A stretch of DNA of 43,944 bases, taken from contig JAWAET010000001.1 in the NCBI GenBank assembly GCA_038891175.1, positions 1-43,944 of the forward strand. The letters are read 5' to 3'. Within the stretch, counting starts at the first letter, position 1; the number at the start of each line of letters is the position of its first letter. A program made the position numbers and the translations under genes. Shown here in pieces: positions 1 to 43,944 of this stretch. The stretch is from Candidatus Pacearchaeota archaeon. Its GTDB lineage: Archaea > Nanobdellota > Nanobdellia > Pacearchaeales > GW2011-AR1. The notes under the pieces were generated by a model that saw only the letters and a list, made by a program, of their open reading frames with translations, had not been told where the DNA came from and did not search any database.

Positions 1-636
1 TTCAAAATACCTTTTTTTAATTTAAAAAGAGAAAAAGAAGAGAACAAAACAGAGATTTTTCCAATAGAAGAAAATAAAACAGAAGAAGAAATAGAGATTT
101 ATATAAACTCTACTCAAATTTTCCTCGAAGAAAATGAAGAAAAAAATATTACTTTTGAAATAAAAAATAAAAAAAATAAAAGTGTAGAGATTTTACTAGA
201 AGGTAAAAAAGAGATAAAAGTAAAAATTGAACCTCTAGAAACAAAAAATGTTACAATAAACTTTTATTTTGAAAAAAAAGGTTTTTTTAATGAAAGTATA
301 ATGATAAAGTGGGATAATAGTTCAAAAGATTTTACTTTTTATTTTTATGTTTTAGAGAAAAATAGAGGAGAAAATCAAAGTTATCCTTCTTTAATAAAGG
401 AGGATTGTATTGGAGGAGAAATTTGCAAAGAAGGTGAAGATTGTATTGGAGGAGAGATGTATATTATCTTAAACAAAGGCTTTTGTTGTATTGGAGGAGA
501 ATGTAAAAAGATAGAAGAAAAAAAGAAAGACCCTAAGAAGTATGTAATAGGTATAACAATATTTTTGTTATTGGGAATCCTTTTTTATATGATGTGGAAA
601 AAAACAAAAAGTGTAAAAGTAGAGCCAAAGTTTTAA
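1..636 (+). CDS. Cys-rich cell-surface protein, 5'-truncated by the window edge, with a C-terminal TM anchor
   Basis: Frame 1 is open from base 1 into listed ORF 301..636. It has three CIGGE repeats (DCIGGEIC, DCIGGEMY, CCIGGECK), then the hydrophobic helix VIGITIFLLLGILFYMMW and a basic tail. Confidence 0.6.
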   Translation, partial: FKIPFFNLKREKEENKTEIFPIEENKTEEEIEIYINSTQIFLEENEEKNITFEIKNKKNKSVEILLEGKKEIKVKIEPLETKNVTINFYFEKKGFFNESIMIKWDNSSKDFTFYFYVLEKNRGENQSYPSLIKEDCIGGEICKEGEDCIGGEMYIILNKGFCCIGGECKKIEEKKKDPKKYVIGITIFLLLGILFYMMWKKTKSVKVEPKF

Positions 637-719
637 GAGAATAGTTGAGGATTTTCTAAGTAGTTTATAAAAAAGAAATCTCTTTTAAAAGTAAAAAGAA
701 CGCTTTTGTGTAAATAAAA

Positions 720-1595
720 TTAAAAAAGAGAACTATTTTTTAAATTAGATTTTACAAATTCTTTAACACGATTACTTGGAATAGCAAAACTTAATCCTTC
801 GTATCCTGCAATCTTAAAATTAATTATCCCTACTATCTTTCCCTCGGAATTAATTATCGGACCTCCCGAATTTCCAGGATTAACTGCAATATCTAACTGA
901 ATATAAGAAAGACCGTCGCTAGCGATTCTAGCAGGACTACTTATAATTCCTTCGCTAGCAGTAAAAGATAATCCTAAAGGGTTTCCTAAAGCTATAACTT
1001 TTTGTCCTCTCTCTAAATAATCAGAATTGCCAAACTCCAAATAATCAAAAGTTTCATTTGAAACTAATCTCAACAACGCAAGGTCCAAATAAGGATCAAA
1101 AGCTACAAGTTCAACGGAATAAAGAGAATCTGAATACGTCGCTACATTTGCTCTTCGAGCTCCCTTTATTACGTGATAGTTAGTTATAACGTACCCGTTA
1201 GGAGAGATTATTACTCCTGAGCCTTGCCCTTGATCTGTGAGAATATTTACTACAGAATCTATAGTCTCTTCTATTATCTTAGAAAAACTACGAGTCTCCA
1301 CTCTTAAATCATTTATTCTTTGATTTAGTTTACCTATTTGAAAATTATAATAAAAGTTTAAATCATCTAAAGATTTTTTAGTTTCGTTAATTTTTACATC
1401 TTTTTCAAATAACTCTTTTTTTAGCTCTAAATAGTTTTTATCAATTTTTTCATTTAGATAAATAAAAGAATTGTTCTGCATTTCAATAATCTTCTCTAAG
1501 TAATAATTTCCTAAATAAAGAAAAGTAAAGGAACATATTAAAAAAAGAAAAATAGCAAACAAGTAAAAACTATATTCTTTTTTTCTTTTTTCCAT
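720..1595 (-). CDS. Membrane-anchored trypsin-like serine protease (HtrA/DegP S1C core, no PDZ domain seen)
   Basis: Catalytic triad contexts are ITNYHVI (His), DLALLRL (Asp) and GNSGGPI (Ser). There is an N-terminal TM helix (FYLFAIFLFLICSFTFLYL) and a coiled-coil spacer. Confidence 0.8.
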   Translation of the reverse strand: MEKRKKEYSFYLFAIFLFLICSFTFLYLGNYYLEKIIEMQNNSFIYLNEKIDKNYLELKKELFEKDVKINETKKSLDDLNFYYNFQIGKLNQRINDLRVETRSFSKIIEETIDSVVNILTDQGQGSGVIISPNGYVITNYHVIKGARRANVATYSDSLYSVELVAFDPYLDLALLRLVSNETFDYLEFGNSDYLERGQKVIALGNPLGLSFTASEGIISSPARIASDGLSYIQLDIAVNPGNSGGPIINSEGKIVGIINFKIAGYEGLSFAIPSNRVKEFVKSNLKNSSLF

Positions 1596-1625
1596 GAAAA
1601 GAAGAAAATTTTTTTCTTTAAAAGA

Positions 1626-2867
1626 TTATTCATATCTTAATGCCTCGATAGGGTTTAATTTAGAAGCTTTATAGGCAGGCACCATTCCAGCAATTGCTCC
1701 TATAAAAATAGATAATACTAATGAACCAATAAGAATATCTAAAGAAAAAGAGGAGTTACCAAAATTTCTGATAAAACCTATATTATCTGAAGAAAAAACA
1801 TAACTTAAGAGATCTGAAGCAAAAACTCCTAAAATTATCCCACCGATTCCTCCGACAAAACCTATTAAACTAGAATTTAGTAAGAATATTAGTAAAATAT
1901 CTTTATTAGATGCTCCTATTGCTTTCATTATCCCTATATCTTTAGTTTTTTCTAATACTGAAGTAAACATAGTATTCGCAATACCTATTCCTCCTACTAA
2001 AAGAGAGATTGCAGCAATTGCCCCTAAAAAGAGAGTCATTGAATTCATCGTCTCTCTGACTGTTGATTGAATTGCAGAAGGATTAGTGATGCTAAAGTCT
2101 TGTTTATTTTTGTTTAGTATTCCTCTACTTAAAAGGAGTTTTGAAGTTATCTTATTTACTGTTTCATTTATTTTTTGGACATCTTCTACTTTTACTAAAA
2201 TTAAATCGAATTTTTCATTTCCTTCTTCTTTAAAGATTTTTCTAGCAGTATGAATAGGAATATAAACATTGTTTCCTCCGTTAGTAATACCTACTACAGT
2301 AAAAGAAACTCCTTCTATATTTATTTTTTTATTCAAAGAAATTTCGTTTGAAAAAGAATTTTTAATGAGATCAGATCCTATCACGACATTATATTCGTCA
2401 CCCGGAGATAAATATCTTCCTGCAAGAATTTTCTCTGTAGTAAGATCTTTCCAATACAAAATGTCTACACCTCTAACTGTCGTTATAATCTTCTTGTTTA
2501 GATAACTTATTTCCCCTCGAAGAGAGATTTCTCCGCTAACAAGTTTAACATTCTCTACAGATTTTATAGTTAGAACATCTTTTAAAGTCAAATTTTTTCC
2601 AGATGTTTGCTGAGATGAAAAAGAAGGTTCTCTAAAAAAACGAGCTTCACCTCCTCTTGCTCTAGAAAAACCTGGAGTGATAGTTATAATATCTGCTCCG
2701 AAACTACTAAGTCTTTCTTCAAGTTGTTTTTTTGCTCCCTCTGTAATAGAAAGAATCATAACAACTGCTCCTATTCCGATAATGATTCCTATTATTGTTA
2801 AAAAACTCCTAATTTTACTATGAAAAAGAAAGTTTAAAGAAAAAGAAAAAGCGTTAGAGAGTTTCAT
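1626..2867 (-). CDS. ABC transporter permease, MacB/FtsX family
   Basis: N-terminal TM, a large extracytoplasmic domain, and a C-terminal FtsX-type TM bundle with the KDIGIMKAIGA motif. It overlaps the upstream gene by 4 nt. It is paralogous to 10185..11387 and 11384..12592. Confidence 0.85.
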   Translation of the reverse strand: MKLSNAFSFSLNFLFHSKIRSFLTIIGIIIGIGAVVMILSITEGAKKQLEERLSSFGADIITITPGFSRARGGEARFFREPSFSSQQTSGKNLTLKDVLTIKSVENVKLVSGEISLRGEISYLNKKIITTVRGVDILYWKDLTTEKILAGRYLSPGDEYNVVIGSDLIKNSFSNEISLNKKINIEGVSFTVVGITNGGNNVYIPIHTARKIFKEEGNEKFDLILVKVEDVQKINETVNKITSKLLLSRGILNKNKQDFSITNPSAIQSTVRETMNSMTLFLGAIAAISLLVGGIGIANTMFTSVLEKTKDIGIMKAIGASNKDILLIFLLNSSLIGFVGGIGGIILGVFASDLLSYVFSSDNIGFIRNFGNSSFSLDILIGSLVLSIFIGAIAGMVPAYKASKLNPIEALRYE

Positions 2868-3781
2868 AGTAATAGGCTCTTTTTTTTCCTAAATAATTTG
2901 TAAGGGTTAATTTTAAAAAGAATTATAAGAAGGATAACTAAAAAAAATAAAATTAAAACATAATTTTTAAAAGAAAACTTATTAGAACTTGAGAAAACTC
3001 TTTTTTGAAAATTAGTATTAAAAGAGAGACTGTTATTTATATTCGGCTTGATTGGTATTTCTAATTTTTCAACTCTTCTTTCACCAAGCTCATCAGTATA
3101 ATAAACATCTAAGAGAAGTTTAACTTTCTCATTTTGCATTTTTTTATTTCCTAAAGAGTCGCTTAAAGAAAAAAAATTAAAACTTACAACACTATAGTCT
3201 CCTGTTTGTAAATTTCCTATCATTTGTCCGTCTATAATAATAGGTTTAAATAAAGGTTGATCTGGAACTCTTACTATAACAGAATTTGCGTTGTGCTTGC
3301 CTGTGTTTGCAATTGCAATAACCACATTATTGCCATTTATTTCTTGGATAACTGCATCGAATTTTGTTCTCAAATCCTTAACAGAAACATTAAACTTTTT
3401 TGTTAAAGTAATATTTTTTAAAAAAGAGTAATTTACTTCAATTTCATATTCGCTTGATATGGCGTCGCTGCTTACTCTTAATTTAAAAGGTATTAACCAA
3501 TTTTTTTTATAATTTGGATCCCAAATACTCCCAAAAATTTTTCTTTCGTTCTCTCCTTCCAAAGAAAAGGGAAAAGAAGGATTTATTTTAAAGCTAATCT
3601 CTTTACACTCGCTATTGTCCAAACCTCCGACTTGAAAAAGAAGAGTAACATATTCTCCTGGAACAGCAGGATAAGGGTCTTGGTTTATTAAAGAAACTTG
3701 AGGATCACAATTATTCAAAGCTAAAACAGGTTTTAATAAAAACAGAAAAAATAAGAAGAGCACTTTTTTTGAAACCATCAT
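2864..3781 (-). CDS. Secreted, C-terminally anchored surface protein associated with the MacB-type permease
   Basis: It has a signal-like N-terminus, the conserved block CDPQVSLINQDPYPAVPGEYVTLLF shared with 12699..13532, and a C-terminal TM (YVLILFFLVILLIILF) with a basic tail. Confidence 0.65.
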   Translation of the reverse strand: MMVSKKVLFLFFLFLLKPVLALNNCDPQVSLINQDPYPAVPGEYVTLLFQVGGLDNSECKEISFKINPSFPFSLEGENERKIFGSIWDPNYKKNWLIPFKLRVSSDAISSEYEIEVNYSFLKNITLTKKFNVSVKDLRTKFDAVIQEINGNNVVIAIANTGKHNANSVIVRVPDQPLFKPIIIDGQMIGNLQTGDYSVVSFNFFSLSDSLGNKKMQNEKVKLLLDVYYTDELGERRVEKLEIPIKPNINNSLSFNTNFQKRVFSSSNKFSFKNYVLILFFLVILLIILFKINPYKLFRKKKSLLL

Positions 3782-3833
3782 TATAATATAAGTGTTTTAT
3801 TTTTAAATATAATGGATAAGAAGTCCATTTATC

Positions 3834-4673
3834 TTAAAATTTATTTTTAAAAGAATAAAAGAGTTTTTCAATTTCTTCAATATTTTTCGAGAGAGTTATT
3901 TTTTTCCTTAGCATTTTAGCATTTTTTAAAGATTTAGTAAAGTTCATTGCCTGAAACTTTATTTGAGAAAAAGGTAACTTATACTTTTTAGCAAGAGCTA
4001 AATAATTAAAAAAGTTAAGATTACACTCCTTTCCTAAAAGAAAAGAAAAAATACAAGGTCTTCCGATTGCTTTTCTTCCTATCATTACAAAATCGAAAAT
4101 GTTTAGTAAACTCTTTGCATTTTTTTCATCTACATCACCAGAATAAATTATAGGTATCTTTGAATTTCTCTTTATTTTTATTGCAAATTCTATATCTGCC
4201 CTTCCAGAGTAACCTTGTTCTCTTGTTCTCGGATGAATAATTAAGGCGTTACAATATTTTTCTGCAATTTTTAAAATTTTAAAAGAATTTTCGGACTTTC
4301 TAATTTTAACTGATAAAAATTTCTTAGAATTTTCTCTCATTATTTTTAAGATATTCTCTATTTCCTCTATATCTGTTAAGTAGCTACCAAATTTTAATTT
4401 TTTTGCAGTCGACGAAGAACAACCCAAATTTAAATCCCATCCGCTAACTTGTTTATCAAACTTTTTAATAAACTTAGGAACTCCTAAAGAAGAATTACAG
4501 AATATTTGAAGAATTGGCTTATCATCTAAGAGAAGAGTTTTCAAAGAGAGAGGATTCGTCATTCCAGTGTAAACACCTCCTGCTCCTGCTTTCTTGCAAA
4601 GAATTCTAAAAGCAATATCATTAGGTTCTAACAACGGTGCCAAAATAAAAGGATTAGTGAAAGGGATTTTCAT
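3834..4673 (-). CDS. dus: tRNA-dihydrouridine synthase (Dus) family flavoenzyme
   Basis: The pattern is Dus-like: NPFILAPLLEPNDIAFRILCKKAGAG, LNLGCSSS (catalytic Cys loop), VKIRK, IHPRTREQGYSGRAD and MIGRKAIGRPCIF. Confidence 0.7.
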   Translation of the reverse strand: MKIPFTNPFILAPLLEPNDIAFRILCKKAGAGGVYTGMTNPLSLKTLLLDDKPILQIFCNSSLGVPKFIKKFDKQVSGWDLNLGCSSSTAKKLKFGSYLTDIEEIENILKIMRENSKKFLSVKIRKSENSFKILKIAEKYCNALIIHPRTREQGYSGRADIEFAIKIKRNSKIPIIYSGDVDEKNAKSLLNIFDFVMIGRKAIGRPCIFSFLLGKECNLNFFNYLALAKKYKLPFSQIKFQAMNFTKSLKNAKMLRKKITLSKNIEEIEKLFYSFKNKF

Positions 4674-4723
4674 AGAAAAAGATAATAAGAAAGATATAAA
4701 AAGTTTTTTTAATGAAAAATTAG

Positions 4724-5128
4724 ATGAAAGAATTTAGAGAATTTATAACCTCTGAAGGCAAATTAGTTCTTGGAGGAAAAAATGCAGAATCAAATGAAAA
4801 GTTAATTGCACAAGTTAAAGAAAATGAGATAGTTCTTCATACAAAAGAAGCAGGAAGTCCTTTTTGTAACATAAAAGAAGAATATAGAAAAACAAATAAA
4901 AAAGATATAAAAGAAGCTGCTATTTTTTGTGCGGCATATAGCAGAGATTGGAAAAAAAACAAAAAAGATGTTTTGGTGCACTACTTTTTGGGCAAAGATA
5001 TCTTTAAAGAAAAAAATATGAATTTAGGGACTTTCGGAGTCAGAAGATTTAAAGAGATTTTAGTAAAAAAAGAAGAAATAGAAAACTTCCTTAAAAAGAA
5101 TAAAAACTCTCAAGCGAGTATAATTTAG
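4724..5128 (+). CDS. NFACT-R/DUF814 domain RNA-binding protein
   Basis: The layout matches DUF814: LVLGGKNAESNEKLI, then LHTKEAGSPF, then EAAIFCAAYSR, then VHYF. Confidence 0.6.
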   Translation: MKEFREFITSEGKLVLGGKNAESNEKLIAQVKENEIVLHTKEAGSPFCNIKEEYRKTNKKDIKEAAIFCAAYSRDWKKNKKDVLVHYFLGKDIFKEKNMNLGTFGVRRFKEILVKKEEIENFLKKNKNSQASII

Positions 5129-5261
5129 AATAAGAATTTTACTTTTGTTTTTATAAAAAGCAGAACTCTAAATTGAAAACTAAACAAAAGTTTGAGACAT
5201 ATAAAATAGAGAGAATAGTTAAAATAGAATAGTTTAAAAACCCTCTTTTTTAGAAATTAGT

Positions 5262-5483
5262 ATGGGTGCAAAAACAAAAAAAGTAAAAGCTGCAGGAAGA
5301 TTTGGTGCAGGATACGGAAAACCAAAGGAAAGGTTAATCCTTATAGAAGAAAAACAGAGAAAAAAACAACAGTGCATATTTTGTAATGGAAGAGCAAAAA
5401 GAGTTTTTTTAGGAGTTTGGGAATGTGAAAAATGTAAAAGAAAATTCGCAGAACATGCTTTCTTTTTAGAAAAGTTTAAATAG
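5262..5483 (+). CDS. rpl37ae: 50S ribosomal protein L37Ae (eL43)
   Basis: N-terminal KKVKAAGRFGAGYG and a zinc ribbon CIFC...CEKC. Confidence 0.9.
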   Translation: MGAKTKKVKAAGRFGAGYGKPKERLILIEEKQRKKQQCIFCNGRAKRVFLGVWECEKCKRKFAEHAFFLEKFK

Positions 5484-5503
5484 TTACAAAAAAGAAGATT
5501 AAG

Positions 5504-5641
5504 ATGGTATCTTATAAATGTTTACAATGCGGAAAAAAGATAACTTCTGAAGAATTAGAAAAAAGATTTACTTGCCCTGAATGTGGTTCAAAGATTTTTT
5601 TTAAACCGAGAACTAAACCAAAAAGAGTAAAAACAGATTAA
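5504..5641 (+). CDS. rpoP: DNA-directed RNA polymerase subunit P (Rpo12/RpoP), 45 aa, absent from the ORF track
   Basis: My translation is MVSYKCLQCGKKITSEELEKRFTCPECGSKIFFKPRTKPKRVKTD, with the CxxC...CxxC zinc ribbon typical of Rpo12. It sits between rpl37ae and pfdB as in the archaeal exosome superoperon. Its stop overlaps the next ATG (TAATG). Confidence 0.8.
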   Translation: MVSYKCLQCGKKITSEELEKRFTCPECGSKIFFKPRTKPKRVKTD

Positions 5642-6000
5642 TGAATTTTGAAGATTTCTACGCCAATTTAGATGAAGAAACTAAAAAGAGGTTTCAAGAA
5701 TTGCAAATTTACGAACAAACATTTGAACAAATTCTCGAACAGGAAAAGCTAATAGATTTAGAAGTTGACGAGATAAATTACACAATTAATGAAATAGAAA
5801 AAGCAGAAGGAGAGATTTTTAAGTTAGTAGGTCATTACGCAGTGATAAAGACAGAAAAAAATAAATTTATAGAGGAATTAAATCATAAAAAAGAGCTATT
5901 AACATTAAATAAAAAAAATCTTGAAAAACAACGAAAAGTTTATGAAGAAAGAATAGAAGAAATAAAGAAAAGAATTATTGATAAAGTATCGAAAAAGTAA
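5641..6000 (+). CDS. pfdB: Prefoldin beta subunit
   Basis: About 119 aa, coiled coil, central hairpin (IFKLVGHYAVIKTEK), coiled coil. The position after rpoP is the conserved one. Confidence 0.75.
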   Translation: MNFEDFYANLDEETKKRFQELQIYEQTFEQILEQEKLIDLEVDEINYTINEIEKAEGEIFKLVGHYAVIKTEKNKFIEELNHKKELLTLNKKNLEKQRKVYEERIEEIKKRIIDKVSKK

Positions 6001-6165
6001 GAGAGATTAAGTACTTTTAAAAGAATTAATCCAATTTATTAATTTATAAAAAAGTTCTTGAAATTATATCTAAATTAAAAAATAAATAATCAATTTCGTC
6101 GAAAAATAATTTTAATATAATCTACTATAAAAAAGTTTAAATAGTCTATTTTAAATTAGTTTTGT

Positions 6166-6555
6166 ATGGTATTTAAATTTTTAAAAAGAAAAAAAGATGA
6201 AGAAGAGAATCAACAAGAGTTCATCGAAATAGATTCTACTGGCACTATAAAAGAATCAAAAGTATTAGTAAAAACATTCTCTATCAAATCTTATGAAGAT
6301 ATAAATAATATTCTAAATGCGCTTAGAGAGGGATATACTATAGCAGTAATAGACATAAAGCCAATAAGAGCTAAAGATGTTGTAGAATTGAAAAGAGCAG
6401 TAACTAAGATAAGAAAAACTGTTGAAGCAATGGAGGGCTCTATTGCAGCATTAGGAGAAAACATAGTAATTGCAGCCCCTTCTTTTGCAAAAATTCAAAA
6501 AGGAAATGTTCAAGAAGAACCAAAAAAAGAAAGTAAAGAAAAAGAAGAAATCTAA
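6166..6555 (+). CDS. sepF: SepF-like cell division protein (DUF552)
   Basis: Core block VKTFSIKSYEDINNILNALREGYTIAVIDIKPI...ELKRAV..IRKTVEAMEGSIAALGENIVIAAP matches the SepF pattern. Confidence 0.7.
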   Translation: MVFKFLKRKKDEEENQQEFIEIDSTGTIKESKVLVKTFSIKSYEDINNILNALREGYTIAVIDIKPIRAKDVVELKRAVTKIRKTVEAMEGSIAALGENIVIAAPSFAKIQKGNVQEEPKKESKEKEEI

Positions 6556-6624
6556 TAATTCTATTTTGTAATAAGTTTAGATAAGAATTTTATAAAGTAA
6601 TTTAATAAAAAAGAGTTTAATTAA

Positions 6625-8907
6625 TTAGGAAGAGACTCTTTTTTCTTCGAGGGATTTTACAAATTCTGCCATTTCTTTTGCTATATCTGCATTAACAGTT
6701 ATAGAATCTATTCCGTGGTCTACTAAAAATTCTACCATTTCTTTTCTCGAAGCGGCCTGCCCGCAAATGGAAGTTTCTACATTATGAAACTTACATTCTC
6801 TTATTACTCGAGAAATTTGTTTTTTTATAGCCCAATTTGTCTCATCGTAAAGATATTGAACTTCTTCATTTCCTCTGTCTACTGCTAAAGTAAATTGAGT
6901 TAAATCATTAGTCCCAAAAGAAATAAAGTCTATTTTCTCATTACAGATGTCTCTAATTAGAATAGCTGCTGCAGGAGTTTCTATCATAACACCTACTTTA
7001 ACGAGAGTTAACATTCCTAATTCTTCCATTACTTTTTTTGCTTCTCTTACTTCTAAAGGAGAGATAACTTGAGGAAACATAATCCCAAATTTATGATTCT
7101 TTTCTGATAACTCTTTCACTGCCAAAAGCTCTGCTTTGAACAAGTCTATATTTTTTAAAGAAAATCTTATTCCATGATTTCCAAGCATCGGATTTTTTTC
7201 AATATGTTTAGGGGCTCCTTCTAAATGAGAGTATTCGTCGCTCCTTATGTCAGAAGTTCTAACCCACATTTCTTTTCCTATAAAGTGCTTAGCTATCCTT
7301 TCTAAACCTTCTTTTATTAGCTCTTTATATTCTTCTATCTTATTATTATTTTTAAACCAAAGAGGATGCTTTCCAGAAGAAGCAATTATTCCTTCAAGCC
7401 TTATTAAACCAATACCGTGAGCATTAGCCTTTGCTGCTCTCTCGGCAAAATCAGGCAAGTCTACTAAAACCTTTATTTTTGTTTTTGTTTGAACTTCTAT
7501 AGGCAAAACCTGAACTTTTTTACTTTCTGCTTTTCCTAAATAAACTTTTCCTCTAAAACCATCTACAGTAATCTCCATTCCATCTTCTAATTTATTTGTT
7601 GCAATAGAGGTCCCTACCACACAAGGAATTCCCATTTCTCTTGAGACTATTGCTGCATGACTTGTAATACCTCCTTCATCTGTAACAATTGCAGAAGCTT
7701 TTTGCATAGAGACAACCATATCAGGATTTGTCATTTCCGTAACAAGAACATCTCCTTTCTTTATTTTTTCTAGGTCTTCCATTCTTCTTATTATTTTAAC
7801 AACACCAGAAGCAATACCTGGAGAAGCACCTAGTCCTTCTAATAAAACTTTTCCCTCTAACTCTTCATTTTCCTGTCTCTCTTTTAACGTTGTAATTGCT
7901 CTTGTTTGTAAAATAAAAATTTCATCATTTTCTATTGCGAATTCTATATCTTGAGGTTTGCCATAATGCTTTTCTAAACGAAGAGCATAATCTGCTAATT
8001 GTTTTATTTCATATAACTTCAAAACTCTCTGTTTTGATTTCTCTTCTGTAAGATTAACTGTTTTTGTTATTCCCGAAGAATCTCTCACAATTGCAATTTT
8101 TTTATCATTAATCTTCTCTTTTACTAATTCAAGATTATCTCTAGATACAAAATATTCATCAGGTTTTATTCTTCCGGAGACTATCCCTTCCCCTTGCCCA
8201 AACACTGCTTCTATTAAGATATCTTTCTGATTAATAGGATCTAAAGAAAAAATGACTCCTGACTTATCAGAATTAATCATTCTTTGTACGATTACTGCTA
8301 TTTTTGTGAAAGCATCGAATTTCTGTTTTATTCTATAATAAATCGAACGAGGAGTGAATATTGAAGCAAAAACTGCTTTTACTTTTTCTATTAATTCTTT
8401 ATTACCTTTAACATTTATGTAGCTTTCTTGTTGACCTGCAAAACTTGCATTCCCTAAATCTTCCGCAGTTGCTGAAGAACGTACAGAAACAAATGGAGGT
8501 TCTCTTGCTGTTTTTATTATTGCTAATGCATTTGGAGCATTTCTTACATCTTCAAACTCTATATTAAGGTTATCATAAGCCTCTAGAATTTCTTTTTGTA
8601 ATTCTTCTGGCATTTTTGAAGATATAATCAATTTCTTTATTTCTTCTGATTTTTCATTCAATTGTTTGGTGTTTTCTATATCTATCTTCGAAAGAAGAAA
8701 AGTTATTCTCTCTCTAAGATTAGTTTTATCTAAAAAAAATTCAAAAGCCTTAGTAGTGATAACAAATGCAGGAGGAACAGGAAATCCTTCATTGTACATT
8801 TCTCCGAGATTTGCTCCCTTCCCGCCTGCTATAGGAACATCCTCTTTTCTTAATTCTGAAAGCCAAAGAATAAAACCATCTTTCATAAGATAAGAATAAC
8901 TTTTCAT
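6625..8907 (-). CDS. ppsA: Phosphoenolpyruvate synthase (pyruvate, water dikinase)
   Basis: ATP-grasp N-terminus GGKGANLGEM, phosphohistidine swivel GGITSHAAIVSREMGIPCVVG, and the PEP-utilizer TIM barrel FISFGTNDLTQ. Confidence 0.95.
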   Translation of the reverse strand: MKSYSYLMKDGFILWLSELRKEDVPIAGGKGANLGEMYNEGFPVPPAFVITTKAFEFFLDKTNLRERITFLLSKIDIENTKQLNEKSEEIKKLIISSKMPEELQKEILEAYDNLNIEFEDVRNAPNALAIIKTAREPPFVSVRSSATAEDLGNASFAGQQESYINVKGNKELIEKVKAVFASIFTPRSIYYRIKQKFDAFTKIAVIVQRMINSDKSGVIFSLDPINQKDILIEAVFGQGEGIVSGRIKPDEYFVSRDNLELVKEKINDKKIAIVRDSSGITKTVNLTEEKSKQRVLKLYEIKQLADYALRLEKHYGKPQDIEFAIENDEIFILQTRAITTLKERQENEELEGKVLLEGLGASPGIASGVVKIIRRMEDLEKIKKGDVLVTEMTNPDMVVSMQKASAIVTDEGGITSHAAIVSREMGIPCVVGTSIATNKLEDGMEITVDGFRGKVYLGKAESKKVQVLPIEVQTKTKIKVLVDLPDFAERAAKANAHGIGLIRLEGIIASSGKHPLWFKNNNKIEEYKELIKEGLERIAKHFIGKEMWVRTSDIRSDEYSHLEGAPKHIEKNPMLGNHGIRFSLKNIDLFKAELLAVKELSEKNHKFGIMFPQVISPLEVREAKKVMEELGMLTLVKVGVMIETPAAAILIRDICNEKIDFISFGTNDLTQFTLAVDRGNEEVQYLYDETNWAIKKQISRVIRECKFHNVETSICGQAASRKEMVEFLVDHGIDSITVNADIAKEMAEFVKSLEEKRVSS

Positions 8908-9027
8908 TTTTTAAATCTTTTTATAAAATTCTAAAATAAAAGCAGAATTTAAATTTGTTTTTATAAACTCTAAAAAGAAGAGAGATTAGATAGATTTAAA
9001 ATATTTAAATTTAATCAGTATAAATAT

Positions 9028-9109
9028 GCCCTCGTCGCATAGTGGTATTGCACTGGACTTGAGATCCAGGCCCTTCTAGGGCACCCAGGTTCGATTCCTG
9101 GCGAGGGCG
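9028..9109 (+). tRNA. tRNA-Ser (anticodon UGA), type II with long variable arm
   Basis: Acceptor GCCCTCG/CGAGGGC, anticodon arm CTGGA-CTTGAGA-TCCAG, variable arm GCCC-TTCTA-GGGC, T arm CCAGG-TTCGATT-CCTGG. Confidence 0.85.
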
Positions 9110-9140
9110 TAAAAATAATTAGAAGGAAGCAAGAAGAAGA

Positions 9141-9338
9141 TTAGAATTTTTTAAAATTATTTATTATATCGATGTAATCTTCATGACCTAAGAACATAGC
9201 TCTACAACAGTACCTTTCTAAACCTAATTCATCTAAGACTTTTCCTGCATCTTCTCCTTTTGAAGTCCTTTCTTTAAATTCTTTCCATAGATGTGCAATA
9301 GGTTTTCCACAACTAAAACATCTTATAGGGATTATCAT
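9141..9338 (-). CDS. rpoN: DNA-directed RNA polymerase subunit N (Rpo10/RpoN)
   Basis: [14 protein letters not shown]...ERYCCRAMF is the Rpb10/RpoN signature. Confidence 0.9.
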
Positions 9339-9388
9339 AAAAGAGTAATATACGAAGCATTTTTAAATGTTTTGATATTTTTAGGTAT

Positions 9389-10078
9389 ATGAATGAGATA
9401 ATTAGGTTAGAGGACGTTTATAAAATATATAACGTAGGAGAAACAAAGGTCTATGCTTTAGCAGGAGTTTCTCTCTCGATAATAAAAGGACAATTTGTAG
9501 CAATAATGGGTCCATCTGGTTCTGGAAAGTCTACCATGATGAATCTAGTCGGTTGTTTAGATACTCCGACAAAAGGAAGAATTTTGTTAGACAATTATAA
9601 TATTTCTCATCTTCATGAATCTGACTTGGCACAAATAAGAGGGAGAAAAATAGGATTTATTTTTCAGCAATTTAATCTTATACCTACATTAACAGCAAGA
9701 GAGAACATACTTTTACCTATGAGATTTCAATCTAGAAGTAAAGAAGAACAAGAAAAAAAAGTAGAAGAATTATTAAGACTCGTAGAGTTAAAAGAAAGAG
9801 AAAACCATTATCCAAAACAACTTTCTGGAGGTCAACAACAAAGAATTGCAATTGCAAGAGCATTAGCTAATGATCCCGAAGTAATTTTAGCAGATGAACC
9901 TACTGGAAACTTAGATTCTAAAAGCGGAAAGAGAGTAATGGAATTCTTAGAAAAACTTCATAAAAATGGAAAAACGATAGTGCTCGTAACCCATGACCAA
10001 AATTTAGCTAAAGAATACGCACAAATTATTTACTTTTTAAAAGACGGAAAGATTATAAAAGTAAAAAAGAATAAGTAG
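9389..10078 (+). CDS. ABC transporter ATP-binding protein (MacB/LolD-type)
   Basis: Walker A GPSGSGKST, signature LSGGQQQR, Walker B ILADEPT, H-loop VTHD. Confidence 0.9.
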   Translation: MNEIIRLEDVYKIYNVGETKVYALAGVSLSIIKGQFVAIMGPSGSGKSTMMNLVGCLDTPTKGRILLDNYNISHLHESDLAQIRGRKIGFIFQQFNLIPTLTARENILLPMRFQSRSKEEQEKKVEELLRLVELKERENHYPKQLSGGQQQRIAIARALANDPEVILADEPTGNLDSKSGKRVMEFLEKLHKNGKTIVLVTHDQNLAKEYAQIIYFLKDGKIIKVKKNK

Positions 10079-10184
10079 ATTTATAGAGAGACTATCTTCA
10101 AAAATGCTTTCTTTTAGAAAATAAAGATATAAAAAGATTAATTAAAAACAACATGTATAAAAAAGATGTTTTATAAAAAGAATA

Positions 10185-11387
10185 ATGGTAAAAAGCTATC
10201 TAGAAATCTCGCTAAAGAGTTTAAAACATAGAGGAATAAGATCTTGGTTAACACTGCTAGGAGTGGTAATAGGAGTGTCTCTTGTTGTAAGCTTAATTTT
10301 AATAGGAGATGGATTACGTCTTGCAGTAGAAAACCAATTTGGAGGAGTATCAAAAGAAATAATTTCTGTGAGAGCGAAGGGAGTAGATTATGGTATTCCA
10401 GGTAGCGGCTCTACAAAACCTCTAACTGAAAAAGAACTGGAAGAAGTAAAAAAAATTCAAGGTGTAAAAAGTGTTTTAAGGAGAAATATAGAACAAGGAG
10501 TTTTAGAATATAAAGACAAAAAAAGTTTTGTTTTCGTTACAAATGTCCCTTTGAAAGAAAAAAAATTTTTTTATGAAGCCTTAGATTTAAAAGTGATAAG
10601 CGGTCGACTTTTAGATGAAGGTGATTCGAAAAAGATAATTGTAGGCTATAATTTTTATAAGGAAAGCGACGGAGAAATTTCTCCAGGAAAAAAATTAAAA
10701 ATAAACAACGAAAATTTTGAAGTGGTCGGTGTTGCAAAAAAGAAAGGAAGTTTTATTTTTGATAATATTATTTTTATGCCTGAAGAAGATATGAAAAGAA
10801 TTTTTGATTATGGAGAAAAAATAAATTTTATAGGAGTCCAAGCAGATTCTAAAGATAAAATAGGAATAGTAAAAGAAAGAATAGAAGAAAGACTAAGAAA
10901 GATACGAAATGTTAAGGAAGGGCAAGAAGATTTTATAGTAACGACGCCGCAAGCTATGTTAAATCAGATAAACGAAATATTAAAAGGGATTCAAATATTC
11001 ATAATTATCATTGCATCTATTTCCATTATTGTTGGAATTATAGGCATTTTAAACACAATGAATACCTCTGTTTTAGAAAGAAAAAAAGATATAGGGATAA
11101 TGAAAGCAATAGGAGCAAAAAACAGTCAAATTTTTTTACAGTTTTTTTTAGAGTCTGGATTAATCGGTCTAATAGGAGGGATAGTAGGAATAATTTTTGG
11201 TATTTCTATAGGGTATATTTCATTTTTCTTTCTTGAGAATTTTACAGGTGTAGAAACAAGTATAAGGATAGATTATGGATTAATGATGATTATTTTATTA
11301 TCTAGTTTTTTTATAGGAAGTTTAGGAGGGGTTTATCCTGCACTTAAAGCTGCAAAACAAAATCCTGTGGAGGCAATTAGAGGATGA
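10185..11387 (+). CDS. ABC transporter permease, MacB/FtsX family
   Basis: N-terminal TM, a periplasmic-type domain, and an FtsX TM bundle with KDIGIMKAIGA. It overlaps the next permease by 4 nt. Confidence 0.85.
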   Translation: MVKSYLEISLKSLKHRGIRSWLTLLGVVIGVSLVVSLILIGDGLRLAVENQFGGVSKEIISVRAKGVDYGIPGSGSTKPLTEKELEEVKKIQGVKSVLRRNIEQGVLEYKDKKSFVFVTNVPLKEKKFFYEALDLKVISGRLLDEGDSKKIIVGYNFYKESDGEISPGKKLKINNENFEVVGVAKKKGSFIFDNIIFMPEEDMKRIFDYGEKINFIGVQADSKDKIGIVKERIEERLRKIRNVKEGQEDFIVTTPQAMLNQINEILKGIQIFIIIIASISIIVGIIGILNTMNTSVLERKKDIGIMKAIGAKNSQIFLQFFLESGLIGLIGGIVGIIFGISIGYISFFFLENFTGVETSIRIDYGLMMIILLSSFFIGSLGGVYPALKAAKQNPVEAIRG

Positions 11388-12592
11388 AAAGAGAGATAAT
11401 AAATTATGTTTTTAGAAATCTAAAAAGAAGAAAGGGGAGAACATTTTTAACAGCGCTTTCTATATTTATAGGAATAACTACTATTTTTATCTTCGTAAGT
11501 TTTGGAGGAGGACTATATTTCTACGTGAAGGAATTAAGTAGTAGCTCTTCAATAGACAAAGTAGTGATACAACCAAAAGGTGCAGGATTTCTTCCTAATT
11601 TAAATTCAAACTTTAAGCTTACAGAAAAAGAAATAAGAATAATAGAAAAAATTCCGGGAGTTATAAAAGTTAGTGGGATAGTTTTCGCACCTGTAGAGGT
11701 ATCTTTAGATAAAGAAAAGAGTTACACCTATCTTATAGCTTACAATCCTTCTGAACCTCTGATATTAGAAGTTTTTAACATAAAGATAGAAAGAGGTAGA
11801 GAACTTAAGAAAGAAGATAAAAACAAAATAGTAATGGGATATAATTATCTTCTTGAAAAAAAAATATTTACAAAAAAATTAGATGTAAACCAAAAAATAA
11901 AAATACAAAATAAGGAGTTTACCATTATAGGATTTTTTGAATCTGTAGGTAGTCCTCAAGATGATGCTCAGGTATACATTAATATAGAAGATATAAAAGA
12001 GATTTTTCCTGAAAAAAAGGAAAAATACGATTGGGTTGTAGCAAAAGTAGACCTTAATCAAATAGATGAAACAGTAAAAAAAATAGAAGAAGAATTAAGA
12101 AAAGAGAGAAAAGAGAAAAAAGGAGAAGAAAGCTTCTCTGTACAAACATTTGAAGACCTTATTGCTTCTTATTCTTCAGCTCTAAATATAATTATTCTTT
12201 TCGTAATAGCGATTGCACTCGTCTCTGTTTTGGTATCTGCAGTAAATACTTCAAATACAATGATTACTTCAGTATTAGAGAGATATAAAGAAATAGGGAT
12301 AATGAAATCAATCGGTGCAAAGAACTCTGATATTCTTTCTATATTTTTAATAGAGTCTTCTTTAATAGGTTTTTTTGGAGGAGTTGTAGGAGTTTTTTTA
12401 GGATATATTTTAAGCAGTATCGGTGGAAATATCCTCTTCTCTTTGGGGTATGGTTTTTTAAAACCTTTCTATCATCCTTTTCTCTTTATTGGATGTATTT
12501 TATTTGCAATTATTACTGGTGCAATTTCAGGGATGGTTCCTGCTATAAAAGCATCTAAAATAAATCCTGTAGACTCTTTAAGATACGAATAA
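11384..12592 (+). CDS. ABC transporter permease, MacB/FtsX family (second subunit)
   Basis: Same architecture, with the KEIGIMKSIGA motif and a C-terminal INPVDSLRYE like 1626..2867 (NPIEALRYE). Confidence 0.85.
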   Translation: MKREIINYVFRNLKRRKGRTFLTALSIFIGITTIFIFVSFGGGLYFYVKELSSSSSIDKVVIQPKGAGFLPNLNSNFKLTEKEIRIIEKIPGVIKVSGIVFAPVEVSLDKEKSYTYLIAYNPSEPLILEVFNIKIERGRELKKEDKNKIVMGYNYLLEKKIFTKKLDVNQKIKIQNKEFTIIGFFESVGSPQDDAQVYINIEDIKEIFPEKKEKYDWVVAKVDLNQIDETVKKIEEELRKERKEKKGEESFSVQTFEDLIASYSSALNIIILFVIAIALVSVLVSAVNTSNTMITSVLERYKEIGIMKSIGAKNSDILSIFLIESSLIGFFGGVVGVFLGYILSSIGGNILFSLGYGFLKPFYHPFLFIGCILFAIITGAISGMVPAIKASKINPVDSLRYE

Positions 12593-12698
12593 TAAAATTC
12601 TATAATTAATCTAAAAAGCAAGTTTCTTCTTTAAATTAAAATTATTTAGAAAGATTAAAGAGGAGTAAGAAGGACACAAATCTTTTAACCTTAAAAAG

Positions 12699-13532
12699 TT
12701 AATTTAAATGTCTATTTTTTCTTTTTCTAAAAGAAAAAAAGATTATCCCGAGAAGAAGGATTAATCCTATTACATAAAAAGGAAAGTTAGAATTTTTATT
12801 ATTTTTTGTATGAACAAAATATTTTGAACTAAAGTTAACTTCTTTTTCTAAAACTCTTCTTTTATTTATTTTATCTAGATACGAAAGAATAACTTTAATT
12901 TTTCCATCTTGTGGAATTGCTTGAAACTCTGTAGAAGTGTAATCTTTAGAATCCAAATCGCCGACTACATTTTTGTTAGAACCGAATATTTCTATGTTAT
13001 CTTGCTGAGGTATTTCAAAAGTTAAAGAATATACATCGGCTTTTCCTAAGTTTATAATTTCGAAAACAAGTCTTTTTGTAGAATAGTCATAAGAACGAAC
13101 GAAAATATCAAAATCATTTTCTATCTCTTCTATTGTTAAATTAAACTTCTTAGAAATTTTTAATTGATCTCTTCCTTTTGTTGTGTATAAAACTTCTATT
13201 TCAGCATCTCCTCTTATTGCATCTTTATCTATTCTAACCTTATAAGGAACAAGCCAGTTAGATTTAAAATCTCTAGTAAAAGTTCCGCTTTTTAATACTT
13301 TTTTTGCTTCAAAGCCAGGATCAAAAACAAGAGGATAATTTTTCAATAATTCTAAAGAGATTTCTCCACACTCATTATTTTCTATCCCTGAAACGCTAAA
13401 GAGTATCTTAACATACTCTCCTGGAACAGCAGGATAAGGGTCTTGGTTTATTAAAGAAACATTCAAATCACATTTGGCATAAGCAAAGCTAGTAAAAAAC
13501 AAAAAAAAGAATGAAAAAAATATTTTCTTCAT
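12699..13532 (-). CDS. Secreted, C-terminally anchored surface protein, paralog of 2864..3781
   Basis: Signal peptide, the block CDLNVSLINQDPYPAVPGEYVKILF, and a C-terminal TM (FPFYVIGLILLLGIIFF) with a basic tail. It is convergent with the ABC operon. Confidence 0.65.
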   Translation of the reverse strand: MKKIFFSFFFLFFTSFAYAKCDLNVSLINQDPYPAVPGEYVKILFSVSGIENNECGEISLELLKNYPLVFDPGFEAKKVLKSGTFTRDFKSNWLVPYKVRIDKDAIRGDAEIEVLYTTKGRDQLKISKKFNLTIEEIENDFDIFVRSYDYSTKRLVFEIINLGKADVYSLTFEIPQQDNIEIFGSNKNVVGDLDSKDYTSTEFQAIPQDGKIKVILSYLDKINKRRVLEKEVNFSSKYFVHTKNNKNSNFPFYVIGLILLLGIIFFSFRKRKNRHLN

Positions 13533-13587
13533 AAAAAAGAATAAAGAAGAGCATTTATAAATCTTTTTAGATAAAGAGAGAATGAAA

Positions 13588-13703
<116 letters not shown>

Positions 13704-13907
13704 AGATATTTCAAAAATAGAGTTTTTAAATCTTATGAATTTTCATTTAAAAGAAAATAATTAACTAACTTATTTAATTTAAATAGAATAACAAAAAAAT
13801 CTGAAAAGAAGTAAAAGTAATTTCTCTATTAAAAAAGATTAAAGAGAGAATGTAAAATTATTGAAGAAAAACCAAATCTTTAAAAATGTACTTTTGTTTC
13901 AGAAAAA

Positions 13908-14111
13908 ATGGCAAAAAAATGTATTTATTGCTCAAAAGAAATAAACGAAGATAGGGTAGTAGATATTTGTGATTTGTGTATGTATAAAGTTTGGGGCCCT
14001 AAGATGTCTCAAGCAATTTTAAAAAGTATGGAAGAAGAAAAAAAGAAAGGAAATTTAGAATTGGGCAGAGTAAGCGAAGAAATAAACAAAAAAGAAAATA
14101 TTTCTCTTTAA
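13908..14111 (+). CDS. Small zinc-ribbon protein (hypothetical)
   Basis: Two CxxC pairs (CIYC, CDLC) and a TATA-like tttaaaaat upstream. I recognise no family. Confidence 0.4.
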   Translation: MAKKCIYCSKEINEDRVVDICDLCMYKVWGPKMSQAILKSMEEEKKKGNLELGRVSEEINKKENISL

Positions 14112-14146
14112 AAACATTTTTAAATGCAAAATAGTTTAAAATTAAA

Positions 14147-14404
14147 ATGGCTAAGAAAAGAAAAAAGAACGTGAGAGAGAAAGGGAAGATAAGACTTAGT
14201 GAATACTTTAAAGAAATAAAAGTTGGTGATAGAACAAATGTTGTAGAAGAAAAATCGATTCGAAGAAGTTTTCCAGACAGAATAATTGGTAAACAAGGAG
14301 AGGTTATAGGAGAAAGAGGAGAGTATAAGATAGTTCAAATAAAAGATGGAAAAAAATTAAAGAAGTTCATAATTCATCCTATTAACCTAAGAATAGCAAA
14401 ATGA
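14147..14404 (+). CDS. rpl21e: 50S ribosomal protein L21e (eL21)
   Basis: The L21e-like SH3 core is VGDRTNVVEEKSIRRSFPDRIIGKQGEVIGERGEYKIV. It is followed by rpoF and DUF655, as in the conserved archaeal order. Confidence 0.8.
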   Translation: MAKKRKKNVREKGKIRLSEYFKEIKVGDRTNVVEEKSIRRSFPDRIIGKQGEVIGERGEYKIVQIKDGKKLKKFIIHPINLRIAK

Positions 14405-14697
14405 TAAAAGAACAAATACCAATAACAATGAGAGAAGCAGCAGAATTATCTAGCCAAGGAGAGAAAGCAGAGAAATTAAAAAAGTTCGTAAAAGAGTTTA
14501 AAAAACAAGATGGAAAAAAAGAAAAGGAAGTAAAAGAAAAACTCTTTGCATTAAATCTAACAAAATTAGATAAAGAAGATATAATAAGTTTAGTGGAGTT
14601 TATGCCTCAAACTGCTCAAGAAGTATTAAAGATTCTCCCTCATATCTCTTTAGACCAAGAAGAAATAAATAAAATTTTAGAGATAACAAAAGAGTAA
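14401..14697 (+). CDS. rpoF: DNA-directed RNA polymerase subunit F (Rpo4/RpoF)
   Basis: About 98 aa, helical and acidic/basic (…LTKLDKEDIISLVEFMPQTAQEVLKIL…). The call rests mainly on its position between rpl21e and the DUF655 gene. Confidence 0.55.
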   Translation: MIKEQIPITMREAAELSSQGEKAEKLKKFVKEFKKQDGKKEKEVKEKLFALNLTKLDKEDIISLVEFMPQTAQEVLKILPHISLDQEEINKILEITKE

Positions 14698-14698
14698 G

Positions 14699-15238
14699 AT
14701 GAACGAGAAAGAAGAATACGCAATTGTTTTAGACTTTCTACCTTATGGGTATCCTCTAGAAAAGAATATGCAACCAGTAGTTCAAGCAGTAGGTAAAAAT
14801 AGTTTAATACTTCTTCATTTAGTCCCTAGAAAAGGAGTTTCTTTTGAAGCTAAAGAAGAAGTGTACATTGGAGAAGGAAAAAGAGACAAAATTCTCTTTA
14901 TAAAAGGAAGATTGCATAGAGAGAAATTAAGCGAGAATGCTAAAGAAGTATTAAAAGAAGTAATAGAAAAATACGTAAAAGAAAACGAAAAAAAGATAAT
15001 AGAATTTATAAATAAAGCAGAAGCAATAAATAAAAGATTACATCAGTTAGAACTATTACCAGGGCTTGGAAATAAACATTGCCAAACAATTCTCGAAGAA
15101 AGAGAAAAAAAACCTTTTGAATCCTTCGAAGAAATAAAAAAAAGATTACCGGGCATACCTGACATAGAAAAGTGTGTAGAAAAAAGAATATTTGAAGAAT
15201 TAACTGAAATGCAGAGGTATAATATATTTGTAAAATGA
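14699..15238 (+). CDS. DUF655/COG1491 putative RNA-binding protein (OB plus HhH)
   Basis: VLDFLPYGYP...VVQAVGKN..ILLHLVP...VYIGEG.RDKI and a C-terminal HQLELLPGLGNKHCQTILEEREKKPFESFEEI, which is typical of the family. Confidence 0.75.
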   Translation: MNEKEEYAIVLDFLPYGYPLEKNMQPVVQAVGKNSLILLHLVPRKGVSFEAKEEVYIGEGKRDKILFIKGRLHREKLSENAKEVLKEVIEKYVKENEKKIIEFINKAEAINKRLHQLELLPGLGNKHCQTILEEREKKPFESFEEIKKRLPGIPDIEKCVEKRIFEELTEMQRYNIFVK

Positions 15239-15708
15239 ACGAAGAAAAAAAAAGAACAATAGTGAGAATAGCGGAAAAAGATATCAGAGGAGATGAAACT
15301 ATATTTAAAGGTTTAACTGAGATAAAAGGAATCTCTTGGATGGTTTCGAATGCTATTTGCAGAAAATTGAATATAGACAGAAATAAAAAAGCCCAAGATT
15401 TAAGTGAAGAAGAAATAAGAAGAATAGAAGAATTTTTATCAAATAATCAAATGAGTATACCTTCTTTCTTGAAAAATAGAAAAAAAGATAGAGAAGAAGG
15501 TACAGATAAACACTTAATAGGAAGCTCTTTAGATCTTCAAAATGAATTTGATATAAAAAGAATGAAGAAAATAAAGTGCTACAAAGGAATCAGGCATACA
15601 CTAGGTCAACCAGTAAGAGGACAAAGAACTAAATCACACTTTAGAAAAAATAAAAGTAAAAGCAAAGGAGGAGTAAAGAAAAAGAAGAAAGAAGAGAGTA
15701 AAGAATAA
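15235..15708 (+). CDS. rps13: 30S ribosomal protein S13 (uS13)
   Basis: RIAEKDIRGDETIFKGLTEIKGI...YKGIRHTLGQPVRGQRTKS. Confidence 0.9.
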   Translation: MNEEKKRTIVRIAEKDIRGDETIFKGLTEIKGISWMVSNAICRKLNIDRNKKAQDLSEEEIRRIEEFLSNNQMSIPSFLKNRKKDREEGTDKHLIGSSLDLQNEFDIKRMKKIKCYKGIRHTLGQPVRGQRTKSHFRKNKSKSKGGVKKKKKEESKE

Positions 15709-15709
15709 A

Positions 15710-16162
15710 ATGGGGGGAATAAAAAGAGAACAAAATAGATATAGAAGACCAAGAAAAATTTATGATAAAAAAAGAATAGAAGAAGAAAAAAAATTAAGAG
15801 AAAAATACGGTCTAAAAAATAATAAAGAAATTTGGAAAGCAGAATATCAAATAAGAAAAATAAGAAGATTAGCAAAAAAAATGATTACTCAACCTATAGA
15901 AAAACAAAAAGAGTTCATTGAGAGTATTAGAAAAAAAGGCTTCGACGTAAAAAGTATAGGAGATATATTAGGACTAAATAAGGAAGAATATTTAAAAAGA
16001 AGATTACAAACTTTTGTTTATAAAAGAGGATTGGCTAAAACAATAAAAGAAGCAAGACAACTAGTAACCCATAAAAAAATAAAAGTTGGTGATAGAATAG
16101 TTAATGTACCTTCATATTTCATAAATAAAGACGAAGAAAATAAAATAGAGAGGGTAGCATAA
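15710..16162 (+). CDS. rps4: 30S ribosomal protein S4 (uS4)
   Basis: RRPRKIYDKKRIEEEKKLREKYGLKNNKEIWK... and an S4 RNA-binding domain (RRLQTFVYKRGLAKTIKEARQLVTHKKIKV). Confidence 0.9.
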   Translation: MGGIKREQNRYRRPRKIYDKKRIEEEKKLREKYGLKNNKEIWKAEYQIRKIRRLAKKMITQPIEKQKEFIESIRKKGFDVKSIGDILGLNKEEYLKRRLQTFVYKRGLAKTIKEARQLVTHKKIKVGDRIVNVPSYFINKDEENKIERVA

Positions 16163-16551
16163 TGACAAAAGAAAAAGAAGAGAGATCTGCCTTTGTAAGA
16201 ATTTACAGCTCACCTAATAACACTATCGTCCATGTAACTGACTTAGCAGGAAACACTCTTGCAAGAGTTAGTGGAGGAATGATAACAAAACATGATAGAT
16301 TAAAATCTGATCCGACAATTGCGATGTTTATTGCCAAAAGAATAAAAGAGATGATTAAAGACTTTGAAATAAAAAAGCTTTATGTGAGAATTAGAGGAAA
16401 AACAAACACTCCTGGACCAGGTCCTGCAGCTAATGCTGTAATAAAAACTCTTTCAAAAGAAGGATTTAAAATAGTATCTATTGTAGATGTAACTAGAATT
16501 CCTAGAGGAGGTCCAAAGAAAAAAGGAGGAAGAAGAGGAAGAAGAGTATAA
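16162..16551 (+). CDS. rps11: 30S ribosomal protein S11 (uS11)
   Basis: RIYSSPNNTIVHVTDLAGNTLARVSGGM...VRIRG...GPGPAANAVIKTL...IVDVTRIPRGG. Confidence 0.9.
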   Translation: MTKEKEERSAFVRIYSSPNNTIVHVTDLAGNTLARVSGGMITKHDRLKSDPTIAMFIAKRIKEMIKDFEIKKLYVRIRGKTNTPGPGPAANAVIKTLSKEGFKIVSIVDVTRIPRGGPKKKGGRRGRRV

Positions 16552-16581
16552 ACTTTTAAATAAAGAAATAAAAATAAAAAA

Positions 16582-17292
16582 ATGGAAAAAGTGTTTAAAA
16601 ATGAAGGAAAAGAAGTAATAGTTACAGAGATTAATACTTCTTTAGCTAATGCTTTAAGAAGAAGTGTTAATGAAATAAAGACTCTCGCTATAAAAGAAGT
16701 AGAGTTTTTTAAAAATGATTCTGCACTTCACGACGAATTATTGGCACATAGAATAGGTCTAATTCCTCTAAAAAATGAAAAATTAAAAGAAGGAGAAGTA
16801 ATAGAGTTAAAATTATCTCATAAAGCTAAAGAAAATGGAGAAACTGTTTTTTCTGAAGAGTTGGGGGAATTAGTTGCTATAAAAGGGATTCCGATAATAA
16901 AATTAAATAAAGGACAAGAAGTAGAATTAATTGCCTACGCATCTAAAGGAATTGGCAGAGAACACGCAAGACACATTCCTGGTTTAGTTTATTATTATCA
17001 TTACAATAAAATAAGTCTTAACGGAAATGCTAAAAAGCATTTAGAGTTAGCAGATAGATTTCCAAAAGTTTTCGAGATTAAAAATAACGAGGTAATTGTT
17101 AAAAATGAATGGGCTTGCAATTTCGATCAAGAGGATGTCGAAGTAGAAGGAGTAGAAATTACTCCTACGGAAAAAATAGTTTTTATAGTTGAGAGTTTTG
17201 GAATGATGAGCCCTAGTGAAATAATAAAAGAAAGTGTAAATGTATTAAATGACAATTTGGAAGAGTTAAAGAAAAAATTAATGAAAGAATAA
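16582..17292 (+). CDS. rpoD: DNA-directed RNA polymerase subunit D (Rpo3/RpoD)
   Basis: SLANALRRSVNEIKTLAIKEVEFFKNDSALHDELLAHRIGLIPLK. The position after rps11 is conserved. No Fe-S cysteine cluster is seen. Confidence 0.85.
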   Translation: MEKVFKNEGKEVIVTEINTSLANALRRSVNEIKTLAIKEVEFFKNDSALHDELLAHRIGLIPLKNEKLKEGEVIELKLSHKAKENGETVFSEELGELVAIKGIPIIKLNKGQEVELIAYASKGIGREHARHIPGLVYYYHYNKISLNGNAKKHLELADRFPKVFEIKNNEVIVKNEWACNFDQEDVEVEGVEITPTEKIVFIVESFGMMSPSEIIKESVNVLNDNLEELKKKLMKE

Positions 17293-17498
17293 TAAATAAA
17301 TCGTCGGAAAAAAGAAATACTTCTCAATAAGATAAAAAGACAATTTCAAAAAATTCGAGGAATCTTTTCTTTCTTTTAAAACTTCTAGAAACTTTAAGTA
17401 AAATAGCAAATAAAAAGAGTATAAATTTAATTAAAAAGAAGAGTTTATCAAAGAATAACAAAATCTTTTTAATACGAAAAGTTCTAAAAAGTATGTAA

Positions 17499-17581
17499 GC
17501 GGGGATGCCGGAGTGGTCAAACGGGTCGCGCTAAGGACGCGATGGCTTTTGCCTGCAGGGGTTCGAATCCTCTTCCCCGCA
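17499..17581 (+). tRNA. tRNA-Leu, type II. The anticodon loop reads CTAAGGA, so the apparent anticodon is AAG.
   Basis: Acceptor GCGGGGA/TCCCCGC, anticodon arm TCGCG-CTAAGGA-CGCGA, long variable arm GGC-TTTT-GCC, T loop TTCGAAT. The D arm is identical to that of the tRNA-Leu at 19732. Confidence 0.75.
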
Positions 17582-17594
17582 CTAAAAATTCTCT

Positions 17595-18596
17595 ATGAAG
17601 TTTAATGAATTAAAAGGAATAACAAAGATTTTAAAAGTTAAAAGATTTAATAGAGATATGGAAAAAGAAATTATTCTAAAAGAATTTGTTAAAAGAGGTT
17701 ACTCTCTCGAGGATAATTGCTGTGTTTGGGATGTATCTGATTCAAAGTTATGGTATATCTCAGAAGAACAAGCAAAACTTTTTATTAAAATAGAAAAAAT
17801 AGATGAGAAACAGAGAAAATTTAAAGAAGAAGAAATAAAGTTGATAAGAAAGAATTTTAAAGAGATTCTAAAATTTATTAAAAATAAAAAAATAAATGTT
17901 ATAGATTTAGGCTGCGGCGACGGAAAAAAAGCTTTTGAACTTCTCTCGCTTATAAAAAAGGATTGTGAAATAAGATATTTTCCAATAGATATAAATAAGT
18001 ATATGCTCCAAGAAGCTAAAAAGAATCTTGAAAAAATAAAAGAAGTTCATTTTATGAAAGAAAAAGAAAATTTGATGAACTTCTTCGAAATAAGGAAGAT
18101 TTCGAATAAAATCAGAGACTCAAATTTTAGAACTCATTTATTTTTGTTATTGGGAGGGACCCTAGAAAATTGTGATGTGCATGAACTTCTTTATGAAATA
18201 AGATCTTCTATGAAAGAAGAAGATTTACTTCTAATAGGAAATAAATTAGCACATCCTTCGAAGAAAAAAATGATAGATTATTATTTAAATAACGATTCGA
18301 TAAAGAATCTCTTAATAAAAACCTTAGAAATAATAGGGTTTAAGAAAAAAGATTTAGATTACAAAGTAAGGTTTAGAAAAGAAAGGATAGAGATGTTTTT
18401 CGAAGTAAAAAAAGATTATTCATTTTATACAAATAAAAAGAAGCTTGAATTTAAAAAAGGAGACAAAATAATAATAGCAGTCTCTTATAAATATAATGAA
18501 GACAGATTCAGAGAGATTCTCAGTACTTATTTTGATAATGTAGAATTATTTCTCTCTCCAAAAAAGGATTTTGTTTTAGCTTTATGTATGAAATAA
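17595..18596 (+). CDS. Class I SAM-dependent methyltransferase (possibly EgtD/Methyltransf_33-like)
   Basis: SAM motif I VIDLGCGDGKKA and a later LLLGGTLEN block. The substrate is unknown. Confidence 0.55.
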   Translation: MKFNELKGITKILKVKRFNRDMEKEIILKEFVKRGYSLEDNCCVWDVSDSKLWYISEEQAKLFIKIEKIDEKQRKFKEEEIKLIRKNFKEILKFIKNKKINVIDLGCGDGKKAFELLSLIKKDCEIRYFPIDINKYMLQEAKKNLEKIKEVHFMKEKENLMNFFEIRKISNKIRDSNFRTHLFLLLGGTLENCDVHELLYEIRSSMKEEDLLLIGNKLAHPSKKKMIDYYLNNDSIKNLLIKTLEIIGFKKKDLDYKVRFRKERIEMFFEVKKDYSFYTNKKKLEFKKGDKIIIAVSYKYNEDRFREILSTYFDNVELFLSPKKDFVLALCMK

Positions 18597-18615
18597 AAAT
18601 AATTCTAAAAATAAA

Positions 18616-19560
18616 ATGAAAAAAATAGTAACGGTTGGGGGAGGAACTGGACAATATATGGTTTTGAAAGGATTAAAAAATTATGATGTTGATTTAACTG
18701 CTGTTGTAAATGTATGTGATGATGGGGGCTCTTCCGGTAAACTGAGAGTTGATTTTGGAGTTCTTCCTCCCGGAGATATAAGAAACTGTCTGGTTGCACT
18801 CTCGGATGATTCTTGCACTAAAGAATTAATAGAACTTTTCTCTTACAGATTTGATTCTGGAAAAAAAGGAAAGATGAACCACAATTTAGGGAATCTAATT
18901 TTAACTGCACTTATGAAAAAGTATGGAAACATCGCAGAAGCGACAAAAATTGCAGCGAAGATTCTAAATATAAAAGGAAAAGTTTATCCAGTAACTATAG
19001 ACAACACAACTCTTTTTGCTAAAACAAACGAAAATAGAGTGATACGTGGAGAGAATAAGATAACTTCTAGTTTAAAAAAAGAAGAAAGAATAATAAACCT
19101 CTGGATCTCACCAAAAGCATTCATATATAGAGAGGCAGCAGAAGAGATAAGAGAAGCAGATCTAATTGTGATCTCTGCTGGAGACTTATATGGGAGTGTT
19201 ATCCCAAATTTTCTAGTAGAAGGTTTTAAAGAAGCTATAAAAAAAAGAAAAGGAAAGATAGTTTATGTTTGTAATTTAGTAACTAAAAGAGGGACATATG
19301 GATTCAAAGCAAGTGATTTTGTAAGAGAAATTGAGAAATATCTCGAAGAAAGATTAGATTATATAATTTGTAATACGAAAAAGCCTACTAGAAAAGTAGT
19401 AGATAAATATTCTGAAGAAGAGAGTTTTTTCGTAGAGATAGATATAAATGAAAAAAGAGTAATAAAAAAAGATCTATTGATAGAGTTTATTATAGATAAT
19501 AAAATTACTGCACGACATGATAGCGAGAAACTTGCTAAAATATTAGTAGAATTGGTTTAA
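18616..19560 (+). CDS. CofD/YvcK family protein (UPF0052)
   Basis: VTVGGGTGQYMVLKGLK, VVNVCDDGGSSGKLR, LPPGDIRNCLVAL. Confidence 0.8.
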   Translation: MKKIVTVGGGTGQYMVLKGLKNYDVDLTAVVNVCDDGGSSGKLRVDFGVLPPGDIRNCLVALSDDSCTKELIELFSYRFDSGKKGKMNHNLGNLILTALMKKYGNIAEATKIAAKILNIKGKVYPVTIDNTTLFAKTNENRVIRGENKITSSLKKEERIINLWISPKAFIYREAAEEIREADLIVISAGDLYGSVIPNFLVEGFKEAIKKRKGKIVYVCNLVTKRGTYGFKASDFVREIEKYLEERLDYIICNTKKPTRKVVDKYSEEESFFVEIDINEKRVIKKDLLIEFIIDNKITARHDSEKLAKILVELV

Positions 19561-19631
19561 TGCGCGGGCCGGGATTCGAACCCGGGTCACAAGCTTGGAA
19601 GGCTAGTATTCTACCACTGAACTACCCACGC
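19561..19631 (-). tRNA. tRNA-Gly (anticodon UCC)
   Basis: The reverse complement is GCGTGGGTAGTTCAGTGGTAGAATACTAGCCTTCCAAGCTTGTGACCCGGGTTCGAATCCCGGCCCGCGCA, with anticodon loop CTTCCAA. It abuts the stop codon of the preceding CDS. Confidence 0.85.
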
Positions 19632-19731
19632 ATATACTTCTATTTATAAACACTATTTTAAAGTTTTACTATAAACAAAAAAATAGAAAATAAAGAAAAG
19701 TTTTTATAGAAAAGAAGATAAGAAAAAAGGA

Positions 19732-19815
19732 GAGGGGATGCCGGAGTGGTCAAACGGGACAGGCTTAGGACCTGTTGGATTAATTCCTGCGGGGGTTCGA
19801 ATCCTCCTCCCCTCA
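19732..19815 (+). tRNA. tRNA-Leu (anticodon UAG), type II
   Basis: Acceptor GAGGGGA/TCCCCTC, anticodon arm ACAGG-CTTAGGA-CCTGT, long variable arm, T loop TTCGAAT. Confidence 0.85.
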
Positions 19816-20066
19816 CTATAAAATTCTCGCTTTGCTTTAAAGAAATCTTAAAGAGAGATAAAATCAAAAACATTCTAAATGAAAAGTAATTTAAATAAAG
19901 AGTGTAAAATTGTATTAACTAAAAATAAAGAGTTGGTTAAGAATAGATAATCTCATTATATTTTTATAATTTTTTCGAAGAAAATTGTTCATTCGTTATA
20001 TTAATAGAATCAGTAAATCTTGTTAAATAAGTAAAATTTTTTAACAGAAAAGTTTTCTTTATTTGA

Positions 20067-20220
20067 AGCTCGAGTAGCTCAGCTGGATAGAGCACCGCAC
20101 TCCTAAAACTACCTTTCTTAGAAAGAAAGGTTCATTACAATCAGAAGAAATAGTTATAGCGACTTTGTTCGCTTCTTATGGAGAGATGCGGGGGCCGGGG
20201 GTTCAAATCCTCCCTCGAGC
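20067..20220 (+). tRNA. tRNA-Arg (anticodon CCU) interrupted by an intron of about 80 nt at the canonical 37/38 position (about 20105..20184)
   Basis: The 5' exon is GCTCGAGTAGCTCAGCTGGATAGAGCACCGCACTCCTA. The 3' exon is ATGCGGGGGCCGGGGGTTCAAATCCTCCCTCGAGCG. Acceptor GCTCGAG/CTCGAGC and anticodon stem CCGCA/TGCGG pair perfectly. CTCC (positions 32-35) pairs with the intron 3' GGAG, leaving a 3-nt AGA bulge. Confidence 0.8.
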
Positions 20221-20237
20221 GCTTTAGAAAAGATAAA

Positions 20238-20640
20238 ATGAAAAAAAGACTTCCCTTAACAAAAGTTTTAGAAATATTACAAGAATTTTGGATAAACAAA
20301 CCGGTCAGAATAAATTTACTTAAAAGAAGTACCCGAAGTTACAATTTTTTAATTCTGTGCAAAGATGGAGAAGAGTTAATATTAAAAGAGTAATTAGAGA
20401 AAAATAAAAAAATTTCTATTGAGCTAGATTTTATTTCTTATCTTCATAAGTTAAAACCGAAGTTTTATCCTAAGATATTTAAAACATTAAATGGCAAAAC
20501 TTATTTTAAATTGAATGGAAAATATTTCTGTTTGATGAGTTATATAGATGGTAAATTTCTTGATTCGGAAAATTTTTCTATTAACAATTTTTACGAATTT
20601 GGGAGAAGATTGGCAGAATTTCATATTTCTCAAAAAATTT
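20238..20640 (+). pseudogene. Relic of an APH/homoserine-kinase-II-type phosphotransferase: N-terminal ~130 aa only, with an in-frame TAA
   Basis: ORFs 20178..20393 and 20511..20771 are in the same frame, and the gap 20394..20510 is open. Joined, they read ...YNFLILCKDGEELILKE*LEKNKKISIELDFISYLHKL...GKYFCLMSYIDGKFL...FYEFGRRLAEFH, an APH N-lobe pattern. Similarity stops near 20640 and the catalytic C-lobe is absent. Confidence 0.5.
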
Positions 20641-20899
20641 GTCGACATTTGATTTTATCGGTTTCCATTCTTTCATTTTGGTTCCGTGCATTGAAAAAAG
20701 TTTTGCATGGGCATGATCAACTCCAAAGCCTTCAAAGATCATTCCTGTTCTGCCAACATCTTCAAGTTTAGAATCTATTAATTTAGCAACTTTTTTAGCA
20801 GCCAGAACTAGTTCAGTTAAAACTTCGTCTGGCAAATCGAAAGCATAACTCGGAGAGTGTTCTTTCGTTATGACGACGGAAAAACTAGGAGTGTTTGGA
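20581..20899 (-). pseudogene. HIT-family hydrolase relic, lacking the N-terminal ~40 aa and any ATG, with a degenerate triad HAHAK
   Basis: The open frame reads PNTPSFSVVITKEHSPSYAFDLPDEVLTELVLAAKKVAKLI...GMIFEGFGVDHAHAKLFSMHG, which is colinear with HIT proteins (LVIPKxH ... HxHxH). Upstream it runs antisense into the 20870 ORF without a start codon. Confidence 0.45.
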
Positions 20900-21445
20900 A
20901 AAATAGAGAATAAATTAGGGATTTTACAAGGACATTTAGATGGATGTCTCTCACGAAAAGGAAAAATTCAGGCCAAAAAAATTGCTCTTTTTTTAAAAAA
21001 TAAAAAAATAGATGTGATATACTCAAGTGACTTAAAAAGAGCGTTAGATACTACAAAAGAAATAATAAAATATCATCCAAATGCCAAGTTATTTCTTGCA
21101 AAAGAACTTAGAGAAAGAGATCATGGAAGTTTCACTGGCAAAAAACAAAACGAAGTTGATTGGAGTAATAAACCAATCGATATGGAAACTAAAGAAAGTA
21201 TGATAAAAAGAATAAAAAATATTCTTGATAAAACTTGTAAAAAGTATAAAGACAAAACAGTCGTTTTTGTAACTCATGGGGGGGGGGTAAAACGCAGAAT
21301 TATTGAAATTATTTCTAAAGAAAGCAATACAAAATTAGAAAAGACACCTGATTTTCAAAATGCTTCGATTAGTATCATTAATATAAATGAAAGAGGTAAT
21401 TACAAGATTGAATTATTAAACTCAATTCAGCACTTGTTAGAATGA
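20870..21445 (+). CDS. Histidine phosphatase (phosphoglycerate mutase/CobC) family protein, N-terminally truncated. It may be a pseudogene or a pseudoenzyme.
   Basis: LQGHLDGCLSRKGKIQAKKIA, VIYSSDLKRALDT, LRERDHGSFTG and VFVTHGGG fit the family. The N-terminal catalytic RHGE strand is replaced by LGVFGKIENK. Confidence 0.55.
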   Translation: MTTEKLGVFGKIENKLGILQGHLDGCLSRKGKIQAKKIALFLKNKKIDVIYSSDLKRALDTTKEIIKYHPNAKLFLAKELRERDHGSFTGKKQNEVDWSNKPIDMETKESMIKRIKNILDKTCKKYKDKTVVFVTHGGGVKRRIIEIISKESNTKLEKTPDFQNASISIININERGNYKIELLNSIQHLLE

Positions 21446-21775
21446 TATCTGGAACAATTTTAAAAAACCCAATCAAAGAACGGAATAGGATAATAAAAGG
21501 AGCAATAATTTTATCTTCTCCCGATGATTTTTAAAAGAAATAAAGATTGCTTCCAAGAGAGTAAAGATAAAAGAGATCTTGCCTTATACGTAAAAAAGCT
21601 TTGCGAATCATCTAGGAGTATTGAAATTTGAAGCGTTTACTATTTACCTTAATATTAAAAAGATGTCCTCTAAATAAATTAATAAAACCAAATATTTAAA
21701 AAGCAAAAAAATAAAGAGATATAAACCTGCGAGCTAACGCGTGAGTAGGTTCATACTTCTCTCGCTTAGCTTAAA

Positions 21776-22144
21776 ATGAAAATGATATCAAAAACAGAAA
21801 TAGAAAAAAAAGCAAGTAAAAAAACAAACAAAGAGTTAGCTAAGGCAATAAACATTATAAAAAAGAGCAATATAGAGATTGCTGCGATACTTGCATATCC
21901 ACGAAGAAAAAGAGTAGAACTAAATTTGGACTATATTGATAAACACACTAAAGAAGGAGAAAAAATAATTGTACCTGGAAAAGTTTTAAGTGAAGGAAGT
22001 CTAACAAAAAAAATAAAAATTGTTGCGTGGAAATTTTCTGAAAAAAGTTTAGAAAAAATAAAAAAAACAAAGAGTGAAGCAGTGCTTATCACTGAAGAGA
22101 TAAAGAAAAATCCCGAATTAAAAGAATTAAGATTATTAAAATGA
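21776..22144 (+). CDS. rpl18e: 50S ribosomal protein L18e (eL18)
   Basis: AAILAYPRRKRVELNLDYIDKHTKEGEKIIVPGKVLSEGSLTKKIKIVAWKFSEKSLEKI. It is followed by rpl13 and rps9. Confidence 0.85.
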   Translation: MKMISKTEIEKKASKKTNKELAKAINIIKKSNIEIAAILAYPRRKRVELNLDYIDKHTKEGEKIIVPGKVLSEGSLTKKIKIVAWKFSEKSLEKIKKTKSEAVLITEEIKKNPELKELRLLK

Positions 22145-22539
22145 AGATATATGTAGATGCTACAAATATACCGGTGGGAAGACTTGGAAGTTATGTAGCT
22201 AAAAATGCTTTAAATGGAAATGAAGTGATAGTTTTAAATTCAGAAAAAGCAATAATCTCTGGAAATAAAAAAGATATATTAGAAAAAATACTAAATTGGA
22301 GAAGTAAAGGAGGAAGTTCCTTAAAAGGACCTATAGTTCCTAAAAGTCCTGAGAGACTTCTAAAGAGGATGATAAGAGGAATGTTGCCATGGGATAAAAA
22401 AAGAGGAAAAGAAGCCTATAAGAGGATAAAATGCTTTAAGAGCGGTGAATTAAAAGTAGAAGAAAAAGAAATAACAAAGTTAAAGGTAAATCTTCCTCTT
22501 AAATTTGTAGAATTAAAAGAAATATGCAAATTAATATGA
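22141..22539 (+). CDS. rpl13: 50S ribosomal protein L13 (uL13)
   Basis: VDATNIPVGRLGSYVAKNALNGNEVIVLNSEKAIISGNK...RMIRGMLP. Confidence 0.9.
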   Translation: MKIYVDATNIPVGRLGSYVAKNALNGNEVIVLNSEKAIISGNKKDILEKILNWRSKGGSSLKGPIVPKSPERLLKRMIRGMLPWDKKRGKEAYKRIKCFKSGELKVEEKEITKLKVNLPLKFVELKEICKLI

Positions 22540-22943
22540 TTCAAAAAAACATTATTACAACAGGAAAGAGAAAAAGAGCGATAGCTAAAGCAACAATAAA
22601 AGAAGGAAAGGGAAATGTTTTTATAAATAGAAAAAAATTAGAATTTTTTCCGTGGCTAAATCAATTAGAAATAAAAGAACCTTTGATGATTGCAAAAGAA
22701 ATTTTAAAGGAGCTAAATTTTGATATATATGTAAATGTAAAAGGAGGAGGCATCTCTTCTCAAACAGAAGCAACACGTTTAGCAATTGCTAAAGCAATCG
22801 TGGCATATACTAAGAATGATCAAATAAGAAGAGCATACTTATCTTATGATAAAGCTTTATTAGTAGCAGATACGAGAAGGAATGAACCTCATAAGCCAAG
22901 GGATTCTAAGGCAAGAGCAAAGAGACAAAAGAGTTACAGATAG
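22524..22943 (+). CDS. rps9: 30S ribosomal protein S9 (uS9)
   Basis: GKRKRAIAKATIKEGKG...VNVKGGGISSQTEATRLAIAKAIV...ADTRRNEPHKPRDSKARAKRQKSYR. Confidence 0.9.
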   Translation: MQINMIQKNIITTGKRKRAIAKATIKEGKGNVFINRKKLEFFPWLNQLEIKEPLMIAKEILKELNFDIYVNVKGGGISSQTEATRLAIAKAIVAYTKNDQIRRAYLSYDKALLVADTRRNEPHKPRDSKARAKRQKSYR

Positions 22944-23243
22944 TTATATCTTTATTCTGTACAAATCTTGTTAAATTAATTATCAACAGTAAAAGAGTAA
23001 TTAGAAAGAAGAAACATTTTTTATAAAGGAGATATCTCTTGAATTATAATAAAGATTAACAAAAAATTTAAAAGAATGTTTAAAGTGAATTTCTTAATTA
23101 TTTAAACTAGTTTTTAATGTGACTAAAAAGAAATCTGTAATTTTTGAGAAAAATAATTTTCTTAAAAACTTACTATACTATCTATCTCTTTCTCTAAAAT
23201 CTTAGATTAAAGATTATTAATAAACAAAAAAGTTGCCTTTTTC

Positions 23244-23274
23244 TAGTAGTTACAAAAAGAAAGATTTAAATATA
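23244..23274 (+). promoter_or_regulatory. Promoter/operator motif TAGTAGTTACAAAAAGAAAGATTTAAATATA, ending 20 nt before the ATG at 23294
   Basis: A near-identical motif with identical spacing lies at 24965..24994, before the ATG at 25014. TTTAAATATA is TATA-like, and the spacing implies a leaderless or very short-leader mRNA. Confidence 0.5.
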
Positions 23275-23293
23275 TGAGAAATATTAAAAAAAT

Positions 23294-23932
23294 ATGGTAA
23301 GAAAACAAAAAAGTATAGAAGAGATTAAAGAAGAAGTGAAGAAATTTTATGAAGATAAAAAAGGAAGTTTAGAAAGTAGTACAAGTATATTAATTATGGA
23401 TACTGGAGCTTTAATAGATATTCAAAAAGAAAATAAAGAAGAATGGTTGGGTAAATTGAAAATTAAAAGGTGTATGGAAGATATTTTAGAATATTTTGAG
23501 AAATACGCCATACCTATAGTAACGCCGGCAACTATGAATGAAGTAGAAATACATTCTTTTGTAAAGATAAATGGACATGAAAAAGAGATATCCTCTTGTA
23601 CTTATGGCTTTTCTAAAAAATGTAGTGTGAATTTTCAAGATTTGTATGATAGATTAGAATCTAAAAAAGACCAAAACCGATATGATGCGTGGTTATTTAC
23701 AAGAAATAACTTGCGTAGTCTTTTGATGAATAAAAGTATGGGAGAAATTTCGATTGTTGATTTAGACATATTAGAAAATGCTTATTTATTCGCAACTACT
23801 AATTTAAAAGATAAGAAAAAAAGTTTAGTTTGTGTTTTAACATCTGATCATTATCATGTAGCTGAAGGTATCAACTTAATTAGAAAAAAGTTTGAATTAG
23901 AAAATTTAGGAGTAGTAGAAACAAGGAAGTAA
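23294..23932 (+). CDS. PIN-domain ribonuclease-like protein
   Basis: Four acidic positions occur in PIN order: ILIMDTGALID, TMNEVEIH, SIVDLDILENA and VCVLTSDHY. At 212 aa it is larger than a minimal VapC. Confidence 0.6.
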   Translation: MVRKQKSIEEIKEEVKKFYEDKKGSLESSTSILIMDTGALIDIQKENKEEWLGKLKIKRCMEDILEYFEKYAIPIVTPATMNEVEIHSFVKINGHEKEISSCTYGFSKKCSVNFQDLYDRLESKKDQNRYDAWLFTRNNLRSLLMNKSMGEISIVDLDILENAYLFATTNLKDKKKSLVCVLTSDHYHVAEGINLIRKKFELENLGVVETRK

Positions 23933-23933
23933 G

Positions 23934-24773
23934 ATGAAATTTATAAAATATCCTAAAATTCCTTATTTGGAAAGCGAAAAAGAACTCGAAGGAAAAGAAG
24001 TTTATTTATTTGAAAAATTAGATGGGAGCAACTGCCAGATAAGAAAAGAAAATTGGAGAGTTTTTGCAGCAAAAAGAAGCGGCGATGTTTTAGAAAAAGA
24101 ATGGGAAAATAAAAAAGAAAAAAAATGGATAGAGAACTTTTATAAATGGGCTATGTCAAATAGCTCTTTGTTAAATCTACCAGAAGGGATTATCTTTTAC
24201 GGAGAGTGGTTACATAAAAAATCCTTCGGAAATGGGGTAATTTATCCAGAAGATTGCTATGATAGATTTTACTTAATAGATTGTATAAAAACAAAAGAAA
24301 ATGAAAATTTTGAGTTTTTACCTTATGAAGAAGGGGAGAAAATTATAAAAGAGAGAAGTATAGAAGAAGTGAGGATTTTACCTTATACAAAGATTTTTTC
24401 TCCTTCTTTAAATGAATTGAAAAAAAAGATTTTCGGAGGCTTAGAAAAACAAATAGCCGAAGGAATTCCAGAAGGGATAGTGATAAAAGATTACTCTGTA
24501 AATCCTCCTTTTATGAGAAAAATTGTTAGCGAACCTTATGAAGAAAAAGATGAAAGAATTAAAGATGAAAGAAAAAAATACATTACCCTATCAAGAATAA
24601 AAAAAGCTTATGAAAAAGCAATTGAAGAAGAAGAGAAAGTCTCTCAACAAAGAATTATAGAAATAATAATTAAAGATATAAAAGAAGAAACAAATATAGA
24701 TGCCGATGTTGAATATGCAAAACAAAGGATATTAAATTTTCTAGATATGATAAATCTTAAAATCCCTCCTTAA
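23934..24773 (+). CDS. ATP-dependent RNA ligase, Rnl2-like nucleotidyltransferase family
   Basis: Motif I is FEKLDGSN (KxDG adenylylation lysine). Motif III is IIFYGEW, IIIa is FYLIDCI, IV is EGIVIKD and V is MRKIVSEP. There is a helical C-terminal domain. The gene starts 1 nt after the PIN stop. Confidence 0.7.
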   Translation: MKFIKYPKIPYLESEKELEGKEVYLFEKLDGSNCQIRKENWRVFAAKRSGDVLEKEWENKKEKKWIENFYKWAMSNSSLLNLPEGIIFYGEWLHKKSFGNGVIYPEDCYDRFYLIDCIKTKENENFEFLPYEEGEKIIKERSIEEVRILPYTKIFSPSLNELKKKIFGGLEKQIAEGIPEGIVIKDYSVNPPFMRKIVSEPYEEKDERIKDERKKYITLSRIKKAYEKAIEEEEKVSQQRIIEIIIKDIKEETNIDADVEYAKQRILNFLDMINLKIPP

Positions 24774-24964
24774 CTTACAAAAGGGTTTCTCTTAAAAATT
24801 TCATAAACTTAAATAGAATCTGCTTCTAAAATTTAGTTTCCCTAACTAATCTTTATTTGTTAAAATTAATCATTTATGAGAAAAAAGTAATTTGCGAAAG
24901 AGTTTAGATATTATAAATAAGTTTATATCAAATAAAAATAAATTCCTTTATAAATGTTATTGTT

Positions 24965-24994
24965 TAGTAGTAACAAAAGAAAGGTTTAAAAATA
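24965..24994 (+). promoter_or_regulatory. Second copy of the promoter/operator motif: TAGTAGTAACAAAAGAAAGGTTTAAAAATA
   Basis: Same order and the same 20-nt distance to the ATG at 25014 as the copy at 23244..23274. Confidence 0.5.
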
Positions 24995-25013
24995 GAGAGA
25001 CATAAGAGAAGAT

Positions 25014-25829
25014 ATGGAAAAGATAAAATATCGTGCTAAAACGATAGATGATTATTTTATTGTTGAAGGGCTTTGCGGAATAGCTCAATTAGAAAAAGAA
25101 AGTAAAAGCAAAGAAAGTTGGTTTTTGGTTGGAGGAATTGCTGTTCAAAGCTATTTACCAAGCTCTTGTAGGAGGCCTACTTCTGATATAGATTTAGCAT
25201 TATTAGTTCCATTAAATTATGAAAGTTTTAAAGAGTATTCAAAACCTGTAAAAGAGTATCTCCAAGATAAGGGTTTTCAAGTGGAAGAAAAAAAAGGGCA
25301 TAATACTTTTATTTTAAAATATAAAAAAGATGAGGAAACAGGAGTAATAGAATTCGCAAGAAGAAATAAACAGAATCTTAAGAGAATAATCAAAAGATTA
25401 GAAGAAGAAATGAAAAACACGAGATTAAAAGTTATAGAAGGAAAAAGAGAGTTCTATAGAGTCTCTAGTCCTGAGGATATTATCTCGCCTAAAATGGTGA
25501 GAAGTATAATGATTTTAAAAGAATTTCCCGAGTTGAAAGAAGAATATCTCACTAAGAAAATTTATCCTCTTACTGAAAAAAAGATAGAAGAGAGTCTTAA
25601 TGAAATAGAAAAAATAAAAGAAGAAGCAAGATTATCGGAAGGAAATTTAGAAATAGCATGTCGGTTAAGATTTGTTTCGGATATATACGACATAAAAGTT
25701 CTTTCTGAACTCACAGGTTTTAATGAAGACTATCTAAAAGAGTCTCTTTATAGATGGAGCAAAAATAGAGAAGATTCGGAAGAGAAAAATATTCTAATGA
25801 AAAGCCTCCTTCCTTTTATAAAAATTTGA
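25014..25829 (+). CDS. DUF1814/AbiEii-MenT-like nucleotidyltransferase
   Basis: WFLVGGIAVQSYLPSSCRRPTSDIDLALLVP matches the GG...R.[ST].D[IL]D NTase signature near the N-terminus. The length of about 270 aa is typical. Confidence 0.6.
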   Translation: MEKIKYRAKTIDDYFIVEGLCGIAQLEKESKSKESWFLVGGIAVQSYLPSSCRRPTSDIDLALLVPLNYESFKEYSKPVKEYLQDKGFQVEEKKGHNTFILKYKKDEETGVIEFARRNKQNLKRIIKRLEEEMKNTRLKVIEGKREFYRVSSPEDIISPKMVRSIMILKEFPELKEEYLTKKIYPLTEKKIEESLNEIEKIKEEARLSEGNLEIACRLRFVSDIYDIKVLSELTGFNEDYLKESLYRWSKNREDSEEKNILMKSLLPFIKI

Positions 25830-26345
25830 AGTCTTTTCTTTTAACTTTCTTTGAACAGCATAAAAAATCTCGGGGGAAATCAAAGGTTTATGTTCTCCTT
25901 TAAAAATTCTTCCATCGAATTTTATTTCGCCTAAGTAAGTACGATTAGTTAAAATTTTTTTTAAACCGTTTATCGAAAGAGAATATTTTTTTGCTAAAGA
26001 ATTTAAAGAAATGTCAGTTTCTAGAAACTCTTTAAAAATAGAATGGACTTTATGCGAGTCTTGGTTTTCAACTAATTTCCCATTTAATAAATCATATCCT
26101 AATGGAGCTCTAGACATTACTTTTCCTTCTTCTGCTTTTTTTTCCATTCCTTCTTTCTGTTTTATACCGAACTTTTGTCCATATTTTCTAAAAGTTTCTA
26201 ATAATTTCCAATCGACTTTCTCTTCTATATATTTTAAAAAATCTTCTTTGGCAGAAGGAGAAAAAAAAGCACAAAGAGAACAAAGAGGAACATTGTCAAC
26301 TATAATCTCCTTTTCATCTATGTATCCGCATTTATAACAAACCAT
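25794..26345 (-). CDS. Zinc-ribbon plus serine-recombinase 'Recombinase' DNA-binding domain protein, lacking the resolvase catalytic domain
   Basis: N-terminal CYKCG...CSLC. Then EEGKVMSRAPLGYDLLNGKLVENQDSHKVHSIFKEF...SLNSLAKKY...LKKILTNRTYLGEIKF...GEHKPLISPEIF, colinear with the recombinase domain of large serine recombinases. No S-R catalytic N-domain is present. Confidence 0.55.
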   Translation of the reverse strand: MVCYKCGYIDEKEIIVDNVPLCSLCAFFSPSAKEDFLKYIEEKVDWKLLETFRKYGQKFGIKQKEGMEKKAEEGKVMSRAPLGYDLLNGKLVENQDSHKVHSIFKEFLETDISLNSLAKKYSLSINGLKKILTNRTYLGEIKFDGRIFKGEHKPLISPEIFYAVQRKLKEKTSNFYKRKEAFH

Positions 26346-26393
26346 TAAAGAAAATATAAAAAAGAATTTAAATATCTCACGTTAATGAAATAA

Positions 26394-26966
26394 ATGCTTT
26401 ATAAAAAACTTTATTGTGGTGCAGATGATTCCAATCATGCCGGCGATTCAAAAGGAGAGTTTATAGTCGTAACTTTTTCATATTTAAAAGAAGATGCCAT
26501 TCCTAGATATTTTAAAAACAAAAGAGATTACTCGGGCACAAAAGAGTGGCTAAAAAATCCTTTAAGAGATTATAGGTTTACTATCCTCTTAAGAGAAAGA
26601 TATAGGCATTCGAGAAATAATCTTATAGATATTGCACCTCTGCTGATAAAAGAATATCTTTCTAAAAAAGAGAGATTGGAAGGAATAAGTTTATATTTAG
26701 ATGGAGAAATAACTAATTTTTATATTGAAAAAATAAGAGAGATAATGAAAAAAATGTTTTTGGTTAATAAAGCATATGTAAAAGGTTTTAGTAAAAAAAC
26801 TCTTGGTGAATTTCACAAAAGATATTTCTGTCCAGAACTTGTTTATAGAGCAGACGTGCTTGCAAATGAACTTTACTCTTATAACGGACCTATAAAAGAG
26901 ATATTCTCTCATGAAAAATTAATACCTCTTGAAAGATTAGTAGAGAAAATAGACACTTCTAATTAA
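26394..26966 (+). CDS. Hypothetical protein with a weak RNase H-fold-like signature (DUF3800/RNase HII-like)
   Basis: N-terminal LYCGADDSNHAGDSKGEFIVV resembles the G-x-D-E-[AS]-G first strand, and the C-terminal YRADVLANELY resembles the distal acidic motif. This is pattern-level only. Confidence 0.3.
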   Translation: MLYKKLYCGADDSNHAGDSKGEFIVVTFSYLKEDAIPRYFKNKRDYSGTKEWLKNPLRDYRFTILLRERYRHSRNNLIDIAPLLIKEYLSKKERLEGISLYLDGEITNFYIEKIREIMKKMFLVNKAYVKGFSKKTLGEFHKRYFCPELVYRADVLANELYSYNGPIKEIFSHEKLIPLERLVEKIDTSN

Positions 26967-27789
26967 GAGAATCAAAAGGACTCTTTATCTTTTTGATTTC
27001 TTCGTTTGAGATATGGGTGTAAATTTGAGTTGTGGAAAGATTAGAATGACCTAAAAGCTCTTGGATTTTTCTTATATCCACTCCGGACTCTAAAAGGTGA
27101 GTCGCGAAAGAGTGACGTAGTGTATGAGGATGAACTTCTTTATTTATTCCTGCTTTTTTAGCTGCTCTTTGAACTATCTTCTGTACAGCTCTCGAAGAGA
27201 TTTTTTTATTATTTTTCCCAAAAAGATATTTTTCTCCTTCTTTTTTCTTTTCTTCTACGTATTCTTTTAATTTAAGAAGAAGAGATTGCGGAATATTAAA
27301 TATTCTGTCCTTTCTTCCTTTTCCTTGCCTAACATAACCAATTTTTTCTTCAAAATTTAAGTCGTTGACTTCAAGGTTTATTAATTCTGAAACTCTTAAA
27401 CCACAAGCATAAAGAAGAGAAACCATAAGATTAGATTTTTTATTATTTATAACATTAAGTAAACGAGAAACCTCTTCTTTTGATAAAACGGAAGGAAGTT
27501 TTTTTTCTTTTTTTGGTCTTCTTATATTTTCAGTGATATCTTTCTTTAAAATTAAAGAAAAAGCATAACGTAAAGAAGAAAGAAAAACAATGATAGAACT
27601 TGCAGAACTGTTGGCCATTTTTTCAGCTAAAAAAAGTTTTACATCATCTTCATTGATTTCCTCAGGCGATTTGTCGATAAAATCTAAAAATTTTTTAACA
27701 TTAGAAAGATAATTTTTTGAAGTATTCTCTGAGCTTTTAGAAATTTTTAGTTCTACTTCTAGTTTTTTAAGAAAGTCTTCTTTTTTCAT
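26959..27789 (-). CDS. xerA: Tyrosine recombinase XerA/XerCD family
   Basis: GLRVSEL (Arg I), GKGRKDR, HPHTLRHSFATHLL (His-x-x-Arg), LLGHSNLSTTQIYTH (His and the Tyr nucleophile), and an N-terminal SAM-like core-binding domain. Confidence 0.9.
   Translation of the reverse strand: MKKEDFLKKLEVELKISKSSENTSKNYLSNVKKFLDFIDKSPEEINEDDVKLFLAEKMANSSASSIIVFLSSLRYAFSLILKKDITENIRRPKKEKKLPSVLSKEEVSRLLNVINNKKSNLMVSLLYACGLRVSELINLEVNDLNFEEKIGYVRQGKGRKDRIFNIPQSLLLKLKEYVEEKKKEGEKYLFGKNNKKISSRAVQKIVQRAAKKAGINKEVHPHTLRHSFATHLLESGVDIRKIQELLGHSNLSTTQIYTHISNEEIKKIKSPFDSLN
27308..27384. repeat. 77-bp direct repeat, copy A (inside xerA, codons ~136-160)
   Basis: It matches 29374..29450 at 76 of 77 positions (single T/C difference), and the boundaries are sharp. 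Confidence 0.85.
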
Positions 27790-27916
27790 AAAATAGATTA
27801 TACGAAATTATTTAAATAAGTTATGATAAAAAAATGAAAATTATAAAAATTTAATTTCTATAAAATAAGTAAAATTAAAAAGATATCTTTTTATACTTTA
27901 ATAAAAAAATAAAAAG

Positions 27917-28663
27917 ATGGGAAGAGGTTCTAGTGGTAGTTTAAAAGAGATAGAAGAATTTCCTAGAAGAATAAAGATATTCTTTTGGATAATAGTACTT
28001 TTATTTTTGTTTGGTAGTTTAGGTTTTAAGTTGTTAGGTGAAAAAACTTTCTTTGATGCGTTGTTTAGAACAGCCCAAACGCTTGCATTCATGTTCAAGG
28101 AACAAGCCACTATTAGTGAAAGGTTTTTAGAAATTTTTTTAGCAATAATAGGTGTTTTTTTTGTGTGGTGGGTACTCTGGAGCGTTGCAGATATGCTTCT
28201 TGATGGAAGTTTAAGAAAATATTTAAAAACAAAATATTATGAAGTAATATTAAGAGAAATGGAGAATCATATAATTATTGCAGGAGGAGGAAGGTCTGGT
28301 GAAGAAATTGCAAAAATTCTTACAGAAAAAAAACAAAAATTTGTCATAACAGATATTAATAAAGAAGTAGTAGAAAATCTTAGAAAAAAAGGATATATTG
28401 TTATAGAAGGAAGCCCTGATCAAGAAGAAACATTAATTAATGCAGGTATAAAGAAAGCTAAAAAGCTTATTTTGACTGTTCCAAAGACAGAGGTGAATCT
28501 TTTAGCGACAATTACAGCAAAAGAATTAAATCCTTCTATTGAGATTTATGCAAGATGCGAAAACCCTAAACATGTTTCTAAATTAAAAAAAGCAGGGGCA
28601 AAAATAGCTGTTGTTCCTGAGGTAGTCGCAGGAGATAAACTTGCTGAGAGTTTAGGAATATAA
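27917..28663 (+). CDS. Two-TM membrane protein with a cytoplasmic RCK/TrkA-N domain (K+ channel-like, degenerate selectivity filter)
   Basis: TM1 IFFWIIVLLFLFGSLGF, pore-helix-like FFDALFRTAQTLAFMFKE in place of TVGYG, TM2 FLAIIGVFFVWWVLW, then the Rossmann motif IIIAGGGRSGEEIA. Confidence 0.7.
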   Translation: MGRGSSGSLKEIEEFPRRIKIFFWIIVLLFLFGSLGFKLLGEKTFFDALFRTAQTLAFMFKEQATISERFLEIFLAIIGVFFVWWVLWSVADMLLDGSLRKYLKTKYYEVILREMENHIIIAGGGRSGEEIAKILTEKKQKFVITDINKEVVENLRKKGYIVIEGSPDQEETLINAGIKKAKKLILTVPKTEVNLLATITAKELNPSIEIYARCENPKHVSKLKKAGAKIAVVPEVVAGDKLAESLGI

Positions 28664-29373
28664 AAGAGAAACTATAAAAAGGTATAAAGAGATAGTAACA
28701 GCTTGGGAAGAAAAATTTATTCTTATTGTTTATCTCTATCTGATTATAAGAGGAGGTATTATAATAAAAACCTATAAAAGTTTGAAGAAGCAACAAAAAT
28801 AAAAGAGCCTATCAAAAAGAAAGTCCAGAAAGACAAAGAAAGAGAGTTGTAACAAATTCCTTATTTTTTTATTAGTTTTAATAGAAAAAAGTAGAAGAGC
28901 TTATTTGCTAGCTGAATAATCTTTTGGAATTTTTTAATTTGGCTTTGCCAATTTAGCGAAATGAGAGGATTAAAAATCTAAATAGAAGTGCATATTATTA
29001 AAAATATTTTAATTCATAATTTGATAAAGCCTTGCCTATCTTCTCTAAGATAACAAAAATATTCATAAAGGTCACCTTAGTGCACAAAATAAAACAAAAT
29101 TATGTTAAAAGAACATGAAAAGTTCGTATAAGATATATTATGCGAACGTCAAAAAAACGTAAAAATATATAAAAATTGAAAAAAACAAAGAAAAAGGAAG
29201 AACAAGAAGGATAAAAGAATAAAGAAAAGAGTTATTAAAAATAATTAAAAGAGGTCTAATGAGAATCAGAAAAGATGTTTTAAAGAGATAAAGTATCGCA
29301 AGAAGAATAAATAAGAAAGAAATTGTACGAAAAATTTATTTAAGAAAAAAAATCGAGAAATATAAATATCTTA

Positions 29374-29450
29374 TCCTTTCTTCCTTTTCCTTGCCTAACA
29401 TAACCAATTCTTTCTTCAAAATTTAAGTCGTTGACTTCAAGGTTTATTAA
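29374..29450. repeat. 77-bp direct repeat, copy B (isolated xerA-internal fragment)
   Basis: It is near-identical to 27308..27384. Both flanks are unrelated to xerA, and a stop codon lies immediately upstream in the xerA frame. Confidence 0.85.
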
Positions 29451-29488
29451 AATTTAACTAAGGTTAGCTTAGTGAAAAGAATATTTAA

Positions 29489-29698
29489 TTAATTTTTGAA
29501 TAAAAGATAAACAATAAAAAAAATAATAGAGATATCTATTAAAGTGAAAGAGATTTTAACTATTAAAGGATAGGGCTTAAAAAATAAGTAAGATAAAAAT
29601 ATTAAAAAAAAACAAAGAACGAAAAAAGAAGAGTATTTGATAAATTTTAAAAACTTCTTTTTTCTATGAAGGAAAGAATAAAGAATCTTACTTTTCAT
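29489..29698 (-). CDS. Small membrane protein (2 predicted TM), hypothetical
   Basis: Hydrophobic segments SSFFVLCFFLIFLSYLFF and IDISIIFFIVYLLF. It lies 1 nt downstream of 29700..29978. Confidence 0.35.
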   Translation of the reverse strand: MKSKILYSFLHRKKKFLKFIKYSSFFVLCFFLIFLSYLFFKPYPLIVKISFTLIDISIIFFIVYLLFKN

Positions 29699-29699
29699 C

Positions 29700-29978
29700 T
29701 TACTTCCTCTTGAAAAATTGTCTTAGAAATAAAAAGAAGAAAAAAGAAAAAGAAAACACTAGAAGAGCAGCTAAAAGAGAATTATCAGTCATATTAAAAT
29801 AAAGAGATTTTATATTTGTCTGTGGGATATTAAAAGACAACTTACAAAAGTCCCACTCGGAAAAAGAGCCTATTATTTGAGAATTGACCTTGCAGGGAAT
29901 AATTCTTATGAAAAAAGAAGAGATGGTTACAGAAAGAGAGAAAAAAAGAGAGTAAAGTGCAGTTTTCTTCAAAGACAT
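29700..29978 (-). CDS. Small membrane or secreted protein, hypothetical
   Basis: N-terminal signal/TM ALYSLFFSLSVTISSFFI and C-terminal TM LLAALLVFSFSFFFFLFL with a basic tail. Confidence 0.4.
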   Translation of the reverse strand: MSLKKTALYSLFFSLSVTISSFFIRIIPCKVNSQIIGSFSEWDFCKLSFNIPQTNIKSLYFNMTDNSLLAALLVFSFSFFFFLFLRQFFKRK

Positions 29979-30065
29979 ATTCTTAATGAGTCTCTTAAAT
30001 TTAAAAAGTTAACGAAAAAAGAAATTTTTGAAAGAAAGAATAAATAAAAAAGAGTAACAAAAAGA

Positions 30066-30252
30066 CCTTGTTTAAACAGCTGTTTAAATTTTAAACATAA
30101 AATTATCCTTGTTTAAACAGCTTACAAAAAAAAGTAGGCTGTTTAAATAAAAAATGAAAAAAAGCAAAATATAAAGAATTTTATCGTCGAAAAATTTAGA
30201 TGTTGGCTGTTTAAACGCTCTGTTTAAACAGCTGTTTAAATTTTAAACAGGC
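30066..30252. repeat. Iteron array built on the palindrome GTTTAAAC / AAACAGCTGTTT (at least 9 copies), including an exact 29-nt duplicate
   Basis: TGTTTAAACAGCTGTTTAAATTTTAAACA occurs at 30069..30097 and 30221..30249. Further copies lie at 30111, 30141 and 30209. The array sits in the divergent intergenic region upstream of 30308. Confidence 0.8.
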
Positions 30253-30307
30253 ATAAAAAGTAGCATAAAAAAACAAAAAATTTAAAAAGATTATTTTTTA
30301 TTAAGGT

Positions 30308-30928
30308 ATGATGTTTTGGATATTTAAGAGAAAAAAAGAGATAGAAAGAATTGAGGAAGAAACAAAAAAATCTTTTGAAAAGGTTAGAGAAGATCTTCTA
30401 AAAGTCGGAAAGTGGATAGAGCATTTCGACGGAAAAAATAAAAGAGTTGAAGAAGAAATTGAGAGTATAAAAGAAAAAATAGAAAGTATTGAAAAGAGTA
30501 TTGAAGAGCTAAAAGGTAGCTTTTCAATAATATCAAAGGAGCCGTTTAAACAGAGACAAACGGCTGTTTATAAACAAACAGAGGCTGTTGATGTTCAAAC
30601 AGCTGTCCAAACGGCTGTTCAAACAGGCATTTTAGACAAACTAACTCTGAGTGAGAGGGCTATAATTTTTGCTCTGCTTCATTCAGACATGAAATTGAGT
30701 TATGAAGATTTAGCAGTAATGTTAGGGAAGGATAAAAGCACAATAAGAGGACAAATAAACGCTATAAAGCAGAAAAGTGAGAGTTTGATAAAGGAAATAA
30801 GAGAACCTAGCGGAAAAAAGAGAGTGTATATCCCGCAAGAAATAGCAAAAACGCTAATAAAAAGCGTAAAAGTGAGAGTTAAAAAAGAAGAAGAAAATGA
30901 AAAAAAAGAAAAAGAAGAAGAAAATTAA
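30308..30928 (+). CDS. Coiled-coil, QT-rich linker and winged-helix DNA-binding protein
   Basis: The N-terminal heptad-like region is EEEIESIKEKIESIEKSIEELK and the linker is KQRQTAVYKQTEAVDVQTAVQTAVQTG. The wHTH is LSERAIIFALLHSDMKLSYEDLAVMLGKDKSTIRGQINAIKQK, followed by an acidic/basic tail. Confidence 0.6.
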   Translation: MMFWIFKRKKEIERIEEETKKSFEKVREDLLKVGKWIEHFDGKNKRVEEEIESIKEKIESIEKSIEELKGSFSIISKEPFKQRQTAVYKQTEAVDVQTAVQTAVQTGILDKLTLSERAIIFALLHSDMKLSYEDLAVMLGKDKSTIRGQINAIKQKSESLIKEIREPSGKKRVYIPQEIAKTLIKSVKVRVKKEEENEKKEKEEEN

Positions 30929-30997
30929 AAATAGTGAGAGGTGAAAGATGTAATAAAGGAAAAATAAAGATTAAAGTTATTCGTTTAAACGATTAAA

Positions 30998-31675
30998 TTA
31001 AATTTCCCTTAGTTTAAGAATTGTTTGAAGTGAGACAACTTTTTTTAGATCATCAGAAATCTTTAAAAAAACAGTTTTATTATCTGGCTTAATTTTGATT
31101 AAAGGGATGCCTTTAGCAATTATTTTGTTCGTATAATCTCGTATAGAAGACTCTGTAAGATTTAAATAATTAGCCAAAAGGCGATAAGATATTTCATTAA
31201 TTCCTTGTTCCTCTAGAGAGTAAATAGTAGAAAAAAGCTGCATCTCTTTATTCGTGAGTCTTTTAAATTTTAAACGAATCTCTTTTTTTGCGGAATCGAG
31301 AGAGTCTAAAAGAGTCTTAACTCTTTCAAAGTCATAAGAAGAATCATTATTATAAAAATTTGCCTGTTTGTCTGTCTGTTGGTTTGTCTGTCTGTCTGTT
31401 GGTTTGTCTGTTGGAACCCCTTTATTTCCTGTGGAAAAATAAAAATTTTGAGATTTTAACCCCCTTATTTCCTGTGGAACTGCTGGAAAATGTGCCGAAT
31501 TATCTGTCGAATAAGGAAAATATGCCGAATTCCCTATCTCTTTATGCTGATTTTTTAAAAGTTCTGACATATTCCTTTCTATTGTAGATATCCTCTCATT
31601 CAACTTAAATATTTCTTCTTTCAAAAAAGAGATTTCTTCTTTTACTTTAGAAAACGCCTCTTTTATAGGGTCCAT
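30998..31675 (-). CDS. Coiled-coil, repeat linker and winged-helix DNA-binding protein (architectural paralog of 30308..30928)
   Basis: The N-terminal coiled coil is KEEISFLKEEIFKLNERISTIERNMSELLK. The repetitive linker is NSAYFP/NSAHFP, PTDKPTDRQTNQQTDKQ. The wHTH is LTNKEMQLFSTIYSLEEQGINEISYRLLANYLNLTESSIRDYTNKIIAKG. Confidence 0.55.
   Translation of the reverse strand: MDPIKEAFSKVKEEISFLKEEIFKLNERISTIERNMSELLKNQHKEIGNSAYFPYSTDNSAHFPAVPQEIRGLKSQNFYFSTGNKGVPTDKPTDRQTNQQTDKQANFYNNDSSYDFERVKTLLDSLDSAKKEIRLKFKRLTNKEMQLFSTIYSLEEQGINEISYRLLANYLNLTESSIRDYTNKIIAKGIPLIKIKPDNKTVFLKISDDLKKVVSLQTILKLREI
31416..31479. repeat. Two direct ORB-like (origin recognition box) elements embedded in CDS 30998..31675
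   Basis: ACCCCTTTATTTCCTGTGGAA (31416..31436) and ACCCCCTTATTTCCTGTGGAA (31459..31479). The reverse complement is TTCCACAGGAAATAA(A/G)GGGGT, a dyad plus G-string. The 15-nt ACCCCTTTATTTCCT is identical to the box at 41695. Confidence 0.6.
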
Positions 31676-31728
31676 GAGAAAAAAAAGAAAGAGTAATTTA
31701 AAACTTTAATTATATTTCAAGATAACTT

Positions 31729-32052
31729 TTAACTTATATTAGAAGATTTTTCTTTATAAATCTCGTAGAGACTATTTGATAATCTCCATTTTATTCTTTT
31801 TTTGTAATCTCTTCCAAAAGAATTCTTGTTAATCTTAATAACAAAATGATTCTTTTCTAAGTCTATAAGAATTTTTTTAGTAAACTCTTCATCTCTCGCA
31901 ATCTCCTGTGAGATCTCTTTAGTAAAAAAAGATTTTGGATAATTTGTAAATAAAAAAAATAAAATCTGTTCTTTTATTTTTTCAATCTTATCAGAAGATA
32001 TAAAAGGCATAAGAAATAAAAAGACGAGAGTTTTATATAATTTTCTATTCAA
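31729..32052 (-). CDS. Small winged-helix protein (putative transcription regulator)
   Basis: KEQILFFLFTNYPKSFFTKEISQEIARDEEFTKKILIDLEKNHFVIKI is wHTH-like. It is divergent and back-to-back with lhr. The true start may be the internal Met (MPFISS), since a TATA-like TTATATAA for lhr lies in the first codons. Confidence 0.45.
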   Translation of the reverse strand: MNRKLYKTLVFLFLMPFISSDKIEKIKEQILFFLFTNYPKSFFTKEISQEIARDEEFTKKILIDLEKNHFVIKINKNSFGRDYKKRIKWRLSNSLYEIYKEKSSNIS

Positions 32053-32053
32053 A

Positions 32054-34579
32054 ATGGAAGAGAAATTAATAAGAGAGAGTATGGACTTCTTAGTAAGAGA
32101 ATGGTTTTTTAATAGATTTAAAGAGCTTTCATTAACACAAAAAAAGAGTTATATGAGCATAGCAGAAAGAAAGAATACGCTAATAAGTGCTCCTACAGGA
32201 GGAACTAAGACACTAAGTGCCTTTTTGTATATAATAAATTATTTAATAACTCTTGCTAAAAAAAATGAACTTGAAGAAAAAATTTATGTAATTTATTGTT
32301 CCCCGCTGAAAGCACTTACAAATGACATATATGTAAACTTAATTAATCCTCTTAAAGAAATAAGAAAGATAGCAGAAGAGAGAGGGATTTCTTGTCAAGA
32401 AATAAGGATAGGAGTGAGAACAGGAGACAGCTCTCTAAAAGAAAGAAAAGAGCATGTAAAAAAAACACCCCACATTTTGTTAACTACACCAGAAAGTCTA
32501 GCAATATTGCTTAACTCAAGGTTATCTGAAAAATTAAAAGGTACAGAATTTATAATAATTGATGAGATCCATTCATTAGCAGAAAATAAAAGAGGAGTTC
32601 ATCTTTCTTTAACATTGGAAAGGATAGAAGAAGAATTAGAAACGAAACTTACGAGAATTGGACTATCTGCAACAATATCTCCTTTAGAAGAAATAGCAAA
32701 GTTTTTAGCCGGACATGAAAGAGAGTGTGTTATAGTTGATGTTCCTTTAGAAAAAAAGTTTGATTTGAGTATTGTCTCTCCCTATGAAATAGATGAAAGA
32801 GGAAATTTAATAGAAAAAAAAGAAGAAGCTTTAGATGAAATAATAAGAAGTCATAAAACAACATTAATATTCACTAATACAAGATCTGCTACAGAAAGAG
32901 TAGTAAAAAACCTTAAAGAAAAATTTCCCGGAAAGTATATTACGAATATAGGAGCCCACCACTCCTCTATGTCAAAAGAGCATAGAAGAGAAATAGAAGA
33001 GAAATTAAGAAGAGGAGAGTTAAAAGCAGTGGTTTCTTCAACATCTTTAGAATTAGGAATAGATATAGGGTACATAGATGTTGTTGTTCTTTTAGGAAGT
33101 CCAAAATCAGTATCAAGAGCCTTACAAAGAGTGGGAAGAGCAGGACACAAACTACACGAAACAGCAAAAGGAATTTTTTTTGTTTATGATTTTGACGATT
33201 TGGTAGAGTGTAGTATAATGATAAAAAACTCAAAAGAAAAAAAGATAGACAGGGTGAATATCCCGAAAAACTGTTTAGATGTTCTAGCCCAACAAATTTT
33301 GGGAATGGTTTTAAAAAAAGAATATCTAATAGATGAATTATTTAAAATAATAAGAAAAAGTTACTGCTATAAGGACTTGAGTAGAGAAGATTTCTATTCT
33401 GTAATATCTTATCTCGCAGGAGAGTATAACTTAGAAAACAATAAAGTTTATCCAAAAATAAAGGTAGAAGGAAACTCTTTAAAAAAAGTAGGAAAGCTCA
33501 CAAAAATGATTTACTTAACTAATGTTGGGACAATACCTGATGAAAGTTATGTAGAAGTTTTAACAAGAGATAAAAAGGAAGTGGGAAAAATAGATGAAGC
33601 ATTTCTTGAAAAATTAAAAAAAGGAGACGTTTTCTCATTAGGAGGTAAATCTTATGAGTTTAGGTATACGAGAGGTATGAAGGTTTATGTGGACTTATCT
33701 TCAAAAAGCCCGAATATACCTTATTGGTATTCCGAAATATTGCCTTTGTCGTTTACCACAGCAGAATCCATTCAGAAATTTAGATATCTCCTAAAAGAAA
33801 AAATGGAAAAAGAAAAGGAAAAAGATAAAATAATAAGATTCATAGAAGATTATTGTCACATAGACAAAAAAAGTGCAGAATTAATTTTAAGATATTTTGA
33901 AGAACAAAAAAAAGTATCTATTATACCTACAGAAAAGGAAATTTTAATAGAACATTTTTTTGAAGAAAAAAACTTTTTCGTATTTCATTGTGTTTATGGA
34001 AGAAGAATTAACGAGGCTCTGTCAAGAGTAGTAAGTTATTCTCTCGCAAAAGAAAAAAAGAAAGATTTAGAAATAGGAGTTAATGATAATGGATTTTATT
34101 TAAGTAGTAAATTCTTAGATTATGATAGCATAGAAAAAGCATTAAAGAAAATAAGGAAAGAAAATATAAGAGAGATAATAGAAAAAAGTTTAGAGAATAG
34201 CGAAATATTGAAAAGAAGGTTTAGACACTGCGCTGTTAGAGGATTAATGATACTGAGAAATTATAAGGGAAAGAAAAAAAGTGCCGGTGTTCAGCAAGTT
34301 TCTTCACATTTTCTTTTGAGCAGTATAAAAAAGTTGACAAATGAGTTTCCAATATACAGAGAAGCTAAAAGAGAAATAATAGAAGATTACATGGATTTAA
34401 AAAATTTAGAAATGATAATAGAGAAAATAGAAAAAGGAGAAATAAGAATTATAAAAAAAGATATAAAGATGGCAAGTCCTTTTGCTTTTAATATAATAAA
34501 TCAAACACACAAAGATTTTATAAAAGTTGAAACAAAACAGGAGTTTATAAAGAGATTATTAAAAGAAAATGAAGTATAA
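32054..34579 (+). CDS. lhr: Lhr-type (Lhr-core) DEAH-box ATP-dependent helicase
   Basis: Motif I SAPTGGTKTL, motif II IIIDEIHSL, motif III LSATISP, motif VI QRVGRAGH. The winged-helix and domain-4 region extends to 841 aa. Confidence 0.85.
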   Translation: MEEKLIRESMDFLVREWFFNRFKELSLTQKKSYMSIAERKNTLISAPTGGTKTLSAFLYIINYLITLAKKNELEEKIYVIYCSPLKALTNDIYVNLINPLKEIRKIAEERGISCQEIRIGVRTGDSSLKERKEHVKKTPHILLTTPESLAILLNSRLSEKLKGTEFIIIDEIHSLAENKRGVHLSLTLERIEEELETKLTRIGLSATISPLEEIAKFLAGHERECVIVDVPLEKKFDLSIVSPYEIDERGNLIEKKEEALDEIIRSHKTTLIFTNTRSATERVVKNLKEKFPGKYITNIGAHHSSMSKEHRREIEEKLRRGELKAVVSSTSLELGIDIGYIDVVVLLGSPKSVSRALQRVGRAGHKLHETAKGIFFVYDFDDLVECSIMIKNSKEKKIDRVNIPKNCLDVLAQQILGMVLKKEYLIDELFKIIRKSYCYKDLSREDFYSVISYLAGEYNLENNKVYPKIKVEGNSLKKVGKLTKMIYLTNVGTIPDESYVEVLTRDKKEVGKIDEAFLEKLKKGDVFSLGGKSYEFRYTRGMKVYVDLSSKSPNIPYWYSEILPLSFTTAESIQKFRYLLKEKMEKEKEKDKIIRFIEDYCHIDKKSAELILRYFEEQKKVSIIPTEKEILIEHFFEEKNFFVFHCVYGRRINEALSRVVSYSLAKEKKKDLEIGVNDNGFYLSSKFLDYDSIEKALKKIRKENIREIIEKSLENSEILKRRFRHCAVRGLMILRNYKGKKKSAGVQQVSSHFLLSSIKKLTNEFPIYREAKREIIEDYMDLKNLEMIIEKIEKGEIRIIKKDIKMASPFAFNIINQTHKDFIKVETKQEFIKRLLKENEV

Positions 34580-35267
34580 ATTAATAAATAAAGCTGCATA
34601 CTTTCCAAAAAGAGAGATTCTTACAATAGCAGATATTCATTTAGGTTTTGAAGAAGAAATAATAAGAAGCGGAATACTCATACCAAAAAGACAATTAATA
34701 GAAATTGAAAGAGATCTAGAAGAAATTTTTAAGAAAGTAGATTATAAGGTTAAAAAAATAATTATTTTGGGAGACTTGAAACATAGTTTTGGAAGCGGAA
34801 CAAAAAAAGAAAAAAAAGAGATAATTTCTTTTCTAGATTTTTTAAAGAAAAAAATAAAAAGTACAGAAATAATCTTAGTAAAAGGGAATCATGATAATAT
34901 TATTGAAAGATTTATAGATGAAAAAATTAAAGAGTATTATTTAGAAGAAAAAACTCTATTTATTCATGGAGATAAAGATTCTCTTGAAAAGATAAAAGAA
35001 GTAAAAGAGAAATATGAATTAATAGTTATGGGACATTTTCATCCTGCAATTGATTTAACAGATGGAGAAAAAAAAGAGAGATTCAAATGTTTTATAGAAG
35101 GAGAAATAAAAAACAAAAAGATTCTTATCTTACCTAGTTTTTTTAATTTAATAGAAGGAATGAACATATTACAAAAAGGAGAGATTTCATTACTAAAAAT
35201 AAAGAAGAGAAAGATTAGCATAATAGACGATGAAGGAAAAGTATGGGACATATCTAAATTAAAATAA
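34569..35267 (+). CDS. PdeM-like metallophosphoesterase (Lhr-associated MPE)
   Basis: TIADIHLGFE, ILGDLKHSFG, VKGNHD, GHFHP. It overlaps lhr by 11 nt. Confidence 0.75.
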   Translation: MKYKLINKAAYFPKREILTIADIHLGFEEEIIRSGILIPKRQLIEIERDLEEIFKKVDYKVKKIIILGDLKHSFGSGTKKEKKEIISFLDFLKKKIKSTEIILVKGNHDNIIERFIDEKIKEYYLEEKTLFIHGDKDSLEKIKEVKEKYELIVMGHFHPAIDLTDGEKKERFKCFIEGEIKNKKILILPSFFNLIEGMNILQKGEISLLKIKKRKISIIDDEGKVWDISKLK

Positions 35268-35348
35268 CGCTCCCACCAGGAATCGAACCTGGAAGCCCGT
35301 TAGGGCGCGGTTTTCGAGACCGCTGCACTACCATTGTGCGATGGGAGC
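35268..35348 (-). tRNA. tRNA-Ser (anticodon CGA), type II
   Basis: The reverse complement is GCTCCCATCGCACAATGGTAGTGCAGCGGTCTCGAAAACCGCGCCCTAACGGGCTTCCAGGTTCGATTCCTGGTGGGAGCG, with anticodon loop CTCGAAA and a long variable arm. It abuts the stop of the preceding CDS. Confidence 0.85.
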
Positions 35349-35416
35349 TAAATAAAAAACATAAGAGAAATATAAAAAACTTTTGAAAAAGCATTTAAAA
35401 AAGAAATTTAGGAAAA

Positions 35417-38400
35417 TTAAGAAAACAAACTTTTCAAATCAGTTTGCTTTTCCGTTTCTTTTCCAAAAATACTCTCTATATACATTTTAGTTAACTCTAA
35501 AGATTCTTTTGTATAAGAAGGGATTTCATAATTGTACGCAAGTTTCAAAGCATACTCTAAATATTTCTTTATGGCGCCTTCAGAGACTGTAAAAATGATT
35601 CTTCCATTACATTTATAACAAGAACCTTTGAGAGGAGGTCTTCTATACTTCTCGTTGCACATAACACAACGAAATTCTTGTTGAGAGAATTTTCTAAGAT
35701 TCCCTCTTATATCTCGAATAAAATGTCTTTCTAAAATCAGTCTTGCAACATCTGAAGAGTCTACTGCTCTTATTTTATTTACTAACTCCATCTGCTTCTC
35801 AACTTTATCTTTCATAGAAGGCAATGTTTTATAAGAAGAATTGAAAATTCCTATATGAATACTAGAAGTATTATGAGTAAACCCTATTTCTTCAAAAGAG
35901 TTTCTTTTTTCTTTTAGGAAGTTTTTTACGTTGTCAAATTTAATTTCGGAGGAATGCTTTCTTTGTTCAGCTAACCTATATAAATCTAAAGAGTATTTCC
36001 AACAAGTTTCTAAGTCTAAAATTTGATCGTCTACTTCTCCTTCTCTTATTCTAGTATTAAGAACTAAAGGAGCGTCTTGTGTTCCTCCTCTATGAGAAGG
36101 GAGATATTTTATAGAAAAGTTAAGAAGGACATCTAAGAGTAACATAATAGCAGCTTCGTCTCCATCACAGTCCCTTCTCATTGCTGCATGCATAAAAGGA
36201 CTCGCCAATAGTCCTTGCATCTTAGTAAAACCTATAATTCTTCCTACTACTCCTGCACAATTGTGAGGAGCCATACAAACTACTAAATGCCCAACCAAAT
36301 CTTCCTTTGTTTTTAAATTAAAAAAAGGAGGAAGATTATAAAACTTTTCTAAAAGTTCGTCTATAAATTTAGATACTCTAAAAAAGACTTCATCAGCTTT
36401 TTCATCTTTAGAAGAAGGACAAGAAGGAAGAAGAACGTCATGAGGCATTAATGTGACAATTTGGTTTTCGTCTACTAAATCATTACCGAAAGAGTCTTTC
36501 AAATAACCTAACTCTCTTAATTTATAAATAGGCGTTCCTATTTCTGAAGGTCTGAAATGGGTAAGAGGAATCTCTGTAGCATCATAACGAATTGTTCCAT
36601 CTTTGTTGACAGTTAAATTGTATTTGGCTCTTAAAATTCCTTTTGCAATATTTTCTACATCGTGAAACATATTTGATGTTCCTCTTACTCCTTTAACAAG
36701 AGGGGGGATTTCTTCTTTAGAAAGATTCAAAAGAGAAACTGCTTTCTCAAAATAATCTTTAATATAAACTTTTCTTTTATTGAAAGGAAAACACGATGAA
36801 TGATTGCATTTTTTGTCTAAATAGTCTCCACATTCATTACAAAAAAAGAAACGACGAGTTTCTTTACCACAGTAGATACAATAAGGATAAATAGACTCTT
36901 TTTTACAAGAATCACAAAAATAAAGAGAAAATTCTGCATTTACGTATCCTTTAGTATAGGCCTCGTTAATGCTCCTAAATCTTCCTCCCTCTTCTCCGAT
37001 ACTAAAAAGACAATTTGGACTACCGACAAGCTTTCTTAATTTAGCTTTTTCTGGCCTACCCATTCTTGCACCAATAAAATCGCCTGCTTTATCTTTGATA
37101 ATAAATTCTGAATTTTCATTGATAAAATCTAAAACTTCTTTATTTGTTTCTAAGAATTTTTCTCTTAATGTTTTGCTTTTTTCTTTAAAATTTTCCTTAG
37201 ATAAGCCAAGATTTACAAAAAAAGCCTCGGTTTCTTTAATAATTACATTTTCAAGAAAAACATCATGTTCTACACCTAAAAGTTCTAATGCTCTTTTTCC
37301 TAAAGAAAACTCTTGTCTAAAAGAAGAAGAAAAAGGAAGAACAAGGTTTTCATTAAAAGAACCTTTTGAAATCCAAAGAAGGAGATTAGAGAATTGTTCA
37401 GAGGTTATTTGAGACCAAAAAAAGATAAAAGAAGGATGAAGAGGTATTTGATACTTCTTACTTATTTCTATTGCTTCAGAGAGAGAGGGTTTAAATTCGA
37501 GAGGTTTAGAGATAAAATTTTTAAGTTTTTCATCGATTTGAGAATTTGTTTCTTTAATTTTCTCTTCCAATTCAAAGGCCCACCATTCTTCAACAAATCC
37601 GGGTTTAAGTAATTCTGAATTTCTATTAACGACGTCTCCTAAAGAAAAAAGTATATCTCCTAAATAGATTATTTCTGACACTTCATTATAAATATTTTTT
37701 GACTCTTCTAAACTTTTTATCTTCTTAACAGAACCATTTTTAAATTTAACAATAGGCCCCTCGATTAAATCACAAGGAGTAACAACACAACCTTTAGAAG
37801 GTCTTTCTAATTTTAATTGAGTTCCAGAGGAAATAAAGGAGTTAGAAAGAAACATCGTCGCTGGATGAATGGAAGTTGCTGAAAAACCAGAAACTCTTGA
37901 TCTCCCATAACGAAATCTAAAAGCACCGCTCCTAGAAGGATGGCCAAAAATAGGTCTTCCTGCTACAATGTCTTTTATATAAGTAGGAGTTACATCTTTG
38001 TCTCCTTTTTCTCTTTTTTTGTGAATTTCTACATATTTTTCTAAAAAGTTCCAATCGGACAAAGCAAAACCTTTTTTTCTTAAATTAGTAACCATACGAA
38101 GAATTTTTGCAGCTTTTTGTGCTAATCCTTCCGCAAAAACTAAACAAAATCCTCCTCTTATGTAATTAGTTTCTATTCTCTTTAAATCTTTAAAATTAGA
38201 AACTTGTTTATCTTCTGTTGGATCTCCATTTATTTGAATTGGGATATTTCTTGCCAAAAAAAGAATTTCTTCTTCTGTAGGAAAATATTGAAGATTGGTA
38301 ACTCTCTCATGATAGTCTACAATTTCCGTTAAAGTTCTTTTTATTTCTTCTTCGGTAGGATCATATTTTGCATAACCAAAAATCTCTCTTAAATAATCTA

Positions 38401-38902
38401 TTATAATCAAAGAGAAAGCAGCACCCGTTCCTCCTGCACTTCTTATAGGGCCTGAAAAATAAGGAACAAAATATTCCTCGCCAGAAGAAGTTTTATTTGT
38501 TTTTAAATGAGTAAATCCTTCTAAAGGAGAAGAAACAACTCCTAAAGTTATATAAGCAAAACCTACTCTTATTCCAGCATCTATCGCTTCTAGCAAGCTT
38601 CTAAACTTACAAAATTTTTCTTTAGCTATTTCTTCTGCTATTTTTAAAGAAACAGCAGGGTCTAATTTTCCATATTCTTCTTCTAGTTCTAAGATTCTTT
38701 TAGGAATAGAAGAGTCTTTCATTTGAGGGTAAATTGTAGAAATCAAACCGACGGACTTTTCAGCAAGGCTTGAGGCTAAAGGGACTTCAACTTCTTTAGA
38801 TAAATCTAAACCTTTGCTTCTAGCTAAAGAAGCAATTTTATACTCTTTCATCACATTTTCTAAAAGATTAGAAAAATATTTTTCAGTGAAGTTAAAGCTC
38901 AT
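35417..38902 (-). CDS. polC: DNA polymerase II (PolD) large catalytic subunit DP2
   Basis: Catalytic block AAMRRDCDGDEAAIMLLLD and the zinc modules CDSCKKESIYPYCIYCG, CNECG, CVMCNEKYRRPPLKGSCYKCNG. I place the start at the internal Met (MSFNFTEKYF, ATG at 38902), overlapping the DP1 stop. The 25 codons upstream in the listed ORF overlap DP1. Confidence 0.9.
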   Translation of the reverse strand: MSFNFTEKYFSNLLENVMKEYKIASLARSKGLDLSKEVEVPLASSLAEKSVGLISTIYPQMKDSSIPKRILELEEEYGKLDPAVSLKIAEEIAKEKFCKFRSLLEAIDAGIRVGFAYITLGVVSSPLEGFTHLKTNKTSSGEEYFVPYFSGPIRSAGGTGAAFSLIIIDYLREIFGYAKYDPTEEEIKRTLTEIVDYHERVTNLQYFPTEEEILFLARNIPIQINGDPTEDKQVSNFKDLKRIETNYIRGGFCLVFAEGLAQKAAKILRMVTNLRKKGFALSDWNFLEKYVEIHKKREKGDKDVTPTYIKDIVAGRPIFGHPSRSGAFRFRYGRSRVSGFSATSIHPATMFLSNSFISSGTQLKLERPSKGCVVTPCDLIEGPIVKFKNGSVKKIKSLEESKNIYNEVSEIIYLGDILFSLGDVVNRNSELLKPGFVEEWWAFELEEKIKETNSQIDEKLKNFISKPLEFKPSLSEAIEISKKYQIPLHPSFIFFWSQITSEQFSNLLLWISKGSFNENLVLPFSSSFRQEFSLGKRALELLGVEHDVFLENVIIKETEAFFVNLGLSKENFKEKSKTLREKFLETNKEVLDFINENSEFIIKDKAGDFIGARMGRPEKAKLRKLVGSPNCLFSIGEEGGRFRSINEAYTKGYVNAEFSLYFCDSCKKESIYPYCIYCGKETRRFFFCNECGDYLDKKCNHSSCFPFNKRKVYIKDYFEKAVSLLNLSKEEIPPLVKGVRGTSNMFHDVENIAKGILRAKYNLTVNKDGTIRYDATEIPLTHFRPSEIGTPIYKLRELGYLKDSFGNDLVDENQIVTLMPHDVLLPSCPSSKDEKADEVFFRVSKFIDELLEKFYNLPPFFNLKTKEDLVGHLVVCMAPHNCAGVVGRIIGFTKMQGLLASPFMHAAMRRDCDGDEAAIMLLLDVLLNFSIKYLPSHRGGTQDAPLVLNTRIREGEVDDQILDLETCWKYSLDLYRLAEQRKHSSEIKFDNVKNFLKEKRNSFEEIGFTHNTSSIHIGIFNSSYKTLPSMKDKVEKQMELVNKIRAVDSSDVARLILERHFIRDIRGNLRKFSQQEFRCVMCNEKYRRPPLKGSCYKCNGRIIFTVSEGAIKKYLEYALKLAYNYEIPSYTKESLELTKMYIESIFGKETEKQTDLKSLFS

Positions 38903-40391
38903 CTTCAGAAAAATCCAATATTTTAATTTCTCTAGTTTTAAGGTTGAAAAGAGGAACTTTACAAGGATCTGGCTCATGACCTATCTTTTCTTCAAAAGGA
39001 GTTTTTGATTGCCAACAAGAAGAAGCTATAAGGAGGATATTATTATAATAAGAAATTTCAGGTCTATGTTGATCTCCGGTGCAAACTATATCTGGCACTT
39101 CTTCTATAACAGAAAAGTCTTTTCCAGGAGAAGGTATGTAGTCAAAATCTCCATGAGGAGAAGAAAGCAGTCTTCTCTTTAAAAATTCCTTAGTTACTCT
39201 TGCAGGAAATTTATGACCATACTTTGTTCTTAATTCTTCTATTCCTTCAATAACTCCGTGCATTGCTGCTCCGTGATAAAGAAGAATTTTAAAAGAGTTT
39301 TCTATTTCAACTAAAGAAGGATTAGAAACTAAGTAAACATTCTCCATATTATACAAAAAGGGAGCCCATTGTTTATCTATGGGTGGTTGTGGTTCTCCCA
39401 CCCATACCGCGTCGTGCTGACCTGGGCAAATTATTATTTTTATATCTTTTCTTAATAAAGAAAGATATTCATAAAGTTTTTTATATTGATCAGTAATGTT
39501 TTTTATAGAAAGAAATCTTTCTTGATCGGGATAAACTCCTACTCCATCAATTGTATCTCCTACAATAAAGAGATATTTAACTTTTTTTGCAATTTCTTCT
39601 TTTCCATTTTCTAAATTTAACCACTTAATAAATTTAAGAAAATTTTTTTCTAAAAACATAGAAGAGCCTACATGCAAATCAGAAGTAACTGCAATAAAAA
39701 TATCTTCATTTATTTTTTTTCTCGAAGGAAGAAAGATATCTGGCCAGAGAATATCATTTCCAAATAAAAAATCTTTGTTACCAGAAACTTTCATAAGAAC
39801 AACATCATCCAAAAGAACGCTTTTTGCTTTTTCAAAAACTTCAGGTTTGGAAGAAGAAAATAAGACTTTTGTTTTTCCTGTTAGGTCTTCTACATCGAAA
39901 ATAATATTATTATTTTTTGAAATTTTTTTATCTAAAACAGAAACAATAATAGAAGAGTTTTTAGAAGGAACTAATTTCCTTATTGAAGAAAGATTTTCTA
40001 TATTTCTTTGGAGGAAAATATTTCTTATTTGTTCATAACGAGCACGAAAGTAATCAACAAAATCAGAAATAGAAACTTTTTTAGAAGAAATTTTAAAAGA
40101 AAGAAGTATTTTTATAGAGTTATTTTTAAGAGGAGATTGTTCTTGTCTAGAAGAGAGAGGATTATTTGAAAAAAATTTTTTTTCTTCTTCAGAAAGAAAA
40201 AGAGATATTTTATCTAAATTATTAAGAAAATCTTCTTTTTTAAGAAAATTTTTTTTGAGATTTTCAAAAAGAAAGAGAATTATTTTTTTTGAAGATTCTT
40301 TGTTAAGATTTTGTAAAAGAGAAAAGAGTTCCTTTTCTAACAAGATATTTTTTTCTAAACAAAAATAAAAAAGTTCTTTTTCCTCTTTCAT
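38892..40391 (-). CDS. polB: DNA polymerase II (PolD) small exonuclease subunit DP1
   Basis: Calcineurin-like phosphoesterase motifs AVTSDLHVGS, IVGDTIDGVG, CPGQHD and CTGDQHRP. It lies between cdc6 and DP2. Confidence 0.9.
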   Translation of the reverse strand: MKEEKELFYFCLEKNILLEKELFSLLQNLNKESSKKIILFLFENLKKNFLKKEDFLNNLDKISLFLSEEEKKFFSNNPLSSRQEQSPLKNNSIKILLSFKISSKKVSISDFVDYFRARYEQIRNIFLQRNIENLSSIRKLVPSKNSSIIVSVLDKKISKNNNIIFDVEDLTGKTKVLFSSSKPEVFEKAKSVLLDDVVLMKVSGNKDFLFGNDILWPDIFLPSRKKINEDIFIAVTSDLHVGSSMFLEKNFLKFIKWLNLENGKEEIAKKVKYLFIVGDTIDGVGVYPDQERFLSIKNITDQYKKLYEYLSLLRKDIKIIICPGQHDAVWVGEPQPPIDKQWAPFLYNMENVYLVSNPSLVEIENSFKILLYHGAAMHGVIEGIEELRTKYGHKFPARVTKEFLKRRLLSSPHGDFDYIPSPGKDFSVIEEVPDIVCTGDQHRPEISYYNNILLIASSCWQSKTPFEEKIGHEPDPCKVPLFNLKTREIKILDFSEDEL

Positions 40392-40396
40392 GAATA

Positions 40397-41611
40397 TTAG
40401 AGTGAAAGATTATTTTTTAAAACTTCTTCTACTTTCTTTAAAACAGGAGGAGGAATCGCTAATTTTATTTCTCTTGTTCTTCCATGCCTACCTTTTGAGA
40501 TAACGATTGCATTAATAATTCCCAACATATCAAATTCTGCAATTATATCGGAAACTCTTCTTTGTGTTAAAACTTCTAATTTTAATTTTTTACAAAATTG
40601 TTGATAAAGATTGAAAACATCTCCTGTAAAAAATGCTTTTGAACGCTCATTTTCTTTTTGTTTGGAAAGAGTAATAATAGAATATAAAACTAATTGACAT
40701 TGAATAGGTTGATTTTCAACTAAATCGATAATTTTATCTTTTTCTATTTTTTCATTAGCTAAATCTAAATATTCTATAGAAATAAAGTTTTTACCATCTC
40801 TTTCGGCAAGTTCTCCTGCAATTCTTAATAAATCTAAAGCTCTACGAGCGTCTCCGTGTTCTCTTGCAGCTAAAGCAGCGCATTTTGAAATTACTGAGTC
40901 ATCCACCACATTTTCTTTAAAAGCTTCTTTACATCTTTCTCTCAAAATGTCTTGTAATTGTAAGGCATTGTAAGGAGGGAAAAGAATTTCTTCTTCCCCT
41001 AAAGAACTTTTAACACGGGGATCTAAATTGTCTAAAAAAGTAACATCATTAGAGATTCCTATAATAGAAATTTGAGCATTGGAAAGTTCTGAATTAAGTC
41101 TTAGAAGACTATAAAGAAAGTTATCAGATATTTTCTTAACGGCTTGGTCAATCTCGTCTAATATTAAAACAACTATTTGTTTTTTTGAATCTATAACTTC
41201 AACAAATTTGGAATAAAGAGCCTGAGTAGGAAGTCCTGTAATAGGTACTTCTTCTCCAAATTGTTCTAAAAGAGCAGCAAGTATTCTATACTCGGTATCG
41301 GAGACTTTTTTAAGTTTACAATTAAGATACTCTATTTTTAAAGAAGAATTTGTTTCTTTTGCTTTGTTAAGAAGTTCATCTTTCACATAGAGAACTGAAA
41401 GAGTTTTTCCAGTCCCTGTTTTCCCATAAAGAAAAACATTACTTGCTTTCTCCCCTCTCAAAGTAGGAGCTAAAATAGAAGCTAAAGTTTGAATTTGTTT
41501 CTCTCTGTGGGGAATAGATGAAGGACTATAATTTGCTTGAAGAACTTGCTTATTCTTAAATAAAGAATTTTTTAGTGCATTCTCAAAAATATCTTTTATG
41601 TTGACACTCAT
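40397..41611 (-). CDS. cdc6: Orc1/Cdc6 replication initiator
   Basis: Walker A YGKTGTGKT, Walker B VLILDEID, sensor and winged-helix C-terminus. I place the start at the internal Met (MSVNIKDIF, ATG at 41611). The listed 23-codon hydrophobic extension is probably not translated, and TTTATATATTTC lies about 20-30 nt upstream. Confidence 0.9.
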   Translation of the reverse strand: MSVNIKDIFENALKNSLFKNKQVLQANYSPSSIPHREKQIQTLASILAPTLRGEKASNVFLYGKTGTGKTLSVLYVKDELLNKAKETNSSLKIEYLNCKLKKVSDTEYRILAALLEQFGEEVPITGLPTQALYSKFVEVIDSKKQIVVLILDEIDQAVKKISDNFLYSLLRLNSELSNAQISIIGISNDVTFLDNLDPRVKSSLGEEEILFPPYNALQLQDILRERCKEAFKENVVDDSVISKCAALAAREHGDARRALDLLRIAGELAERDGKNFISIEYLDLANEKIEKDKIIDLVENQPIQCQLVLYSIITLSKQKENERSKAFFTGDVFNLYQQFCKKLKLEVLTQRRVSDIIAEFDMLGIINAIVISKGRHGRTREIKLAIPPPVLKKVEEVLKNNLSL

Positions 41612-41908
41612 AAAAAAGAAAGAAAGAAAGAAATATATAAATTTAAGTATACTAAAAAAAGTAGTAATAATTTTTTTCAAAGGAAAAAAGAGAGACCCCT
41701 TTATTTCCTTTAGAAATATTTAAAAAGAAAAGAAAGAAAAAAAATTTTTTTATTTTATTTAAAAGTTTTTCTATAATTTAATATATACTTTTTCTTTTTT
41801 TCGATTTCTTTCTTTTAGAATTATTTTCTCCACGAGAAATAAAGCTGTAGGAGTTTTTTTTAACTGAAAAATACAAAAATTTATAAACTCTTTATTTTTT
41901 TCTTTCTT
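41612..41908. other. Predicted chromosomal replication origin (oriC): inverted ORB-like boxes flanking an AT-rich unwinding element
   Basis: ACCCCTTTATTTCCTTTAGAAA (41695..41716) and the inverted, more degenerate TTTCTCCACGAGAAATAAAGCTGT (41825..41848) bracket about 108 nt of almost pure A/T. The region lies immediately upstream of cdc6-DP1-DP2. Confidence 0.65.
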
Positions 41909-42163
41909 ATGGAAAAGATACCTTACAAATCTTTTTTAGGAAAGTTAGTTGTAACTAAAGATGGAAGAAGATTGGGTCTTGTGAAAGATATTACTTTCGA
42001 AGTTAAAACAGGTGAAGTGATTAATCTCATTTTAAAAGATTTAACTGAACATGCAATTAATCTTTCCATTGAAAAAACAAAAAATAAAGAAGCTCTTATT
42101 CCTTTTCATTCAGTTATTGCTATAGGTGATTTTATAGTAGTAAGTGAAGAAGATTTTTTTTAA
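41909..42163 (+). CDS. PRC-barrel domain protein
   Basis: LGKLVVTKDGRRLGLVKDITFEVKTGEVINLIL...IPFHSVIAIGDFIVV is a typical small archaeal PRC barrel. Confidence 0.65.
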   Translation: MEKIPYKSFLGKLVVTKDGRRLGLVKDITFEVKTGEVINLILKDLTEHAINLSIEKTKNKEALIPFHSVIAIGDFIVVSEEDFF

Positions 42164-42166
42164 AAA

Positions 42167-42562
42167 ATGGAAAATAAAATCGAAATATCTCCTATCTCTT
42201 TTTCTAAAATTTTAGTACAAAAAAAAGAAAAACTCGAAGGTAAAATTTCCATTTCTCAAAATATTCATTTTTCTTCTTTTGAAAGAATAGATGAAAACAC
42301 TCTTAAAATCTCTTTTTCTTTTCAATTAGATTACAAAGAATTTGCGCAAATTATTTTAGAAGGATACTTTCATTTAAAGAGTGACAAAAAGATTTTAAAA
42401 AATATATTGGAAGGTTGGGATAAAAAAAATTTAGATCCTTCCTTTCAAAATCTTTTTTTAAATATTATTCTTAATAAATGTGTTATAAAATCTCTTCTCT
42501 TAGAAGAAGAATTTGGCCTGCCGCTTCATATAAAAATAAATACTCTCCCCAAACAAAATTAA
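42167..42562 (+). CDS. Hypothetical protein (faint SecB-like pattern)
   Basis: A long ORF 3 nt after the PRC-barrel gene, with an alternating beta-like N-half and a helical C-half (FLNIILNKCVIKSLLLEEEFGLPLHIKIN). No confident family. Confidence 0.4.
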   Translation: MENKIEISPISFSKILVQKKEKLEGKISISQNIHFSSFERIDENTLKISFSFQLDYKEFAQIILEGYFHLKSDKKILKNILEGWDKKNLDPSFQNLFLNIILNKCVIKSLLLEEEFGLPLHIKINTLPKQN

Positions 42563-42609
42563 TTTTAAAGGAATAAATTAAATTCTTTCCTTTTTTATCT
42601 AAAACTTTT

Positions 42610-43227
42610 TTAAAAACAGCAATTTATCCCTAAATTTACTCCTTTCTTCGTAGGAGTTACAGACCATTTTACATTTTTACAGATTCTTCTATAAGAATTA
42701 ATTGTGTTTACTATTTCACTTACAATATCTTTTTTGTTTTCCTCTATTTCTATGTAATTCATTACGCATCTTGTTGGAGGATCTAGTAGTAAACACTTAT
42801 ATTCTTCTTTACACTCTTTATCCTCTCCACATCTCTTTTTTCCAGAAGGTATGCATTCTTCTTTTATTTCTTCACCTACTTTTATTGTTAAACATTTTTC
42901 TTCACATTCTTCACATTTTTTTGTAGGATCACAACACAAATTTTCATCTATACAGCTTATTAAACCGCTACATTTCTTTTTTCCACTTGGAATACACTTT
43001 CCTTCTTCGCATTTTTCTATACACTCTTTACACTCTCCGCAGCTACCTCCACAACCATCATCTCCACATACTTTTTCTTTACAATCAGGTATACATCCTC
43101 CGCTCCCTTCTCCTGGACTCAAAAAAATATCTTCTCTTAAATTAGAATAAAAAAAACTTAAAGTTAATAAACTTCCAAGAATTAATGAAATTATTACTAT
43201 TATATTACCTCTTAATTCTTTTTTCAT
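42610..43227 (-). CDS. Cys-rich secreted or membrane-anchored protein
   Basis: N-terminal TM/signal IIVIISLILGSLLTLSFF, the CGDDGCGGSCGECKEC cluster, and the repeated CIPSGKK(K/R)C unit. Confidence 0.6.
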   Translation of the reverse strand: MKKELRGNIIVIISLILGSLLTLSFFYSNLREDIFLSPGEGSGGCIPDCKEKVCGDDGCGGSCGECKECIEKCEEGKCIPSGKKKCSGLISCIDENLCCDPTKKCEECEEKCLTIKVGEEIKEECIPSGKKRCGEDKECKEEYKCLLLDPPTRCVMNYIEIEENKKDIVSEIVNTINSYRRICKNVKWSVTPTKKGVNLGINCCF

Positions 43228-43277
43228 CTTTTTATTTATTTATTAATCTTTTTAAACTTTCTTTTTTTTATTTTTTC

Positions 43278-43944
43278 ATGAGCGTTTTTTTAATAATCCC
43301 TGCTTTTAATGAAGAGAAAAGAATAAAAAATACTTTAAATTCTTATATTTCTTTTTTCAGAAAAAAAAGAATCTCTTACGAAATACTTGTAGTATCTAAT
43401 GCTTCATCTGATAGAACTGATGAAATTGTTAAAAAATTTAAAAAGAAAAAAGTTTTCCTTCTTTCTCTCAAAGAAAAAGGAAAAGGACTGGCTGTTTATG
43501 AAGGTTTTAAAAAAGCTATTAAGTCAAATAAAAAGTATATAGGTTTTGTAGATGCAGATATGGCTACTCCTCCTTACTCTTTTGAAATACTTCTTAATAA
43601 AATTCCTTTTTATGACTGTGTTTTTGCTGATAGGTCTCTCCCAGATTCTAAAATTTTTTCTTCTTCTTTTTTTAGAAGAAAACTTCTTAATAAAATTTTT
43701 AATTTTTTTGTTAAACTTTTTTTTGGATTAAATTTCAGTGATACTCAATGTGGTGCTAAACTATTCAAAAAAGAGGTAATTAAAAAAATTATCTCTCATC
43801 TACATTGTAAAGGATATATCTTCGATGTTGAGCTTTTATTTCTTCTCAATAAATTCAATTTTAAGATTAAAAACTTAACGACTATTTGGTTCGATAGAAA
43901 AGGAAGTAAAATAAACATTTTTTCTGATTCTTTTAAAATGTTTT
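43278..43944 (+). CDS. GT2-family glycosyltransferase (dolichyl-phosphate sugar synthase-like), 3'-truncated by the window edge and absent from the ORF track
   Basis: My translation is MSVFLIIPAFNEEKRI...ILVVSNASSDRTDEIV...GKGLAVYEGF...FVDADMATPP...SDTQCGAKLFKK...FDVELLF. These are GT-A fold motifs (the DxD-like DAD). The frame is open to the end of the window. Confidence 0.8.
   Translation, partial: MSVFLIIPAFNEEKRIKNTLNSYISFFRKKRISYEILVVSNASSDRTDEIVKKFKKKKVFLLSLKEKGKGLAVYEGFKKAIKSNKKYIGFVDADMATPPYSFEILLNKIPFYDCVFADRSLPDSKIFSSSFFRRKLLNKIFNFFVKLFFGLNFSDTQCGAKLFKKEVIKKIISHLHCKGYIFDVELLFLLNKFNFKIKNLTTIWFDRKGSKINIFSDSFKMF

Follow-up and report, generated by a model that had tools for sequence, protein, structure and literature searches.

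Introduction

HARP (Homolog of Aquifex RNase P) is a protein-only RNase P that assembles into oligomers, from tetramer to dodecamer, and cuts the 5' leader of pre-tRNA. Its catalytic residues and architecture have been described, and its cleavage leaves a 5'-phosphate (PMC12217051); an inserted helical hairpin serves in dimerization and in recognition of the substrate (the tRNA elbow). The family (PIN_5, PF08745; TIGR03875; COG1458) carries the name 'RNA ligase partner protein' in TIGR03875, and its linkage to the Pab1020/Rnl3 ligase has been published (Matelska 2017; Seshadri & Gopalan 2025, mBio 2025). Rnl3 is a homodimer that circularizes single-stranded RNA, and ligases of the Rnl3/Rnl2 type join a 3'-OH to a 5'-PO4 (PMC4797309). 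The HARP-Rnl3 pair is known from Euryarchaeota and Aquificota, and HARP has been reported absent from DPANN archaea (Daniels et al.). The two genes are typically divergent; only one archaeal case in three shows co-localization, and only 10 instances of a tandem arrangement are known (Seshadri & Gopalan 2025). PIN_5 is associated with tRNA-related genes (Matelska 2017). Knockouts in model archaea have no phenotype and several HARPs fail to cleave pre-tRNA (Seshadri & Gopalan 2025). The linkage of HARP to an RNA ligase has been published only as a hypothesis, in 2025.

Here we analyze two adjacent genes, ORF-A and ORF-B, in a 43,944-nucleotide stretch of DNA (the window) from a Candidatus Pacearchaeota archaeon. 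An initial annotation had proposed a PIN nuclease followed by an RNA ligase and knew of no described system of this composition. That statement overlooked the HARP-Rnl3 partnership (TIGR03875; Matelska 2017; Seshadri & Gopalan 2025), the linkage of which is also visible in haloarchaeal loci annotated by PGAP. We conclude that ORF-A and ORF-B probably constitute a constitutive two-enzyme RNA-processing module, a compact and divergent counterpart of HARP-Rnl3 in DPANN archaea.

Results

Operon layout and expression signals

ORF-A (23294..23932, forward strand; 212 aa) and ORF-B (23934..24773, forward strand; 279 aa) were described initially as lying one nucleotide apart, and the ORF list and the sequence agree: the ORF-A stop codon TAA (23930-23932) is followed by a single g (23933) and then by the ORF-B ATG at 23934. 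A Shine-Dalgarno-like AGGAAG (23924..23929, forward strand) sits within the 3' end of ORF-A, 4 nt ahead of the ORF-B start codon. This element and the 1-nt spacing of the two genes suggest that translation of the ligase is coupled to that of ORF-A, as had been proposed, and gene overlaps in most other loci lend further support. A BRE/TATA-like block, GAAAGATTTAAATA (23259..23272, forward strand), is a putative archaeal promoter. It ends ~22 nt 5' of the ORF-A ATG, a position that implies a leaderless bicistronic mRNA. A block of this kind stands at equal distance ahead of the PIN-like gene in 10 of the 12 loci surveyed below, and matches to the motif are more frequent across the window than expected (12 versus 3.45).

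The pair is flanked by the two long spacers noted initially, of 350 nt (22944-23293) and 240 nt (24774-25013). An Rfam search found no Rfam-like RNA in either, and neither contains a terminator of note or a gene or pseudogene remnant. The spacers are not conserved across related loci. The idea that they are functionally special was dropped because spacers in related loci are short or different.

A family of predicted PIN-fold nucleases

Single-sequence searches with ORF-A alone gave no match in Pfam, NCBIfam, PADLOC, PHROGs or PDB sequences, and no PIN-clan profile of Pfam matched ORF-A itself. A homologue search showed ORF-A to be the founding member of an unannotated DPANN family of about 66 representative clusters; a repeat search with the family profile returned 7 proteins. 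One 485-aa match with 7 stretches (P0055), considered as a fusion, was rejected as a repeat-misassembled kinase. Across a 60-sequence alignment the sole invariant columns are D36 (within ILIMDTGALID), E83 (within MNEVE), D156 (within DLDILENA), and D185 and H188 (both within LTSDHYH), with T37, D42, H87, N93, E98, S153 and R211 conserved in at least 90% of sequences. Invariance of the D36/E83/D156/D185 quartet in 60 sequences indicates that the four PIN motifs quoted in the initial annotation are real, not chance acidic residues.

The AF2 model of ORF-A (pLDDT 93.4) is an α/β/α fold with a helical hairpin insert and the topology β1-α-α-β2-α...α-β-α-β, in which the acidic residues lie at strand ends or helix starts. 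The first catalytic motif, D36-T37 (23399..23404, forward strand, as are all features given here), is at the end of strand β1. E83 (23540..23542) provides the second PIN acidic residue, S153-x-x-D156 (23750..23761) the third motif, and D185 with H188 in LTSDHYH (23846..23857) the fourth. The insert, residues 101-147 (23594..23734), comprises helices 101-119 and 125-147 and is placed after the helix bearing E83 and before the one bearing S153/D156. Four acidic residues arranged D...E...D...D on a Rossmann-like α/β/α core are characteristic of the PIN-like superfamily (VapC group).

Profile matches of individual members are weak. PIN_4 was matched by 9 of 60 (best E = 7.8e-5), and other members matched PIN_12, PIN_8, PIN_2, PIN_6, PIN or DUF4411, with E values for the 60 members of 7.8e-5 to 0.1. 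The family consensus scored 16.5 bits against PIN_4 (E = 0.011), below the cutoff of 21.9. Foldseek returned no significant neighbor of the ORF-A model in PDB or BFVD; HARP 7e8k_D ranked fourth (E = 0.17) and was the sole nuclease near the top of the list. Searched against PDB sequences, the family profile found nothing, including no HARP chain at E ≤ 10. The assignment of ORF-A as a PIN-like metallonuclease thus gained its support only once the family profile was built. By homology, ORF-A is predicted to be a PIN-fold two-metal endoribonuclease with the site D36/E83/S153/D156/D185.

Comparison of ORF-A with HARP

Alignment by hhalign of the ORF-A family with an eight-sequence HARP profile, comprising three bacterial and five haloarchaeal HARPs, gave a score of 28.7 (P = 0.0012, Prob 19%). 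None of 300 shuffles reached this value (12.6±2.3, maximum 22.1), column shuffling being a liberal null, and the reversed profile scored 10.8. The link became convincing only after the five haloarchaeal HARPs had joined the profile: the earlier alignment with the three bacterial HARPs was marginal (Prob 1%, P = 0.049; shuffles 4/200) and not in register. In the collinear alignment D36 pairs with HARP D7, T37 with T8, E83 with the conserved E51, S153 with S139, D156 with D142 and D185 with D160. The family therefore displays the HARP active-site set (D7, S139, (E141), D142, D160, T8/S9), except that the equivalent of E141 is not conserved. The hairpin is collinear with the PrH region of HARP and may be equivalent to the HARP spike. 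Models of the known family gave no match: PF08745 (PIN_5), TIGR03875 and PRK04358 did not hit ORF-A at E ≤ 1, and PIN_5 hit none of 60 members at E ≤ 0.1. In positive controls the HARP models score 1e-70 to 1e-121, and for PIN_5, TIGR03875, TIGR01209 and Lig_C values of 1e-37 to 1e-97 are obtained on genuine members. Collectively, these comparisons suggest that ORF-A is a remote relative of HARP, a relationship significant by the empirical null and below usual HH-suite confidence.

A compact ATP-dependent RNA ligase

ORF-B matches PF09414 in Pfam (1.8e-16) and phrog_548 'RNA ligase' in PHROGs (3.4e-21). The family alignment shows invariance of K28/D30/G31/N33 (EKLDGSN), R48/S49, G90/E91/W92 (FYGEW), Y113/D116, E180/G181/V183/K185 (EGIVIKD) and K196, which bears out the full nucleotidyltransferase (NTase) motif set reported initially. 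K28 (24015..24017, forward strand), in motif I E-K-L-D-G-S-N, is the predicted AMP-accepting lysine, and motif IV, E180-G-I-V-I-K185, spans 24471..24488 (forward strand). NTase motifs I-V of Rnl3 are present, including at N33 the motif I Asn that is a signature of Rnl2 and Rnl3 (PMC4797309).

The NTase domain is followed by a short C-terminal helical module, residues 212-272 (24567..24749, forward strand), delimited from the AF2 model, Foldseek and profile alignment, which aligns with part of the Rnl3 post-NTase region and with the T4 Rnl2 C-domain. The AF2 model, built from a relatively shallow alignment (pLDDT 82), ends in three helices (219-232, 238-253 and 259-272). Its best Foldseek match is full-length T4 Rnl2 (2hvq, E = 1.4e-9, 332 aligned columns, TM ~0.49), in keeping with the Rnl2-like helical C-domain of the initial annotation. 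Rnl3 matches are nearly equal (1e-8), and Foldseek probability was 1.0 for T4 Rnl2, Rnl3, REL1 and Trl1. By family profile, the nearest solved sequence is Pab1020 (Rnl3; 4.8e-12), covered over residues 88-316 of 389. TIGR01209 and PF18330 (Lig_C), which covers the dimerization/C-terminal region of Rnl3, matched a genuine Rnl3 control and not ORF-B. Only ~20 residues precede the NTase domain, and the location of the motif I lysine at K28 instead of ~K95 indicates that ORF-B is without the Rnl3 N-terminal domain. The Pfam match, the motifs and the fold search all support an ATP-dependent RNA ligase of the Rnl2/Rnl3 type. A DNA (Okazaki/flap) processing pair was considered and set aside, as the ligase is without an OB domain, falls in RNA-ligase clades and lies in a tRNA/translation neighborhood.

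The similarities to HARP and Rnl3 could in principle have arisen by convergence, an explanation we judge unlikely. ORF-A would then be a PIN_4-like protein of the VapC group with no specific kinship to HARP that had independently recruited a PF09414 ligase, and the acidic quartet and helical insert would reflect either general features of PIN domains or convergence. Such a history would fit Pfam matches of family members that include PIN_4 and PIN_12 among others but never PIN_5, the HH probability of only 19%, a ligase that has neither the Rnl3 N-terminal domain nor Lig_C, and a top fold match to T4 Rnl2 rather than Rnl3. It sits poorly with a profile-profile score far above shuffles (z about 7) and with the pairing of every HARP catalytic residue (E141 apart), including the HARP-specific Ser S139, with a conserved family position. 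Further points against it are the placement of the hairpin at the PrH position in a single collinear alignment, the standing of Pab1020 as the ligase's closest solved sequence, and the same layout of two PIN partners of ~190-230 aa.

Conserved pairing in core gene clusters

We surveyed 12 distinct loci, a small taxonomic census at the level of the locus; a narrow-pattern search for related loci gave 2 each in genome and metagenome collections. The hosts are DPANN archaea (Pacearchaeota/Woesearchaeota). In 12/12 loci, the most divergent members included, a PIN-like gene stands immediately upstream of the ligase gene on the same strand, so the association of a HARP-like gene with a PF09414 RNA ligase is not unique to this genome. 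The gap between the genes ranges from -38 to +14 nt and is mostly an overlap: five loci have an ATGA overlap, and elsewhere the junction is TAATG or a gap of 1, 11 or 14 nt. Adjacency in every locus combined with frequent overlap argues for joint function of nuclease and ligase.

The initial annotation assigned the pair to an accessory stretch of the genome. The survey does not support this view. In four lineages the pair follows S13-S4-S11-rpoD-L18e-L13-S9, at the same core site, and in others it has gatD on one side and gatE-aspS on the other, with a ligase-gatE spacing of ~30 nt, or comes after pth2. Some loci have tRNA-related neighbors (gatD/gatE, aspS, pth2 and endA). Synteny with ribosomal-protein or gatD/gatE/aspS genes persists across orthologs only 22-40% identical, and the shared core position across lineages points to vertical, housekeeping-type inheritance. 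A tRNA-Leu gene close to the pair was rejected as a meaningful link, its proximity being merely ribosomal-protein operon synteny.

Downstream in the window are an AbiEii-like gene and recombinase-type genes; the former is an insertion that is specific to the window and has a promoter of its own, and it is missing from related loci L001, L010, L011 and L020. Close relatives of the ligase also occur without a PIN partner, in a BREX locus and in a phage-like region with RtcB.

Three readings of the pair had been offered initially. The one with most support is a dedicated pair for RNA processing, and the other two, a toxin with an enzymatic antitoxin and an abortive-infection or anti-ribotoxin module, are the least likely because the pair occupies conserved core positions. 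In either of the latter, a conditionally lethal PIN RNase would do damage that the ligase repairs or neutralizes. Precedent exists in that roughly one PIN protein in five is a VapC toxin, that the idea was raised for HARP-Rnl3 (Seshadri & Gopalan 2025), and that PIN_3 with an ATP-grasp ligase was proposed as a conflict system (Matelska 2017); the PIN-less ligase relatives and the downstream AbiEii-like and recombinase-type genes could be read similarly. Nonetheless, neither protein matches PADLOC, synteny at 22-40% identity denotes vertical core inheritance in reduced genomes, and the AbiEii-like gene is confined to the window and separately promoted. Type II toxin-antitoxin systems have a small DNA-binding antitoxin, usually encoded upstream, and a variable or mobile location, whereas here the would-be toxin gene comes first and such an antitoxin is absent. 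Knockout of Rnl3 in Thermococcus was also not toxic (Seshadri & Gopalan 2025). We consider a toxin-based or abortive-infection function highly improbable.

tRNA transcription in the window

In the window, each of the six tRNA genes, and likewise the 5S gene, is preceded by a TATA-like box whose end lies ~23-26 nt before the mature 5' end, so (near-)leaderless tRNA and 5S transcripts are expected. Classical 5'-leader removal may consequently not be needed here, which points away from such processing as the shared function of HARP-type enzymes. The least probable reading of all makes ORF-A the main RNase P, of the protein-only kind, in these DPANN archaea, with the ligase merely co-expressed in an unrelated role: its remote HARP similarity, the neighborhood of gatD/gatE, aspS, pth2 and endA, and the lack of an RNase P RNA within these 44 kb (which says nothing about the genome as a whole) are outweighed by the expected near-leaderless transcripts, the RNP RNase P proteins found in all archaeal genomes surveyed (Daniels et al.), the several HARPs inactive on pre-tRNA (Seshadri & Gopalan 2025), and the constant adjacency and frequent overlap with the ligase gene.

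Discussion

If ORF-A and ORF-B form an RNA-processing module, the chemistry of related enzymes predicts how it may operate. One leaderless transcript would start from the BRE/TATA box at 23259-23272, with the ligase translated by coupling to ORF-A. By homology, ORF-A would cut a structured stable RNA, most likely tRNA-related, to leave a 5'-phosphate and a 3'-OH. By the chemistry of its family, ORF-B would self-adenylylate on K28, move AMP to the 5'-phosphate and seal it to a 3'-OH, circularizing or rejoining the product. The end compatibility anticipated by the initial annotation agrees with published enzymology, since HARP leaves the 5'-phosphate that Rnl3/Rnl2 ligases join to a 3'-OH. Which RNA is cut, in what order the enzymes act and whether they form a complex are inferences from these relatives.

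A bolder proposal, which we regard as doubtful, is that nuclease and ligase work as one physically coupled machine that matures RNA by cutting and ligating it, and that the pair shares a common ancestor with HARP-Rnl3. Were this true, HARP-type nucleases would not, originally and primarily, serve to remove 5' leaders in the manner of RNase P, the tRNAs here appearing near-leaderless. Rather, they would make a 5'-phosphate end that is joined at once by the partner ligase, for example to circularize or rejoin tRNA-related or other stable RNAs, by a pathway that depends on metal and ATP and runs parallel to EndA/RtcB. More generally, the nuclease-ligase partnership is kept in a second, very divergent lineage, within core translation/tRNA clusters of minimal genomes, and a tandem, mostly overlapping operon in such clusters is strong comparative evidence that both enzymes share one substrate. 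The pair would bring HARP-like enzymes into the DPANN archaea, a group reported not to have them, and offers two small proteins, of 212 and 279 aa, with which complex formation and substrate choice can be studied.

Among known systems, T4 RNA ligase 2 is the best full-length Foldseek match to ORF-B, which resembles it in the N-terminal NTase domain, a lysine near residue 30, motif I K-x-D-G-x-N and a helical C-module. In Rnl2 the all-helical C-domain is required to seal nicks. Unlike Rnl2, ORF-B has a profile nearer Rnl3 and Rnl5 (Rnl2 3.6e-7 versus Pab1020 4.8e-12), a shorter C-module of ~65 aa and three helices, and a context that is cellular and operonic with a nuclease rather than phage. 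VapBC also pairs a PIN-fold nuclease bearing a D-E-D-D site with a partner in a tight two-gene operon. However, the partner of ORF-A is a 279-aa enzyme and not a small DNA-binding antitoxin, the nuclease gene comes first, ORF-A has a 47-residue helical insert, and the location is core and syntenic, with no PADLOC match. Pnkp/Hen1 and Pnkp1-Rnl-Hen1 (Rnl4) systems likewise encode an ATP-dependent RNA ligase with partners that act on broken RNA. They heal the 2',3'-cyclic-phosphate and 5'-OH ends made by ribotoxins and need a kinase, a phosphatase and the Hen1 methyltransferase, whereas the DPANN pair is without end-healing domains and its non-ligase partner is itself a predicted nuclease.

The closest parallel is HARP-Rnl3, likewise a PIN-type metallonuclease of ~190-230 aa with a two-helix insert linked to a PF09414 ligase. 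HARP D7/E51/S139/D142/D160 align with ORF-A D36/E83/S153/D156/D185, Pab1020 is the solved sequence closest to ORF-B, and tRNA-related genes are associated with both pairs. There are also differences. The DPANN pair matches none of PIN_5, TIGR03875, TIGR01209 or Lig_C; ORF-B is ~100 aa shorter than Rnl3, with K28 in place of ~K95 and without the N-terminal domain and most of the C-terminal region; and the ORF-A family has an extra N-terminal helix and the invariant H188. The DPANN genes are always in tandem and mostly overlap, and their hosts come from samples not obviously of extreme environments. On balance, the DPANN pair appears to be a previously unnoticed, very divergent version of the known partnership between HARP and RNA ligase.

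Organization and conservation of the gene pair

ORF-A, encoding a PIN-like nuclease (23294-23932, + strand; 212 aa; annotated QW273_00190, 'hypothetical protein'), and ORF-B, encoding a ligase (23934-24773, + strand; 279 aa), lie in a window of ~28% G+C, a contig from a Candidatus Pacearchaeota (DPANN) MAG. In the sequence, the TAA stop of ORF-A (23930-23932) is followed by a single base and then the ligase ATG, and AGGAAG at 23924-23929 could serve as the ligase ribosome-binding site. The adjacency extends beyond this genome: in 12 of 12 distinct loci with retrievable context, those of the three weakest PIN-like family members among them, a PF09414 ligase gene lies directly 3' of the PIN-like gene on the same strand. 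Junctions are an ATGA overlap (5 loci), TAATG (1), a 1-nt gap (2), a larger overlap (2) or a gap of 11 to 14 nt (2). A BRE/TATA block (…GTAGTTAcAAAa.aGAAAGrTTTAAATA), the generic promoter form of the window's genome, ends ~22 nt 5' of the PIN-like ATG in 10 of the 12 loci, and none precedes the ligase gene in any of the 12. At the sequence level the pair is an operon, predicted to yield one leaderless bicistronic mRNA. An extra block, (A)GTAGTTA(C/A)AAA, is conserved ~15 nt ahead of the TATA box in loci of different genomic contexts; together the two elements occupy 23241-23272 upstream of the window's PIN-like gene (10/12 loci overall). The next gene of the window has a similar block in front of it (~24960-24992), and the block may represent an extended promoter element used throughout the clade.

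The 350- and 240-nt spacers that the initial annotation described beside the pair are real, and searches of them returned no Rfam match, convincing terminator or gene remnant. Upstream are L18e, L13 and S9, with rpoD and others farther out. Downstream, a weak AbiEii-like nucleotidyltransferase match (25014-25829, +; PADLOC 1.1e-5; Pfam 0.0012, below cutoff) has its own promoter of exact consensus at 24979-24992. Among the loci compared, this gene is an insertion, restricted to the window's genome, between the ligase gene and a convergent Zn-ribbon/'Recombinase'-domain gene (25794-26345, -). The Zn-ribbon protein has CxxC...CxxC and the 'Recombinase' DNA-binding domain (PF07508) alone, without a resolvase catalytic domain. 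It is 58-67% identical between loci (L010 5442-5978; L011 1646-2170; L001 7457-7981; L020 5472-5993), conservation far above that of the PIN-ligase pair, and its gene looks like a lineage core gene. An unannotated 190-aa protein (26394-26966, +) with the N-terminal motif G-x-D-D-S-N-H-A-G-D had no match in Pfam, NCBIfam, PADLOC or PDB sequences and recurs in the same neighbourhood of L011 (2251-2820) and L020 (6969-7553). A XerC/D-type integrase (tyrosine recombinase; 26959-27789, -; PF00589, 1.7e-50), also kept in this neighbourhood of L020 (6031-6861), is probably the chromosomal Xer rather than a mobile-element marker. A TrkA-domain gene is likewise found downstream.

ORF-A, a PIN-like metallonuclease of probable HARP architecture

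As a single sequence, ORF-A matched nothing in Pfam, NCBIfam, PADLOC, PHROGs or PDB sequences, and a word-indexed search returned one relative, 32% identical. An exhaustive HMMER search seeded with both defined a family of 66 representative clusters, nearly all full-length (200-235 aa). The only invariant residues in a 60-sequence alignment are D36, E83, D156, D185 and H188, with T37, I41, D42, H87, N93, E98, S153 and R211 at least 90% conserved; the catalytic set of ORF-A is intact. Four PIN motifs proposed in the initial annotation coincide with conserved columns of this alignment, placing that observation far beyond chance. PIN-clan matches among the 60 members were weak and consistent (PIN_4 in nine; also PIN_12, PIN_8, PIN_2, PIN_6, PIN and DUF4411), the family consensus matched PIN_4 at 0.011, and no member matched PIN_5. 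The confident AlphaFold model (pLDDT 93.4, pTM 0.90), ordered β1(31-35)-α-α-β2(73-75)-α(78-88)-β-hairpin-α(101-119)-α(125-147)-α(154-168)-β(178-183)-α-β(205-209), displays a PIN-like α/β/α core with an inserted two-helix hairpin. Foldseek against PDB and BFVD gave no significant neighbour; the sole nuclease near the top of the list was HARP (Homolog of Aquifex RNase P; 7e8k_D, rank 4, E=0.17).

HARP, the protein-only RNase P found in Aquifex and in many Euryarchaeota, has a mass of ~23 kDa; a protruding/spike helical (PrH) domain is inserted into its PIN_5 nuclease domain, and the active site comprises D7/T8/S9, D138/S139/E141/D142 and D160 (PMC12217051). Sequences for comparison were PDB 7f3e, 8ssf and 7og5 plus five from haloarchaeal replicons, the latter named 'RNA ligase partner protein' by PGAP. 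In profile-profile alignment with three bacterial HARPs, the ORF-A family scored 18.1 (probability 1%, P 0.049; shuffles 12.5±2.3, 4 of 200 reaching the real score). With the eight-sequence HARP profile the score was 28.7 (probability 19%, P 0.0012; shuffles 12.6±2.3, maximum 22.1, 0 of 300 reaching it; reversed 10.8). This alignment is collinear (ORF-A-HARP: D36-D7, T37-T8, E83-E51, S153-S139, D156-D142, A163-A149, D185-D160), and the two inserted helices align with the PrH domain. We conclude that ORF-A is a PIN-fold metallonuclease built like HARP, and probably a distant homolog of that enzyme. It falls outside PIN_5/TIGR03875 as now defined, because these models are silent here yet reach <=1e-70 on true HARPs.

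ORF-B is a compact RNA ligase

ORF-B matches PF09414 (1.8e-16) and a phage RNA ligase PHROG (3.4e-21). Its catalytic set is intact, with motifs I (K28, D30, G31, N33), Ia (R48/S49), III (G90-E91-W92), IIIa (Y113/D116), IV (E180-G-x-V-x-K185) and V (K196) invariant across relatives; the motif I Asn is a signature common to Rnl2 and Rnl3 only (PMC4797309). In the AlphaFold model (pLDDT 82), three helices come after an NTase core. Full-length T4 Rnl2 ranked first in Foldseek (2hvq, 1.4e-9), closely followed by Rnl3 structures (8uce, 2vug, 3qwu, 5d1o), REL1, Trl1 and Rnl5. Sequence profiles gave the order Pab1020/Rnl3 (4.8e-12), Rnl5 (2.4e-11), T4 Rnl2 (3.6e-7). ORF-B matched neither TIGR01209 in NCBIfam nor PF18330 (Lig_C) in Pfam, which a genuine haloarchaeal Rnl3 matched at 1.5e-97 and 1.4e-37, and its lysine, at position 28, stands too close to the N-terminus to accommodate the Rnl3 N-terminal domain. 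The original proposal of an 'Rnl2-like ATP-dependent RNA ligase' was therefore essentially right; in more precise terms, ORF-B is a compact PF09414 ligase between Rnl2 and Rnl3.

Predicted activity of the pair

ORF-A would cut structured RNA by two-metal catalysis, leaving 5'-P/3'-OH ends as HARP does; ORF-B would adenylylate at K28 and then join such ends. The substrate may be tRNA-related or another stable RNA. Both enzyme identities in the initial annotation hold, as does its option of a processing pair.

A simple RNase P role for ORF-A must be regarded with caution. A TATA-like box (BRE/TATA-like AAAgTTTTTAwA) ends ~23-26 nt ahead of the mature 5' terminus in 6 of 6 tRNA genes of the window (9027, 17499, 19632(-), 19732, 20068, 35348(-)) and in the 5S rRNA gene (13701, -). 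Because leaderless mRNAs here have the same spacing, near-leaderless tRNA transcription is suggested for this genome, as in Nanoarchaeum equitans, which lives without RNase P. The tRNA at 20068-20221 (+), called by Rfam and missed by ARAGORN, is 154 nt long and must hold an intron of ~80 nt.

Genomic context and inheritance

Adjacency within the pair is obligate across the 12 loci, and its context is housekeeping. In the window, L001, L010 and L020 the order is S13-S4-S11-rpoD-L18e-L13-S9-[pair]-(convergent Zn-ribbon/Recombinase-domain gene); in L014, L016, L018, L021, L022 and L023 it is gatD-(DUF1003)-[pair]-gatE-aspS or pth2-[pair]. Several DPANN lineages (L014, L016, L018, L021 and L022) place the pair between gatD and gatE, often after a DUF1003 gene and with aspS next. 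Only ~30 nt then separate the ligase gene from gatE, suggestive of a PIN-ligase-gatE(-aspS) operon; L014 also has a tRNA-splicing endonuclease gene ~4 kb upstream. Pair orthologs are only 22-40% identical and synteny is nonetheless kept, which indicates that a core function has been inherited vertically in these reduced genomes.

A toxin-antitoxin or defence cassette that moves between genomes would not show this synteny. Neither protein matches PADLOC, and the AbiEii-like gene is window-specific. The accessory, toxin-antitoxin framing first offered for the pair is disfavoured. Relatives of the ligase without a PIN partner do stand in conflict settings, one inside a BREX locus (L005) and one in a phage-like region that also carries RtcB (L024), so the ligase clade itself is versatile. 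The L005 ligase (5001-5855; also L006, L007), 284 aa and 34% identical to ORF-B, lacks a PIN partner, lies between an 809-aa protein (after BrxC) and PglX, and may serve BREX as an accessory RNA ligase. At L024 (3501-4400) a more distant clade (293-299 aa, ~29% identical), also without a PIN partner, occurs among small ORFs of phage-like character that include a DnaB_2-domain gene, the RtcB gene lying a few kb downstream.

Comparison with the HARP-Rnl3 partnership

PIN-ligase partnership is already established, contrary to the initial view that no such system was known: TIGR03875 is named 'RNA ligase partner protein', and the HARP-Rnl3 link is published. PIN_5 co-occurs with a TIGR01209 ligase, a tRNA methyltransferase and a tRNA synthetase (Matelska et al. 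2017). Rnl3 is present in 89% of HARP genomes; the two genes are neighbours in a third of the archaeal cases and in 80% of the bacterial ones, usually divergently and in tandem in 10 cases only, and the roles proposed are a shared part in maturing and circularising C/D-box RNAs, TA, or 5'-adenylylation (Seshadri & Gopalan 2025). Three haloarchaeal loci have the divergent arrangement. Daniels et al. (2019) reported that no DPANN has HARP, and our literature search turned up no description of a DPANN version. The pair extends HARP-like enzymes to DPANN and, as an independent and tighter case, supports the unexplained functional link between HARP and ligase. It differs from HARP-Rnl3 in escaping the family models of both proteins, in its shortened ligase, in the obligate tandem overlap of its genes, in its core translation context and in its DPANN host.

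Follow-up and report, generated by a model that had tools for sequence, protein, structure and literature searches.

Conserved ORB-type boxes in the linker-coding DNA of a MarR-like regulator gene, probable accessory Orc1/Cdc6 sites near an origin in Pacearchaeota

Two boxes of the ORB (Orc1/Cdc6 box) type lie inside a protein-coding gene, here called gene X, in a stretch of 43,944 nt from a Candidatus Pacearchaeota genome (contig JAWAET010000001.1; hereafter the window), and at least one such box recurs in the same gene in every related genome examined. On the evidence of sequence comparison, we consider it probable that they are ORB-type sites kept by DNA-level selection and that they act as accessory Orc1/Cdc6 sites in DNA that codes for a protein linker. 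Pacearchaeota, Woesearchaeota and their relatives form a very large group of uncultured archaea with small genomes, and to our knowledge nothing is known experimentally about their replication control. In the literature searched, no description of ORBs in Pace- or Woesearchaeota was found.

Gene X (30998..31675, minus strand), which comes from a Pacearchaeota MAG and is flanked by the housekeeping genes Lhr, PolD and orc1, encodes a coiled-coil protein of 225 aa with a long N-terminal helix, a disordered linker (residues 44-110) and a C-terminal MarR-like winged helix-turn-helix (wHTH). The AF2 model gave pLDDT<50 at residues 44-110, and Foldseek retrieved weak matches to MarR-type regulators. 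Gene X was also considered as a recognisable replication protein, which was rejected, a generic MarR-like wHTH alone being detected. Homologues numbered 2103 at E<=1e-3 in Pacearchaeota, Woesearchaeota and Nanoarchaeota, and formed 855 clusters at 50% identity.

Box A (TTCCACAGGAAATAAAGGGGT), the downstream box in the gene, runs on the minus strand from 31436 to 31416 (ACCCCTTTATTTCCTGTGGAA on the plus strand, 31416-31436), and box B (TTCCACAGGAAATAAGGGGGT), the upstream box, from 31479 to 31459 (ACCCCCTTATTTCCTGTGGAA on the plus strand, 31459-31479). They are direct repeats on the minus strand at an offset of 43 nt, separated by an AT-rich spacer of 22 nt and constant length (31437..31458, minus strand; 91% AT). 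Both are contained in the open reading frame of gene X, in the stretch coding for its disordered linker (...HFPAVPQEIRG...FYFSTGNKGVP...). Box A is translated in frame as S-T-G-N-K-G-V and box B in another frame as V-P-Q-E-I-R-G (43 mod 3 = 1); because the two boxes are translated in different frames, the repeat is one of DNA and not of protein. The box dyad TTCC-ACA-GGAA is a perfect 4+4, whereas the box proximal to cdc6, with which the in-gene boxes share 15 identical nucleotides (AGGAAATAAAGGGGT), has TTCT-AAA-GGAA. Re-reading of both strands and of the ORF translation therefore upheld the original prediction in its box sequences and coordinates, the 43-nt direct repeat within the coding sequence, the 15-nt identity and the better dyads. 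At <=3 mismatches, the 21-mer had four sites in the window vs 0.01 expected from shuffles, and 0/100 shuffles reached four. These sites are the two in-gene boxes (31416 and 31459, both on the minus strand), one adjoining cdc6 (41695, minus strand) and one in the PolD DP2 gene (37822, plus strand). The DP2 look-alike (37822-37842) was tried as a dp1-like intragenic ORB and rejected as a coding coincidence, its residues and codons varying freely in 37 relatives; DP1 yielded no conserved box.

Both in-gene boxes read TTCCACAGGAA; their dyad, TTCC-N3-GGAA, is followed by AAT, a variable spacer of 3 nt and a G-string (GGGGT or GGGGGT), and the TTCC-N3-GGAA core was invariant in 77/77 homologous genes. 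The Cdc6-bound ORBs of Pyrococcus (TTCCAGTGGAAAT...GGGGGG) likewise have an invariant 'TTCC' and 'GAA' (PMC1904270). The same core was recovered de novo as the k-mers TCCATAAGAAA, TCCATAGGAA and ATAGGGTCAC from 48 cdc6-PRC intergenic regions, where the oriC boxes of the relatives form inverted pairs around AT-rich DNA, with both orientations present in 27/48 oriC regions. At one locus (L160), the interval from cdc6 to DP2 contains an identical pair of 21-mers, and no gene X homologue was found in that 12-kb locus. In the window, the canonical cdc6-adjacent origin region (41612..41908) holds an ORB on the minus strand (41695-41715; 2 mismatches to the in-gene 21-mer), a weaker inverted ORB on the plus strand (41828-41848) and, between them, an AT-rich unwinding region (DUE, 41716-41835; 86% AT). 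The presumed binder of all the boxes is the product of orc1/cdc6 (40397..41611, minus strand; Pfam Cdc6_C, Cdc6_lid and AAA; NCBIfam equivalog NF001625 at 513 bits vs a 501-bit cutoff), a gene reported as single-copy and core in Nanobdellota, which is divergent from gene X and 1.1-9.1 kb upstream of it in 49/50 genomes. The core shared with the 48 intergenic regions, together with the L160 pair, assigns the in-gene boxes to the ORB class of the cdc6-linked origin boxes, as had been predicted. It suggests that they are genuine Orc1/Cdc6 recognition sites, and this putative binding is one part of an explanation that we hold to be probable as a whole.

Two features of the in-gene box count against this explanation. 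It is nearer to the consensus than the degenerate oriC boxes of the same genomes (TCCATAAGAAAYCATAGGGTCAC), and a best 'ORB' located off the origin is unusual. In addition, the 12-15 nt past the G-string (GTTCCAACAGAC...) are equally conserved and belong to no known ORB; another factor or function may be involved in this extension.

Conservation was analysed in 80 related species genomes, which supplied 77 usable loci, and a counterpart of box A was present on the coding strand in 77/77 gene X homologues of this sample, which is somewhat biased to box-bearing genes as the loci were retrieved with two seed patterns, one of them the ORB-encoded peptide. The codons of box A were frozen (TCC 76/77, GGA 71/71, GGG 77/77, GTT 72/75), GGG being retained throughout despite AT-rich genomes (median locus AT 68%); the invariant ESSIRDY motif of the same genes was encoded by up to 6 codons per residue. 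The columns of the box and the repeat had a top-codon fraction of 0.96, compared with 0.57 for 49 further conserved columns (p=3.5e-7), and the sole variable codon of the box coincided with the 3-nt ORB spacer. Box B was found in 32/77 of the related genes, with the other 45/77 genomes having a single box, and in 29/32 two-box genomes it preceded box A by exactly 43 nt, in frame 2; the 43-nt spacing recurred in 54/63 metagenome box pairs. At <=2 mismatches, 159 matches were obtained in 1.29 Mb, of which 113 fell in gene X, 38 at oriC and 8 outside both, and all 113 in-gene boxes were on the coding strand. A single match came from 40 shuffled loci. These results demonstrated that the in-gene boxes are under strong selection on the DNA sequence itself, and the in-gene box appears to be kept more strictly than the oriC boxes, which visibly vary between genomes. 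Only one of the 159 matches was neither in oriC nor genic, and it was situated past the neighbouring HTH gene (L067); four matches lay in Lhr.

The selected DNA extends into an (ACAG)n / CCAACAGAC-type repeat that adjoins box A on its 3' side (31359..31415, minus strand; TRF rows 31359-31414) and is translated as PTDKPTDRQTNQQTDKQ. Its length varies between genomes and its conservation is at the nucleotide level (ACA 74/74, GAC 67/67, CAG preferred). In 1.2 Mb, ACAGACAGAC had 222 copies inside gene X vs 2 elsewhere, and GGGGTTCCAAC 64 vs 0.

The codon data bear directly on two readings that place the constraint in gene products. In the first, the peptide STGNxGVPTD would itself be functional, protein-level constraint alone would account for the conservation and the resemblance to ORBs would be coincidental. 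The peptide is indeed nearly invariant, occurring in 263/264 retrieved homologues, but synonymous sites are frozen only at the box and repeat columns, the single free codon is the ORB spacer, and the 21-mer is also conserved in another frame, in which the encoded peptide is unrelated. Moreover, the conserved box-encoded peptide falls in a segment that is predicted to be disordered. This reading was rejected by the codon analysis with its internal controls, and we regard it as scarcely credible. In the second, the box would be an RNA-level element of the mRNA, such as a structure, an sRNA target or a recoding signal; the coding strand carries the boxes in every case, and nucleotide-level conservation by itself is equally compatible with an RNA function. 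However, the fold of the linker RNA is less stable than the folds of its shuffles (z=+1.76), Rfam gave no match at E<=1 except for a spurious miRNA match elsewhere, the motif occurs in both orientations in the non-coding oriC DNA, and the ORF is open in one frame in 77/77 usable loci with no sign of frameshifting, which together make an RNA element highly improbable.

The original prediction had offered the box pair as a possible second origin. An independent chromosomal origin would agree with the near-consensus in-gene ORBs, which are better than the oriC ORBs, and with the 91% AT of the 22 nt between the boxes, and several origins are present in many archaea (PMC4010727). The arrangement of the boxes contradicts it: 113/113 lie on the same strand, as a single box in 45/77 genomes or as two direct copies in 32/77, and no inverted partner was seen near them, whereas in Sulfolobus oriC1 the inverted ORB2 and ORB3 flank an AT-rich DUE and both are required (PMC12141716). 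Base composition argues in the same direction, with 62% AT within +-100 nt of the box vs 78% in the oriC spacers and 68% over the loci, 64% AT in the linker of the window vs the 86% of its DUE, and a best 80-nt window of 77.5% AT in gene X vs 92.5% at oriC. Furthermore, the distance to a canonical oriC, whose initiator gene is single-copy, is only about 1-10 kb. The cumulative GC/AT skew of the 44-kb window tracks gene orientation and cannot place an origin at such a scale. A second origin is thus very unlikely, and the pattern speaks for a conserved accessory site of the initiator. Because it has neither an inverted partner nor an AT-rich unwinding element, the in-gene site would not fire as an origin.

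A related proposal was that a plasmid or virus had integrated here and that the boxes belong to its origin, which would recruit the host initiator. Secondary origins of archaea often derive from captured elements (PMC4010727), and generic boxes of the ORB type were present in 27 IMG/VR contigs, but with no Orc1 or gene X homologue nearby these 27 matches were uninformative. The extended element, however, had 0 matches in the viral contigs of IMG/VR, gene X and its neighbours are syntenic beside cdc6-PolD in 49/50 species genomes, the homologues fall into the 855 clusters noted above, and the composition profile has no GC step at the locus; the chance that the boxes came with such an element is next to negligible.

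The boxes had further been combined with a nearby 'iteron array' into a candidate origin-like module, which the content of that array does not bear out. The array (30060-30250) consists of copies of a 12-bp palindrome, CTGTTTAAACAG, that has no sequence in common with the ORB. In the relatives, this palindrome is ~130-fold enriched upstream of the neighbouring HTH gene (30308..30928; 206 aa, convergent with gene X) and ~70-fold in the linker of that gene, with copy numbers per kb of 2.07 upstream, 1.13 within the CDS and 0.016 elsewhere, and it is found in both promoter and linker in 46/76 relatives. The array is a separate, operator-like set for the neighbouring HTH gene and not an iteron-type origin that includes the ORB.

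The same palindromes lend some weight to an autoregulatory reading, in which the box would be the recognition site of the gene X wHTH protein, or of the product of the co-transcribed gene wH107, and the same protein would also act at the oriC boxes as an accessory factor. wH107 (31729..32052, minus strand; 107 aa) is a small winged-helix gene with a weak EarA-like Pfam match, which directly precedes gene X in 77 loci and is probably its operon partner. The convergent neighbour has the same architecture as gene X and carries its promoter-clustered palindrome in its own linker, a pattern suggestive of a local rule by which the site of a protein is contained in the DNA for its own linker. Gene X alone has the GTTCCAACAGAC extension and the (ACAG)n repeat, and the box stays within gene X in every genome examined. 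Against this, the motif fits the ORBs that Orc1/Cdc6 binds in archaea without the gene X family, and the L160 box pair occupies a cdc6-adjacent intergenic region in a locus without a gene X homologue. Moreover, no ORB-like box was found in the promoter of the wH107-gene X operon, which carries a different motif, AAACCGAATAA, and the similarity between gene X and the neighbouring HTH protein is weak (E=0.013). Self-recognition of the box is therefore judged unlikely.

Among the options originally proposed, Orc1/Cdc6-mediated control at the gene X locus is the most plausible, and of the overall interpretation the ORB-type boxes have stood, while the second origin, the integrated element and the module with the iteron array have found no support. 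The accessory-site explanation that we favor would work as follows. One Orc1/Cdc6 monomer would bind each box with equal polarity, and the 43-bp spacing, approximately four helical turns, would place two monomers on one face of the DNA. The in-gene site, on the side of oriC where the PRC gene lies, would then most likely serve as an accessory locus for initiator binding. Such a locus might couple initiator occupancy to the transcription of gene X, as a roadblock or through transcriptional eviction, or it might hold or titrate the initiator close to the origin. The disordered linker would tolerate the two peptides dictated by the boxes in their different frames, STGNxGV and VPQEIxG. More speculatively, wH107, gene X and the 206-aa HTH gene may constitute a lineage-specific replication-control module whose cis sites are written into linker-coding DNA, with the ORB pair as a datA-like site of high affinity at which the single Orc1/Cdc6 would be sequestered or switched, or as a docking site for the gene X protein as an origin cofactor; we offer this as a tentative possibility only. 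If it were true, gene X transcription and initiator availability would control each other, and the neighbour's palindromes would obey the same rule, comparable to a centromere or operator inside its own gene (parS in spo0J).

The element is sharply defined, being a 21-bp cis sequence in one or two copies with a 43-bp spacing, near oriC and inside the same regulator gene, and a 64-bp probe with one initiator protein would provide a testable handle on the regulation of a single Orc1/Cdc6. It would also represent natural dual coding, in which a putative protein-binding DNA site dictates the sequence of a disordered linker in two reading frames. This bears on how "conserved motifs" in disordered regions are interpreted, and on origin-prediction tools, which are limited to intergenic DNA.

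Comparable arrangements exist in bacteria, where E. coli datA, lambda ori inside gene O and B. subtilis parS inside spo0J are initiator-titration loci or cis sites in coding DNA. These are high-affinity sites for initiator or partition proteins near an origin and/or in coding sequence, sometimes in the binder's own gene or linker-coding region. The proteins and the domain of life are different, and the analogy is one of logic only. Within the archaea, the in-gene box belongs to the dyad plus G-string class of the canonical oriC1 of Sulfolobus, Pyrococcus and Aeropyrum, in which a single Orc1 monomer is presumed to occupy each box with a defined polarity (PMC12141716). Unlike canonical oriC1, where inverted ORBs flank a DUE beside orc1/cdc6, the in-gene site consists of direct repeats or a single box without a DUE, within an ORF. 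The ORB cluster downstream of oriC2 in Haloarcula hispanica is a negative regulator (Wu et al. 2014, reviewed in PMC4010727) and thus another case of initiator boxes outside the origin core that are proposed to modulate and not to fire, but that cluster is described only as downstream of oriC2, and its G-string type differs.

A precedent for the favored reading, as is the Haloarcula cluster, comes from the Thermococcales, in which a cluster of ORBs and mini-ORBs lies inside dp1, the gene of the PolD small subunit (Matsunaga et al. 2007; PMC1904270). In Pyrococcus, Cdc6/Orc1 binds this cluster both in vivo and in vitro, yet the cluster is not the mapped initiation site (PMC1904270). Both systems have ORB-type boxes in coding sequence, a few kb from a cdc6-adjacent oriC, with clade-wide conservation, which for dp1 extends across an order. 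In the present case, the clade is the DPANN Nanoarchaeota/Nanobdellota and the binding is putative, as read from sequence. Unlike in dp1, the host is a wHTH regulator gene and the site is on the opposite side of oriC; gene X holds one or two full ORBs where dp1 has a cluster with mini-ORBs, and its boxes are placed in a segment that codes for a disordered linker, in two frames, at a constant 43-nt spacing and with frozen codons.

Within gene X (30998-31675, minus strand; 225 aa, NCBI locus tag QW273_00230) of the window, an entire 43,944-bp contig of a Candidatus Pacearchaeota MAG with a GC content of ~28%, lie box A at 31416-31436 (plus strand ACCCCTTTATTTCCTGTGGAA, minus strand TTCCACAGGAAATAAAGGGGT) and box B at 31459-31479 (plus strand ACCCCCTTATTTCCTGTGGAA, minus strand TTCCACAGGAAATAAGGGGGT), direct repeats on the minus strand 43 nt apart. 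The sequences, coordinates and direct-repeat arrangement given in the original prediction were confirmed on the window sequence. The 43-nt offset is not divisible by 3 and so puts the two copies in different reading frames, giving VPQEIRG from one and STGNKGV from the other. A search for the 21-mer tolerating 3 mismatches gave four sites in the window, where shuffled sequence predicts 0.01; besides boxes A and B these are TTCTAAAGGAAATAAAGGGGT at 41695-41715, adjoining orc1/cdc6, and TTCCAGAGGAAATAAAGGAGT at 37822-37842 (plus strand, 2 mismatches), within the gene for the PolD large subunit DP2 (35417-38977, minus strand). The latter was rejected as a conserved site, because the corresponding codons (N-S-F-I-S-S-G-T) show free variation among 37 relatives, and represents a coding coincidence.

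The box has the layout of archaeal origin recognition boxes (ORBs), the sites of Orc1/Cdc6: a TTCC-N3-GGAA dyad leads into AAT, and a short variable spacer then separates this from a G-string. On the equivalent strand, Pyrococcus ORB oligonucleotides bound by Cdc6/Orc1 have the sequence TTCCAGTGGAAAT...GGGGGG, with 'TTCC' and 'GAA' as perfectly conserved motifs (PMC1904270). A k-mer count on 48 cdc6-PRC intergenic regions of relatives, made without using the in-gene pattern, yielded TCCATAAGAA(A), TCCATAGGAA, CCTTTATTTC and ATAGGGTCAC as the top non-AT words, indicating that the relatives' origin boxes have the same core as the in-gene box. These origin boxes form inverted sets around AT-rich DNA, those on the minus strand ~80-100 nt away from the start of cdc6 and those on the plus strand toward the PRC gene. 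In the window, orc1/cdc6 (40397-41611, minus strand) is followed by a 297-bp spacer and a PRC-barrel gene (plus strand); carrying the minus-strand ORB at 41695-41715, a weaker inverted box at 41828-41848 and 86% AT DNA between them, this spacer is, judged by its sequence, a textbook origin (oriC). A locus whose Orc1 is 55% identical (L160) holds two copies of TTCCATAGGAAATGAAGGGGT between cdc6 and DP2. Six oriC regions (L060, L066, L067, L071, L077 and L078) have two minus-strand ORBs upstream of cdc6, 98-99 nt apart, which suggests a second fixed-spacing arrangement, within true origins.

Box specificity was counted in related loci with ±10 kb flanks. The 159 matches in 1.29 Mb fell in gene X (113), oriC (38), Lhr (4), DP2 (3) and elsewhere (1), and a shuffle control gave one match in 40 shuffled loci; within this sequence the box was thus not scattered over many unrelated loci, in keeping with the original prediction. 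An ORB-like TCTCCAGAGGAAATnnnGGAGTT recurs on the coding strand of Lhr genes (L007 7619, L008 7661, L020 7400 and L033 7653).

To assess selection at the DNA level, 80 loci were taken, each from a different species genome among the 453 in GTDB that encode a relative; 77 loci, the window itself counted, yielded gene X, and all genomes compared were MAGs. None of the 77 genes lacked a box (≤2 mismatches to TCCAYAGGAAAYNNNGGGGT), which was on the coding strand every time. One of the two retrieval seeds was the box-encoded peptide, which enriches for peptide-bearing genes and cannot create codon invariance; by a profile search independent of this seed, the peptide was found in 263 of 264 retrieved homologs. 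The box-anchored nucleotide alignment was almost invariant, TCC-A(C/T)A-GGA-AAT-NNN-GGG-GTT-CCA-ACA-GAC, with codon counts of Ser TCC 76/77, Gly GGA 71/71 and Asn AAT 70/76 before the spacer and Gly GGG 77/77, Val GTT 72/75, Pro CCA 69/70, Thr ACA 74/74 and Asp GAC 67/67 after it, and the one freely variable codon (GAA, AGG, CAA, AAG and others) is the spacer between dyad and G-string. As a control, the invariant wHTH motif ESSIRDY of the same genes used TCT (22), AGC (19), TCC (17) and other codons for Ser and six codons for Arg. Over columns with conserved amino acids, the mean major-codon fraction was 0.96 in the box and following repeat (11 columns) versus 0.57 elsewhere (49 columns; Mann-Whitney p = 3.5e-7).

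The repeat, at 31359-31415 (minus strand) directly after box A, is of the tetranucleotide type (ACAG)n / CCAACAGAC; its translation is a series of PTDK/TDRQ repeats. Its nucleotide sequence is conserved, with ACA, GAC and CAG codons kept in AT-rich genomes. It differs in length between genomes, is essentially unique to gene X (222 versus 2 occurrences), and might be a second protein-binding array. Homologs of gene X numbered 2103 at E≤1e-3 (855 clusters at 50% identity), full length at ~45-60% identity and all from Pacearchaeota, Woesearchaeota or Nanoarchaeota-type DPANN archaea. In the AlphaFold model, a long N-terminal helix (3-44) is joined through a disordered stretch (44-110, pLDDT<50) to a helical wHTH domain (112-224) weakly resembling MarR-type regulators. 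The near-invariant peptides of the disordered segment, (V/L)PQEI(K/R)G and STGNxGVPTDKPTDRQTNQQTD, are exactly what the boxes and following repeat encode; with codons frozen here and not elsewhere, this linker amino-acid "motif" is a by-product of nucleic-acid constraint. An RNA element was rejected as its source, since the Rfam search returned no family, the linker RNA was less structured than shuffles (z=+1.76), and the same motif occurs in both orientations in non-coding origin DNA.

Two boxes were carried by 32 genes, 29 of them with exactly 43-nt spacing and the upstream box in the other frame. The two-box state is probably ancient, being found in near as well as remote homologs. A separate scan of metagenomes let the gap between boxes range over 10-40 nt; 43-nt spacing was seen in 54 of its 63 pairs, including all 45 verifiable as gene X; the nine other spacings lay outside it. 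Four metagenome contigs (L113, L117, L128 and L157) carry tandem same-class ORB pairs with 30-nt spacing and no gene X context; these read TTCCATAGGAAA...GGGGTGT(N9)TCTCCACAGGAAA...GGGGT and probably represent origin regions, either of other AT-rich archaea or of their replicons.

Among 50 genomes with a complete 10-kb upstream flank, 49 had orc1/cdc6 upstream of gene X at a distance of 1.1-9.1 kb (median 4.8 kb), always divergent, and the usual order in relatives is DP2< DP1< cdc6< |oriC| PRC> (... MPE< Lhr<) wH107> geneX> HTH206<. In the window, the order runs from the 206-aa HTH gene HTH206 (30308-30928, plus) through gene X and the 107-aa winged-helix gene wH107 (31729-32052, minus) to the Lhr helicase and its phosphoesterase (both plus), PolD DP2 and DP1 (both minus) and orc1/cdc6. 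Here the DP2-DP1-cdc6-oriC-PRC block (35417-42163) has the opposite orientation to that in the closest relatives (L001 and L002) and in the 49/50-genome arrangement; the inversion spans the origin and accounts for the 10.2 kb between oriC and the boxes, with PolD in between. The mechanical TTG start of wH107 (32052-32054) abuts the divergent Lhr ATG, leaving no promoter room; relatives begin MP(K/S)IS..., and the true start is probably an internal Met (MPFISSDKIEK) ~42 nt downstream. At the wH107-geneX operon promoter, a conserved AAACCGAATAA lies just downstream of a TATA-like TTTAAA, ~10-40 nt upstream of wH107 (L008, L011, L015, L016, L018, L019, L027, L029, L079 and others); several further loci have the inverted form TTATTCGGTAT. 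The motif is a candidate operator unrelated to the ORB.

The second origin that had been proposed is not supported by the arrangement of the boxes or the base composition around them. Canonical archaeal origins require inverted ORBs flanking an AT-rich unwinding element, and at Sulfolobus oriC1, where one Orc1 monomer binds per box with defined polarity, loss of either inverted box abolishes activity (PMC12141716). No inverted partner of the in-gene box was found in any of the 77 genes, over half of the genomes are single-box, and the DNA around the boxes has an above-average GC content (62% AT, versus 68% in the loci and 78% in oriC spacers); the highest-AT 80-nt stretch in the window reaches 77.5% in gene X versus 92.5% in oriC. 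Origin from an integrated extrachromosomal element is likewise disfavoured, as synteny is conserved, the neighbours are housekeeping replication/repair genes, and the extended element had no match in IMG/VR.

Nor does the iteron array (30060-30250) form one origin-like module with the boxes, as had been suggested: it consists of copies of the 12-bp palindrome CTGTTTAAACAG upstream of HTH206 and is no part of an ORB-based origin. The palindrome also occurs inside the HTH206 CDS, in linker-coding DNA at 30544-30626. Across 76 relatives, the 400 nt preceding HTH206 carried 2.07 copies of the palindrome per kb (≤1 mismatch; 46/76 loci) and the CDS 1.13 per kb, versus 0.016 per kb elsewhere, enrichments of ~130-fold and ~70-fold. 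In the linker it is written CTGTTCAAACAG (V-Q-T-A repeats) where the frame would give a TAA stop, and as exact CTG-TTT-AAA-CAG where the frame permits. This set is a predicted operator-like system of HTH206, which encodes a coiled-coil+HTH protein, and creates a striking local parallel, with both convergent regulators having putative protein-binding motifs in linker-coding DNA. The outer half-sites TGTTT...AAACA recall bacterial parS, itself located in its binder's gene.

Collectively, the sequence comparisons indicate that the in-gene boxes most likely serve Orc1/Cdc6 as accessory binding sites close to oriC, lying within coding DNA. The main rival is that the box, or its extension, may be the target of the protein that gene X itself encodes or of its 107-aa partner, as suggested by the palindrome-in-own-linker pattern of the neighbouring HTH206 and by the GTTCCAACAGAC/(ACAG)n extension, which is as conserved as the box and unique to gene X. 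For accessory Orc1/Cdc6 sites, a function tied to gene X is favoured, because the box always stays within gene X while its distance to oriC varies over 1.4-10 kb. Orc1 on the boxes could act as a roadblock, or could be evicted by transcription, which would link initiator occupancy to regulator expression; initiator titration near the origin would be a compatible addition. The closest precedent is the Thermococcales dp1 ORB/mini-ORB cluster, likewise within coding DNA, which Cdc6/Orc1 binds in vivo and in vitro and whose conservation extends across the order (PMC1904270), and a second is the downstream ORB cluster of Haloarcula hispanica, proposed to inhibit oriC2 (PMC4010727).
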